Part shown: positions 1-9,262 of the stretch, piece by piece
Layout: the number at the start of each line of letters is the position of its first letter
Position numbering within the stretch: the stretch's first letter is position 1
Virus record (IMG/VR): IMGVR_UViG_3300011226_000028
Length of the DNA: 9,262 nucleotides
Strand: one strand, 5' to 3'
Source of the DNA: a virus
Taxonomy: Duplodnaviria > Heunggongvirae > Uroviricota > Caudoviricetes
The notes under the pieces: generated by a model
What the model was told of the DNA's origin: nothing
The model's database searches: none
Seen by the model: the letters and a program-made list of their open reading frames with translations, nothing else
Program-made: the position numbers and the translations under genes

Positions 1-4
1 TCAT
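1..4 (-). CDS. Start of a leftward gene that runs off the left edge of the window (only the start codon is visible); identity unknown, possibly the next gene of the P4-like left operon
   Basis: Reverse complement of 1-21 reads TGA-AGGAGAACAACACC-ATG-A: stop of the 106-aa ORF, an AGGAG Shine-Dalgarno, about 9 nt spacer, then ATG at 4..2. Confidence 0.3.
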
Positions 5-18
5 GGTGTTGTTCTCCT

Positions 19-339
19 TCAGTGCAGTACCGGCGCTTTTATGTGACGGGCACAGAGTTCATCCATCACAACCAGCCCGAGAAAGGACAGCGACGGCGCG
101 GCCTTCAGGGGGCCGGATTCCATTAAATCTTCCAGCAGGGCACAGGCTATCTGACGCCCTTTTTCCTCACCGTGCTGGCGCAGATAAAAGCCCTCCAGCT
201 CAGCGGCGATGGCCGCCTCCAGTGATTCAAGGGTGAGATGCGGGTAGCGGTGCTGATGTTCGCACACGGTCAGCCAGGCACAGGCGACAGCACGACGGTA
301 AAGGGCTGCGCGTAAGACGGGCGGTAAGGGTGTTTTCAT
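19..339 (-). CDS. Hypothetical protein, 106 aa, in the leftward operon of the P4-like element
   Basis: ORF in the track; ATG at 339 preceded by GGGAGG about 8 nt upstream on the minus strand; GC-rich like neighbouring genes; same strand as adjacent genes. Confidence 0.6.
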
Positions 340-474
340 TTGCTTTCCTCCCTGTGACAGATGACTGCATTCCGTGCCGGTTGCATTAACTGATAAGGCA
401 TATCTGCGTCTCCTGAAGACGTGCGTATCCCTGCGCGAATACGCACATTTAATTTTTCGGGTGTCGTTTTTTAA

Positions 475-930
475 TTACAGATAATTGCGGTAACTGTTAT
501 CCGGGGTGGTTTCCGGGTCAGGCTCCATGCGGGGAATTTCCCGCCATTCCCGCGCCACCGGTGCCGCCCGGCTGGCCGGAACAGTGTCCTGCGGGTAAAT
601 ATCCAGATATTTCTCCCGCCATTTCTGTAATTCCGGGTCTCCGGCCATTTCTTTCAGTACCGCATGCCGGTTTACGGGGCTGCGTTTGAACAGGTCAGGA
701 CGGTCACAGGTAAATTCCCGCAGAAAACGCCCCAGCGGGATGTCTGTGGTGCGCCCGTCAGCGAGGATACGCACAAGGATACTGAATTTACGGCGGTACG
801 GGTTCCAGACAATGTCCGGGCAGCGGTACGGCATTTCCCACGGAATACCGTCTTCCAGAATGCCGACCACGGCCACATCGGGAAAACCGGCAGAACGGTA
901 AATCTCACCGGGCTGGGGAAAATCAAACAT
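475..930 (-). CDS. Hypothetical protein, 151 aa, in the leftward operon
   Basis: ORF in the track; its ATG (930..928) overlaps the stop of the upstream 95-aa ORF in an ATGTTTGA arrangement, suggesting translational coupling. Confidence 0.6.
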   Translation of the reverse strand: MFDFPQPGEIYRSAGFPDVAVVGILEDGIPWEMPYRCPDIVWNPYRRKFSILVRILADGRTTDIPLGRFLREFTCDRPDLFKRSPVNRHAVLKEMAGDPELQKWREKYLDIYPQDTVPASRAAPVAREWREIPRMEPDPETTPDNSYRNYL

Positions 931-1210
931 GCGTCCTGTCTCCCCGGTCTTTCTGCTGGGCGAGAAAATCGCGGCACAGGCCTTTGGCTTTCAGCTCATT
1001 CAGCACAAAATCAATATCTTCATTCAGGTAGCTGAAAATATGCGGAATGTAGAGCTGATGCAGGCCGGAGAGTTCACGGTGAATCAAATCACCCCCAACA
1101 AACTGGGATACGGCGCTGGCGCGGTTGAGCTTATGGTAAGCCTCAATGCTGAGGTGTTCACGGGCGTCATGACGCGCTGAGACGGTCTGAGGGGCTTTTT
1201 TATTACGCAC
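923..1210 (-). CDS. Hypothetical small protein, about 95 aa, probable GTG start
   Basis: Minus-strand frame [40 protein letters not shown]...; GTG at 1210..1208 preceded by GGAGG with a 6-nt spacer; this start overlaps the stop of the upstream 65-aa ORF. Start is inferred, no ATG available in frame. Confidence 0.45.
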
Positions 1211-1400
1211 GGGACACCTCCACCACCGGCAGACGGGCAGCAAGGGAGAGCACATAGTCACGGACAAGGGAACGGCGGGCACTGCGTTCATCACCGGCGA
1301 CGGTGCGAAGCATGCAGATACGGGGATGACGGTCTGCGCGACGGACAGCCGCAAACACAAAGACAAATTCAGGGTGTGAAGGGGTAAGGGTTGTAGCCAT
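1203..1400 (-). CDS. Hypothetical small protein, about 65 aa ([12 protein letters not shown]...VVEVSRA)
   Basis: Internal ATG (1400..1398) of the 211-aa track ORF, preceded by AAGGAGA about 8 nt upstream; stop TAA at 1205..1203 overlaps the GTG of the next gene. The longer 211-aa version is rejected. Confidence 0.35.
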
Positions 1401-1789
1401 AAGGCAGTCTCCTTCGAGTAGCAAATAACTGCTATCGCCGGAGTTCTCACGCTCGATGGCGATAGCCCAGACGGGGGTGAGAATACCGGCCTCGAAGAAT
1501 ACCGGCCAGCCCGGAGGCTGCCCCGCCTGAGCTACCATTGACTCAGTGGCATAACATGCGATTGCGAACAGGATCATACCTGCACGGCAAACCACACGCC
1601 ACACCATAATCTGGCGCTCTGTGGCGTTGATTGCGACACAAAAAAAGACGCATGGCGCGTCATATGTCGCCTTCGAGTTACACGGGTTCTCACGCCCGGC
1701 TGCCGATTTTGCGGCAGCGGAAAAACTATATCCGCAAATGCCGGAAAAAGGCAAGCCAGAAAAAGGGAGTTTTTGCAGAGCGGGCATCA

Positions 1790-2056
1790 TCATGCGTCGT
1801 ACCCCCGTTTGCGTCCGGCAATGCGCCCGGCCATCCATGCGGTGATTTCAGAGTGCAGCCAGGCCACATTTTTACCGCCAAGACTCACCTGCGGCGGAAA
1901 TTCCCCCTTACGGATGAGTTCATAGATGGTCGAGCGTGACAGGCCGCACAGGTGCATCACTTCCGGCAGACGTAAAAAACGCTCCTGCGTGATGTCCGGC
2001 AGCGGCATCAGTGGCGTCACAGGGGCAGGAGACGGGGAAGAAAAAACAGCTTGCAT
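1790..2056 (-). CDS. vis: AlpA/Vis-family small DNA-binding regulator (P4 Vis-like excision/regulatory protein), 88 aa
   Basis: Motif [27 protein letters not shown] is typical of AlpA-family helix-turn-helix prophage regulators; 88 aa as I recall for P4 Vis (orf88); GAGG Shine-Dalgarno about 8 nt upstream; position at the head of the leftward operon, divergent from sid. Confidence 0.7.
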
Positions 2057-2093
2057 CGGGCTACCTCGTTAATGTCCATACAGCACCGGATAA

Positions 2094-2103
2094 NNNNNNN
2101 NNN
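2094..2103. other. Run of 10 N (unknown or masked bases) in the intergenic region upstream of the vis-like gene
   Basis: Literal n characters in the sequence. Confidence 1.
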
Positions 2104-2324
2104 CGCTTTATTTTGTGAATATTTTCAGCAGACGCAACAGGGGGGATTTGTTCCGGTAGCCTTACAATGGCTGTGTGTTTTTTATCCATCTGGACTGGAA
2201 GGGTCTCAAAGGGTTCTGAAGGACCTGGAATTTTTTATAGTGAAATACAAATTGTTTTTTCTTATTTATTTCAGTGAATTAATAAAAATAAAAAGTAATA
2301 AACAGCACAAAAAGTCCATGAGCG

Positions 2325-2429
2325 GGTGAACAGTGGTGAACAGACGGTGAACAGTCATTACTGCGATTGTTCACCCTTTAACTTACTGTATTACTTATCT
2401 TTTTTATTAAGGTGAACAGAGGTGAACAG
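2325..2429. repeat. Iteron cluster resembling the P4 crr/ori-type alpha-protein binding repeats (octamer TGTTCACC)
   Basis: GGTGAACAG (reverse complement CTGTTCACC) occurs five times directly (2325-2333, 2335-2343, 2346-2354, 2411-2419, 2421-2429), plus one inverted copy TGTTCACC at 2368-2375; flanked by very AT-rich DNA (2200-2320, 2380-2460). Confidence 0.6.
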
Positions 2430-2508
2430 TAAAATATAAAAAAAACAAACAGTAAGCCGGTTTTTCCTGCGACCTTTTCCTGGCTTGCCGGTCTGAGGAT
2501 GAGTCTCC

Positions 2509-2526
2509 TGTGTCAGGGCTGGCACA
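2509..2526 (+). promoter_or_regulatory. Putative late promoter activator site (TGT-N12-ACA dyad) of the sid promoter
   Basis: TGT gtcagggctggc ACA at 2509-2526, about 80 bp upstream of the sid ATG, consistent with the P2/P4 late-promoter element bound by Ogr/Delta and centred near -55. Confidence 0.5.
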
Positions 2527-2598
2527 TCTGCAATGCGTCGTGTTGCTGTCCGGTGTACGTCACAATTTTCTCAACCTGAAGTGACGAGGAGCCGGAAA

Positions 2599-3333
2599 AT
2601 GTCTGACAACACCATCCCTGAATATCTGCAACCCGCACTGGCACAACTGGAAAAGGCCAGAGCCGCCCACCTTGAGAACGCCCGCCTGATGGATGAGACC
2701 GTCACGGCCATTGAACGGGCAGAGCAGGAAAAAAATGCGCTGACGCAGGCCGACGGAAACGACGCTGACGACTGGCGCACGGCCTTTCGTGCAGCCGGTG
2801 GTGTCCTGAGCGACGAGCTGAAACAGCGCCACATTGAGCGCGTGGCACGCCGGGAGCTGGTACAGGAATATGACAATCTGGCCGTGGTGCTGAATTTTGA
2901 ACGCGAACGCCTGAAAGGGGCGTGTGACAGCACGGCCACCGCCTACCGGAAGGCACATCATCACCTTCTGAGTCTGTATGCAGAGCATGAGCTGGAACAC
3001 GCCCTGAATGAAACCTGTGAGGCGCTTGTCCGGGCAATGCATCTGAGCATTCTGGTACAGGAAAATCCGCTCGCCAACACCACCGGCCATCAGGGCTACG
3101 TCGCACCGGAAAAGGCTGTCATGCAGCAGGTGAAATCATCGCTGGAACAGAAAATTAAACAGATGCAAATCAGCCTCACCGGCGAGCCGGTTCTCCGGCT
3201 GACCGGACTGTCAGTGGCAACACTCCCGCACATGGATTATGAGGTGACAGGCACACCGGCACAGCGCAAGGTGTGGCAGGACAAAATAGACCAGCAGGGA
3301 GCAGAGCTGAAGGCCAGAGGACTGCTGTCATGA
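2599..3333 (+). CDS. sid: P4 Sid-like external capsid size-determination scaffold protein, 244 aa
   Basis: ATG at 2599 with GAGGA about 9 nt upstream (the track ORF starts earlier at 2533); MSDNTIPEYLQPALAQLEKARAAH...; position immediately upstream of delta and psu in the conserved sid-delta-psu order; stop overlaps the delta start (ATGA). Confidence 0.8.
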   Translation: MSDNTIPEYLQPALAQLEKARAAHLENARLMDETVTAIERAEQEKNALTQADGNDADDWRTAFRAAGGVLSDELKQRHIERVARRELVQEYDNLAVVLNFERERLKGACDSTATAYRKAHHHLLSLYAEHELEHALNETCEALVRAMHLSILVQENPLANTTGHQGYVAPEKAVMQQVKSSLEQKIKQMQISLTGEPVLRLTGLSVATLPHMDYEVTGTPAQRKVWQDKIDQQGAELKARGLLS

Positions 3334-3830
3334 TTTACTGCCCGTCGTGTGGACATGTTGCTCACACCCGTCGCGCACATTTCATGGACGATGGCACCAA
3401 GATAATGATTGCACAGTGCCGGAATATTTATTGCTCTGCGACATTTGAAGCGAGTGAAAGCTTTTTCTCTGACTGTAAAGATTCAGGAATGGAATACATT
3501 TCAGGCAAACAGAGATACCGCGATTCACTGACGTCAGCCTCCGGCAGTATGAAACGCCCGAAAAGAATGCTTGTTACCGGATATTGTTGTCGGAGATGTA
3601 AAGGCCTTGCACTGTCAAGAACATCGCGGCGTCTGTCTCAGGAAGTCACCGAACGTTTTTATGTGTGCACGGATCCGGGCTGTGGTCTGGTGTTTAAAAC
3701 GCTTCAGACCATCAACCGCTTCATTGTCCGCCCGGTCACACCGGACGAACTGGCAGAATGCCTGCATGAAAAACAGGAACTGCCGCCAGTACGGTTAAAA
3801 ACACAATCATATTCGCTGCGTCTGGAATGA
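3330..3830 (+). CDS. delta: P4 Delta-like late transcription activator (two tandem Ogr-type zinc-finger domains), 166 aa
   Basis: Begins MIYCPSCGHVAHTRRAHF... (Ogr-like Cys cluster) and contains a second copy ...YCCRRCKGLALSRTSRRL...YVCTDPGCG; ATG overlaps the sid stop; lies between sid and psu. Confidence 0.8.
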   Translation: MIYCPSCGHVAHTRRAHFMDDGTKIMIAQCRNIYCSATFEASESFFSDCKDSGMEYISGKQRYRDSLTSASGSMKRPKRMLVTGYCCRRCKGLALSRTSRRLSQEVTERFYVCTDPGCGLVFKTLQTINRFIVRPVTPDELAECLHEKQELPPVRLKTQSYSLRLE

Positions 3831-3903
3831 GGGCTGCCGGTTAACACCGGCCGTCGCCGCACACCGTATTTTTATTCTTCAGCATGATGAGAAAGAGATA
3901 ACG

Positions 3904-4139
3904 ATGGAAAGCACAGCCTTACAGCAGGCCTTTGACACCTGTCAGAATAACAAAGCAGCATGGCTGCAACGCAAAAATGAGCTGGCAGCGGCCGAACAGG
4001 AATACCTGCGGCTTCTGTCAGGAGAAGGCAGAAACGTCAGTCGCCTGGACGAATTACGCAATATTATCGAAGTCAGAAAATGGCAGGTGAATCAGGCCGC
4101 CAGTCGTTATATTCGTTCGCATGAAGCCGTTCAGCACAT
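3904..4139 (+). pseudogene. psu: psu (P4 polarity suppression / capsid decoration, Rho inhibitor), 5' fragment interrupted by IS3
   Basis: MESTALQQAFDTCQNNKAAWLQRKNELAAAEQEY...HEAVQHI then runs directly into the IS3 terminal inverted repeat at 4140. Confidence 0.8.
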
Positions 4140-4169
4140 TGATCCTACCCACGTAATATGGACACAGGC

Positions 4170-5036
4170 CTAAGCGAGGTTCTGGTTTTCAAATTGTTCC
4201 GGACTGAGGCCGCCACACCAACTGTGCCGCCGCCACCGATTGTAATCACATTCGATATAATTAAACACCGTTGCCCGCATTATTTCCCGGCTGATAAAGT
4301 GTTCTCCATGGATACATTCCACTTTCAGCGAATGAAAGAAGCTTTCCACGCAGGCATTATCGTAGCAGCAACCTTTTGCGCTCATACTTCCACGCAGATT
4401 ATGCCGCTTCAGTTGCGCCTGATAATCTGCTGAACAGTACTGGCCTCCACGGTCCGTGTGAACGATAACGTTCCGGGGCCTCTTACGCCGCCACAGCGCC
4501 ATCTGCAGGGCATCGCAGGCCAGTTGCGCCGTCATGCGTGGCGACATTGACCAGCCAATAACGGCACGTGACCACAGGTCAATGACCACTGCCAGATACA
4601 GCCAGCCTTCATCTGTACGTAAGTACGTGATGTCTCCTGCCCACTTCTGGTTCGGGCCACTGGCGTAAAAATCCTGCTCCAACAGATTTTCTGACACAGG
4701 CAGGCCGTGTGCGCGGTAGCTGACCGGGCTGAACTTCCGGGAGGCCTTTGCCCTCAGTCCCTGACGGCGCAGGCTTGCCGCCACGGTTTTTACGTTAAAG
4801 GGGTAACCCTGAGCACGCAGTTCATCCGTCAGGCGTGGGGCACCGTAACGCTGTTTTGACCGGGTAAAAGCCGCGAGGACAACGCTGTCGCAGTGTTGGC
4901 GGAACTGCTGACGCGTGCTTATCCTTGTCCGCCGCTGACACCACGTATACCAGCCGCTGCGGGCCACCCGGAGCACGCGGCACATTGCTTTGATGCTGAA
5001 CTCAGCCTGATGTTTTTCAATAAAGACATACTTCAT
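4170..5036 (-). CDS. insF: IS3 OrfB (DDE transposase catalytic component; normally made as an OrfAB fusion by -1 frameshifting)
   Basis: 288-aa ORF with DDE-type motifs ([27 protein letters not shown]); overlaps orfA in the -1 frame as in the IS3 family. Confidence 0.85.
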
Positions 5037-5341
5037 TTCAGGCGCTTCGCGAAGTATGTCGCGGCCTTTTGGAGGATAGCCAGCTCTTCATCCCGTTCTG
5101 CCAGCTGGCGTTTGAGACGTGCAATCTCGGTAGACATCTCCAGTTCACGTTCAGAAGACGTCTGCTGATTTTGCTGTTTACTGCGCCAGTTGTAGAGCTG
5201 TGATTCATACAGGCTGAGTTCACGGGCTGCGGCAGTAACACCGATGCGTTCAGCAAGCTTCAGGGCTTCACTGCGAAATTCAGGCGAATGCTGTTTACGG
5301 GGTTTTTTACTGGTTGATACTGTTTTTGTCATGTGAGTCAC
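5033..5341 (-). CDS. insE: IS3 OrfA (helix-turn-helix transposase N-terminal component)
   Basis: [52 protein letters not shown]... matches IS3 OrfA as I recall it; leucine-zipper-like C-terminus; stop overlaps the orfB ATG (ATGA). Confidence 0.85.
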
Positions 5342-5396
5342 CTCTGACTGAGAGTTTACTCACTTAGCCGCGTGTCCACTATTGCTGGGTAAGATC

Positions 5397-5737
5397 ACAT
5401 CAGCATCCGCGACCGGCTGAATGATTTTATGCAGCAGCACGGCACAGTACTGGCGGCCGCACTGGCACCGGAGCTGATGGGCTACAGTGAGCTGACGGCC
5501 ATTGCCCGAAACTGTGCCATACAGCGTGCCACAGATGCCCTGCGTGAAGCCCTCCTGTCCTGGCTTGCGAAGGGGGAAAAAATTAATTATTCCGCACAGG
5601 ATAGCGACATTTTAACGACCATCGGATTCAGGCCTGACGCGGCTTCGGTGGATGACAGCCGTGAAAAATTCACCCCTGCGCAGAACATGATTTTTTCGCG
5701 TAAAAGTGCGCAACTGGCATCACGTCAGTCTGTGTAA
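5397..5737 (+). pseudogene. psu: psu, 3' fragment downstream of the IS3 insertion
   Basis: In-frame translation from about 5402 reads SIRDRLNDFMQQHGTVLAAALAPELMGYSELTAIARN...ASRQSV; the track ORF 5429..5737 is its ATG-initiated portion. Confidence 0.75.
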
Positions 5738-5772
5738 AATTCCCCGAAAATCCGCCTGTTTTTACTGAAAAA

Positions 5773-5799
5773 AGCCATGCATCGATAAGGTGCATGGCT
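5773..5799 (+). terminator. Putative intrinsic (possibly bidirectional) terminator hairpin downstream of psu
   Basis: Perfect 9-bp stem AGCCATGCA / TGCATGGCT with a 9-nt loop, preceded by an A run and followed by TT...GTTTT. Confidence 0.4.
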
Positions 5800-5901
5800 T
5801 TGCATGCGTTTTCCTGCCTCATTTTCTGCAGACCGCGCCATTCCCGGCGCGGCCTGAGCGTGTCAGTGCAACTGCATTAAAACCGCCCCACAAAGCGGGC
5901 G

Positions 5902-5920
5902 GGCGAGGCGGGGAAAGCAC
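5902..5920. other. P2/P4-type cos site (19-nt cohesive-end sequence)
   Basis: GGCGAGGCGGGGAAAGCAC matches the P2/P4 cohesive-end sequence as I recall it; GC-rich context, located just past psu as in P4. Confidence 0.6.
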
Positions 5921-6016
5921 TGCGCGCAAAAGGGGGGGCTATTAAATTTTTCTCTGGCTTGATGAATGATAACCAAACCAGAGAGGGCATGAGCTTTACG
6001 GAGTTTTATCAAGTAA

Positions 6017-7779
6017 TTATTGCGATGCGTCTTCTTTTAAAGCGATGCTTTGTTCTAAAGCTTCTTTTATGCGTTTAACGCATTCTGTTAGTTCAATTAT
6101 GGCTCCGCGTCGAAAAGAACTGTTAATTTTTTTATGATGAGCGTTTATGGCTGAATGTAGCTTCTTAAGGTATGGTAGTTCAGCAGAAAGGTAGTCCGCA
6201 AGATTTGAGAAGTTATAGAGTGATGATAGATGGTTTGAAAACAACTGAATATCGCGAATGGACCAAGTGTTTTTTATTCCATGTATGATTAGGTTTACAT
6301 CTAATGTTTCAAGTGGATTAAATTTGAATTTTGATTGATAAATATCCATATCAATAGCACTCCAACCGTTAACATTCATTTTTTCTTTCAATTCTTTTAT
6401 TTTCTCCTCCTTTATTATATCGCAATATTTATCAAGGAAGTAATTATGAAGTTCATTTCCTTCTCTCCTTAATATATGTGGTGGAATATTATCAATGTTG
6501 GGATTTGATTCTAGGAAATATTCTTTTATTTCTTCATTACTAAAGCTACGTTTGTTTTTTTCAATGGTTTTGTTGGTTAACCCTCTTATGCGAGGGATGT
6601 ATTTTGATTTTGAGAGTCTAATATAGTTGTTTGTAGCGATTAGCCAAGTAGATAGTGTCGGTGATGAAGTTTTTAGTATTACTTTTTTAATTTCATCCAA
6701 ATAATCATTTTCAGGTATATTATACCATTCCGGTTGTTTTAATGTGGCATAATCACTTTTTTTTAAAGGTTCTTGTGAATTGAATATGTATGGAATTATA
6801 TCCTTTTGAGATATCTCATTAAAACAATATGGAACCATTAAGTTGTTATAAGTCATATGAGCAGTGATATTTAAAAGGTTACTCTCTTCTTCGCTTATTT
6901 TATCTGGATCATTCTCAGATGAAGTCGTAAGTGTTTTGAAAGAAGATGTGATATAATTATGATGAAAATCATTCTCTTGATATGAAAATTTCTCTTTTAG
7001 TATTATATGAGCACAAAGTGAAGTGACTAGGTTTTTGATGTCTATATCAGAGATTTTTTGCTCAGGTTCTTGTTTTTCAAAAAGAGGTGTCAATTTTGAA
7101 ATTACTCTATTAATAATTCGTAGGTTTGTTTCTTCGAACCCAATAATAACCTGAGTGATTAAATATTTATGTCTCTCTTCTAATGGAGCCAGTTTTTGCT
7201 CTAATATATCGGTAAGGTTATTAATAGAGAAATATATTTCGTCGCTTACAACTTTTTCTTTATGACTTAATACCTCACTACTCTGCTTTGAAAAGTTACC
7301 CACTAAAATAAAGTCTAACCGATTATCATTTTGATAACTTTGTAGGCAAAAGGTTGCTATTTCATCTCTCAAAGATTGAGGGATTCTTTCTAGATCATCA
7401 ATGACAAAAACNNNNNNNNNNNNNNNNNNNNNNNNNNNNNNGCACCTGAAATGGTAGATATAATTTGTTCTGTCAACTTTCCAGTGCTTTCGTCTTGGGT
7501 TAATGCTGATGCAGCGCTTGAGGTTAAATCCCCAAGTTTTTTTATCTCTGAAGGGGTGTTTAGATACGTTATGCTTAGCATTCTATCTTTAAAATCTTGT
7601 AAACTGTTTAACCCAAGAACAGACAAATAAAAATGACTCGTATCTGAATAAAGTGTTCTAAATTCAGTTCGAAGGAAATATGTCTTACCTACACCCCATT
7701 CCCCATTTATTAATATCAGACCATCACGTTTCTCTTTCAATATACGAATCAATATAGATACTATAGTACCTTTGGTCAT
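6017..7779 (-). CDS. KAP-family P-loop NTPase, about 587 codons, interrupted by a 30-nt N run; candidate anti-phage defence cargo gene
   Basis: Walker A in the KAP-characteristic form GEWGVGKT (N-terminal ORF 7390..7779) and Walker B-like VFVIDDLER just downstream of the gap (extension of ORF 6017..7372); AGGAG with a 5-nt spacer before the ATG at 7779; strongly AT-rich (about 25% GC in a spot count) compared with flanking genes. Confidence 0.7.
7412..7441. other. Run of 30 N (unknown or masked bases) inside the KAP NTPase gene
   Basis: Literal n characters; the reading frames on the two sides differ by one position, so the true gap length is probably not 30 nt. Confidence 1.
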
Positions 7780-7808
7780 AAAAAGCTCCTTTCAAAATTC
7801 CATTATGA

Positions 7809-8984
7809 TTATTTTATTTTTGGATAAAGTAAGTCACTATACCACTGCATCATATGTAATCTTTTCTCTAAATATTGAGCATGATTATAAGTACCTCTTA
7901 TACTGTTTTTATCAACATGTGCTAATTGCATCTCAATCCATGCACTATCAAATCCATGTTCATGTAAGATTGTCGATAATGAATGTCTAAAACCGTGACC
8001 TGTAGCACGTCCTTTGTAACCAAGTAACTCAATTACTTGAGATACGCTTTCTTTTGAAATTGGTTTGCTACGATTGTTCCTTCCAATAAATATGTAGGGG
8101 TAATGGCCGGTAATAGGCTTGAGTTGTTCGAAAAGGGCAATTACCTGAGTAGATAAAGGAACAATGTGTGGCCTACGCATTTTCATCCTTTCTGCAGGTA
8201 TTTCCCATATGCCTTTCTCAAGATCAACCTCATTCCAAGTAGCCAAACGCATTTCCTGCGTTCTAACGCCGGTCAGCATAACTATCTTAGTAGCATTTTT
8301 AGTAATGATACTTCCGGTATACGCTTCCAAATCCTGAATGAAATGAGGTAGCTCTTCAGCGGATAAAAAAGGATGATGTTTTTGCTTAGGAACAGCCAGA
8401 GCGATGGCTAAATCAGGCGCAGGATTGTATTCAGCACGGCCAGTTATGATCGCATAGCGGTAGACTTCACCACATCTTTGCCGCACTTTTCTGGTCTTCT
8501 CTAATGCCCCACGCTTTTCTATTCTTCGCAATACTTCGAGCAGTTCTAATGGTTTAATTTCACTGATAGGGCGTTTACCAATGAAAGGGAATACATCTTG
8601 CTCAAAAGTCTTCATAATTTCTTCTCGATAGGCCACCGTCCAGCGGTCAGCTTTGTTGGTATGCCATTCTCGACATATTGCTTCGAAAGAATTTTCTGTT
8701 GATAGCTTTTGAGCGAGTCTTAAAGCTTTGCGTTCCTCTACTGGGTCAATGCCATTAGCAACCTGCTTACGGGCGATGTCACGCTTCTCACGTGCTTCTG
8801 CGAGGCTTACTAAATCATAGCTGCCAAATGACATTAACCGCGCTTTCCCAGCAAATCTGAAACGGAAACGCCAGCCTTTCGTGCCATCTGGATTGATAAG
8901 CAACGACAGACCTTGTCCATCGTTCAATGTGTATGGCTTGTCTTGTGGTTTTGCACGTTTGATCTGTGTATCGGTTAGAGCCAT
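7809..8984 (-). CDS. int: P4-type tyrosine integrase (phage integrase family), 391 aa
   Basis: N-terminus MALTDTQIKRAKPQDKPYTLNDGQGLSLLINPDG... typical of P4-like integrases; C-terminal catalytic region GHGFRHSLSTILHE...GTYNHAQY (R, H-x-x-R, Y); adjacent to the 3' end of a tRNA gene. Confidence 0.9.
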   Translation of the reverse strand: MALTDTQIKRAKPQDKPYTLNDGQGLSLLINPDGTKGWRFRFRFAGKARLMSFGSYDLVSLAEAREKRDIARKQVANGIDPVEERKALRLAQKLSTENSFEAICREWHTNKADRWTVAYREEIMKTFEQDVFPFIGKRPISEIKPLELLEVLRRIEKRGALEKTRKVRQRCGEVYRYAIITGRAEYNPAPDLAIALAVPKQKHHPFLSAEELPHFIQDLEAYTGSIITKNATKIVMLTGVRTQEMRLATWNEVDLEKGIWEIPAERMKMRRPHIVPLSTQVIALFEQLKPITGHYPYIFIGRNNRSKPISKESVSQVIELLGYKGRATGHGFRHSLSTILHEHGFDSAWIEMQLAHVDKNSIRGTYNHAQYLEKRLHMMQWYSDLLYPKIK

Positions 8985-9036
8985 GTGTATAACTGAAAAC
9001 TATGTATAAAAAATCTATACACATTACTATACATAT
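8983..9036. promoter_or_regulatory. Cluster of TATACAYAT 9-mers in both orientations over the int start and upstream region; candidate Int/Vis or repressor binding sites and int promoter
   Basis: ATGTGTATA (8983-8991), TATGTATA (9001-9008), TATACACAT (9016-9024) and TATACATAT (9028-9036); AT-rich. Confidence 0.4.
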
Positions 9037-9146
9037 TTTTCGCGGATTCAGGGAGATGATCTCGGACTATTACGGACAAGCTGATTATTCATCGCATTGA
9101 ATATAAATGATTTTATGGAGTGTCTCGGAACTGGCTGGATGAGGTT

Positions 9147-9241
9147 TGGCGGAAGATCACAGGAGTCGAACCTGCCCGGGACCGCTGGCGGCCCCAACTG
9201 GATTTGAAGTCCAGCCGCCTCACCGGAGACGACGATCTTCC
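9147..9241 (-). tRNA. selC: tRNA-Sec (selenocysteine tRNA, selC), 95 nt, serving as the integration site
   Basis: Reverse complement reads GGAAGATCGTCGTCTCCGGTGAGGCGGCTGGACTTCAAATCCAGTTGGGGCCGCCAGCGGTCCCGGGCAGGTTCGACTCCTGTGATCTTCCGCCA, matching the E. coli selC tRNA as I recall it, including the long variable arm and 3' CCA; the integrase gene lies beyond its 3' end. Confidence 0.9.
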
Positions 9242-9262
9242 GCGCCTCGATTGCTACATGGA

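Follow-up and report, generated by a model that had tools for sequence, protein, structure and literature searches.

The window, by which we mean the whole 9,262-bp stretch of DNA that was analysed, is recognizable from its sequence as most of a P4-type prophage of ~12 kb in selC. Window positions 1-4139 correspond to positions 6966-11123 of P4 (X51522) with 96.4% identity, and the match to P4 resumes at 5396-5901 with 98.2% identity. Read from the left, the window carries cnr, ORF151, epsilon, the immunity region, vis, an iteron array, sid, delta, psu interrupted by an IS3-family element, cos, cargo, int and selC, in this order. The traits of P4-like satellites are all present, including alpha, cnr, epsilon/ash, alpA/vis, sid, delta, psu, int, a cos site and integration in a tRNA gene, if alpha is counted from contigs identical to window 1-4249 and psu is counted in its IS3-interrupted form.

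The right end of the element is marked by a tRNA-Sec gene (Rfam; 9151-9241, minus strand) and by an integrase gene (7809-8984) with a full-length open reading frame that encodes arm-binding, central and catalytic domains. The 23-bp sequence TTTGGCGGAAGATCACAGGAGTC is directly repeated: one copy is at 9145-9167, the 3' end of selC, and the other is at positions 4554-4576 of contig L003, 2.84 kb to the left of the window start. Intact at either end of the element, these att repeats bound a prophage of ~12.0 kb, the IS3 copy included, at selC. This part of the element differs from P4, which has an Int of 440 aa and an attachment site that we take to be leuX, whereas the element in the window has a 391-aa integrase unlike that of P4, different cargo and the selC site.

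The IS3-family insertion sequence occupies 4140-5395 (orfA, 5033-5341, and orfB, 4170-5036, both on the minus strand) and splits psu into fragments at 3904-4173 and 5429-5737; draft assemblies L003 and L004 of the same element break at this insertion. Between cos and int, at the position of the P4 gop-beta-cII genes, lies a cargo gene (6017-7779, minus strand) for a 588-aa P-loop NTPase (Pfam AAA_22/KAP_NTPase) that matches the PADLOC candidate defence family PDC-S49 (E = 1e-14). This gene looks split in the window only because of a run of N at 7412-7441. Neither this run nor a second one, at 2094-2103, preserves length; the latter lies just upstream of vis and stands for 20 nt, GTCCGTCCGGCTTCGGGTAG, in L003 and P4, which shifts coordinates by 10 relative to those of related elements.

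The iteron array and its flanks

The iteron array has vis (ORF88; 1790-2056, minus strand) as its left neighbour and sid (2599-3333, plus strand) as its right neighbour. The vis product is an AlpA-type HTH regulator that is identical to P4 ORF88 at 86 of 88 residues, and the identical protein of L003 matches Pfam Phage_AlpA; sid, for capsid size determination, was assigned from its translation and from the P4 sid annotation. Within the 540-bp intergenic region that separates these genes, an exact search of the 9,262-bp window located six copies of the octamer TGTTCACC, all of them in 2325-2428 (104 bp). The number expected by chance is 0.20 (sd 0.46), and six copies were reached in none of 200 dinucleotide shuffles. 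The same exact search returned no further copy, and hence no second cluster, elsewhere in the window.

Five of the six octamers lie on the minus strand and read GGTGAACA on the plus strand, at 2325, 2335, 2346, 2411 and 2421, while the lone plus-strand copy is at 2368, which gives start-to-start spacings of 10, 11, 22, 43 and 10 bp. Iterons 1-3 (2325-2353), which TRF reports as three copies with a period of 10, read GGTGAACAG on the plus strand at each of their starts; iteron 4 (2368-2375, plus strand) is an exact, inverted copy; and iterons 5-6 (2411-2428, minus strand) complete the array. Repeat-finding tools recovered these repeat families too. The exact search bears out the layout described in an earlier note on this DNA, namely five direct copies and one inverted copy, as 3 + inverted + 2, in about 105 bp. 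The 9-mer that the note regarded as common to all copies holds for the five direct ones, which share GGTGAACAG, but the inverted copy keeps only the 8-mer (TTGTTCACC, not CTGTTCACC).

The array is also bracketed by very AT-rich DNA, as had been proposed, since GC content falls to 18.9% in the left flank (2231-2320), to 17.1% in the spacer between iteron 4 and iterons 5-6 (2376-2410) and to 14.8% in the right flank (2429-2455), compared to 47.5% for the window. The left flank falls within the annotated rep_origin of P4 and carries ~20 substitutions relative to P4, while the spacer, CCTTTAACTTACTGTATTACTTATCTTTTTTATTAA, is identical to that of P4. The right flank is an A-rich sequence, TAAAATATAAAAAAAACAAACAGTAAG, in which the block GTAAAAAAACAAAC is conserved across genera, and the spacer sequence TTACTGTATTACTTATCTTTTT is conserved across genera as much as the iterons are. 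In addition, a 22-nt inverted repeat (2279-2300 and 2389-2410, 86% complementary) brackets iterons 1-4 and pairs the left flank with the spacer.

One TGT-N12-ACA dyad lies on each side of the array. The first, upstream of the leftward late promoter PLL (2149-2166, minus strand), matches P4 except in its spacer and, by the P2/P4 consensus, is a putative Delta/Ogr activator site. The second, upstream of the rightward late promoter Psid (2509-2526, plus strand), is identical to P4 and presumably has the activator role established for P2 and P4. A scan of the vis-sid region for sigma-70 promoters returned no match, a result that fits activator-dependent late promoters and is otherwise uninformative.

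Assignment of the array to the P4 origin

In the P4 GenBank record, an 'origin of DNA replication' (<9086-9809) separates ORF88 (vis) from sid, and six 'ori type 1 repeats' are annotated, at 9310, 9320 and 9331 (minus strand), 9353 (plus strand), and 9396 and 9406 (minus strand). When the window was aligned to this record, its iterons fell on these repeats with a constant offset of 6985 and no indels, across P4 9310-9413. Iterons 1-3 are colinear with the repeats at 9310, 9320 and 9331, iteron 4 is the repeat at 9353-9360, and iterons 5-6 are those at 9396 and 9406. Window 2324-2438 is 100% identical to P4. A sensitive search with 2150-2600 against 50,697 phage records retrieved P4 records only, at 90.5% identity over 451 nt and under origin annotations. 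The array also has the position that it has in P4, between vis/PLL and Psid/sid, and the segment as a whole shares with P4 ori (X51522 9086-9809) the order, orientation and spacing of the octamers, the flanking vis and sid genes and the late-promoter dyads. Taken together, these comparisons indicate that the array is very probably the replication origin (ori, alias ori1 or oriI) of the ~12-kb P4-type satellite prophage at selC.

In P4, the octamer occurs both at ori and at crr, and the array could in principle represent a crr-like element, that is, a second, distal cis site rather than the origin. Indeed, the motif alone cannot separate the two, because both ori and crr are built from TGTTCACC. 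The layout of P4 crr is distinct, however, as this locus (X51522 4291-4590) consists of two 120-bp direct repeats located downstream of alpha and beside attP, each of which contains five annotated type 1 repeats arranged as two direct, two inverted and one direct. Thus crr shares the octamer with ori and is required with it in cis, but it is a duplicated 120-bp unit next to att in which several copies are degenerate. The array in the window has a 3+1+2 layout, a vis-sid site and identity to P4 ori, and a repeat search of 2100-2500 detected no 120-bp duplication; moreover, the element has a genuine crr at another location (L003 4739-5003). On this evidence, we give the crr reading almost no credence. 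A P4 engineering preprint (bioRxiv 10.64898/2026.03.30.715334) also maps crr to the border of the gop-int region, which is non-essential.

The earlier note had called the array crr-like, and this label must be withdrawn given its vis-sid position and its alignment to the P4 ori annotation. The other parts of that proposal stand: the likeness to binding sites of the P4 alpha protein is explained by the octamers being P4 'type 1' repeats, the alignment to P4 crr and ori1 that it recommended gave 100% identity to the ori core, and the cis replication element that it considered preserved is, in its core, base for base the annotated origin of P4.

An alternative function for the array can be drawn from its surroundings. 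The iterons occupy an intergenic region between two TGT-N12-ACA dyads, in which a sigma-70-like promoter was not detected, and they might therefore serve mainly in transcriptional control of the divergent PLL and Psid promoters by alpha, rather than as a start site for replication. We consider this very improbable, since the homologous P4 segment is annotated as a replication origin and crr carries the same octamers with no promoter involved. The P4 origin was mapped experimentally, and a regulatory side effect of the iterons would add to their function as an origin.

The replication origin, as we read the array, is already known and ordinary, as it is the one that is standard throughout the P4-like family, and the origin of P4 has been characterised since the 1980s. 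The main finding therefore carries little weight alone; its value lies in the corrected label (ori, not crr) and in a replication module that looks complete. More broadly, iteron-type plasmid and phage origins have an element-encoded initiator, an AT-rich unwinding region and a second iteron cluster that acts at a distance. P1 oriR, pSC101 and R6K gamma, for example, likewise have initiator-binding direct repeats beside AT-rich DNA, along with a distant second cluster. In P4, the initiator is itself a helicase and primase, and DnaA, DnaB and DnaG are not known to be needed. P4 crr is required for firing and is not merely a site of copy-number 'handcuffing' as in iteron plasmids.

The replication module and its conservation

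The left edge of the window cuts the alpha primase-helicase gene at its start, and the first four bases of this gene (ATGA) occupy positions 1-4 on the minus strand, with the window beginning 1 nt past the alpha ATG. The reverse strand of window 1-60 ends with ...CACCATGA, exactly where the alpha open reading frame of L003 starts; therefore, only four bases of alpha lie inside the window. The gene immediately to its right, cnr (ORF106; 19-339, minus strand), is intact, homologous to P4 ORF106 and a full-length match to Pfam DUF5375 (E = 7e-63). We take its product, from the P4 literature, to be a negative regulator of alpha-dependent replication.

Looking up exact matches to the Sid protein of the window yielded 18 contigs. 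Leaving aside the N mask, three of these (L003, L004 and L005) show no difference from window 1-4249; the ends of two of the three fall within the IS3 copy. The alpha protein that these three contigs encode has 777 aa, with Zn-ribbon primase, Toprim and D5_N/Pox_D5 helicase domains, and is identical to P4 alpha at 774 of 776 positions. Its residues 671-770 match PDB 1KA8 (E = 1e-63), which we take to be the crystallised P4 origin-binding domain. In L003, crr is found downstream of alpha, where its iterons (4739-5003) lie ~4.7 kb from those of ori (9727-9830) and align with both 120-bp repeats of P4 crr; this places crr ~2.4-2.65 kb to the left of the window start. Alpha and crr are arranged in the same way in L002, the closest relative among complete E. 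coli genomes. Consequently, the second iteron cluster and the alpha gene that the earlier note had suggested looking for in the rest of the element are both found to the left of the window edge in identical contigs. We infer from the identical 4.25 kb shared with these contigs that the source genome carries alpha and crr, and the replication module of ori, alpha, cnr and crr looks complete.

Alpha is described as an essential primase/helicase in a passage of PMC8628076 that cites Ziegelin 1993. If the element behaves as set out for P4 in the P4 literature, then after derepression alpha would use its C-terminal winged-helix domain to bind the TGTTCACC iterons of ori and of crr, bridge the two sites and open the neighbouring AT-rich DNA. 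Acting as its own helicase and primase, it would then start theta replication in both directions, with host DNA polymerase III and with crr in cis, while Cnr would restrain it. The candidate region for duplex opening is 2231-2320 (about 13-20% GC), the conserved AT-rich spacer, or both. Binding of the octamers by alpha and bridging of ori and crr are part of general knowledge on P4.

Comparative genomics was used to ask how widely this region is distributed. It is found in 1,066 of 5,426 complete E. coli genomes (~1/5), always in the chromosome, and more than 80% of the region is present in 971 of them. A scan of one genome per species for the triple-iteron pattern identified 25 P4-like origins in Enterobacter, Klebsiella, Citrobacter, Kluyvera, Raoultella, Phytobacter, Buttiauxella, Tatumella, Edwardsiella, Cedecea and other genera, plus one unrelated array from Acidobacteria. 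When 29 origins from more than 12 genera, Escherichia included, were aligned, the 3 + inverted + 2 layout, the spacings, the spacer and the flanks were conserved. The first three iterons were the search pattern and are invariant in this alignment by construction, but the copies outside the pattern are informative: the inverted copy matches the majority of the 29 sequences in 27 of them, and copies 5 and 6 are strongly conserved, with copy 6 being GTGAATAG in most other lineages. Three more divergent P4-like elements of E. coli, at ssrA and tRNA-Thr, have the same layout between vis and sid; among divergent E. coli elements, L010 shows partial and L011 clear degeneration of the iterons. The ori core is invariant over hundreds of E. 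coli genomes, and this invariance, together with its conservation across genera, argues for purifying selection.

The array from the Acidobacteria MAG (JACQZR010000147.1; L012:6600-6900) contains about ten copies of GTGAACAG and two inverted ones, and its flanks do not resemble those of P4. The octamer may be shared by coincidence, with this unrelated array being an iteron or operator cluster in its own right, and L012 was left out of the origin comparison.

The conservation of the origin also bears on whether the element could be a decaying, immobile prophage remnant, in which an intact-looking but unused origin is conserved through recent acquisition only. The interruption of psu by the IS3-family element (4140-5395) points in this direction, and many P4-like elements of E. 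coli are cryptic (PMC8628076). Nevertheless, alpha (full length and 99% identical to that of P4), cnr, crr and ori are all intact in the identical contigs, both att repeats are intact, the integrase is full length with three domains, and both the invariance of the ori core and its conservation across genera speak against an unused origin. Psu is a capsid-decoration and anti-termination protein, and it is not known to be required for replication. We regard such a remnant as unlikely, and less so than either of the other two readings discussed above, although, with the IS3 copy in psu, some decay of the element as a satellite may have set in despite an intact ori.

Immunity region and the repeat slot left of the origin

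Differences between the window and P4 are concentrated at 1400-1700 and at 2150-2320, while the ori core has none. The first of these regions contains the P4 immunity RNA (Rfam, C4 family; 1455-1542, minus strand) and its targets (1641-1731), and was analysed by comparing window 1455-1731 (minus strand) to P4 L001:8420-8700. Between the immunity RNA and its targets, the window differs from P4 by a 9-bp deletion and by clustered substitutions. In the alignment, the seqA and seqC targets change from ...ATTCACAGG... in P4 to ...ACTCGAAGG... in the window, and the segment of the CI (C4) RNA changes from ...CCTGTGAAG... to ...TCTTCGAGG...; since the targets and the RNA are changed on both sides, complementarity is kept. 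This pattern suggests that the element is a heteroimmune variant of P4. Only this co-varied immunity RNA and the polymorphism described below exceed the textbook picture of a P4-like satellite, and most of both falls outside the region that the earlier note had singled out.

The second region of divergence includes a slot to the left of the iterons where P4 has three decamers annotated as 'ori type 2 repeats' (9176-9205). These are absent from the window and are replaced by a different array at 2191-2230 (plus strand), made up of four 10-bp tandem units, GGACTGGAAG, GGTCTCAAAG, GGTTCTGAAG and GACCTGGAAT. If the type 2 repeats, which are annotated within ori and are not conserved, were needed for firing, the origin in the window would differ in function from that of P4. 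However, the three type 2 repeats of P4 coincide exactly with three tandem P2 cox boxes, for which the consensus is TTAAA(G/C)NC(A/C) (PMC3936717). P2 Cox reportedly binds upstream of PLL and activates this promoter (PMC3936717). Because the type 2 repeats look like P2 Cox boxes that serve PLL, their absence does not bear on the identity of the origin. A scan with the consensus detected no P2 cox box in the slot of the window, which therefore differs in this respect from the slot of P4.

The slot was compared among P4-like elements of E. coli in which the DNA around it is near-identical (window 2186-2232, P4 L001:9171-9217, L002:8196-8242 and L128-L133), and was found to be a segment of ~45 bp with at least three discrete, sharp-bordered alleles. 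Allele A is present in P4 and in L130-L132, allele B in the window and in an O157:H7 strain (L133), and allele C in L002, L128 and L129. An ungapped 40-nt comparison against 163 helper regions gave, as the best helper match of allele A, the Pe-Pc array of P2 (28/40; reached in 0/300 shuffles). The best match of allele B was the Pe-Pc array of a Wphi-family helper, L086 (25/40; 2/300 shuffles), and allele C matched the same L086 array best (27/40; 0/300 shuffles). Alleles B and C both align in register with this operator-region array, ~36-76 nt upstream of the cox gene of L086. It has been reported that the Cox protein of Wphi neither binds cox boxes nor activates P4 (PMC5009727).

Other searches with allele B gave less. 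Gapped local alignment against 65 helper cox-upstream regions reached a score of 22, which is not significant, as 25 of 100 shuffles reached it as well; comparison to the ev239-, T5282H- and Chuche-type Cox families yielded no convincing match; and BLAST of the slot against the phage collection returned only chance 18-19-mers. The best match obtained with these Cox families, one exact 12-mer located ~135-147 nt upstream of cox, was set aside as a chance match, given that 5 of 60 shuffles reach it.

The proteins of the satellite itself were also considered as ligands of the slot. Both Vis (identical to that of P4 at 86 of 88 residues) and alpha (774 of 776) are unlikely to bind it, as the slot is wholly different from that of P4; therefore, the satellite's own DNA-binding proteins do not explain the slot swap. 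P2 Cox and 186 Apl are recombination-directionality factors of helper phages that also regulate transcription. Like the operator arrays of these two proteins, the slot consists of 3-6 direct repeats placed one helical turn apart. From these comparisons, the most likely role of 2191-2230 is not that of an alpha site but that of an operator array for activation of PLL by a Cox-type protein of the helper.

The existence of discrete alleles that resemble the operators of different helpers suggests that the slot mimics the operators of a specific helper, and the match of the window allele to the Wphi family is moderately supported. A broader proposal is that 2191-2230 is a swappable mimic of Cox/Apl operators that decides which helper can act on PLL, alpha and the firing of the origin, and that the window holds a non-P2, Wphi-like allele in a heteroimmune P4 that answers to another helper, on a replication backbone that is otherwise identical to P4. 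We advance this proposal tentatively, as one that is possible but somewhat short of an even chance. A description of the slot cassette polymorphism was not found in the searchable literature, and the polymorphism may be new. If the slot is indeed an exchangeable, helper-specific operator mimic, it would provide a sequence-readable marker of the helper phage of each P4-like satellite; such a reading, if true, would bear on satellite-helper specificity and on the engineering of P4-based delivery particles.

In other lineages and genera (L009:6890-6950, L010:6865-6925, L013, L022-L024 and L035), the slot contains four to six repeats of the TGGCAAAC type, placed ~10-11 bp apart. In six of these loci (L010, L013, L022-L024 and L035), the repeats match annotated Apl operators of phage 186, either in the pR-pL region (20/22) or at attP (24/27 and 17/18), which suggests that these satellites are tuned to 186-like helpers.

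Follow-up and report, generated by a model that had tools for sequence, protein, structure and literature searches.

The DNA analyzed here, referred to throughout as the window, is a 9,262-nt stretch of a Caudoviricetes virus record (IMGVR_UViG_3300011226_000028) in which the gene psu is interrupted by an IS3 element. The locus raises the question of whether the insertion by itself accounts for the state of psu, or whether a further change at the junction would leave the gene out of frame even if the element were removed. By manual count, the initial annotation had found the two halves of psu to be one nucleotide out of frame once IS3 and one copy of a flanking CAT triplet were taken out, and it had offered two explanations for this, namely that the boundary of the element had been misplaced by one base or that psu carried an additional 1-bp change. 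The answer depends on the exact ends of IS3, on the target duplication, and on the gene that results when both are accounted for.

Ends and coding capacity of the inserted IS3

We mapped the ends of the element with five identical 1258-bp IS3 copies that stand in unrelated flanks, one on a plasmid and four at chromosomal sites. Similarity to the window broke off at the same first and last IS3 base in all five reference copies, so that the boundaries are fixed independently of psu. Two of the five copies were flanked by 3-bp duplications of their own (GCT/GCT and GAT/GAT). The inserted block opens with TGATCCTACCC at position 4140 and closes with GGGTAAGATCA at 5397, making it exactly 1258 bp long; the final A of its terminal ...GATCA falls at 5397. 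An alignment to reference IS3, which the initial annotation had proposed as the means of fixing the ends and length, therefore gave 4140-5397, and the right end proved to lie one base beyond position 5396, where it had first been placed.

The block was 100% identical over positions 1-1258 to many E. coli copies annotated as "IS3-like element IS3 family transposase", and 4088 records had a best match of at least 99% to it. Its termini read TGATC... and ...GATCA and form imperfect terminal inverted repeats, with 28 of the 39 outermost positions matching. IS3A of K-12 MG1655 (315229-316483) was tried as a ruler for the ends and was dropped in favor of the five full-length copies. It is annotated at 1255 bp and is 99.8% identical to the window IS3 over those 1255 bp; compared with the 1258-bp copies, its orfA-proximal end departs from the terminal TGA, and two more bases are substituted. 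MG1655 IS3A may be a terminally damaged copy.

Both transposase frames were recovered in full on the strand opposite to psu (Table 1). The start of orfA is the RefSeq CDS start in identical IS3 copies, and the ORF finder returned the same frame as 5033-5341 (99-102 aa), overlapping the 288-aa ORF. An AAAAG motif lies in the orfA/orfB overlap region, and we take it to be the likely programmed -1 frameshift site. On identical IS3 copies, RefSeq annotates a "programmed frameshift". The predicted coding capacity of the element is intact.

Table 1. Annotated features of the 9,262-nt window, in window coordinates
Feature	Position	Strand	Basis or remark
orf106- and orf151-like genes	19-339, 475-930		ORF list
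C4/CI immunity RNA	1455-1542	-	Rfam C4 RF01695, 74.3 bits
isrK and c4-a1b1 targets	1641-1731	-	Rfam, above gathering score
alpA-like gene	1790-2056		PF05930
sid	2599-3333		Colinear with P4
delta	3330-3830		PF04606; colinear with P4
psu::IS3	3904-5737	psu +, IS3 -	
psu 5' part	3904-4139	+	Codons 1-78 and first two bases of codon 79; ORF list
Target-site duplication, left copy	4137-4139		CAT, 3 bp
IS3, complete	4140-5397	-	1258 bp; transposase genes antiparallel to psu
IS3 right terminal inverted repeat (orfB-distal)	4140-4178		Starts TGATCC; comparison of both termini
IS3 orfB (InsF-like, 288 aa, rve/DDE integrase core)	4170-5036	-	PF00665 (E=5e-28), PF13333, PF13276
IS3 orfA (InsE-like, 99 aa, HTH_Tnp_1)	5033-5332	-	PF01527; ATG at IS position 66
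AAAAG motif, orfA/orfB overlap region	5066-5070	-	IS positions 328-332
IS3 left terminal inverted repeat (orfA-proximal)	5359-5397		Ends ...AAGATCA on + strand
Target-site duplication, right copy	5398-5400		CAT, 3 bp
psu 3' part	5401-5737	+	Third base of codon 79 to stop (codons 80-190)
cos 19-mer, GGCGAGGCGGGGAAAGCAC	5902-5920		Identical to P4 left end
AAA/KAP-type ATPase cargo gene	6017-7779	-	psu-int hotspot
Tyrosine integrase	7809-8984		
tRNA-Sec (selC)	9147-9241	-	Adjoins integrase, downstream

Target duplication and the psu reading frame

A 3-bp target-site duplication is typical of IS3. In the window the element is flanked by CAT on both sides, and a single CAT stands at the matching position in intact psu genes. 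The initial annotation had recognized this duplication and had its left copy right; the right copy, however, occupies 5398-5400 and not 5397-5399. The duplicated triplet combines the last base of codon 78 (CAC, His) with the leading AT of codon 79 (ATC, Ile). Between the end of IS3 and the AGC at 5402 we found CATC, four nucleotides, where CATCC had been counted.

We then deleted 4140-5400 (IS3 plus one CAT, 1261 bp) from the locus. The deletion yielded a psu ORF of 573 nt and 190 codons without a stop, the junction reading ...CAG CAC AT + C AGC ATC CGC GAC.... E. coli S1-ESP-02-A (CP145622, WP_001774583.1) carries an intact psu, which the rebuilt gene matched at 573 of 573 positions; phage P4 psu was matched at 566 of 573 nt, with seven differences and no indel. 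When about 200 bp of flank was included on each side, the rebuilt locus gave one ungapped alignment, at 99.4% identity, to a locus annotated as "phage polarity suppression protein". Because the rebuilt psu is uninterrupted and identical throughout to an intact allele, the halves being "one nucleotide out of frame" was a miscount. Simple excision restores the psu frame, and psu bears no 1-bp lesion besides the insertion; of the two explanations first offered, the boundary being off by one was the correct one. Nucleotide alignment to an intact psu, which had been named as the comparison that could overturn the frame shift, showed a precise IS3 with a 3-bp duplication and a restored frame.

The flanks had been taken to be psu, and the rebuilt 190-aa protein confirmed this: it matched PF07455 (Psu) over essentially the full length of the profile (positions 1-181 of 182, E=1.8e-87) and the P4 Psu structure (PDB 3RX6) over residues 1-190 (E=2.8e-119). 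The initial view of psu as divided around codon 79 by a whole IS3 also held, with the cut falling inside that codon. The 5' part is identical to nt 1-236 of the CP145622 psu and has two differences from P4, and the 3' part is identical to nt 237-573 of the same CP145622 gene.

As it stands, the split gene offers two reading frames. The ORF that starts at 3904, whose product opens MESTALQQAFDTCQNNK, runs into foreign sequence past 4139 and stops within IS3 at 4171-4173, giving an 89-aa product of 79 Psu and 10 IS-derived residues; codon 79 still encodes Ile because IS3 begins with T. The sole ORF listed in the 3' part (5429-5737, 102 aa) starts from an internal ATG, Met89 of Psu. No promoter-like site was found on the + strand upstream of 5429, in the IS3 end and the junction, and no Shine-Dalgarno-like sequence was seen by eye before the ATG at 5429. 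Judged by these frames, the locus in its present state is a psu pseudogene, psu::IS3.

Consequences for Psu and origin of the insertion

Cryo-EM shows that Psu touches Rho via the tip of the α1/α2 coiled coil and via the C-terminal helix α7, residues 170-186 (PMC11718236). Psu also decorates P4 capsids and may guard against heat inactivation (PMC3821671). The 89-aa product is without helix α7 and without more than half of Psu. Given truncation at residue 79, functional Psu is almost certainly absent from this satellite, in line with the initial expectation that it would probably be lacking, and Rho antagonism and capsid decoration would most likely both be lost. [quoted passage not shown] We do not expect polarity on other satellite genes. 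In the sid-delta-psu operon psu comes last, beyond it lies cos, and the genes after cos run on the opposite strand; the other satellite genes should therefore be spared.

How widespread the interrupted allele is was followed in several collections. A psu match was present in 1075 of 5426 complete E. coli genomes, and in 1047 of the 1075 a single place covered at least 80% of psu, the remaining 28 having matches that cover less than 80%. In the same 5426 genomes, neither of the two IS3-psu junctions was matched at any place over 80% or more of its query. For the left junction, an exact 34-mer had no match in GTDB species-representative genomes and none in metagenome contigs, and the 89-aa Psu-IS fusion ORF was absent from the gene-position index on exact look-up. 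Zero divergence from the intact allele, together with the perfect duplication, suggests that the insertion event is probably recent, and it is probably private as well.

We consider it very probable that a standard IS3 transposed into psu of a P4-like satellite at tRNA-Sec and produced an ordinary knockout. The element entered psu at nt 236/237, within codon 79 and in the opposite orientation to the gene, and transposition duplicated the 3-bp target (CAT) with no other change. Nothing that we observed speaks against this structure. The interrupted gene would then yield only the 89-aa product, its 3' fragment being without an evident promoter or ribosome-binding site, and the intact-looking remainder of the element would fit a recent insertion.

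Other readings of the junction were weighed against this one. The idea that IS3 brought with it a further 1-bp change, or joined psu imprecisely, such that even precise excision would leave psu frameshifted, has virtually no chance of being correct. The earlier manual count is the one point in its favor, whereas the rebuilt psu has a length divisible by 3, encodes 190 aa without a stop, and equals an intact allele base for base. Moreover, an IS end at 5396 with CAT at 5397-5399 brings stop codons shortly past the junction and clashes with the IS3 terminus ...GATCA that is conserved in the five other copies. The junction could instead be an assembly artefact caused by a repeat-induced mis-join, or a product of transposition during laboratory propagation of the sequenced strain, and its absence from every collection searched (E. 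coli, GTDB representatives, metagenome contigs, and the gene-position index), as well as the two masked N runs in the window, would be in keeping with such an origin. We find this distinctly improbable: a repeat mis-join would not give a perfect 3-bp duplication, two complete IS3 ends, and colinear flanks, and transposition during culture, too, would have produced a genuine insertion, altering the history of the locus but not its anatomy.

It is highly improbable, in our assessment, that a functional part of Psu remains in the 102-aa C-terminal ORF with its helix α7, or that the knockout was selected as a way to remove a Rho-toxic protein and keep the defense cargo. The C-terminal ORF is indeed intact and includes residues 170-186, and peptides modeled on the C-terminal end of Psu are reported to inhibit Rho when overproduced (PMC8141534). 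In addition, psu-less P4-like variants are frequent, and some clades may be able to do without psu (de Sousa & Rocha, PMC8628076). However, the ATG at 5429 has neither a promoter-like site on the + strand nor a Shine-Dalgarno-like sequence before it, and full Rho binding also involves the α1/α2 coiled-coil tip, which is missing from the C-terminal fragment (PMC11718236). Nor was there a sign of selection for the knockout, as 1047 of the 1075 psu-bearing E. coli genomes have an uninterrupted gene and the IS3 allele was encountered once only. We likewise see just a very slim chance that the insertion is functional and not damage, be it a selected domestication, a reversible switch in which precise excision restores psu, or a change that leaves the orphan 102-aa ORF to act as a stand-alone Rho modulator. 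An ordinary IS3 knockout of psu thus remains the reading that we prefer.

Psu::IS3 in this sense is composed of an element and an event of known kinds, and the insertion site alone is unrecorded. It implies no new biology and is of little import past annotation. The proper annotation is psu::IS3, a pseudogene that arose by clean insertion, with 3 bp duplicated and without a frameshift, and the satellite is to be classed as a P4-like element without one core function. Surveys that find P4-like elements via a Psu protein match (as in PMC9122126) could miss or mis-score such an element. The satellite, naturally deprived of psu and otherwise intact, could also be put to use as an existing control in work on the part of Psu in capsid stability and Rho inhibition.

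The satellite and its relatives

The window looks like a P4-like satellite integrated at tRNA-Sec, and apart from psu the element looks intact (Table 1). The P4-like core within the window consists of sid, delta, the split psu, the alpA-like gene, and the integrase, colinear with P4 and with annotated E. coli elements; alpha (primase) lies outside the window, and epsilon is assigned in the window by colinearity only. The P2/P4-type cohesive-end 19-mer of cos is in place, and the 164 bp that separate it from the psu stop codon share 97% identity with P4, so that packaging signals appear to be preserved. The selC gene marks the satellite attachment site, and the window stops about 20 bp past tRNA-Sec. 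The C4/isrK/c4-a1b1 region (1455-1731) overlaps ORFs that RefSeq calls "host cell division inhibitor Icd-like protein" in relatives.

In relatives, the cargo gene of the psu-int defense hotspot, between psu and the integrase, encodes one 588-aa "AAA family ATPase". It matched the PADLOC candidate system PDC-S49 (E=1.2e-14) and, weakly, the KAP P-loop family (PF07693), and its C-terminal 450 aa had no Pfam match. Two N runs in the window, at 2094-2103 (10) and 7412-7441 (30), correspond to 20 and 34 bases in ETEC-2265, their length not being preserved. We considered the cargo ATPase as a second pseudogene and rejected this, as the 30-N run at 7412-7441 replaces 34 bases of the closest relative; masking is the probable reason why the gene appears as two ORFs, 6017-7372 and 7390-7779.

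The right-hand part of the window, which reaches from the 3' end of psu over the ATPase and the integrase to tRNA-Sec, was found at 99.3-99.7% identity in 11 complete E. coli genomes. These include ETEC-2265 (CP023346) and ATCC 8739, whose P4-like satellites at tRNA-Sec carry the same ATPase cargo in the same gene order. In all 11 genomes psu is uninterrupted, whereas in the window it is interrupted. Compared with ETEC-2265, the window has diverged through substitutions and small indels at ~1400-1700 (immunity/leader) and ~2150-2330 (sid-upstream), while the remainder of the element is >99% identical. This pattern suggests that the immunity region is mosaic and may have been exchanged between P4-like satellites.

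The inserted element is the IS3 of Escherichia coli (IS3 family, IS3 group; InsE/InsF), which the window copy equals throughout, so only the insertion site is new. As in P4 itself, psu follows sid and delta and precedes cos, and the rebuilt 190-aa protein differs from P4 Psu (NP_042044, PDB 3RX6) at three residues (S67G, V95A, and A159V). In the window, psu differs in being cut inside codon 79 by IS3 and encodes no full-length protein. Among psu-less P4-like variants, a psu pseudogene stands at the expected place in only 8%, and mostly unrelated genes are found there (PMC8628076). The window resembles the psu-less "Type B#06" P4-like elements (PMC8628076) in that both appear to be without functional psu; unlike most psu-less variants, it falls in the rarer pseudogene class, the cause being a probably recent IS insertion and not the replacement of psu by another gene.

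Follow-up and report, generated by a model that had tools for sequence, protein, structure and literature searches.

The satellite prophage and its gene content

The DNA analysed here, a stretch of 9,262 nt referred to throughout as the window, carries a set of P4-type genes, a cohesive-end (cos) site, a single cargo gene, an integrase gene and a tRNA gene. The members of the P4 core set that fall within the window are sid, delta, a psu gene disrupted by an IS3 copy, int and the C4 RNA; outside the window lie the alpha primase gene, crr and the left att site. The features on which the analysis rests are listed below, with positions given in window coordinates.

19-339, minus strand: orf106
475-930, minus strand: orf151
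1455-1542, minus strand: C4 immunity RNA (Rfam)
1641-1718, minus strand: isrK (Rfam)
1679-1731, minus strand: a1/b1 target sites (Rfam)
1790-2056, minus strand: orf88
2094-2103: run of N
2599-3333, plus strand: sid, a P4 late gene upstream of psu
3330-3830, plus strand: delta, a P4 late gene upstream of psu, with two Ogr_Delta zinc-finger matches
3904-5737, plus strand: psu, interrupted by IS3 (halves 3904-4139 and 5401-5737)
4140-5397, minus strand: IS3 copy of 1258 bp, seen as an alignment gap against P4 and strain DAX4, with rve and HTH_Tnp_1 domains
5867-5870: additional conserved TGCA directly left of the cos core
5873-5927: 55-bp P2/P4 cos core
5883-5902, minus strand: GC-rich inverted repeat (arms CCGCCC / GGGCGG, loop of 8 nt), adjoining the nick site, from a consensus scan
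5901/5902 (top strand) and 5920/5921 (bottom strand): predicted terminase nicks
5902-5920, plus strand: 19-nt cohesive-end sequence (cosN)
5928-7808: variable cargo slot (the P4 psu-int hotspot), occupied in P4 by the unrelated genes gop/beta/cII
5940-5951: A/T-only tract TATTAAATTTTT
6017-7779, minus strand: cargo gene, an AAA/KAP-type P-loop ATPase
7412-7441: run of 30 N
7809-8984, minus strand: tyrosine integrase of 391 aa (Arm-DNA-bind_3, Phage_int_M and Phage_integrase domains), bounding the cargo slot
9147-9241, minus strand: tRNA-Sec (selC), the integration site (ARAGORN; Rfam, 83.8 bits)

Two blocks of the window align with P4 itself. Positions 1-4139 are 96.4% identical to P4 6966-11123, and positions 5396-5901, which make up the 506 nt left of cos, are 98.2% identical to P4 11119-11624. 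The last base of the P4 record (11624) aligns to window position 5901 and window position 5902 corresponds to P4 nucleotide 1, and cos lies 165 nt past the psu stop codon, as it does in P4. Rfam scores above threshold were obtained for the immunity RNA of P4 (the C4 antisense RNA), for isrK and for the a1/b1 sites, and the immunity region of the satellite looks intact. In relatives, a 32-nt stretch that includes the 3' end of the tRNA recurs 10,746 bp away with 91% identity. The same element, with this cargo but lacking the IS, occupies selC in eleven complete E. coli genomes, ATCC 8739 and DAX4 among them, and the alpha primase gene lies to the left in both of the same-cargo relatives whose annotation was examined. 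Judged by its sequence, then, the window is part of a P4-like satellite prophage at tRNA-Sec (selC), interrupted by IS3 and otherwise P4-like and largely intact.

The cohesive end and the 55-bp core

Sequence search of the whole window found a single exact copy of the 19-mer GGCGAGGCGGGGAAAGCAC, at 5902-5920 on the plus strand. The initial annotation had named this sequence, located within 5881-5940, as the cohesive end of P2 and P4, and the identification proved accurate: the identical 19 nt are annotated as both cosL and cosR in P2 (NC_001895), the linear P4 record (NC_001609) begins with them, and the cohesive end of P2-related phages is printed as GGCGAGGCGGGGAAAGCAC (PMC3931495). By arithmetic, about 7e-8 exact copies would be expected by chance in 9.3 kb of DNA on both strands, and 200 dinucleotide-preserving shuffles of the window yielded a mean of 0.01 matches with three or fewer mismatches per shuffle.

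The 19-mer is embedded in a 55-bp core common to P2 and P4, the description of which is attributed to Ziermann & Calendar (1990) in the passages of PMC3931495 and PMC5694545 that cite it. In the window this core consists of 29 nt to the left (TGCATTAAAACCGCCCCACAAAGCGGGCG), the 19-mer and TGCGCGC to the right, and it is identical to P4 at 53 of 55 positions and to P2 at 52 of 55. The initial annotation had named alignment to the P2 and P4 cos regions, including the flanking determinants, as the check on its claim; when the alignment is anchored on the 19-mer, those determinants are present, both phages being matched over TGCATTAAAACCGCCCC...AAGCGGGCG to the left of it and TGCGCGC to its right. 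The window's core departs from P4 and P2 only at 5890-5892 and 5921, where conservation within the core is lowest. Directly left of the core, the additional TGCA at 5867-5870 is conserved in at least 90% of 36 cos sites and extends the conserved block to 5867-5927; P2-like prophages in E. coli genomes match the window from about 5867-5873 onwards. The predicted nick positions were derived from how the P2 and P4 records start and finish, and staggered cleavage at these positions would give 5' overhangs.

Conservation of cos sites across species

The exact 19-mer was scanned in one genome per species, 596 Gb in total, and 38 matches were obtained. Conserved flanks accompany 33 of them, with 47-54 of the 55 core positions identical to the window, P2 or P4. 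The other five, located mostly in GC-rich unrelated genomes, reach only 26-32 of 55, a figure that includes 19 from the 19-mer itself; they are chance occurrences, in approximately the number expected for that much DNA. When the 36 real cos sites were compiled into a conservation profile, columns conserved in at least 90% of the sites were found to span 5867-5927, and the window agrees with the consensus at all of them. Among columns with a consensus of 75-89%, the window departs at only three, 5866, 5901 and 5946.

Classified by their flanks, the 33 loci from other species comprise 19 P4-like and 14 P2-like sites, and gene searches agreed with this assignment wherever the flank was long enough. 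The P4-like loci have the same left flank as the window; in 11 of them psu ends 165-180 nt before cos, and four further loci show sid or delta. The portal gene Q lies to the right of cos in 13 of the P2-like loci, in two of them 1.7-3 kb beyond it.

The A/T-only tract lies about 20 nt right of the cohesive end. A tract with at least 9 A/T in 12 positions begins between +11 and +24 in 35 of the 36 real cos sites and at +8 in the remaining one (L036), whereas none of the five chance 19-mer matches exceeds 7 of 12 in this region. The A/T-rich tract is thus kept in all 33 real loci, P2 and P4 despite surroundings that otherwise vary, and it could represent a second packaging determinant or a site of DNA bending.

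The inverted repeat at 5883-5902, when read on the minus strand, forms a terminator-like hairpin followed by TTTTAAT, and the cargo and int genes are transcribed on this same strand; the hairpin might stop leftward transcription of these genes from crossing cos into psu. As a conserved structure it was dropped from consideration, the stem being broken in many other cos sites (CCGACC...GGGCAG). Its structural role is doubtful, and the conservation of this region lies in sequence, not in pairing.

The IS3 insertion in psu

The IS3 copy, listed in E. coli genome annotations as "IS3-like element IS3 family transposase", is flanked by a CAT target duplication at 4137-4139 and 5398-5400, the ends of the element having been read from the sequence. 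Together, the two halves of psu amount to exactly 573 nt, their DNA is 94-98% identical to P4 psu, and positions 1-75 of the Pfam Psu profile fall in one half and positions 85-181 in the other. The intact duplication and the exact 573-nt remainder suggest that the insertion is recent. None of the 5,426 complete E. coli genomes searched contains the psu::IS3 junction, and such an insertion is unusual, because P4 and P2 elements are reported to contain almost no transposable elements (PMC13586616). The att repeats of DAX4 are separated by 10,746 bp; if the part of the element left of the window resembles that of DAX4, the element would measure about 12.0 kb, some 3% above the 11,624 bp of P4. 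The disruption of psu and the increased size could each reduce mobility.

Assignment of the site and alternative readings

We conclude that positions 5867-5951 very probably (a probability of about 0.93) constitute the packaging (cos) site of a P4-like satellite that is integrated as a prophage at selC. An origin of the 19-mer by chance in GC-rich DNA is refuted: although flankless exact copies exist, as the five among 38 matches in 596 Gb attest, the expectation for 9.3 kb given above is minute, and the copy in the window is accompanied by the 36 flanking bases of the core and by P4 genes. The site might also be ascribed to a P2-like helper prophage or its remnant, given that the core is common to P2-like phages, some of which match the window out to 5951. 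The context refutes this assignment and leaves it with almost no credence, for the left flank is P4 psu and the DNA downstream of it, 98% identical up to the very last base of P4, and to the right there is no portal gene (Q) of the kind present in P2-like loci but instead the cargo gene and a P4-type integrase gene.

A third reading accepts the cos site as intact and regards the element around it as a decaying, immobile island in which the site survives as an unused relic. The IS3 copy in psu, at a junction seen in none of the 5,426 genomes and in a class of elements described as nearly free of transposable elements, would fit such decay, as would the rise of the predicted size to about 12.0 kb. 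Yet the remaining P4 genes in the window are all full-length open reading frames, 96-98% identical to P4, the immunity RNAs exceed their Rfam thresholds, and the cos core is unchanged at all conserved columns. Moreover, psu is dispensable for P4 growth, and the marks of a recent insertion described above argue against this reading. We therefore regard a relic as improbable, while still the most credible of the three alternatives, and favor a satellite cos site in an island that is probably still mobilisable by a helper phage. The initial annotation had termed this cos "retained": the site is indeed present, and the connotation of a relic is not borne out, since the element is otherwise P4-like and largely intact.

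Predicted packaging and the ends of the linear molecule

A mechanism of packaging can be proposed for the satellite because of the sequence identity of its cos with the functional P2 and P4 sites. Excision and replication of the satellite would take place alongside expression of a P2-like helper in the same cell. The terminase of the helper would recognise the common 55-bp core and introduce staggered nicks, in the top strand at 5901/5902 and in the bottom strand at 5920/5921, and one satellite unit would be packaged with 19-nt 5' cohesive ends. In the resulting linear molecule, psu would lie at the right end, ending 165 nt from it, and the cargo ATPase gene at the left end, at approximately nt 116-1878, transcribed towards that end. 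The proposal of the initial annotation that the cargo gene would occupy one end of the packaged DNA thus follows, as a prediction, from the correspondence of window position 5902 to P4 nucleotide 1. Terminase cutting, packaging and any causal link between DNA ends and cassette turnover are what we infer from comparison of sequences.

The cargo gene

The stop codon of the cargo gene begins at 6017, 96 nt after position 5920, in agreement with the distance of about 100 bp between the cohesive end and the NTPase stop that had been noted initially. In the window the gene appears as two out-of-frame open reading frames, 7390-7779 and 6017-7372, an apparent split that arises because the 30-N mask at 7412-7441 replaces 34 nt present in near-identical relatives. 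Compared with strain DAX4, positions 5396-7411 of the window are 99.3% identical and positions 7442-9262 are 100% identical; at the protein level, the N-terminal piece is identical and the C-terminal piece matches at 450 of 451 residues. Relatives annotate the cargo as a single 588-aa "AAA family ATPase", WP_000160301. As read from these comparisons, the split is a masking artefact and not the mark of a pseudogene.

Pfam searches assigned AAA_22 above threshold (31.9 bits) and KAP_NTPase at a borderline score, and an NCBIfam search of the cargo protein returned nothing useful. PADLOC gave a partial match (1e-14) to the candidate family PDC-S49. We consider the ATPase a candidate anti-phage gene; its designation as a validated defence system is unsupported, the PADLOC match being partial and to a candidate family only. 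A protective single-gene ATPase+KAP system found in P4 hotspots, "Reve", is reported in a 2026 study (PMC13586616).

In E. coli EC596 (L044), the same slot of another P4-like element at selC holds, at 2434-4194, an allele from the family of the cargo ATPase with 63% identity, and the DNA is approximately 78% similar to the window from psu through tRNA-Sec. EC596 was considered as an example of cassette exchange and rejected, the gene being an allele of the same ATPase family and not a different system. The presence of this diverged allele in the same slot implies that the cargo family diversifies in place as well as being swapped.

The variable slot and cassette exchange

The left edge of the variable slot was placed where homology ends and its right edge at the int stop codon (7809). 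When window positions 5780-6060 were used as a query, matches were found in 2250 of the 5426 complete E. coli genomes, and 11 of the 2250 run through the cargo gene. In a sample drawn evenly down the ranking of matches, 28 P4-like matches begin at the query's left end. Of these, 27 terminate within query positions 146-151, corresponding to window 5925-5930, and the remaining one is a same-cargo match in which the whole query is covered. Most P2-like matches in this sample span approximately 5867-5927 or 5873-5927, the core itself, and a few reach 5931 or 5951. The termination of P4-like homology at the edge of the core puts the start of the variable cassette about 8 bp beyond the cohesive end. 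Gene content therefore varies between a conserved cos and a conserved int, which is what defines the psu-int hotspot.

Rousset et al. (2022; PMC9122126) speculated that cohesive ends might serve as a substrate for the recombination by which cassettes are swapped, and retrons that replace DNA beside the cos of a 186-related prophage are the subject of Dodd & Egan (1996), to go by its title. The tight grouping of breakpoints at 5925-5930, no more than about 10 bp from the bottom-strand nick, might result from such a mechanism and not only from selection for cos. Swaps between P4-like elements would then begin at cohesive ends that terminase has cut or that have just been injected, and a second crossover, in int, would complete them; we hold this to be a rather unlikely cause of the pattern. 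Clustering of the breakpoints is compatible in equal measure with end-driven exchange and with simple selection that keeps cos intact, and end-driven exchange, like the view of the initial annotation that the position of the cargo favours cassette exchange, is a speculation already published, not one that originates here.

Comparison with P4, P2 and the known hotspot

Beyond the 19-mer, the core, the position of cos relative to psu and the left flank described above, the P4 cos (NC_001609 / X51522) resembles that of the window in having a non-essential cargo region directly to its right, and gop/beta/cII hold the same left-end place in P4 as the cargo gene does here. The two cos sites differ at 5890, where the window has A and P4 has G, and at 5921, where the window has T, the P2 base, and P4 has C. 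Unlike P4, the window has one ATPase gene in place of gop/beta/cII, a different integrase, which targets selC, and a psu that carries IS3. The P2 cos (NC_001895) and those of P2-like prophages share the core, including the identical 19-mer and the TGCGCGC that follows it, and an A/T tract about 20 nt to the right, whereas their flanks outside 5867-5951 are unrelated, P2 having old/tin to the left of cos and the portal gene Q to its right.

The layout of the window does not differ from that of the P4 psu-int defence hotspot, in which the cargo lies between cos and int and adjoins cos (PMC9122126; PMC13586616). The same cargo is in fact among the P4-encoded loci of Rousset et al. (2022; PMC9122126), where Table S1A lists NC_010468 / AAA_22 / WP_000160301, and the hotspot work is extended, in the account of it that a 2026 study gives, to thousands of P2 and P4 elements (PMC13586616). 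A cos beside the cargo slot is thus real and ordinary, its layout being already published and known from thousands of E. coli genomes, and the present analysis adds nothing new on cos sites or on why hotspots adjoin them. Its value is one of annotation: the island is assigned to a P4-like satellite, the ATPase to a cos-adjacent defence slot, and the frameshift to masking.

Observations on other cos loci

Several of the surveyed loci show features of their own. In the two P2-like loci with a distant portal gene, L024 (cos at 3252, Q at 6438-7454) and L034 (cos at 1850, Q at 3568-4590), an insert of 1.7-3 kb separates cos from Q, on the side of cos opposite the known old/tin hotspot.

Seven loci from Atlantibacter, Klebsiella and Raoultella (L019, L022, L025, L026, L028, L037 and L041) have P4-type left flanks, that of L026 being assigned by sequence only. 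About 60 nt to the right of cos, these loci carry a stretch that resembles the portal-side flank of P2-like phages (...CGCGGCCTGAGCGCGTCG), and a search for the portal gene within the seven loci did not find it. In these genera, the cos homology common to satellite and helper seems to exceed 55 bp.

Finally, enterobacterial cos regions of P2 or P4 type were encountered in contigs assigned to Gram-positive organisms, namely L011, L027 and L036, from metagenome-assembled genomes of Bacillota, Clostridiales and Lachnospiraceae, and L017 and L034, from Vagococcus sp. WN89Y. The sid, delta and psu genes of L027 are 97-99% identical to those of P4, and these contigs probably represent mis-binned or contaminating DNA.

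Follow-up and report, generated by a model that had tools for sequence, protein, structure and literature searches.

The DNA analysed here (9,262 nucleotides; hereafter, the window) is a P4-like phage satellite prophage of Escherichia coli integrated at selC, the selenocysteine tRNA gene. Positions 5928–7820 are, with a probability of about 0.9, the cargo of a defence hotspot in this satellite. The stretch from cos to int is swapped as a whole between otherwise homologous satellites of the P4-like family. The locus itself is already known: it is the published psu/cos–int defence hotspot of P4-like satellites, in which this exact protein has been catalogued.

Raw sequence alone thereby rediscovers a hotspot already recognized for yielding new anti-phage systems; with locus and protein already published and tested once, little is gained, and the finding is real but ordinary. 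What can be added concerns details. The break points are resolved to the base level, with the cargo starting 7 nt after the cos end and the last 3–10 codons of int being variable, and the composition border on the int side is a gradient that runs parallel to a divergence gradient in int. Neither was found in the accessible parts of the published accounts. In addition, the ATPase family encoded by the cargo lies directly downstream of int in all P4-like satellite homologues examined.

Genomic context of the cassette

The window carries psu, delta, sid, an immunity RNA and alpha-type backbone genes, the set that characterizes P4-like satellites. Pfam searches matched sid, delta, psu and DUF5375 (ORF106), the families including Psu, Ogr_Delta and Phage_AlpA. 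Equivalents of P4 ORF151 and ORF88 (AlpA-like) were also found, the gene order is that of P4, and Rfam detects the C4 immunity RNA and isrK. The backbone is 96–98% identical to reference P4 (NC_001609). The element of E. coli ATCC 8739 is 99% identical to the window, and its primase gene is located just beyond the window edge. Coordinates of the features discussed below are collected in Table 1.

Table 1. Features of the cos–int region and its flanks in the window
Feature	Position	Strand	Evidence or remark
psu, 3′ part (left conserved flank)	5398..5737	+	Pfam Psu, profile positions 85–181
Conserved cos region	5738..5927	.	Ends TGCGCGC (5921–5927), where backbone homology stops
Hairpin rich in G+C with TTTT after it, within the conserved cos region	5883..5902	- (cargo sense strand)	Consensus scan only
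Variable cassette (hotspot cargo), ~1.9 kb	5928..7820	-	Homology breaks with P4 and with five elements of unrelated cargo
Hairpin, 13 bp, 33 nt beyond the stop codon of the cargo gene, no U-run after it	5951..5984	-	RNA fold; cassette-specific
Cargo gene, P-loop ATPase, 588 aa	6017..7779	-	WP_000160301 in close relatives
Shine-Dalgarno sequence (AAGGAG), 6 nt ahead of the cargo start codon	7786..7791	-	Read from sequence
int, selC-type tyrosine integrase, 391 aa	7809..8984	-	Pfam Arm-DNA-bind_3, Phage_int_M, Phage_integrase
tRNA-Sec (selC), attachment site; border between element and chromosome	9147..9241	-	ARAGORN; Rfam RF01852; RefSeq annotation of matching genomes

The psu flank is 96–98% identical to P4 and to other P4-like elements. 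In the window copy psu is split by an IS3 insertion (4140–5397), and delta has 166 aa. The 19-nt cohesive end of cos, GGCGAGGCGGGGAAAGCAC, occupies positions 5902–5920, position 1 of the P4 record aligning to window position 5902. The terminator-like sequence at 5883–5902 is also present in P4 and in L002, an element with a diverged allele of the cargo; this hairpin may serve, as part of the backbone, to terminate transcripts of whichever cargo is read in the direction of cos.

Borders of the exchanged segment

Five selC P4-like elements with unrelated cargos were aligned to the window. Their cargos encode a 474-aa hypothetical protein; a reverse transcriptase with SLATT (RT+SLATT); AIPR; an AAA ATPase with HNH; and a pentapeptide-repeat protein plus a hypothetical protein. 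In all of them homology to the window is lost at 5926–5931 and regained at 7818–7839, and in reference P4 it stops at 5930. The cargo thus lies between psu/cos and int, adjoining cos, and differs in content between homologous flanks. The segment comprises a 3′ untranslated stretch, the ATPase gene, a 29-nt spacer and the final codons of int with its stop codon.

Among 5,426 complete E. coli genomes, the psu–cos flank was found in 2,252 and this cargo in 11–12, that is, in less than 1% of the flank-bearing genomes. The gene is therefore not part of a continuous conserved backbone. The first-pass annotation had read the block as fitting a horizontally exchanged cassette in a conserved backbone, and had suggested checking whether homology to related selC elements breaks at both boundaries around different cargos. 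The alignments support this reading, though int itself is poorly conserved as backbone. The right break is set by homology, 3–10 codons inside int, and not by composition.

We suggest that cargos are swapped by recombination within the two flanks. Packaging requires that cos be retained, which would hold the left edge in place; the need for a working Int would do the same on the right. No donor element for the cargo was identified, tblastn searches of plasmid and phage collections returning only relatives with at most 30% identity. The hairpin downstream of the cargo stop codon belongs to the cassette; in the diverged L002 allele, another hairpin occupies the corresponding position.

Base composition

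The AT-rich block has a GC content of 31%, against 53–57% in the backbone (31.6% for the cassette 5928–7820). For the cargo gene GC is 0.314 and GC3 0.25, with 60-nt windows falling to 0.22–0.27; for comparison, the values are 0.573 in sid, 0.50–0.55 in the psu fragments and 0.558 in the cos region. These figures agree with the earlier description of an AT-rich gene amid a GC-richer backbone, and the sharp drop that it placed near the cos core (~5945) is likewise confirmed. The maximum-likelihood change-point is at 5940 (2-logL support interval 5937–6006; logLR 131.9), about 13 nt past the end of backbone homology beside cos. The likelihood ratio exceeds those of all 500 shuffles, 300-nt-block shuffles included (their maximum being 108), and a Fisher test of GC across 5945 gave p = 3e-5.

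Composition behaves differently at the other end. The drop had been said to end at the int stop codon (7809); however, the 300 nt on either side of this position have GC contents of 0.330 and 0.333 (Fisher p = 1.0), and a step there was rejected both by Fisher tests and by change-point analysis. The right change-point is found inside int at about 7990–8100 (7993–8097; support 7911–8116), with low GC extending 100–300 nt into the gene. In consecutive 200-nt blocks from the 3′ end of int, GC is 0.32, 0.40, 0.42, 0.43, 0.47 and 0.45, and int as a whole is intermediate (GC 0.415, GC3 0.34). Of the two sharp boundaries originally described, the left one at 5940 is real, whereas the right one is a gradient along int.

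Other cargos sampled at the same site all have 29–35% GC, and the gop-beta-cII segment of P4 has 36%; AT-richness is therefore not peculiar to the ATPase gene. It would fit a common reservoir of AT-rich mobile genes whose transfer between elements outpaces the adaptation of their composition to the host. AT-rich composition alone is no proof of transfer, and the core gene int also lies below backbone GC, so that the low GC could in principle be a gene-intrinsic or regulatory trait of a vertically inherited backbone gene, with no horizontal exchange involved. We give this reading next to no credence: homology is lost on both sides, the slot holds unrelated genes in other elements and few of the flank-carrying genomes have the cargo, and these break points and genome counts refute it.

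The integrase side of the cassette

The variable segment takes in the final 3–10 codons of int, and the C-terminal tails of Int differ with each cargo. In its 3′ part the gene is AT-rich, and divergence there exceeds that of the 5′ third. Identity of selC elements to the window is 93–100% at the attL end, 80–90% in the middle of int and 65–77% over its final 100 nt. Within E. coli, the cargo allele shows full linkage to a single int allele, int being at least 99% identical in 12 genomes and at most 90% identical in almost all others. The absence of a GC step at 7809, the divergence rising towards the cargo and the linkage of alleles suggest that some exchange events may have carried part of int along.

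A stronger version of this idea, in which the exchanged unit is the cargo together with the 3′ half to two-thirds of int and its right border is located at about 8000–8600, appears rather unlikely. It is consistent with a GC change-point at 7993–8097 and not at 7809, with the fall in identity from 93–100% over 8600–9262 to 80–90% over 7909–8600, with the presence of this cargo in 12/12 genomes having the near-identical int, and with the genomes H86–H89, which match int only from window position 8142 or 8539 on. However, the same 3′ AT-richness and GC gradient are seen in every int examined, whatever its cargo and including the unrelated int of P4, so the gradient belongs to int genes in general or to the site and is not due to this cargo. 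Alignable homology also returns at 7818–7839 in 5/5 comparators. Furthermore, integrases with 92–95% amino acid identity carry unrelated cargos, whereas those of L002 and L014, whose cargos are homologous, are only 89–90% identical and hence no closer. As integrase identity does not track cargo homology, the cargo moves independently of int, and we retain the smaller segment, ending within the last codons of int, as the exchanged unit.

The cargo ATPase

In the window the cargo gene is broken into two ORFs (7779–7390 and 7372–6017) by a run of 30 N at 7412–7441. The run stands in for 34 nt of near-identical genomes, in which the gene is one intact 588-codon ORF; a two-ORF cargo was accordingly rejected as an artefact of this replacement. 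The protein possesses Walker A (GEWGVGKT, residues 26–33) and Walker B (VFVIDDLER, residues 125–133) motifs, whose residues are invariant in 30 homologues. The NTPase begins at residue 1, so that no effector could precede it at the N terminus, and the C-terminal ~350 aa form an all-helical domain. For the latter, no Pfam domain was found in residues 190–588 (E ≤10, noise only) and no structural match past about residue 235. Nor was a recognisable effector domain found by Pfam and structure comparison.

Structure comparison relates the fold to ORC/Cdc6/TnsC. Weaker matches are the defence ATPases RdrA, Avs3 and BrxC and a plant NLR, and the matches are limited to the generic AAA+ module. The Pfam KAP family (PF07693) barely exceeds its threshold (20.7 bits, cut-off 20) and covers residues 18–45 only; for the L002 allele the score is 22.1 bits and the match spans residues 5–135, and some homologues have a precomputed PF07693 hit. 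KAP-family P-loop NTPases typically carry inserted transmembrane helices, either within the P-loop domain or following it. As judged by reading the sequence alone, such an insert is absent: the segment between Walker A and B (residues 75–117), PSEIKKLGDLTSSAASALTQDESTGKLTEQIISTISGAMRDYV, is polar and has low pLDDT. The PADLOC candidate PDC-S49 matches partially (E = 1.2e-14), residues 22–317 aligning to profile positions 27–338 of 624; a literature search for PDC-S49 found no papers. An NCBIfam search yielded only a sub-threshold Hda-like P-loop hit, and a profile of 30 sequences compared with solved structures gave nothing meaningful, the best hit being a ribosomal protein (E 0.004). The central NTPase with Walker A and B and a helical lid, as in STAND/NLR-like proteins, is present; a repeat-type sensor (TPR, LRR, WD40) and a separate effector were not detected by Pfam (E ≤10) or structure.

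The psu–int locus beside cos has been described as a hotspot, over 300 arrangements of genes being counted across 5,251 E. coli loci (Rousset 2022, Cell Host Microbe, PMC9122126), and defence loci are reported to swap rapidly between elements with identical core genes (de Sousa 2026, NAR, PMC13586616). The protein is listed in Table S1A of the former study as 'NC_010468 AAA_22 WP_000160301', and its sequence appears in Table S1B under system #11, 'AAA_22/NB-ARC', with 110 occurrences; Table S2B lists pFR82 'NOD-1', cloned from ATCC 8739 (Rousset 2022, PMC9122126). NOD-1 is the exact protein, cloned together with 152 nt of its native upstream DNA. It did not protect against any of eight phages, and in the available parts of that study it figures only among the 'additional tested systems', for which activity is not recorded (PMC9122126). 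A single-gene ATPase/KAP system of the P4 hotspot, Reve (by order of listing, plasmid pFD425), was validated and protects strongly against Drexlerviridae (de Sousa 2026, PMC13586616).

The ATPase is most probably a single-protein anti-phage sensor and switch. We hypothesize that its ORC/Cdc6/STAND-like nucleotide-binding module would oligomerise once the C-terminal helical domain detects a phage component; with no recognisable effector and an unmatched C-terminal ~350 aa, this mechanism is drawn from analogy. A role as an accessory factor of satellite DNA transactions (replication initiation, target choice or packaging), like that of ORC/Cdc6, TnsC or MuB, could be argued from the lack of a defence phenotype in the 2022 test and from the homologues, whose every close context examined is a P4-like satellite with the gene next to int. 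We nevertheless consider such a role very unlikely: P4-like elements can do without the gene or replace it, most of them having unrelated genes there and reference P4 lacking it, and the fold matches cover the generic AAA+ module only. In addition, the position is an experimentally supported defence hotspot, the protein partially matches a PADLOC defence candidate, and Reve, with the same annotation signature, is strongly protective.

Linkage to int and transcription

The int stop codon (7809–7811) and the cargo ATG (7779–7777) are separated by a gap of 29 nt containing AAGGAG, as the first-pass annotation had noted in describing an ATG about 30 bp after int with its own Shine-Dalgarno sequence. 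ATPase homologues are found 10–45 nt downstream of int on the same strand in every P4-like satellite context examined. These contexts comprise the window (L001), L002, Yersinia, Serratia fonticola, Citrobacter and Mangrovibacter, with cargo identities of 31–71% and different attachment sites. A consensus scan found no terminator-like site between int and the cargo. With the cargo 29 nt downstream on the same strand and no terminator detected between them, co-transcription with int may be supposed, and read-through of the cargo from int is plausible from the arrangement. A promoter scan of 5700–9262 gave 12 sites against 11.8 expected and is uninformative on a promoter in the int 3′ end, where promoter-like hexamers are no commoner than in shuffled sequence; a literature search on transcription of the P4 int–cII region gave nothing usable.

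The ATPase follows int directly in all P4-like satellite homologues examined, which makes co-transcription an inexpensive hypothesis to test; if true, it could explain the earlier negative phenotype of NOD-1. A more far-reaching proposal, which we regard as unlikely, is that the ATPase family is a dedicated P4-satellite gene fixed just downstream of int and read through from the int promoter. Its expression would then follow the integration/excision state, the 2022 clone, devoid of the int promoter, would have been silent, and the C-terminal ~350-aa helical domain would be a new phage sensor/effector on an ORC-like switch.

Comparison with known systems

Compared with STAND/NLR-like and KAP defence NTPases (Avs, bacterial NLR-like proteins, RADAR RdrA), the cargo ATPase has no effector domain and no TPR, LRR or WD40 repeats that could be detected, and, unlike in KAP NTPases, its Walker A–B insert is polar and not transmembrane. 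Reve may belong to the same family. Compared by annotation only, each is a single gene of the P4 hotspot with hits to PF13401 and PF07693, the latter barely above threshold for the cargo ATPase, and for each the human ORC ATPase motor module ranks first in Foldseek. In the accessible data the two differ in activity, Reve protecting against Drexlerviridae and NOD-1 against nothing on a different eight-phage panel.

The gop-beta-cII segment of P4 (NC_001609) occupies the same cos–int slot and is likewise AT-rich relative to the rest of P4 (36% versus 55% GC). Its cII gene is co-directional with int and located 66 nt downstream of it, like the cargo in the window. However, the P4 segment consists of three unrelated genes, two of which are transcribed from the cos side, and P4 int belongs to a different family (37.5% amino acid identity) with a different attachment site. 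The closest counterpart is the published P4 psu–int hotspot, which shares the position from psu/cos to int beside cos, unrelated cargos in homologous elements and the very protein WP_000160301. As far as the available parts of its description go, nothing essential differs, the window copy being distinguished by the IS3 in psu, the 166-aa delta and the N-run within the cargo gene.

Identity of the Element and Its Backbone

A P4-like phage satellite, integrated at selC, makes up the 9,262-base window. Apart from psu, the genes left of the integrase gene comprise delta, sid, an AlpA-like gene, an ORF151 equivalent and a DUF5375 gene (Table). Reference P4 is 96-98% identical to this backbone, and the element of E. 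coli ATCC 8739 (NC_010468) matches the window at 98.6% identity over 5396-9262 and about 95% over the left part. Large ORFs called over the stretch holding the three Rfam RNAs, within 1455-1731 (e.g., the ORF at 1203-1838), are probably not genes.

Table. Annotated features of the window.
Feature	Position	Strand or side	Basis or content
P4-type immunity RNA C4	1455-1542	minus	Rfam, 74 bits
isrK	1641-1718	minus	Rfam, 71 bits
C4 target a1b1	1679-1731	minus	Rfam, 50 bits
psu, two halves	3904-4139 and 5398-5737	left of int	gene calls/Pfam
cos cohesive end GGCGAGGCGGGGAAAGCAC	5902-5920		
Cassette content			89-nt 3′ stretch with 13-bp hairpin, ATPase gene, spacer, int tail
Tyrosine integrase int, adjoining tRNA-Sec	7809-8984	minus	Arm-DNA-bind_3, Phage_int_M, Phage_integrase domains
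tRNA-Sec (selC)	9147-9241	minus	tRNA and Rfam scans

The gene psu is split by a complete IS3 of 1,258 bp (4140-5397; target duplication CAT at 4137-4139 and 5398-5400), which has 100% identical counterparts in many E. coli genomes and is missing from the ATCC 8739 element; this copy is therefore probably a psu-defective satellite. P4 and P2 are described as almost free of transposable elements (de Sousa et al. 2026, PMC13586616). The delta gene (3330-3830) encodes 166 aa and carries, like P4 delta, two Ogr/Delta zinc-finger units, whereas the ATCC 8739 element, nearly identical elsewhere, has a delta of 81 aa (8206-8451 of that locus). The two elements stop matching over window positions 3450-3918, so the backbone is mosaic around delta too. 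In the Yersinia and Serratia fonticola satellites carrying cargo homologues (L009, L010 and L011), delta and sid-like genes adjoin the cargo and no psu was called between cos and delta, unlike in the E. coli, Citrobacter and Mangrovibacter elements.

Borders of the Variable Cassette

The first-pass annotation had proposed that an exchanged one-gene cassette lies between cos and int. Comparison with five selC-integrated P4-like elements whose cargos are unrelated to that of the window (a 474-aa hypothetical protein; RT and SLATT; AIPR; an AAA ATPase with HNH; a pentapeptide-repeat protein with a hypothetical protein) supports the exchange: each of them stops matching the window at 5926-5931 and matches again from 7818-7839, with the unrelated cargos in between, and reference P4 loses homology at 5930. 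As the cos cohesive end terminates at 5920, variable DNA starts 7 nt beyond it. The int-side break falls 3-10 codons ahead of the int stop, and the C-terminal tail of Int is specific to the cargo type (PKIK, PAD, PGDL, KSLER, SFF etc.). Based on the aligned break points, the variable cassette thus occupies about 5928-7820. A megablast search with 5700-8100 recovered the psu-cos flank in 2,252 of 5,426 complete E. coli genomes and the whole stretch in only 11, plus one at 79% coverage.

Conserved cos DNA includes a G+C-rich hairpin with TTTT behind it (5883-5902, minus strand, read from the cargo side), also found in P4 and in the EC19 element (L002). It could serve as a terminator for whichever cargo points towards cos.

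This exchangeable-cassette reading is already known, down to the exact locus and protein of the window. Across 5,251 E. coli loci, more than 300 gene arrangements have been reported between psu and int, adjacent to cos, a position described as a hotspot that serves as reservoir for anti-phage systems (Rousset et al. 2022, PMC9122126). The first row of Table S1A in that work reads 'NC_010468 AAA_22 WP_000160301', and Table S1B lists the same protein sequence as system #11, 'AAA_22/NB-ARC', labelled NLR-like, with 110 occurrences. P4 loci are further reported to be swapped fast, with identical core genes beside different defences, and new systems were validated from unannotated P4 loci (de Sousa et al. 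2026, PMC13586616).

Base Composition and Integrase Divergence

The cargo was also claimed to be an AT-rich module with sharp compositional borders on both sides. The AT-rich block is real, the cargo gene having 31.4% GC (GC3 0.25) against 57.3% in sid and 55.8% in the cos region; GC3 of backbone genes is 0.53-0.65, except for delta (0.47). The sharp left edge near cos holds as well: likelihood segmentation places the strongest change-point of the whole window at 5940 (support interval 5937-6006), and its logLR of 131.9 was unmatched by any shuffle, 300-nt-block shuffles reaching a maximum of 108. The step at the int stop codon did not survive, GC being 0.330 and 0.333 in the 300 nt on each side (p = 1.0). 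The right change-point lies inside int at 7993-8097 (support 7911-8116), and GC climbs gradually in 200-nt blocks from the int 3′ end (0.32, 0.40, 0.42, 0.43, 0.47, 0.45). The junction itself had been described correctly, with the int stop at 7809-7811, a 29-nt spacer, an AAGGAG Shine-Dalgarno sequence at 7791-7786 and the ATG at 7779.

Six other cargos at the same site have 29-35% GC beside a left flank of 53-55%, and P4 is alike (cargo 36%, int 46% with 33% in its 3′-most 200 nt, the rest 55%); AT-richness is therefore a general property of cargos in this slot. All integrases of the comparators are AT-rich at the 3′ end and have 40-43.5% GC overall; the gradient along int is a feature of the integrases, not of the cargo of the window. 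Another AT-rich stretch (2100-2500, about 0.34-0.40 GC) separates the AlpA-like gene from sid; it is the equivalent of the annotated P4 replication-origin region (P4 record 9086-9809, type 1/type 2 repeats) and belongs to the backbone, not to the cargo.

The exchanged unit may at times have been larger than one gene, some events carrying part of int along with the cargo. Against the five comparators, int is a mosaic: identity is 93-100% from the tRNA on the attL side to the 5′ third, only 80-90% in the catalytic middle and 3′ two-thirds, and 65-77% over the final 100 nt, thus falling towards the cargo. An int at least 99% identical occurs in 12 E. coli genomes, the same ones that carry the cargo of the window, and nearly all of the other 488 E. 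coli int matches are at most 90% identical. This gradient and linkage leave room for partial-int exchange; against strict linkage stand integrases that are 92-95% identical in protein beside unrelated cargos and only 89-90% identical beside homologous ones (L002 and L014). Some genomes (H86-H89) align to int only beyond window position 8142 or 8539, suggesting recombination break points within the gene.

Possible Read-Through from int

Co-transcription of the cargo by read-through from int is plausible from the gene arrangement. Cargo homologues in P4-like satellites (window/ATCC 8739, EC19, Yersinia, Serratia fonticola, Citrobacter and Mangrovibacter; cargo identity 31-71%) follow int on the same strand at a distance of 10-45 nt in all contexts examined, across several different attachment sites. 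A consensus scan found no terminator-like site between int and the cargo, and in NCTC11476 an unrelated co-directional cargo overlaps the int stop codon by 4 nt. Against general read-through, some other cargos at the site face int. The int 3′ end holds promoter-like hexamers (e.g., GTGACT-18-AATAAT at 7837-7808) at a frequency no higher than expected by chance.

The cargo has been cloned from ATCC 8739 as 'NOD-1' on plasmid pFR82 (Table S2B), with an insert that begins within the int 3′ end, 152 nt ahead of the ATG, and extends to psu; it is listed among additional tested systems, where no activity is reported on the eight-phage panel (Rousset et al. 2022, PMC9122126). This negative phenotype of a clone without the int promoter fits read-through, and equally fits an unsuitable phage panel.

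Cargo Protein and Relation to Known Systems

Two N runs interrupt the window, 10 bases at 2094-2103 and 30 bases at 7412-7441. The latter replaces 34 nt of the cargo present in near-identical genomes and does not preserve length; a reading of the cargo as two ORFs is an artefact of the resulting false frameshift. In near-identical genomes the cargo is a single 588-codon ORF (WP_000160301, annotated 'AAA family ATPase').

Its 53 homologues come almost all from Enterobacterales. In an alignment of 30 of them, Walker A (G26, G29, G31, K32, T33) and Walker B (D129, D130, E132, R133) residues are invariant. The protein matches the Pfam profiles AAA_22 (PF13401) and, barely above threshold, KAP_NTPase (PF07693), and its AlphaFold2 model (mean pLDDT 80; residues 75-117 form a disordered polar insert) most resembles ORC of human and Drosophila in fold, with the 5uj7 motor module among the top matches. 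The other ~350 residues form helices, with no relative among structures, Pfam or solved-structure sequences. PADLOC candidate PDC-S49 matches the cargo over half length (E = 1.2e-14). By analogy and genomic location, we consider it somewhat probable, at roughly three chances in five, that the cargo acts as an NLR-like single-protein sensor and switch.

A parallel to it by annotation is Reve, a single-gene defence system of the P4 hotspot. In the preprint supplement of de Sousa et al. (2026), the block assigned to Reve (pFD425) by listing order carries PF13401 and PF07693 and has the human ORC ATPase motor module as best Foldseek match; pFD425 cuts Drexlerviridae plating 10^2 to 10^6-fold. The same Pfam pair and the same ORC motor fold match, an annotation signature rather than a sequence comparison, strongly hint that the cargo of the window is akin to Reve.

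What the first reader, a model, noticed from the sequence alone, without database searches (positions are those of the whole stretch)
6017..7779. Single large KAP-family NTPase in the cos-int cargo slot of a P4-like satellite: candidate anti-phage defence gene
The only gene between cos and int is a roughly 587-codon protein with a KAP-type Walker A (GEWGVGKT) and Walker B (VFVIDDLER). In P4-like satellites this slot (gop/beta/cII in P4 itself) is a known hotspot for diverse anti-phage systems, and KAP NTPases recur in defence contexts. This one shows no obvious hydrophobic transmembrane insert between the Walker motifs, which is atypical for the family, and the long C-terminal region (about 450 aa, Lys/Asn/Ile-rich) has no motif I recognise. 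Function is inferred from context only.
Basis: partly seen in the sequence, partly recalled or inferred. Interest (0 to 1): 0.85.

Follow-up and report, generated by a model that had tools for sequence, protein, structure and literature searches.

The report
Reve-type anti-phage ATPase in P4 satellite

Summary
The gene is at 6017-7779 (minus strand). It is the only gene between the exact P2/P4 cos site (5902-5920) and int (7809-8984), in a P4-like satellite inserted at tRNA-Sec. A 30-N mask (7412-7441) splits it into two frames as written. In 12 E. coli genomes with at least 99% identical DNA the mask corresponds to 34 bases, which gives one 588-codon frame. Walker A (GEWGVGKT) and Walker B (VFVIDDLER) are present, and there is no transmembrane segment. 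The KAP label is only marginal for this protein: PF07693 scores 20.7 bits against a cut-off of 20, over the Walker A stretch alone, and AAA_22 scores higher. It is clearer for the wider family, where 44 of 52 members match KAP and 51 of 52 match the PADLOC candidate PDC-S49. The N-terminal domain has a generic AAA+ fold like ORC/Cdc6 and TnsC. The C-terminal ~300 residues are all-helical with no enzyme fold. The protein is 63% identical, with no internal gaps, to the cloned "UnknownSys7"/pFD425 protein of NAR 2026 gkag898. I identify that clone as the single-gene system Reve. It reduced plaquing of seven Drexlerviridae by 40 to 400,000-fold. Homologues down to 31% identity occupy the same satellite slot in five other genera. 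Verdict: an untested allele of a recently validated defence family whose mechanism is unknown.

The parts
6017..7779 (-). Reve-family P-loop NTPase gene, stop codon included. It is 588 codons once the masked stretch is restored to 34 nt.
   Evidence: Identical to WP_000160301.1 except E417 for K. 63% identity to Reve.
7412..7441 (.). Run of 30 N (mask). It stands for 34 bases in near-identical genomes and hides residues 113-124 (AMRDYVLKDLSG). As written it puts the two halves of the gene out of frame.
7064..7779 (-). N-terminal AAA+/KAP-like NTPase module with helical lid (residues about 1-240). It includes a low-confidence, non-hydrophobic helical insert at residues 74-120 between Walker A and Walker B.
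7681..7704 (-). Walker A motif GEWGVGKT (residues 26-33)
   Evidence: W28, G29, G31 and K32 are invariant in a 52-sequence alignment that reaches down to 15% identity.
7385..7411 (-). Walker B motif VFVIDDLER (residues 125-133)
   Evidence: D129, D130 and R133 are invariant and E132 nearly so.
6020..6901 (-). C-terminal all-alpha domain (residues 295-588) with a conserved patch W507, D511, F515, Y523, E535. It has no recognisable enzyme fold.
7786..7791 (-). Shine-Dalgarno AAGGAG, 6 nt upstream of the ATG. Only 29 nt separate the int stop codon from the ATG, which suggests co-transcription with int.
   Evidence: The promoter scan is at chance level, 12 found against 11.2 expected.
7809..8984 (-). 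P4-type tyrosine integrase, the upstream boundary of the hotspot
5902..5920 (+). Exact 19-nt P2/P4 cos core GGCGAGGCGGGGAAAGCAC, the downstream boundary of the hotspot
5883..5902 (-). Terminator-like GC-rich hairpin plus T run, just beyond cos and downstream of the gene
   Evidence: consensus match only
9147..9241 (-). tRNA-Sec, the attachment site of the satellite

Best explanation
The gene is an allele of the Reve family, a single-gene anti-phage system carried in the int-cos hotspot of P4-like satellites. It protects the lysogen, and so the satellite, from unrelated lytic phages. Shown: it is homologous over its full length to the cloned, protective Reve protein; it sits in the same slot; its Walker A, Walker B and a lid arginine (R222) are conserved; it is soluble; it has an all-helical C-terminal domain without an enzyme fold. 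Inferred mechanism, at about 0.3 probability: the protein is a cytosolic sensor-switch ATPase. The C-terminal helical domain recognises a phage-made protein or structure, for Reve something typical of T1-like Drexlerviridae. That recognition releases ATP binding or hydrolysis and oligomerisation of the ORC/TnsC-like N-terminal module. The assembled ATPase itself is then the effector: it halts infection either by runaway ATP consumption or by clamping or remodelling a phage replication or packaging component, rather than through an attached nuclease, protease or pore domain.
For: Identity and function: BLASTP to P0035 gives 63% identity, 82% positives and 0 gaps over 582 residues. The complete cloned insert 'Syst.19_UnknownSys7' encodes a 586-aa protein with 3 differences from P0035 and 62.6% identity to the window-type protein. 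The insert runs from the int 3' end to cos, as the window slot does. pFD425 gave EOP 2.5e-6 (Bas01, Bas11), 2.9e-5 (Bas09), 2.5-5e-4 (Bas12), 0.002-0.025 (Bas02, Bas04, Bas13), 0.004-0.012 (Bas58) and 0.02-0.1 (Bas63). It had no effect on lambda, T4, T5, T7 or P1. [quoted passage not shown] Its supplement lists PF13401 plus PF07693 and ORC as the top Foldseek hit, which are the same results I obtained. Context: homologues at 31-75% identity in Klebsiella, Yersinia, Citrobacter, Serratia and E. coli are always the sole gene between int and psu/delta of P4-like satellites, at several different chromosomal sites. Gene GC is 0.31 against 0.53 for the satellite. 51 of 52 family members match the PADLOC defence candidate PDC-S49. 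Mechanism: W28, G29, G31, K32, D129, D130, R133, K177 and R222 are invariant. The fold is AAA+ of the switch/loader type, and the defence ATPases RdrA, Avs3 and BrxC also match. The C-terminal domain resembles only helical repeats. There is no TM segment and no partner gene. In another KAP-type defence protein (EF_KAP), Walker B and the unknown C-terminal region are both required.
Against: This allele has not been tested, and 37% divergence could change or abolish its specificity. The 34 masked bases cannot be read, so intactness in this window rests on 12 near-identical genomes. Reve was assayed from an induced pTet promoter on a plasmid with two replicates, so expression and effect in the native context are unknown. 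No convincing promoter lies upstream of the gene. The link pFD425 = UnknownSys7 = Reve rests on serial numbering and matching domain annotation, because the heading was lost in the text copy of the supplement. Nothing here shows sensing, oligomerisation or ATP use. The 'no effector domain' argument is negative evidence from fold searches. psu in this satellite copy is split by an IS element, so the element may be decaying.
Confidence: 0.85

Rival explanations
1. The copy in this window is a pseudogene. The N run hides a real frameshift or lesion, so no full-length protein is made.
For: As written, the two halves are in different frames. The neighbouring psu gene is already inactivated by an IS3-family insertion, so the element shows some decay.
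Against: A second N run (2094-2103) shows that masking is a property of the data, not of this gene. In 12 genomes with at least 99% identical flanks the hidden stretch is 34 nt and the frame is open. Outside the mask there is one conservative difference in 576 residues and no stop codon.
Confidence: 0.05
2. The protein serves the satellite's own life cycle, for example helper exploitation, replication or packaging control, or superinfection immunity against other P2/P4 elements. Under this reading the plaque phenotype of Reve is an overexpression side effect.
For: The fold resembles replication-initiator and loader ATPases (ORC/Cdc6, TnsC, MuB). The gene is tightly coupled to int, with a 29-nt gap. 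Reve was tested only under pTet induction.
Against: The slot is the known variable defence hotspot and holds unrelated genes in other P4-like elements. Core P4 functions are encoded elsewhere in the element. The phenotype is phage-family specific and reaches 10^5.6-fold rather than being a general sickness effect. The wider family matches a defence-island-derived candidate model and also occurs outside satellites.
Confidence: 0.05
3. It acts at the membrane like classical KAP-type or transmembrane NTPases. PifA causes membrane leakage on T7 infection, and Tmn exports Mg2+ and causes plasmolysis.
For: There is a weak KAP_NTPase profile match and a KAP-like Walker A (GxWGxGKT; PifA has GAWGSGKT). 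PifA also lacks TM helices yet acts at the membrane.
Against: The protein and 49 of 52 relatives have no TM-grade segment. No Tmn model matched, and only 1 of 52 relatives touched the PifA model. hhalign to PifA gives 35% probability over 38 columns. Reve does not protect against T7, the PifA target.
Confidence: 0.1
4. The conserved C-terminal patch (W507, D511, Y523, E535, S556-G560) is an unrecognised catalytic or toxic effector switched on by the NTPase. This would be a classical sensor-NTPase-effector arrangement with a new effector fold.
For: These residues are invariant or nearly so down to 15-25% identity. The domain is confidently modelled. In EF_KAP the unknown C-terminal region is required for defence.
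Confidence: 0.2

Closest known systems
Reve (single-gene defence system from a P4-like satellite hotspot; NAR 2026, doi 10.1093/nar/gkag898; preprint 10.64898/2026.02.27.708500; clone UnknownSys7/pFD425)
   Same: Full-length colinear homologue: 62.6-63% identity with no internal gaps, 586 against 588 aa. It sits in the same int-cos slot, in the same kind of satellite, at the same yicJ/tRNA-Sec site. It has the same Pfam pair (PF13401 plus PF07693) and the same ORC-like fold hits.
   Different: About 37% of residues differ, spread over both domains. This allele has not been challenged with phages, so its target range may differ.
PADLOC candidate family PDC-S49 (predicted, unvalidated single-gene defence candidate)
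   Same: The best PADLOC model for this protein (E = 1.2e-14). 51 of 52 members of the wider family match it, with best E = 5e-63.
   Different: For this protein the match covers only the N-terminal half (residues 22-317, profile positions 27-338 of 624). That may explain why the NAR authors treated Reve as not annotated by PADLOC. I found no paper that mentions PDC-S49.
PifA of the F plasmid (founding bacterial KAP NTPase; excludes phage T7)
   Same: A single-protein phage-exclusion factor on a mobile element. It has the Walker A motif GxWGxGKT, is reported to lack TM helices, and has a large C-terminal region.
   Different: PifA matches the whole KAP profile (148.5 bits, positions 2-290), whereas this protein matches only positions 19-46 (20.7 bits). 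hhalign probability is 35%. PifA is 741 aa. Reve does not block T7.
Tmn (Gao et al. 2020 transmembrane NTPase; YobI family according to the 2026 preprint PMC13001434)
   Same: A single-gene P-loop NTPase defence system in which ATP turnover is part of the antiviral response.
   Different: Tmn has a TM hairpin inside the P-loop domain and forms a membrane decamer. This protein has no TM segment and matches no Tmn model.
EF_KAP and other KAP-NTPase fusion defence proteins (PLoS Biol 2026, e3003991)
   Same: A KAP-type NTPase followed by a C-terminal region of about 300 aa with unknown fold. Both the Walker B motif and the C-terminal region are needed for defence.
   Different: EF_KAP has two TM helices and comes from Enterococcus. 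I found no sequence relationship in any search here.
STAND/AAA+ defence ATPases (Avs, RdrA of RADAR, BrxC) and ORC/Cdc6/TnsC switch ATPases
   Different: No NACHT or NB-ARC profile match above threshold (NACHT E = 0.08). There is no TPR sensor, no attached effector domain and no winged-helix DNA-binding domain.

Membership tests
Reve | Full-length sequence homology to the experimentally tested Reve protein | tested here: met
   63% identity, 82% positives and 0 gaps over 582 aa against P0035. 368 of 588 columns are identical to the ORF translated from the cloned insert.
Reve | Single gene occupying the int-cos/psu hotspot of a P4-like satellite | tested here: met
   Window: cos at 5902-5920, the gene, then int at 7809-8984, with C4 RNA and tRNA-Sec also present. 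Reve and other homologues show the same layout.
Reve | Domain signature reported by the authors: AAA PF13401 plus KAP PF07693, with ORC ATPase as the top Foldseek hit | tested here: met
Reve | Confers phage resistance (Drexlerviridae) when expressed in E. coli | not testable with these tools
   Known only for the 63%-identical homologue.
KAP family P-loop NTPases (PF07693) | Profile match over the KAP NTPase domain above the curated cut-off | tested here: inconclusive
   20.7 bits against a cut-off of 20, aligned only at residues 18-45 (profile positions 19-46 of 293). PifA scores 148.5 bits over positions 2-290. hhalign of the family against PifA gives 35% probability. Of 52 wider-family members, 44 match (best E = 2.8e-13), and some cover profile positions 3-220.
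KAP family P-loop NTPases (PF07693) | Walker A of the form GxWGxGK[ST] and Walker B of the form hhhDDxxR | tested here: met
   GEWGVGKT and VFVIDDLER are in the sequence. PifA has GAWGSGKT in the aligned position. That these forms are diagnostic of KAP is from my memory of Aravind et al. 2004, which I could not retrieve.
KAP family P-loop NTPases (PF07693) | Transmembrane helices associated with or inserted in the NTPase domain | tested here: not met
   Maximum KD19 is 1.18, and 0.87 between the Walker motifs. This is not an absolute criterion, because PifA is reported to lack TM helices.
Tmn / YobI-family transmembrane NTPase | Two TM helices inserted within the P-loop domain, and a match to the Tmn models | tested here: not met
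   No TM segment. No Tmn model among the PADLOC hits for this protein or for 52 relatives.
PADLOC PDC-S49 | Match to the PDC-S49 profile HMMs (the family is defined only by these models) | tested here: met
   PDLC05031 at E = 1.2e-14 and 52 bits, but only over the N-terminal half. 51 of 52 relatives match, best E = 5e-63.
STAND NTPases (Avs / NLR-like) | NACHT or NB-ARC type NTPase profile, plus repeat sensor and effector domains | tested here: not met
ORC/Cdc6 initiator AAA+ | AAA+ module followed by a winged-helix DNA-binding domain | tested here: not met

The most novel reading that the evidence does not exclude
Reve-family proteins may be a new mechanistic class: soluble, effector-less KAP/ORC-like switch ATPases, found well beyond P4 satellites. 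About 85 clusters at the 50% identity level give E < 1e-30, and NTPase-domain relatives occur across many phyla. In this reading the helical C-terminal domain captures a phage replication or packaging component, and the ATPase itself stops infection by clamping, remodelling or ATP drain, without a nuclease, protease, NADase or pore domain. Alleles such as this one, 63% identical to Reve, would then carry different phage specificities, which would make the satellite slot a natural library of sensor variants.
Probability: 0.2. Interest if true: 0.55.

Novelty: new member of a known kind. Interest (0 to 1): 0.3.

Why it matters
The result shows that a tool-free reading of raw sequence picked out a real defence gene that was validated independently in 2026. 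It links three labels that had not been connected: the RefSeq 'AAA family ATPase' WP_000160301.1, the PADLOC candidate PDC-S49, and the named system Reve. It also shows that the family extends beyond Enterobacterales and beyond satellites. The open question is mechanistic, namely how a soluble ATPase with only a helical C-terminal domain and no recognisable effector blocks T1-like phages. A 63%-identical natural allele is a useful reagent for mapping specificity by domain swaps.

Tried and rejected
1. Taking the N run at face value gives two ORFs in different frames. I rejected this after aligning to ATCC 8739, where the hidden stretch is 34 nt against 30 N.
2. NCBIfam, PHROGs and a sequence search of the PDB gave nothing informative.
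3. Literature searches for 'PDC-S49' and 'WP_000160301' returned no papers.
4. Exact DNA strings from the window were absent from the paper's sequence datasets. The link to Reve appeared only at protein level.
5. The supplements of the PMC version of the NAR paper are not held. The bioRxiv version had them.
6. The AFDB50 fold library was unavailable.
7. A genome scan with the deep alignment A3 failed for lack of a conserved stretch. A2 worked.
8. The original KAP paper, PMC416466, is not held, so the KAP motif criteria rest partly on memory.
9. Promoter scanning upstream of the gene was at chance level.
10. Tmn membership was considered and rejected. STAND and ORC membership were also considered and rejected.
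11. I did not examine the gene neighbourhoods of the distant non-enterobacterial relatives (L019-L095), apart from one Pseudoalteromonas locus that showed no mobile-element or defence signature.
Full report
**1. What is in the sequence**

The window is most of a P4-like satellite integrated next to tRNA-Sec (9147-9241, minus strand). These features are present:
- a P4-type integrase at 7809-8984, minus strand;
- the exact 19-nt P2/P4 cos core at 5902-5920, with 0 matches in 200 shuffles;
- Sid-like, Delta and Psu genes on the plus strand;
- an AlpA-type regulator;
- the P4 immunity RNAs: C4 antisense RNA at 1455-1542, isrK at 1641-1718 and c4-a1b1 at 1679-1731.

Between cos and int there is one gene, on the minus strand, with ATG at 7777-7779 and TAA at 6017-6019. 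An AAGGAG Shine-Dalgarno sequence lies 6 nt upstream of the ATG, and only 29 nt separate the gene from the int stop codon. No promoter-like site stands out above chance. Co-transcription with int is therefore likely but not shown.

**2. The masked stretch**

A run of 30 N at 7412-7441 lies between the Walker motifs. Read literally, it puts the first 112 codons and the last 464 codons in different frames, so the mechanical ORF list shows two ORFs.

Twelve of 5426 complete E. coli genomes carry this DNA at 99% identity or more. Among them are ATCC 8739 and its derivatives, DAX4 and ETEC-2265. In ATCC 8739 the gene is one open frame of 588 codons, annotated 'AAA family ATPase', WP_000160301.1. 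There the masked stretch is 34 nt long and encodes AMRDYVLKDLSG.

A second N run at 2094-2103 shows that masking is a feature of the data. Outside the mask, the window protein differs from WP_000160301.1 at a single residue, E417 for K. I therefore treat the gene as intact, with a small residual doubt.

**3. The protein**

*Motifs and solubility.* Walker A is GEWGVGKT at residues 26-33, and Walker B is VFVIDDLER at residues 125-133. No segment approaches transmembrane hydrophobicity. The maximum 19-residue Kyte-Doolittle mean is 1.18 overall and 0.87 between the motifs, and 49 of 52 relatives are also below 1.6.

*Profile matches.*

| Library | Result |
|---|---|
| Pfam AAA_22 | 31.9 bits (cut-off 27), residues 17-162 |
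| Pfam KAP_NTPase | 20.7 bits (cut-off 20), residues 18-45 only |
| PADLOC PDC-S49 | E = 1.2e-14, N-terminal half only |
| PADLOC Tmn or other named systems | no match |
| NCBIfam, PHROGs, PDB sequences | nothing useful |

*Model.* An AlphaFold2 model built from 33 homologues has pLDDT 78.6. It shows a five-stranded P-loop core with a helical lid up to about residue 240. A low-confidence helical insert lies at residues 74-117, between Walker A and Walker B. After a flexible linker at 280-293 comes an all-alpha C-terminal region.

*Fold searches, N-terminal module.*
- Foldseek against the PDB ranks ORC4/5 and Cdc6/Orc1 first (E about 1e-4).

So this module is a generic AAA+/STAND-like switch without a specific solved neighbour.

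**4. The family**

A word-indexed search found 53 relatives. Most are from Enterobacterales at 55-100% identity: Escherichia, Salmonella, Klebsiella, Shimwellia, Pectobacterium, Serratia, Yersinia, Kosakonia, Hafnia, Citrobacter and Mangrovibacter. A few distant ones also appeared.

An exhaustive profile search of 1.84 billion representatives found 85 clusters at E < 1e-30, 428 at E < 1e-10 and 2812 at E < 1e-3. Most of the strong ones are full-length, at 570-615 aa. A genome scan shows NTPase-domain relatives in many phyla.

In a 52-sequence alignment that reaches down to 15% identity:
- the invariant residues are W28, G29, G31, K32, S53, D129, D130, R133, K177 and R222;
- nearly invariant are E132, C146, E176, N220, W507, F515, Y523 and E535.

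Of these 52 sequences, 51 match PDC-S49 (best E = 5e-63), one matches PifA and none match Tmn. Forty-four match Pfam KAP_NTPase (best E = 2.8e-13), and some cover profile positions 3-220 of 293.

PifA from the F plasmid covers the whole KAP profile at 148.5 bits. It aligns to this family by hhalign with only 35% probability over 38 columns around Walker A.

My reading is that this is a divergent, TM-less branch at the edge of the KAP family. 'KAP-like' is fair. 'KAP family member' is not securely established for this protein alone.

**5. Genomic context of relatives**

Homologues always occupy the same slot, as the only gene between int and psu or delta of a P4-like satellite. This holds in:
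- Klebsiella (75% identity);
- Yersinia (71%);
- Citrobacter and Salmonella-type contigs (59%);
- Serratia fonticola (31%);
- E. coli (63%).

These satellites sit at several different chromosomal sites: yicJ/tRNA-Sec, xylR, proA and smpB. A 25%-identical Pseudoalteromonas relative is not in a satellite. The gene has 31% GC against 53% for the rest of the satellite.

**6. The link to published work**

Rousset et al. 2022 established the P4 int-psu region as a defence hotspot, but the paper does not mention this protein.

A 2026 paper tested eight randomly chosen P4 hotspots holding genes of unknown function (NAR 54:gkag898; preprint 10.64898/2026.02.27.708500). Six protected E. coli. [quoted passage not shown]

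The preprint's supplement lists one entry between Toga (Unknown 6, pFD424) and Hailong (Unknown 8, pFD426). That entry has PF13401 plus PF07693, HHpred top hit KAP, and Foldseek top hit human ORC.

The synthesized insert 'Syst.19_UnknownSys7' is 2196 nt and runs from the 3' end of an integrase gene to cos. It encodes a 586-aa protein with three differences from my hit P0035. That protein is 62.6% identical to the window-type protein, with only two terminal gap columns. BLASTP gives 63% identity, 82% positives and no gaps over 582 residues. P0035 lies in the same yicJ/tRNA-Sec int-psu slot.

Plaque data for pFD425, two replicates:

| Phage | EOP |
|---|---|
| Bas01, Bas11 | 2.5e-6 to 4e-6 |
| Bas09 | 2.9e-5 |
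| Bas12 | 2.5e-4 to 5e-4 |
| Bas13 | 0.002 to 0.004 |
| Bas02 | 0.003 to 0.0125 |
| Bas04 | about 0.02 |
| Bas58 | 0.004 to 0.012 |
| Bas63 | 0.02 to 0.1 |

The first seven phages are all Drexlerviridae and gave small plaques. There was no reproducible effect on lambda, Bas18/20/24, T5-like phages, P1, T4 or T7.

The equation pFD425 = UnknownSys7 = Reve rests on the serial numbering and the matching annotation, because the heading itself was lost in the text copy.

**7. Mechanism**

*Shown:*
- a conserved NTPase site, including a lid arginine (R222);
- a soluble protein;
- a conserved helical C-terminal domain with no recognisable enzyme fold;
- no partner gene;
- a homologue that blocks a specific phage family.

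*Inferred, at about 0.3 probability.* The protein is a sensor-switch ATPase. The C-terminal helical domain binds a phage product. This licenses ATP-dependent assembly of the N-terminal module. The assembled ATPase itself stops infection, by ATP drain or by clamping or remodelling a phage replication or packaging factor.

*Support by analogy only.* In EF_KAP both Walker B and the unknown C-terminal region are needed for defence. Tmn raises ATP turnover on sensing phage RIIB. Avs, RdrA and BrxC share the fold class.

*Rivals.* A hidden C-terminal effector (0.2), PifA-like membrane action (0.1), a satellite life-cycle role (0.05) and a pseudogene in this copy (0.05).

**8. Verdict**

The KAP label is marginal for this protein.

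The family has been named and experimentally validated since early 2026, so this is a new, untested allele of a known kind. Interest is modest at 0.3. What remains open is the mechanism, and whether diverged alleles such as this one carry different phage specificities.

Noticed in passing
window 4170-5341 (minus strand), flanked by 3904-4173 and 5429-5737 (plus strand): An IS3-family insertion sequence (orfA 5033-5341, orfB 4170-5036) splits the psu gene into N- and C-terminal fragments. The insertion is absent from the E. coli genomes that share the NTPase allele; the best of them cover only 86% of the window. This satellite copy has therefore probably lost Psu function.
   Followed up: partly
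window 2094-2103: There is a second run of N (10 bases) in the AT-rich intergenic region between the AlpA-type gene and the sid-like gene. It shows that masking is a property of the data set.
   Followed up: no
window 1455-1731 (minus strand): Rfam finds C4 antisense RNA (74 bits), isrK (71 bits) and the c4-a1b1 target element (50 bits). Together these form the P4-type RNA immunity region.
   Followed up: partly
window 3273-3830 (plus strand): By eye, the Delta ORF (185 aa from a GTG start) holds two Ogr/Delta-type zinc-finger units (CPSCG...C..C and CCRRC...C..C). The ATCC 8739 satellite is annotated with an 81-aa single-unit protein, and the two elements diverge in this region.
   Followed up: no
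L011 16556-17743 (Serratia fonticola): The satellite that carries the 31%-identical homologue has an ApeA-type HEPN defence gene just beyond its primase end. This may be a second defence locus at the other end of the element.
   Followed up: no
L017 1815-3560: A 3.6-kb contig binned as 'uncultured Streptococcus sp.' (MGYG-HGUT-03797) encodes a full-length homologue 63% identical to the query. It is most likely a mis-binned enterobacterial satellite fragment.
   Followed up: no
L012 8001-9644 (Pseudoalteromonas lipolytica); also L019 (Shewanella) and L020 (Pseudoalteromonas): Full-length relatives at 24-26% identity occur outside Enterobacterales. In the one locus I inspected there was no integrase, satellite or obvious defence neighbour, so the family is not confined to P4 hotspots.
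   Followed up: partly
window 6017-7779 compared with the rest of the window: The gene has 31% GC, int has 41.5% and the rest of the satellite has 53%. The gradient suggests that the cargo, and perhaps the 3' part of int, came from a low-GC source by recombination within int.
   Followed up: no

Follow-up and report, generated by a model that had tools for sequence, protein, structure and literature searches.

Satellite context of the interrupted gene

The window (the whole stretch of 9,262 nucleotides that was analysed) comprises, in this order, a left operon, an ORF in the position of sid, delta, psu interrupted by an IS3, a cos-type sequence, a P-loop NTPase gene, an integrase gene and tRNA-Sec. 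The integrase, Psu, Delta and Ash domains together with tRNA-Sec and cos identify the element as a P4-like satellite. The NTPase gene (6017..7779, minus strand) is the single cargo of the variable cos/psu-int hotspot of this satellite, which is integrated at tRNA-Sec. One border of the hotspot is the P4-type tyrosine integrase (7809..8984, minus strand), with Arm-DNA-bind_3, Phage_int_M and Phage_integrase domains, and the integration site itself is the tRNA-Sec gene selC (9151..9241, minus strand). The other border, a short way beyond the end of the ATPase gene on its 3' side, is the P4 cos-type sequence GGCGAGGCGGGGAAAGCAC (5902..5920, plus strand), a string also present in the cloned P4 sequences of Table S2A of Rousset et al. 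2022 (PMC9122126), where the cos/psu-int interval was described as a P4 defence hotspot. The G+C content of the NTPase gene is 31% versus about 53% for the satellite core.

The left operon contains genes for DUF5375, a derepression (epsilon-type) protein, an Ash/Icd-like protein and an AlpA-like HTH protein, and the position of P4 sid is occupied by a 266-aa ORF (2533..3333) for which no Pfam match was identified. Three Rfam families were identified above their gathering scores on the minus strand between 1455 and 1731: C4 antisense RNA (1455..1542), isrK (1641..1718) and the c4-a1b1 target (1679..1731). There is overlap between these matches and the Ash/Icd-like ORF of the mechanical list (1203..1838), and the C4 antisense RNA borders on the ORF of the derepression protein (923..1450). 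The three matches presumably represent the P4-type RNA immunity system.

The IS3 (4140..5397, 1,258 bp) is complete, carries its transposase on the minus strand and is inserted in psu with a 3-bp target duplication, CAT. It parts the 5' part of psu from the 3' part (5398..5737, plus strand), which matches positions 85-181 of the 182 of the Pfam Psu profile. The combination of IS3 in psu with the NTPase cargo was identified in none of 5,426 complete E. coli genomes, and a scan of genome contigs gave no match to the psu-IS3 left junction specific to the window. The IS3-psu junction is shared by the window with four short-read contigs described below, and it serves as the marker of a common lineage.

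Compared with the satellite of strain DAX4 the window is a mosaic: positions 1..4139, with the left operon, the ORF in the place of sid and delta, are 96.4% identical with 19 gap openings, and positions 5396..9262, which extend from the 3' end of psu over the cargo and int to the tRNA, are 99.3-100% identical. Such a pattern fits recombination between core and hotspot modules of satellites. Homologues of the NTPase at 71% identity (Yersinia) and 31% (Serratia fonticola) also adjoin P4-type integrases, at other integration sites, and a 25% homologue in Pseudoalteromonas lies outside the P4 context. In the plasmid collection searched no match to the NTPase gene region was identified.

The N runs and the two reading frames

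The window contains exactly two runs of N, one of 30 (7412..7441) and one of 10 (2094..2103). The longer run interrupts the minus-strand NTPase gene between Walker A and Walker B, and lies within an interval (7381..7445) that had already been noted in a reading of the sequence only. Walker A is GEWGVGKT (7681..7704, minus strand; residues 26-33), which fits GxxxxGK[ST]. Walker B is VFVIDD, followed by LER (7394..7411, minus strand; residues 125-130), and starts at the first base after the run. The sequence-only reading had placed the gap exactly between the two motifs; it does lie between them, not midway but directly against the first codon of Walker B.

The N-terminal part of the gene (7442..7779, minus strand) runs from the ATG at 7779 to position 7442 and comprises 338 nt, that is 112 codons (residues 1-112) plus the GC of codon 113, with 0 mismatches to the reference protein. 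The C-terminal part (6017..7411, minus strand) opens at 7411 with GTT TTT GTC ATT GAT GAT CTA GAA AGA (VFVIDDLER) and encodes residues 125-588 in 464 codons, free of stops until the TAA at 6019..6017, with one private substitution (C at 6535, K417E). The 1,733 known bases of the gene (338 + 1,395 nt) thus contain no stop, no indel and one substitution. Codon starts fall on positions 0 mod 3 in the N-terminal part and 1 mod 3 in the C-terminal part, and the offset by one that had been noted between the flanking frames is therefore real. With a spacer of 30 nt the two parts are one base out of register, since only a gap of 1 mod 3 would make them continuous.

The limits earlier given for the two segments have to be redrawn. 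The N-terminal segment that had been set at 7390..7779 is a mechanical ORF that reads through the Ns to a stop in the wrong frame, the known coding sequence being 7442..7779. The C-terminal segment that had been set at 6017..7372 begins at the first in-frame TTG, which is internal, and homologous coding sequence reaches 7411.

The second run (10 N, 2094..2103) replaces 20 nt, GTCCGTCCGGCTTCGGGTAG, in the two relatives compared there (L001 and L002). Its length thus also disagrees with that of the sequence that it stands for, which indicates that the N lengths in the record of the window are round placeholders and not exact masks. In the relatives GTCCGTCCGGCTTCGGGTAG contains a small GC-rich hairpin, CCGGCTTCGG, and the run itself lies a short way upstream of the AlpA-like gene (88 aa) in the left operon.

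Length of the gap in relatives and origin of the split

The region is carried by 12 complete E. coli chromosomes at 99.6-99.9% identity. In 11 of them the aligned stretch exceeds its counterpart in the window by 4 nt. In the remaining one, 30COLEC, the excess is 2 nt, owing to two private 1-bp deletions at other sites. A base-by-base comparison covered four of the 12 chromosomes and four short-read contigs, and all eight of these related E. coli sequences contain the same 34 nt at the gap (CCCTGAAAGATCCTTAAGTACATAATCTCTCATT on the plus strand). Alignments to the relatives stop at 7411 and resume at 7442, the flanks being collinear up to both edges of the run. In DAX4 and ATCC 8739 exactly 34 nt lie between the flanks found in the window, and the result is a continuous ORF of 588 aa, annotated in both as a single CDS of 1,767 nt (WP_000160301.1, 'AAA family ATPase'). 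These 34 nt complete codon 113, of which they hold the third base, and add codons 114-124 (A-MRDYVLKDLSG). Counted with a gap of 34 nt, the gene of the window has 588 codons plus the stop, and its product equals WP_000160301.1 apart from K417E.

A sister lineage of the satellite was identified by a look-up of the 102-aa psu 3' fragment among assembled contigs. It comprises four independent Logan contigs (loci L010, L011, L013 and L014) from four sequencing runs: SRR30297914, SRR12516178, ERR14749064 and SRR27008031. All of them start within the IS3, 28-30 nt from its right end, which is joined to psu at the target site seen in the window, and from position 5370 (5368 in L014) they equal the window at all known bases except 6535. 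The overlap is about 3.9 kb (3.5 kb in L014) with 1 mismatch. The four contigs are contiguous across the gap site, contain the same 34 nt and carry an intact gene of 588 aa. In the same kind of look-up no contig was found that encodes the 451-aa C-terminal ORF or the psu-IS3 fusion ORF.

More distant homologues agree with this length. An alignment of 32 sequences at 25-100% identity was used, as the sequence-only reading had advised, for the spacing of the motifs in intact homologues. T33 of Walker A and D129 of Walker B are separated by 95 residues in 30 of them (all at least 31% identical), a spacing that predicts 34 missing nucleotides in the window; exceptions are two outliers at 25% identity, with 98 residues. 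The segment that would lie under the N run is itself conserved: L119 is invariant, and V118, K120, D121 and G124 are conserved in at least 90% of the sequences. In all near-identical copies and all 32 aligned homologues a single ORF continues across the gap site. Two copies in complete genomes are degraded: 30COLEC (L003), where the two 1-bp deletions split the NTPase gene into three annotated ORFs, and PI6 (L004), where about 156 nt at the 3' end of the gene lack a match and the copy is annotated as a partial pseudogene. In these two degraded copies out of 12 the lesions lie away from the gap of the window, and both keep the 34 nt.

The split of the gene is thus very probably an artefact of a placeholder 4 nt too short, beneath which lies an intact gene for an ATPase of 588 residues. 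The 30 Ns would be an assembly or scaffolding placeholder, 4 nt shorter than what it replaced; in its place one would most likely read the 34 nt of every relative compared, and with these restored the two 'ORFs' would become one continuous gene of 588 codons. The offset of one base follows from 30 and 34 being different modulo 3. Several scaffolders write minimum or estimated N runs in round numbers, and the site shares with such gaps the run of Ns, the collinear flanks, the discordant length and a second run of the same kind, with no difference found. The arbitrary length that the sequence-only reading had favoured for the run, with one ORF across it, is supported by both the 34 nt (1 mod 3) in the eight relatives and the discordance of the other run. 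For a run of Ns whose length has no relation to what it replaces, the two frames are expected to disagree in two cases out of three, hence the offset is what a placeholder is expected to produce and is no evidence for a lesion.

A genuine lesion within the bases under the run, all kinds taken together, retains a small share of the probability. A private indel there, of 4 nt or another length, would be invisible in the record of the window, and with its private base at 6535 the window departs at one position from the sister assemblies in which the gap is closed. The best surviving form is a genuine frameshift, in which a small indel under the Ns (for example a deletion of 4 nt) would have made the gene a pseudogene split between Walker A and Walker B. 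The different frames on both sides of the run, the decay of a satellite already damaged by an IS3 in psu and the two degraded copies among the 12 complete genomes speak in its favour, and if the Ns were an exact-length mask the difference between 30 and 34 would be just such a deletion. Against it, both N runs are of round length and the other one is also discordant (10 versus 20 nt), the known bases of the gene are free of lesions, the damage in 30COLEC and PI6 lies elsewhere in the gene, a mismatch of frames is the commoner outcome for an arbitrary placeholder, and the 34 nt are intact in all four sister assemblies that share the IS3 junction. Moreover, pseudogenes similar to defence genes are reported to be rare in P4 elements, and the cargo of defective P4 elements stays nearly identical to that of intact copies (PMC13586616). 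The caveat that a frameshift could be concealed was formally correct for the sequence of the window alone; given the relatives, such a frameshift is now unlikely.

A larger insertion (an IS or another repeat) that broke the assembly at the gap and inactivated the NTPase gene is still less probable, to the point of being hardly credible. Assemblies often break at repeats and the strain has an active IS3, yet a complete IS3 (the one in psu) was assembled through in the window itself, so repeats were no obstacle. The flanks also do not end at a target-site duplication but are short of 34 nt of the gene, and the assemblies of the sister lineage are contiguous across the site. Two naturally separate pieces, or pieces joined by programmed ribosomal frameshifting, are the least probable of all and were rejected: the frame offset is the one observation in their favour, whereas the near-identical copies and the 32 homologues are continuous here with conserved residues, the C-terminal piece has neither start codon nor ribosome-binding context at the junction, and Walker B starts at the first base past the Ns.

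The substitution at 6535 is a C in the window versus a T in all eight relatives compared, and changes K417 to E. An exact look-up of the reconstructed full-length K417E protein in a collection of 15 billion proteins gave no match, by which the private base is unique to the record of the window. Either a true SNP or, in a record of draft quality, an error of base calling could account for it.

The artefact matters chiefly for annotation. At this site an automatic pipeline will report a pseudogene or a pair of fragments, and it may score the satellite as one without intact hotspot cargo. The correct annotation is one gene of 588 codons with an unsequenced stretch of 34 nt, and a frame change across a run of Ns should never be taken as a frameshift unless the length of the run is known to be exact.

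The NTPase and known defence proteins

The product of this single-gene cargo of a defence hotspot is a soluble P-loop NTPase, conserved and with its catalytic motifs intact. In Walker A the residues G26, W28, G29, G31, K32 and T33 are invariant in the 32 homologues, and so are D129, D130, E132 and R133 in the region of Walker B, where VFVIDD fits hhhhD[DE] and lies on a predicted strand (124-129). No transmembrane segment is predicted, the maximum Kyte-Doolittle mean over 19 residues being 1.18 for the whole protein and 0.44 in residues 34-124. Of the Pfam families, AAA_22 passes in the full-length protein with 31.9 bits versus a cut-off of 27, and KAP_NTPase (PF07693) barely reaches its cut-off (20.7 bits versus 20), in an alignment limited to residues 18-45 (about 28, around Walker A). 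Among the 32 homologues AAA_22 matches 30, PF07693 matches all at E-values of about 0.01 or below (best 1.6e-7), and NACHT matches four at E below 0.01; in the NTPase itself NACHT stays below threshold (13.2 bits versus a cut-off of 26.7). Nothing significant was identified in NCBIfam and PHROGs, and nothing meaningful in sequence and profile searches of the PDB.

The AlphaFold2 model has a mean pLDDT of 79 and shows a parallel-sheet ATPase core, a low-confidence helical insert between the Walker motifs (residues 74-119) and a C-terminal half that is all-helical. The predicted layout is Walker A (26-33), the helical insert, Walker B (125-130), an ORC/Cdc6/STAND-like core up to about residue 270 and the all-helical C-terminal half. 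Foldseek against the PDB gave weak, generic AAA+ matches (ORC4/5, Cdc6, RuvBL and NorQ) the best E-value being 8e-5 and the TM values 0.2-0.3. Avs and NLR structures were absent from these matches, and no assignment of effector or sensor follows from them. Domain-profile and structure searches recognised no effector domain in the NTPase, and no TPR, LRR or WD40 repeats were detected.

The gene is not new: it is an already catalogued NTPase of the P4 hotspot, mechanistically uncharacterised. Table S1A of Rousset et al. lists NC_010468 / AAA_22 / WP_000160301, and Table S1B gives the exact sequence as system #11, 'AAA_22/NB-ARC', with 110 occurrences and the note 'NRL-like protein'; the NB-ARC assignment comes from that table alone (PMC9122126). 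Table S2B of the same work contains pFR82 'NOD-1', cloned from ATCC 8739 and placed among the additional tested systems that were not validated, no protection having been seen against the 8 coliphages tested (PMC9122126). The protein of the window is identical to NOD-1 / system #11 at all known residues except K417E and occupies the same cos/psu-int place at tRNA-Sec; differences are the 12 residues under the N run, the psu interrupted by IS3 and the one private substitution. E. coli homologues at 63-67% identity are abundant, in clusters of 80 and 161 members, and may be allelic variants of the same cargo family.

Among defence candidates the PADLOC family PDC-S49, a single-gene phage defence candidate, matches 29 of the 32 homologues over the NTPase half, with a best E-value of 1.3e-21. 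For the protein of the window the match reaches 52 bits and covers profile positions 27-338 of 624 only, the C-terminal halves being not demonstrably related. A full-text literature search for 'PDC-S49' or 'WP_000160301' returned no papers. The protein resembles the KAP NTPases (PF07693) in both motifs, with a GxWGxGKT Walker A and an hhhIDDLER Walker B of the kind usual in that family. Transmembrane helices inserted in the NTPase domain are typical of KAP proteins as originally described, whereas the protein of the window has none and its Pfam match covers the short stretch around Walker A.

The STAND/NLR-like anti-phage NTPases (Avs, bNACHT and TIR-NLR) are resembled in the ORC/Cdc6-like core followed by helical domains, in the location in a defence hotspot and in the 'NLR-like' label of Rousset et al. 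In contrast to them, the NTPase domain starts at about residue 20, with Walker A at 26, so there is no N-terminal effector, and the tripartite layout of effector, NTPase and repeat sensor is not seen, no repeat family or effector fold having been recognised. The balance tips slightly towards a single-protein, NTP-dependent anti-phage sensor, in which the binding and hydrolysis of nucleotide by the two motifs would be linked to the C-terminal domain of helices. The failure of the exact protein to protect against the 8 coliphages, and the lack of a recognisable effector domain, speak against such a function.

The last comparison is with Reve, a single-gene P4 cargo with ATPase and KAP P-loop domains that protects against phages (PMC13586616). 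Both proteins are single-gene cargo of the P4 hotspot, Reve being compared here by its description only. A more specific proposal, somewhat short of probable, is that the NTPase of the window is an effector-less, NTPase-first sensor of KAP/STAND-like type encoded by a single gene. Its C-terminal half would then carry an unrecognised effector or recruit a host factor, its activity would have been missed on the small panel of 2022, and the protein might be Reve itself or a sister of it.
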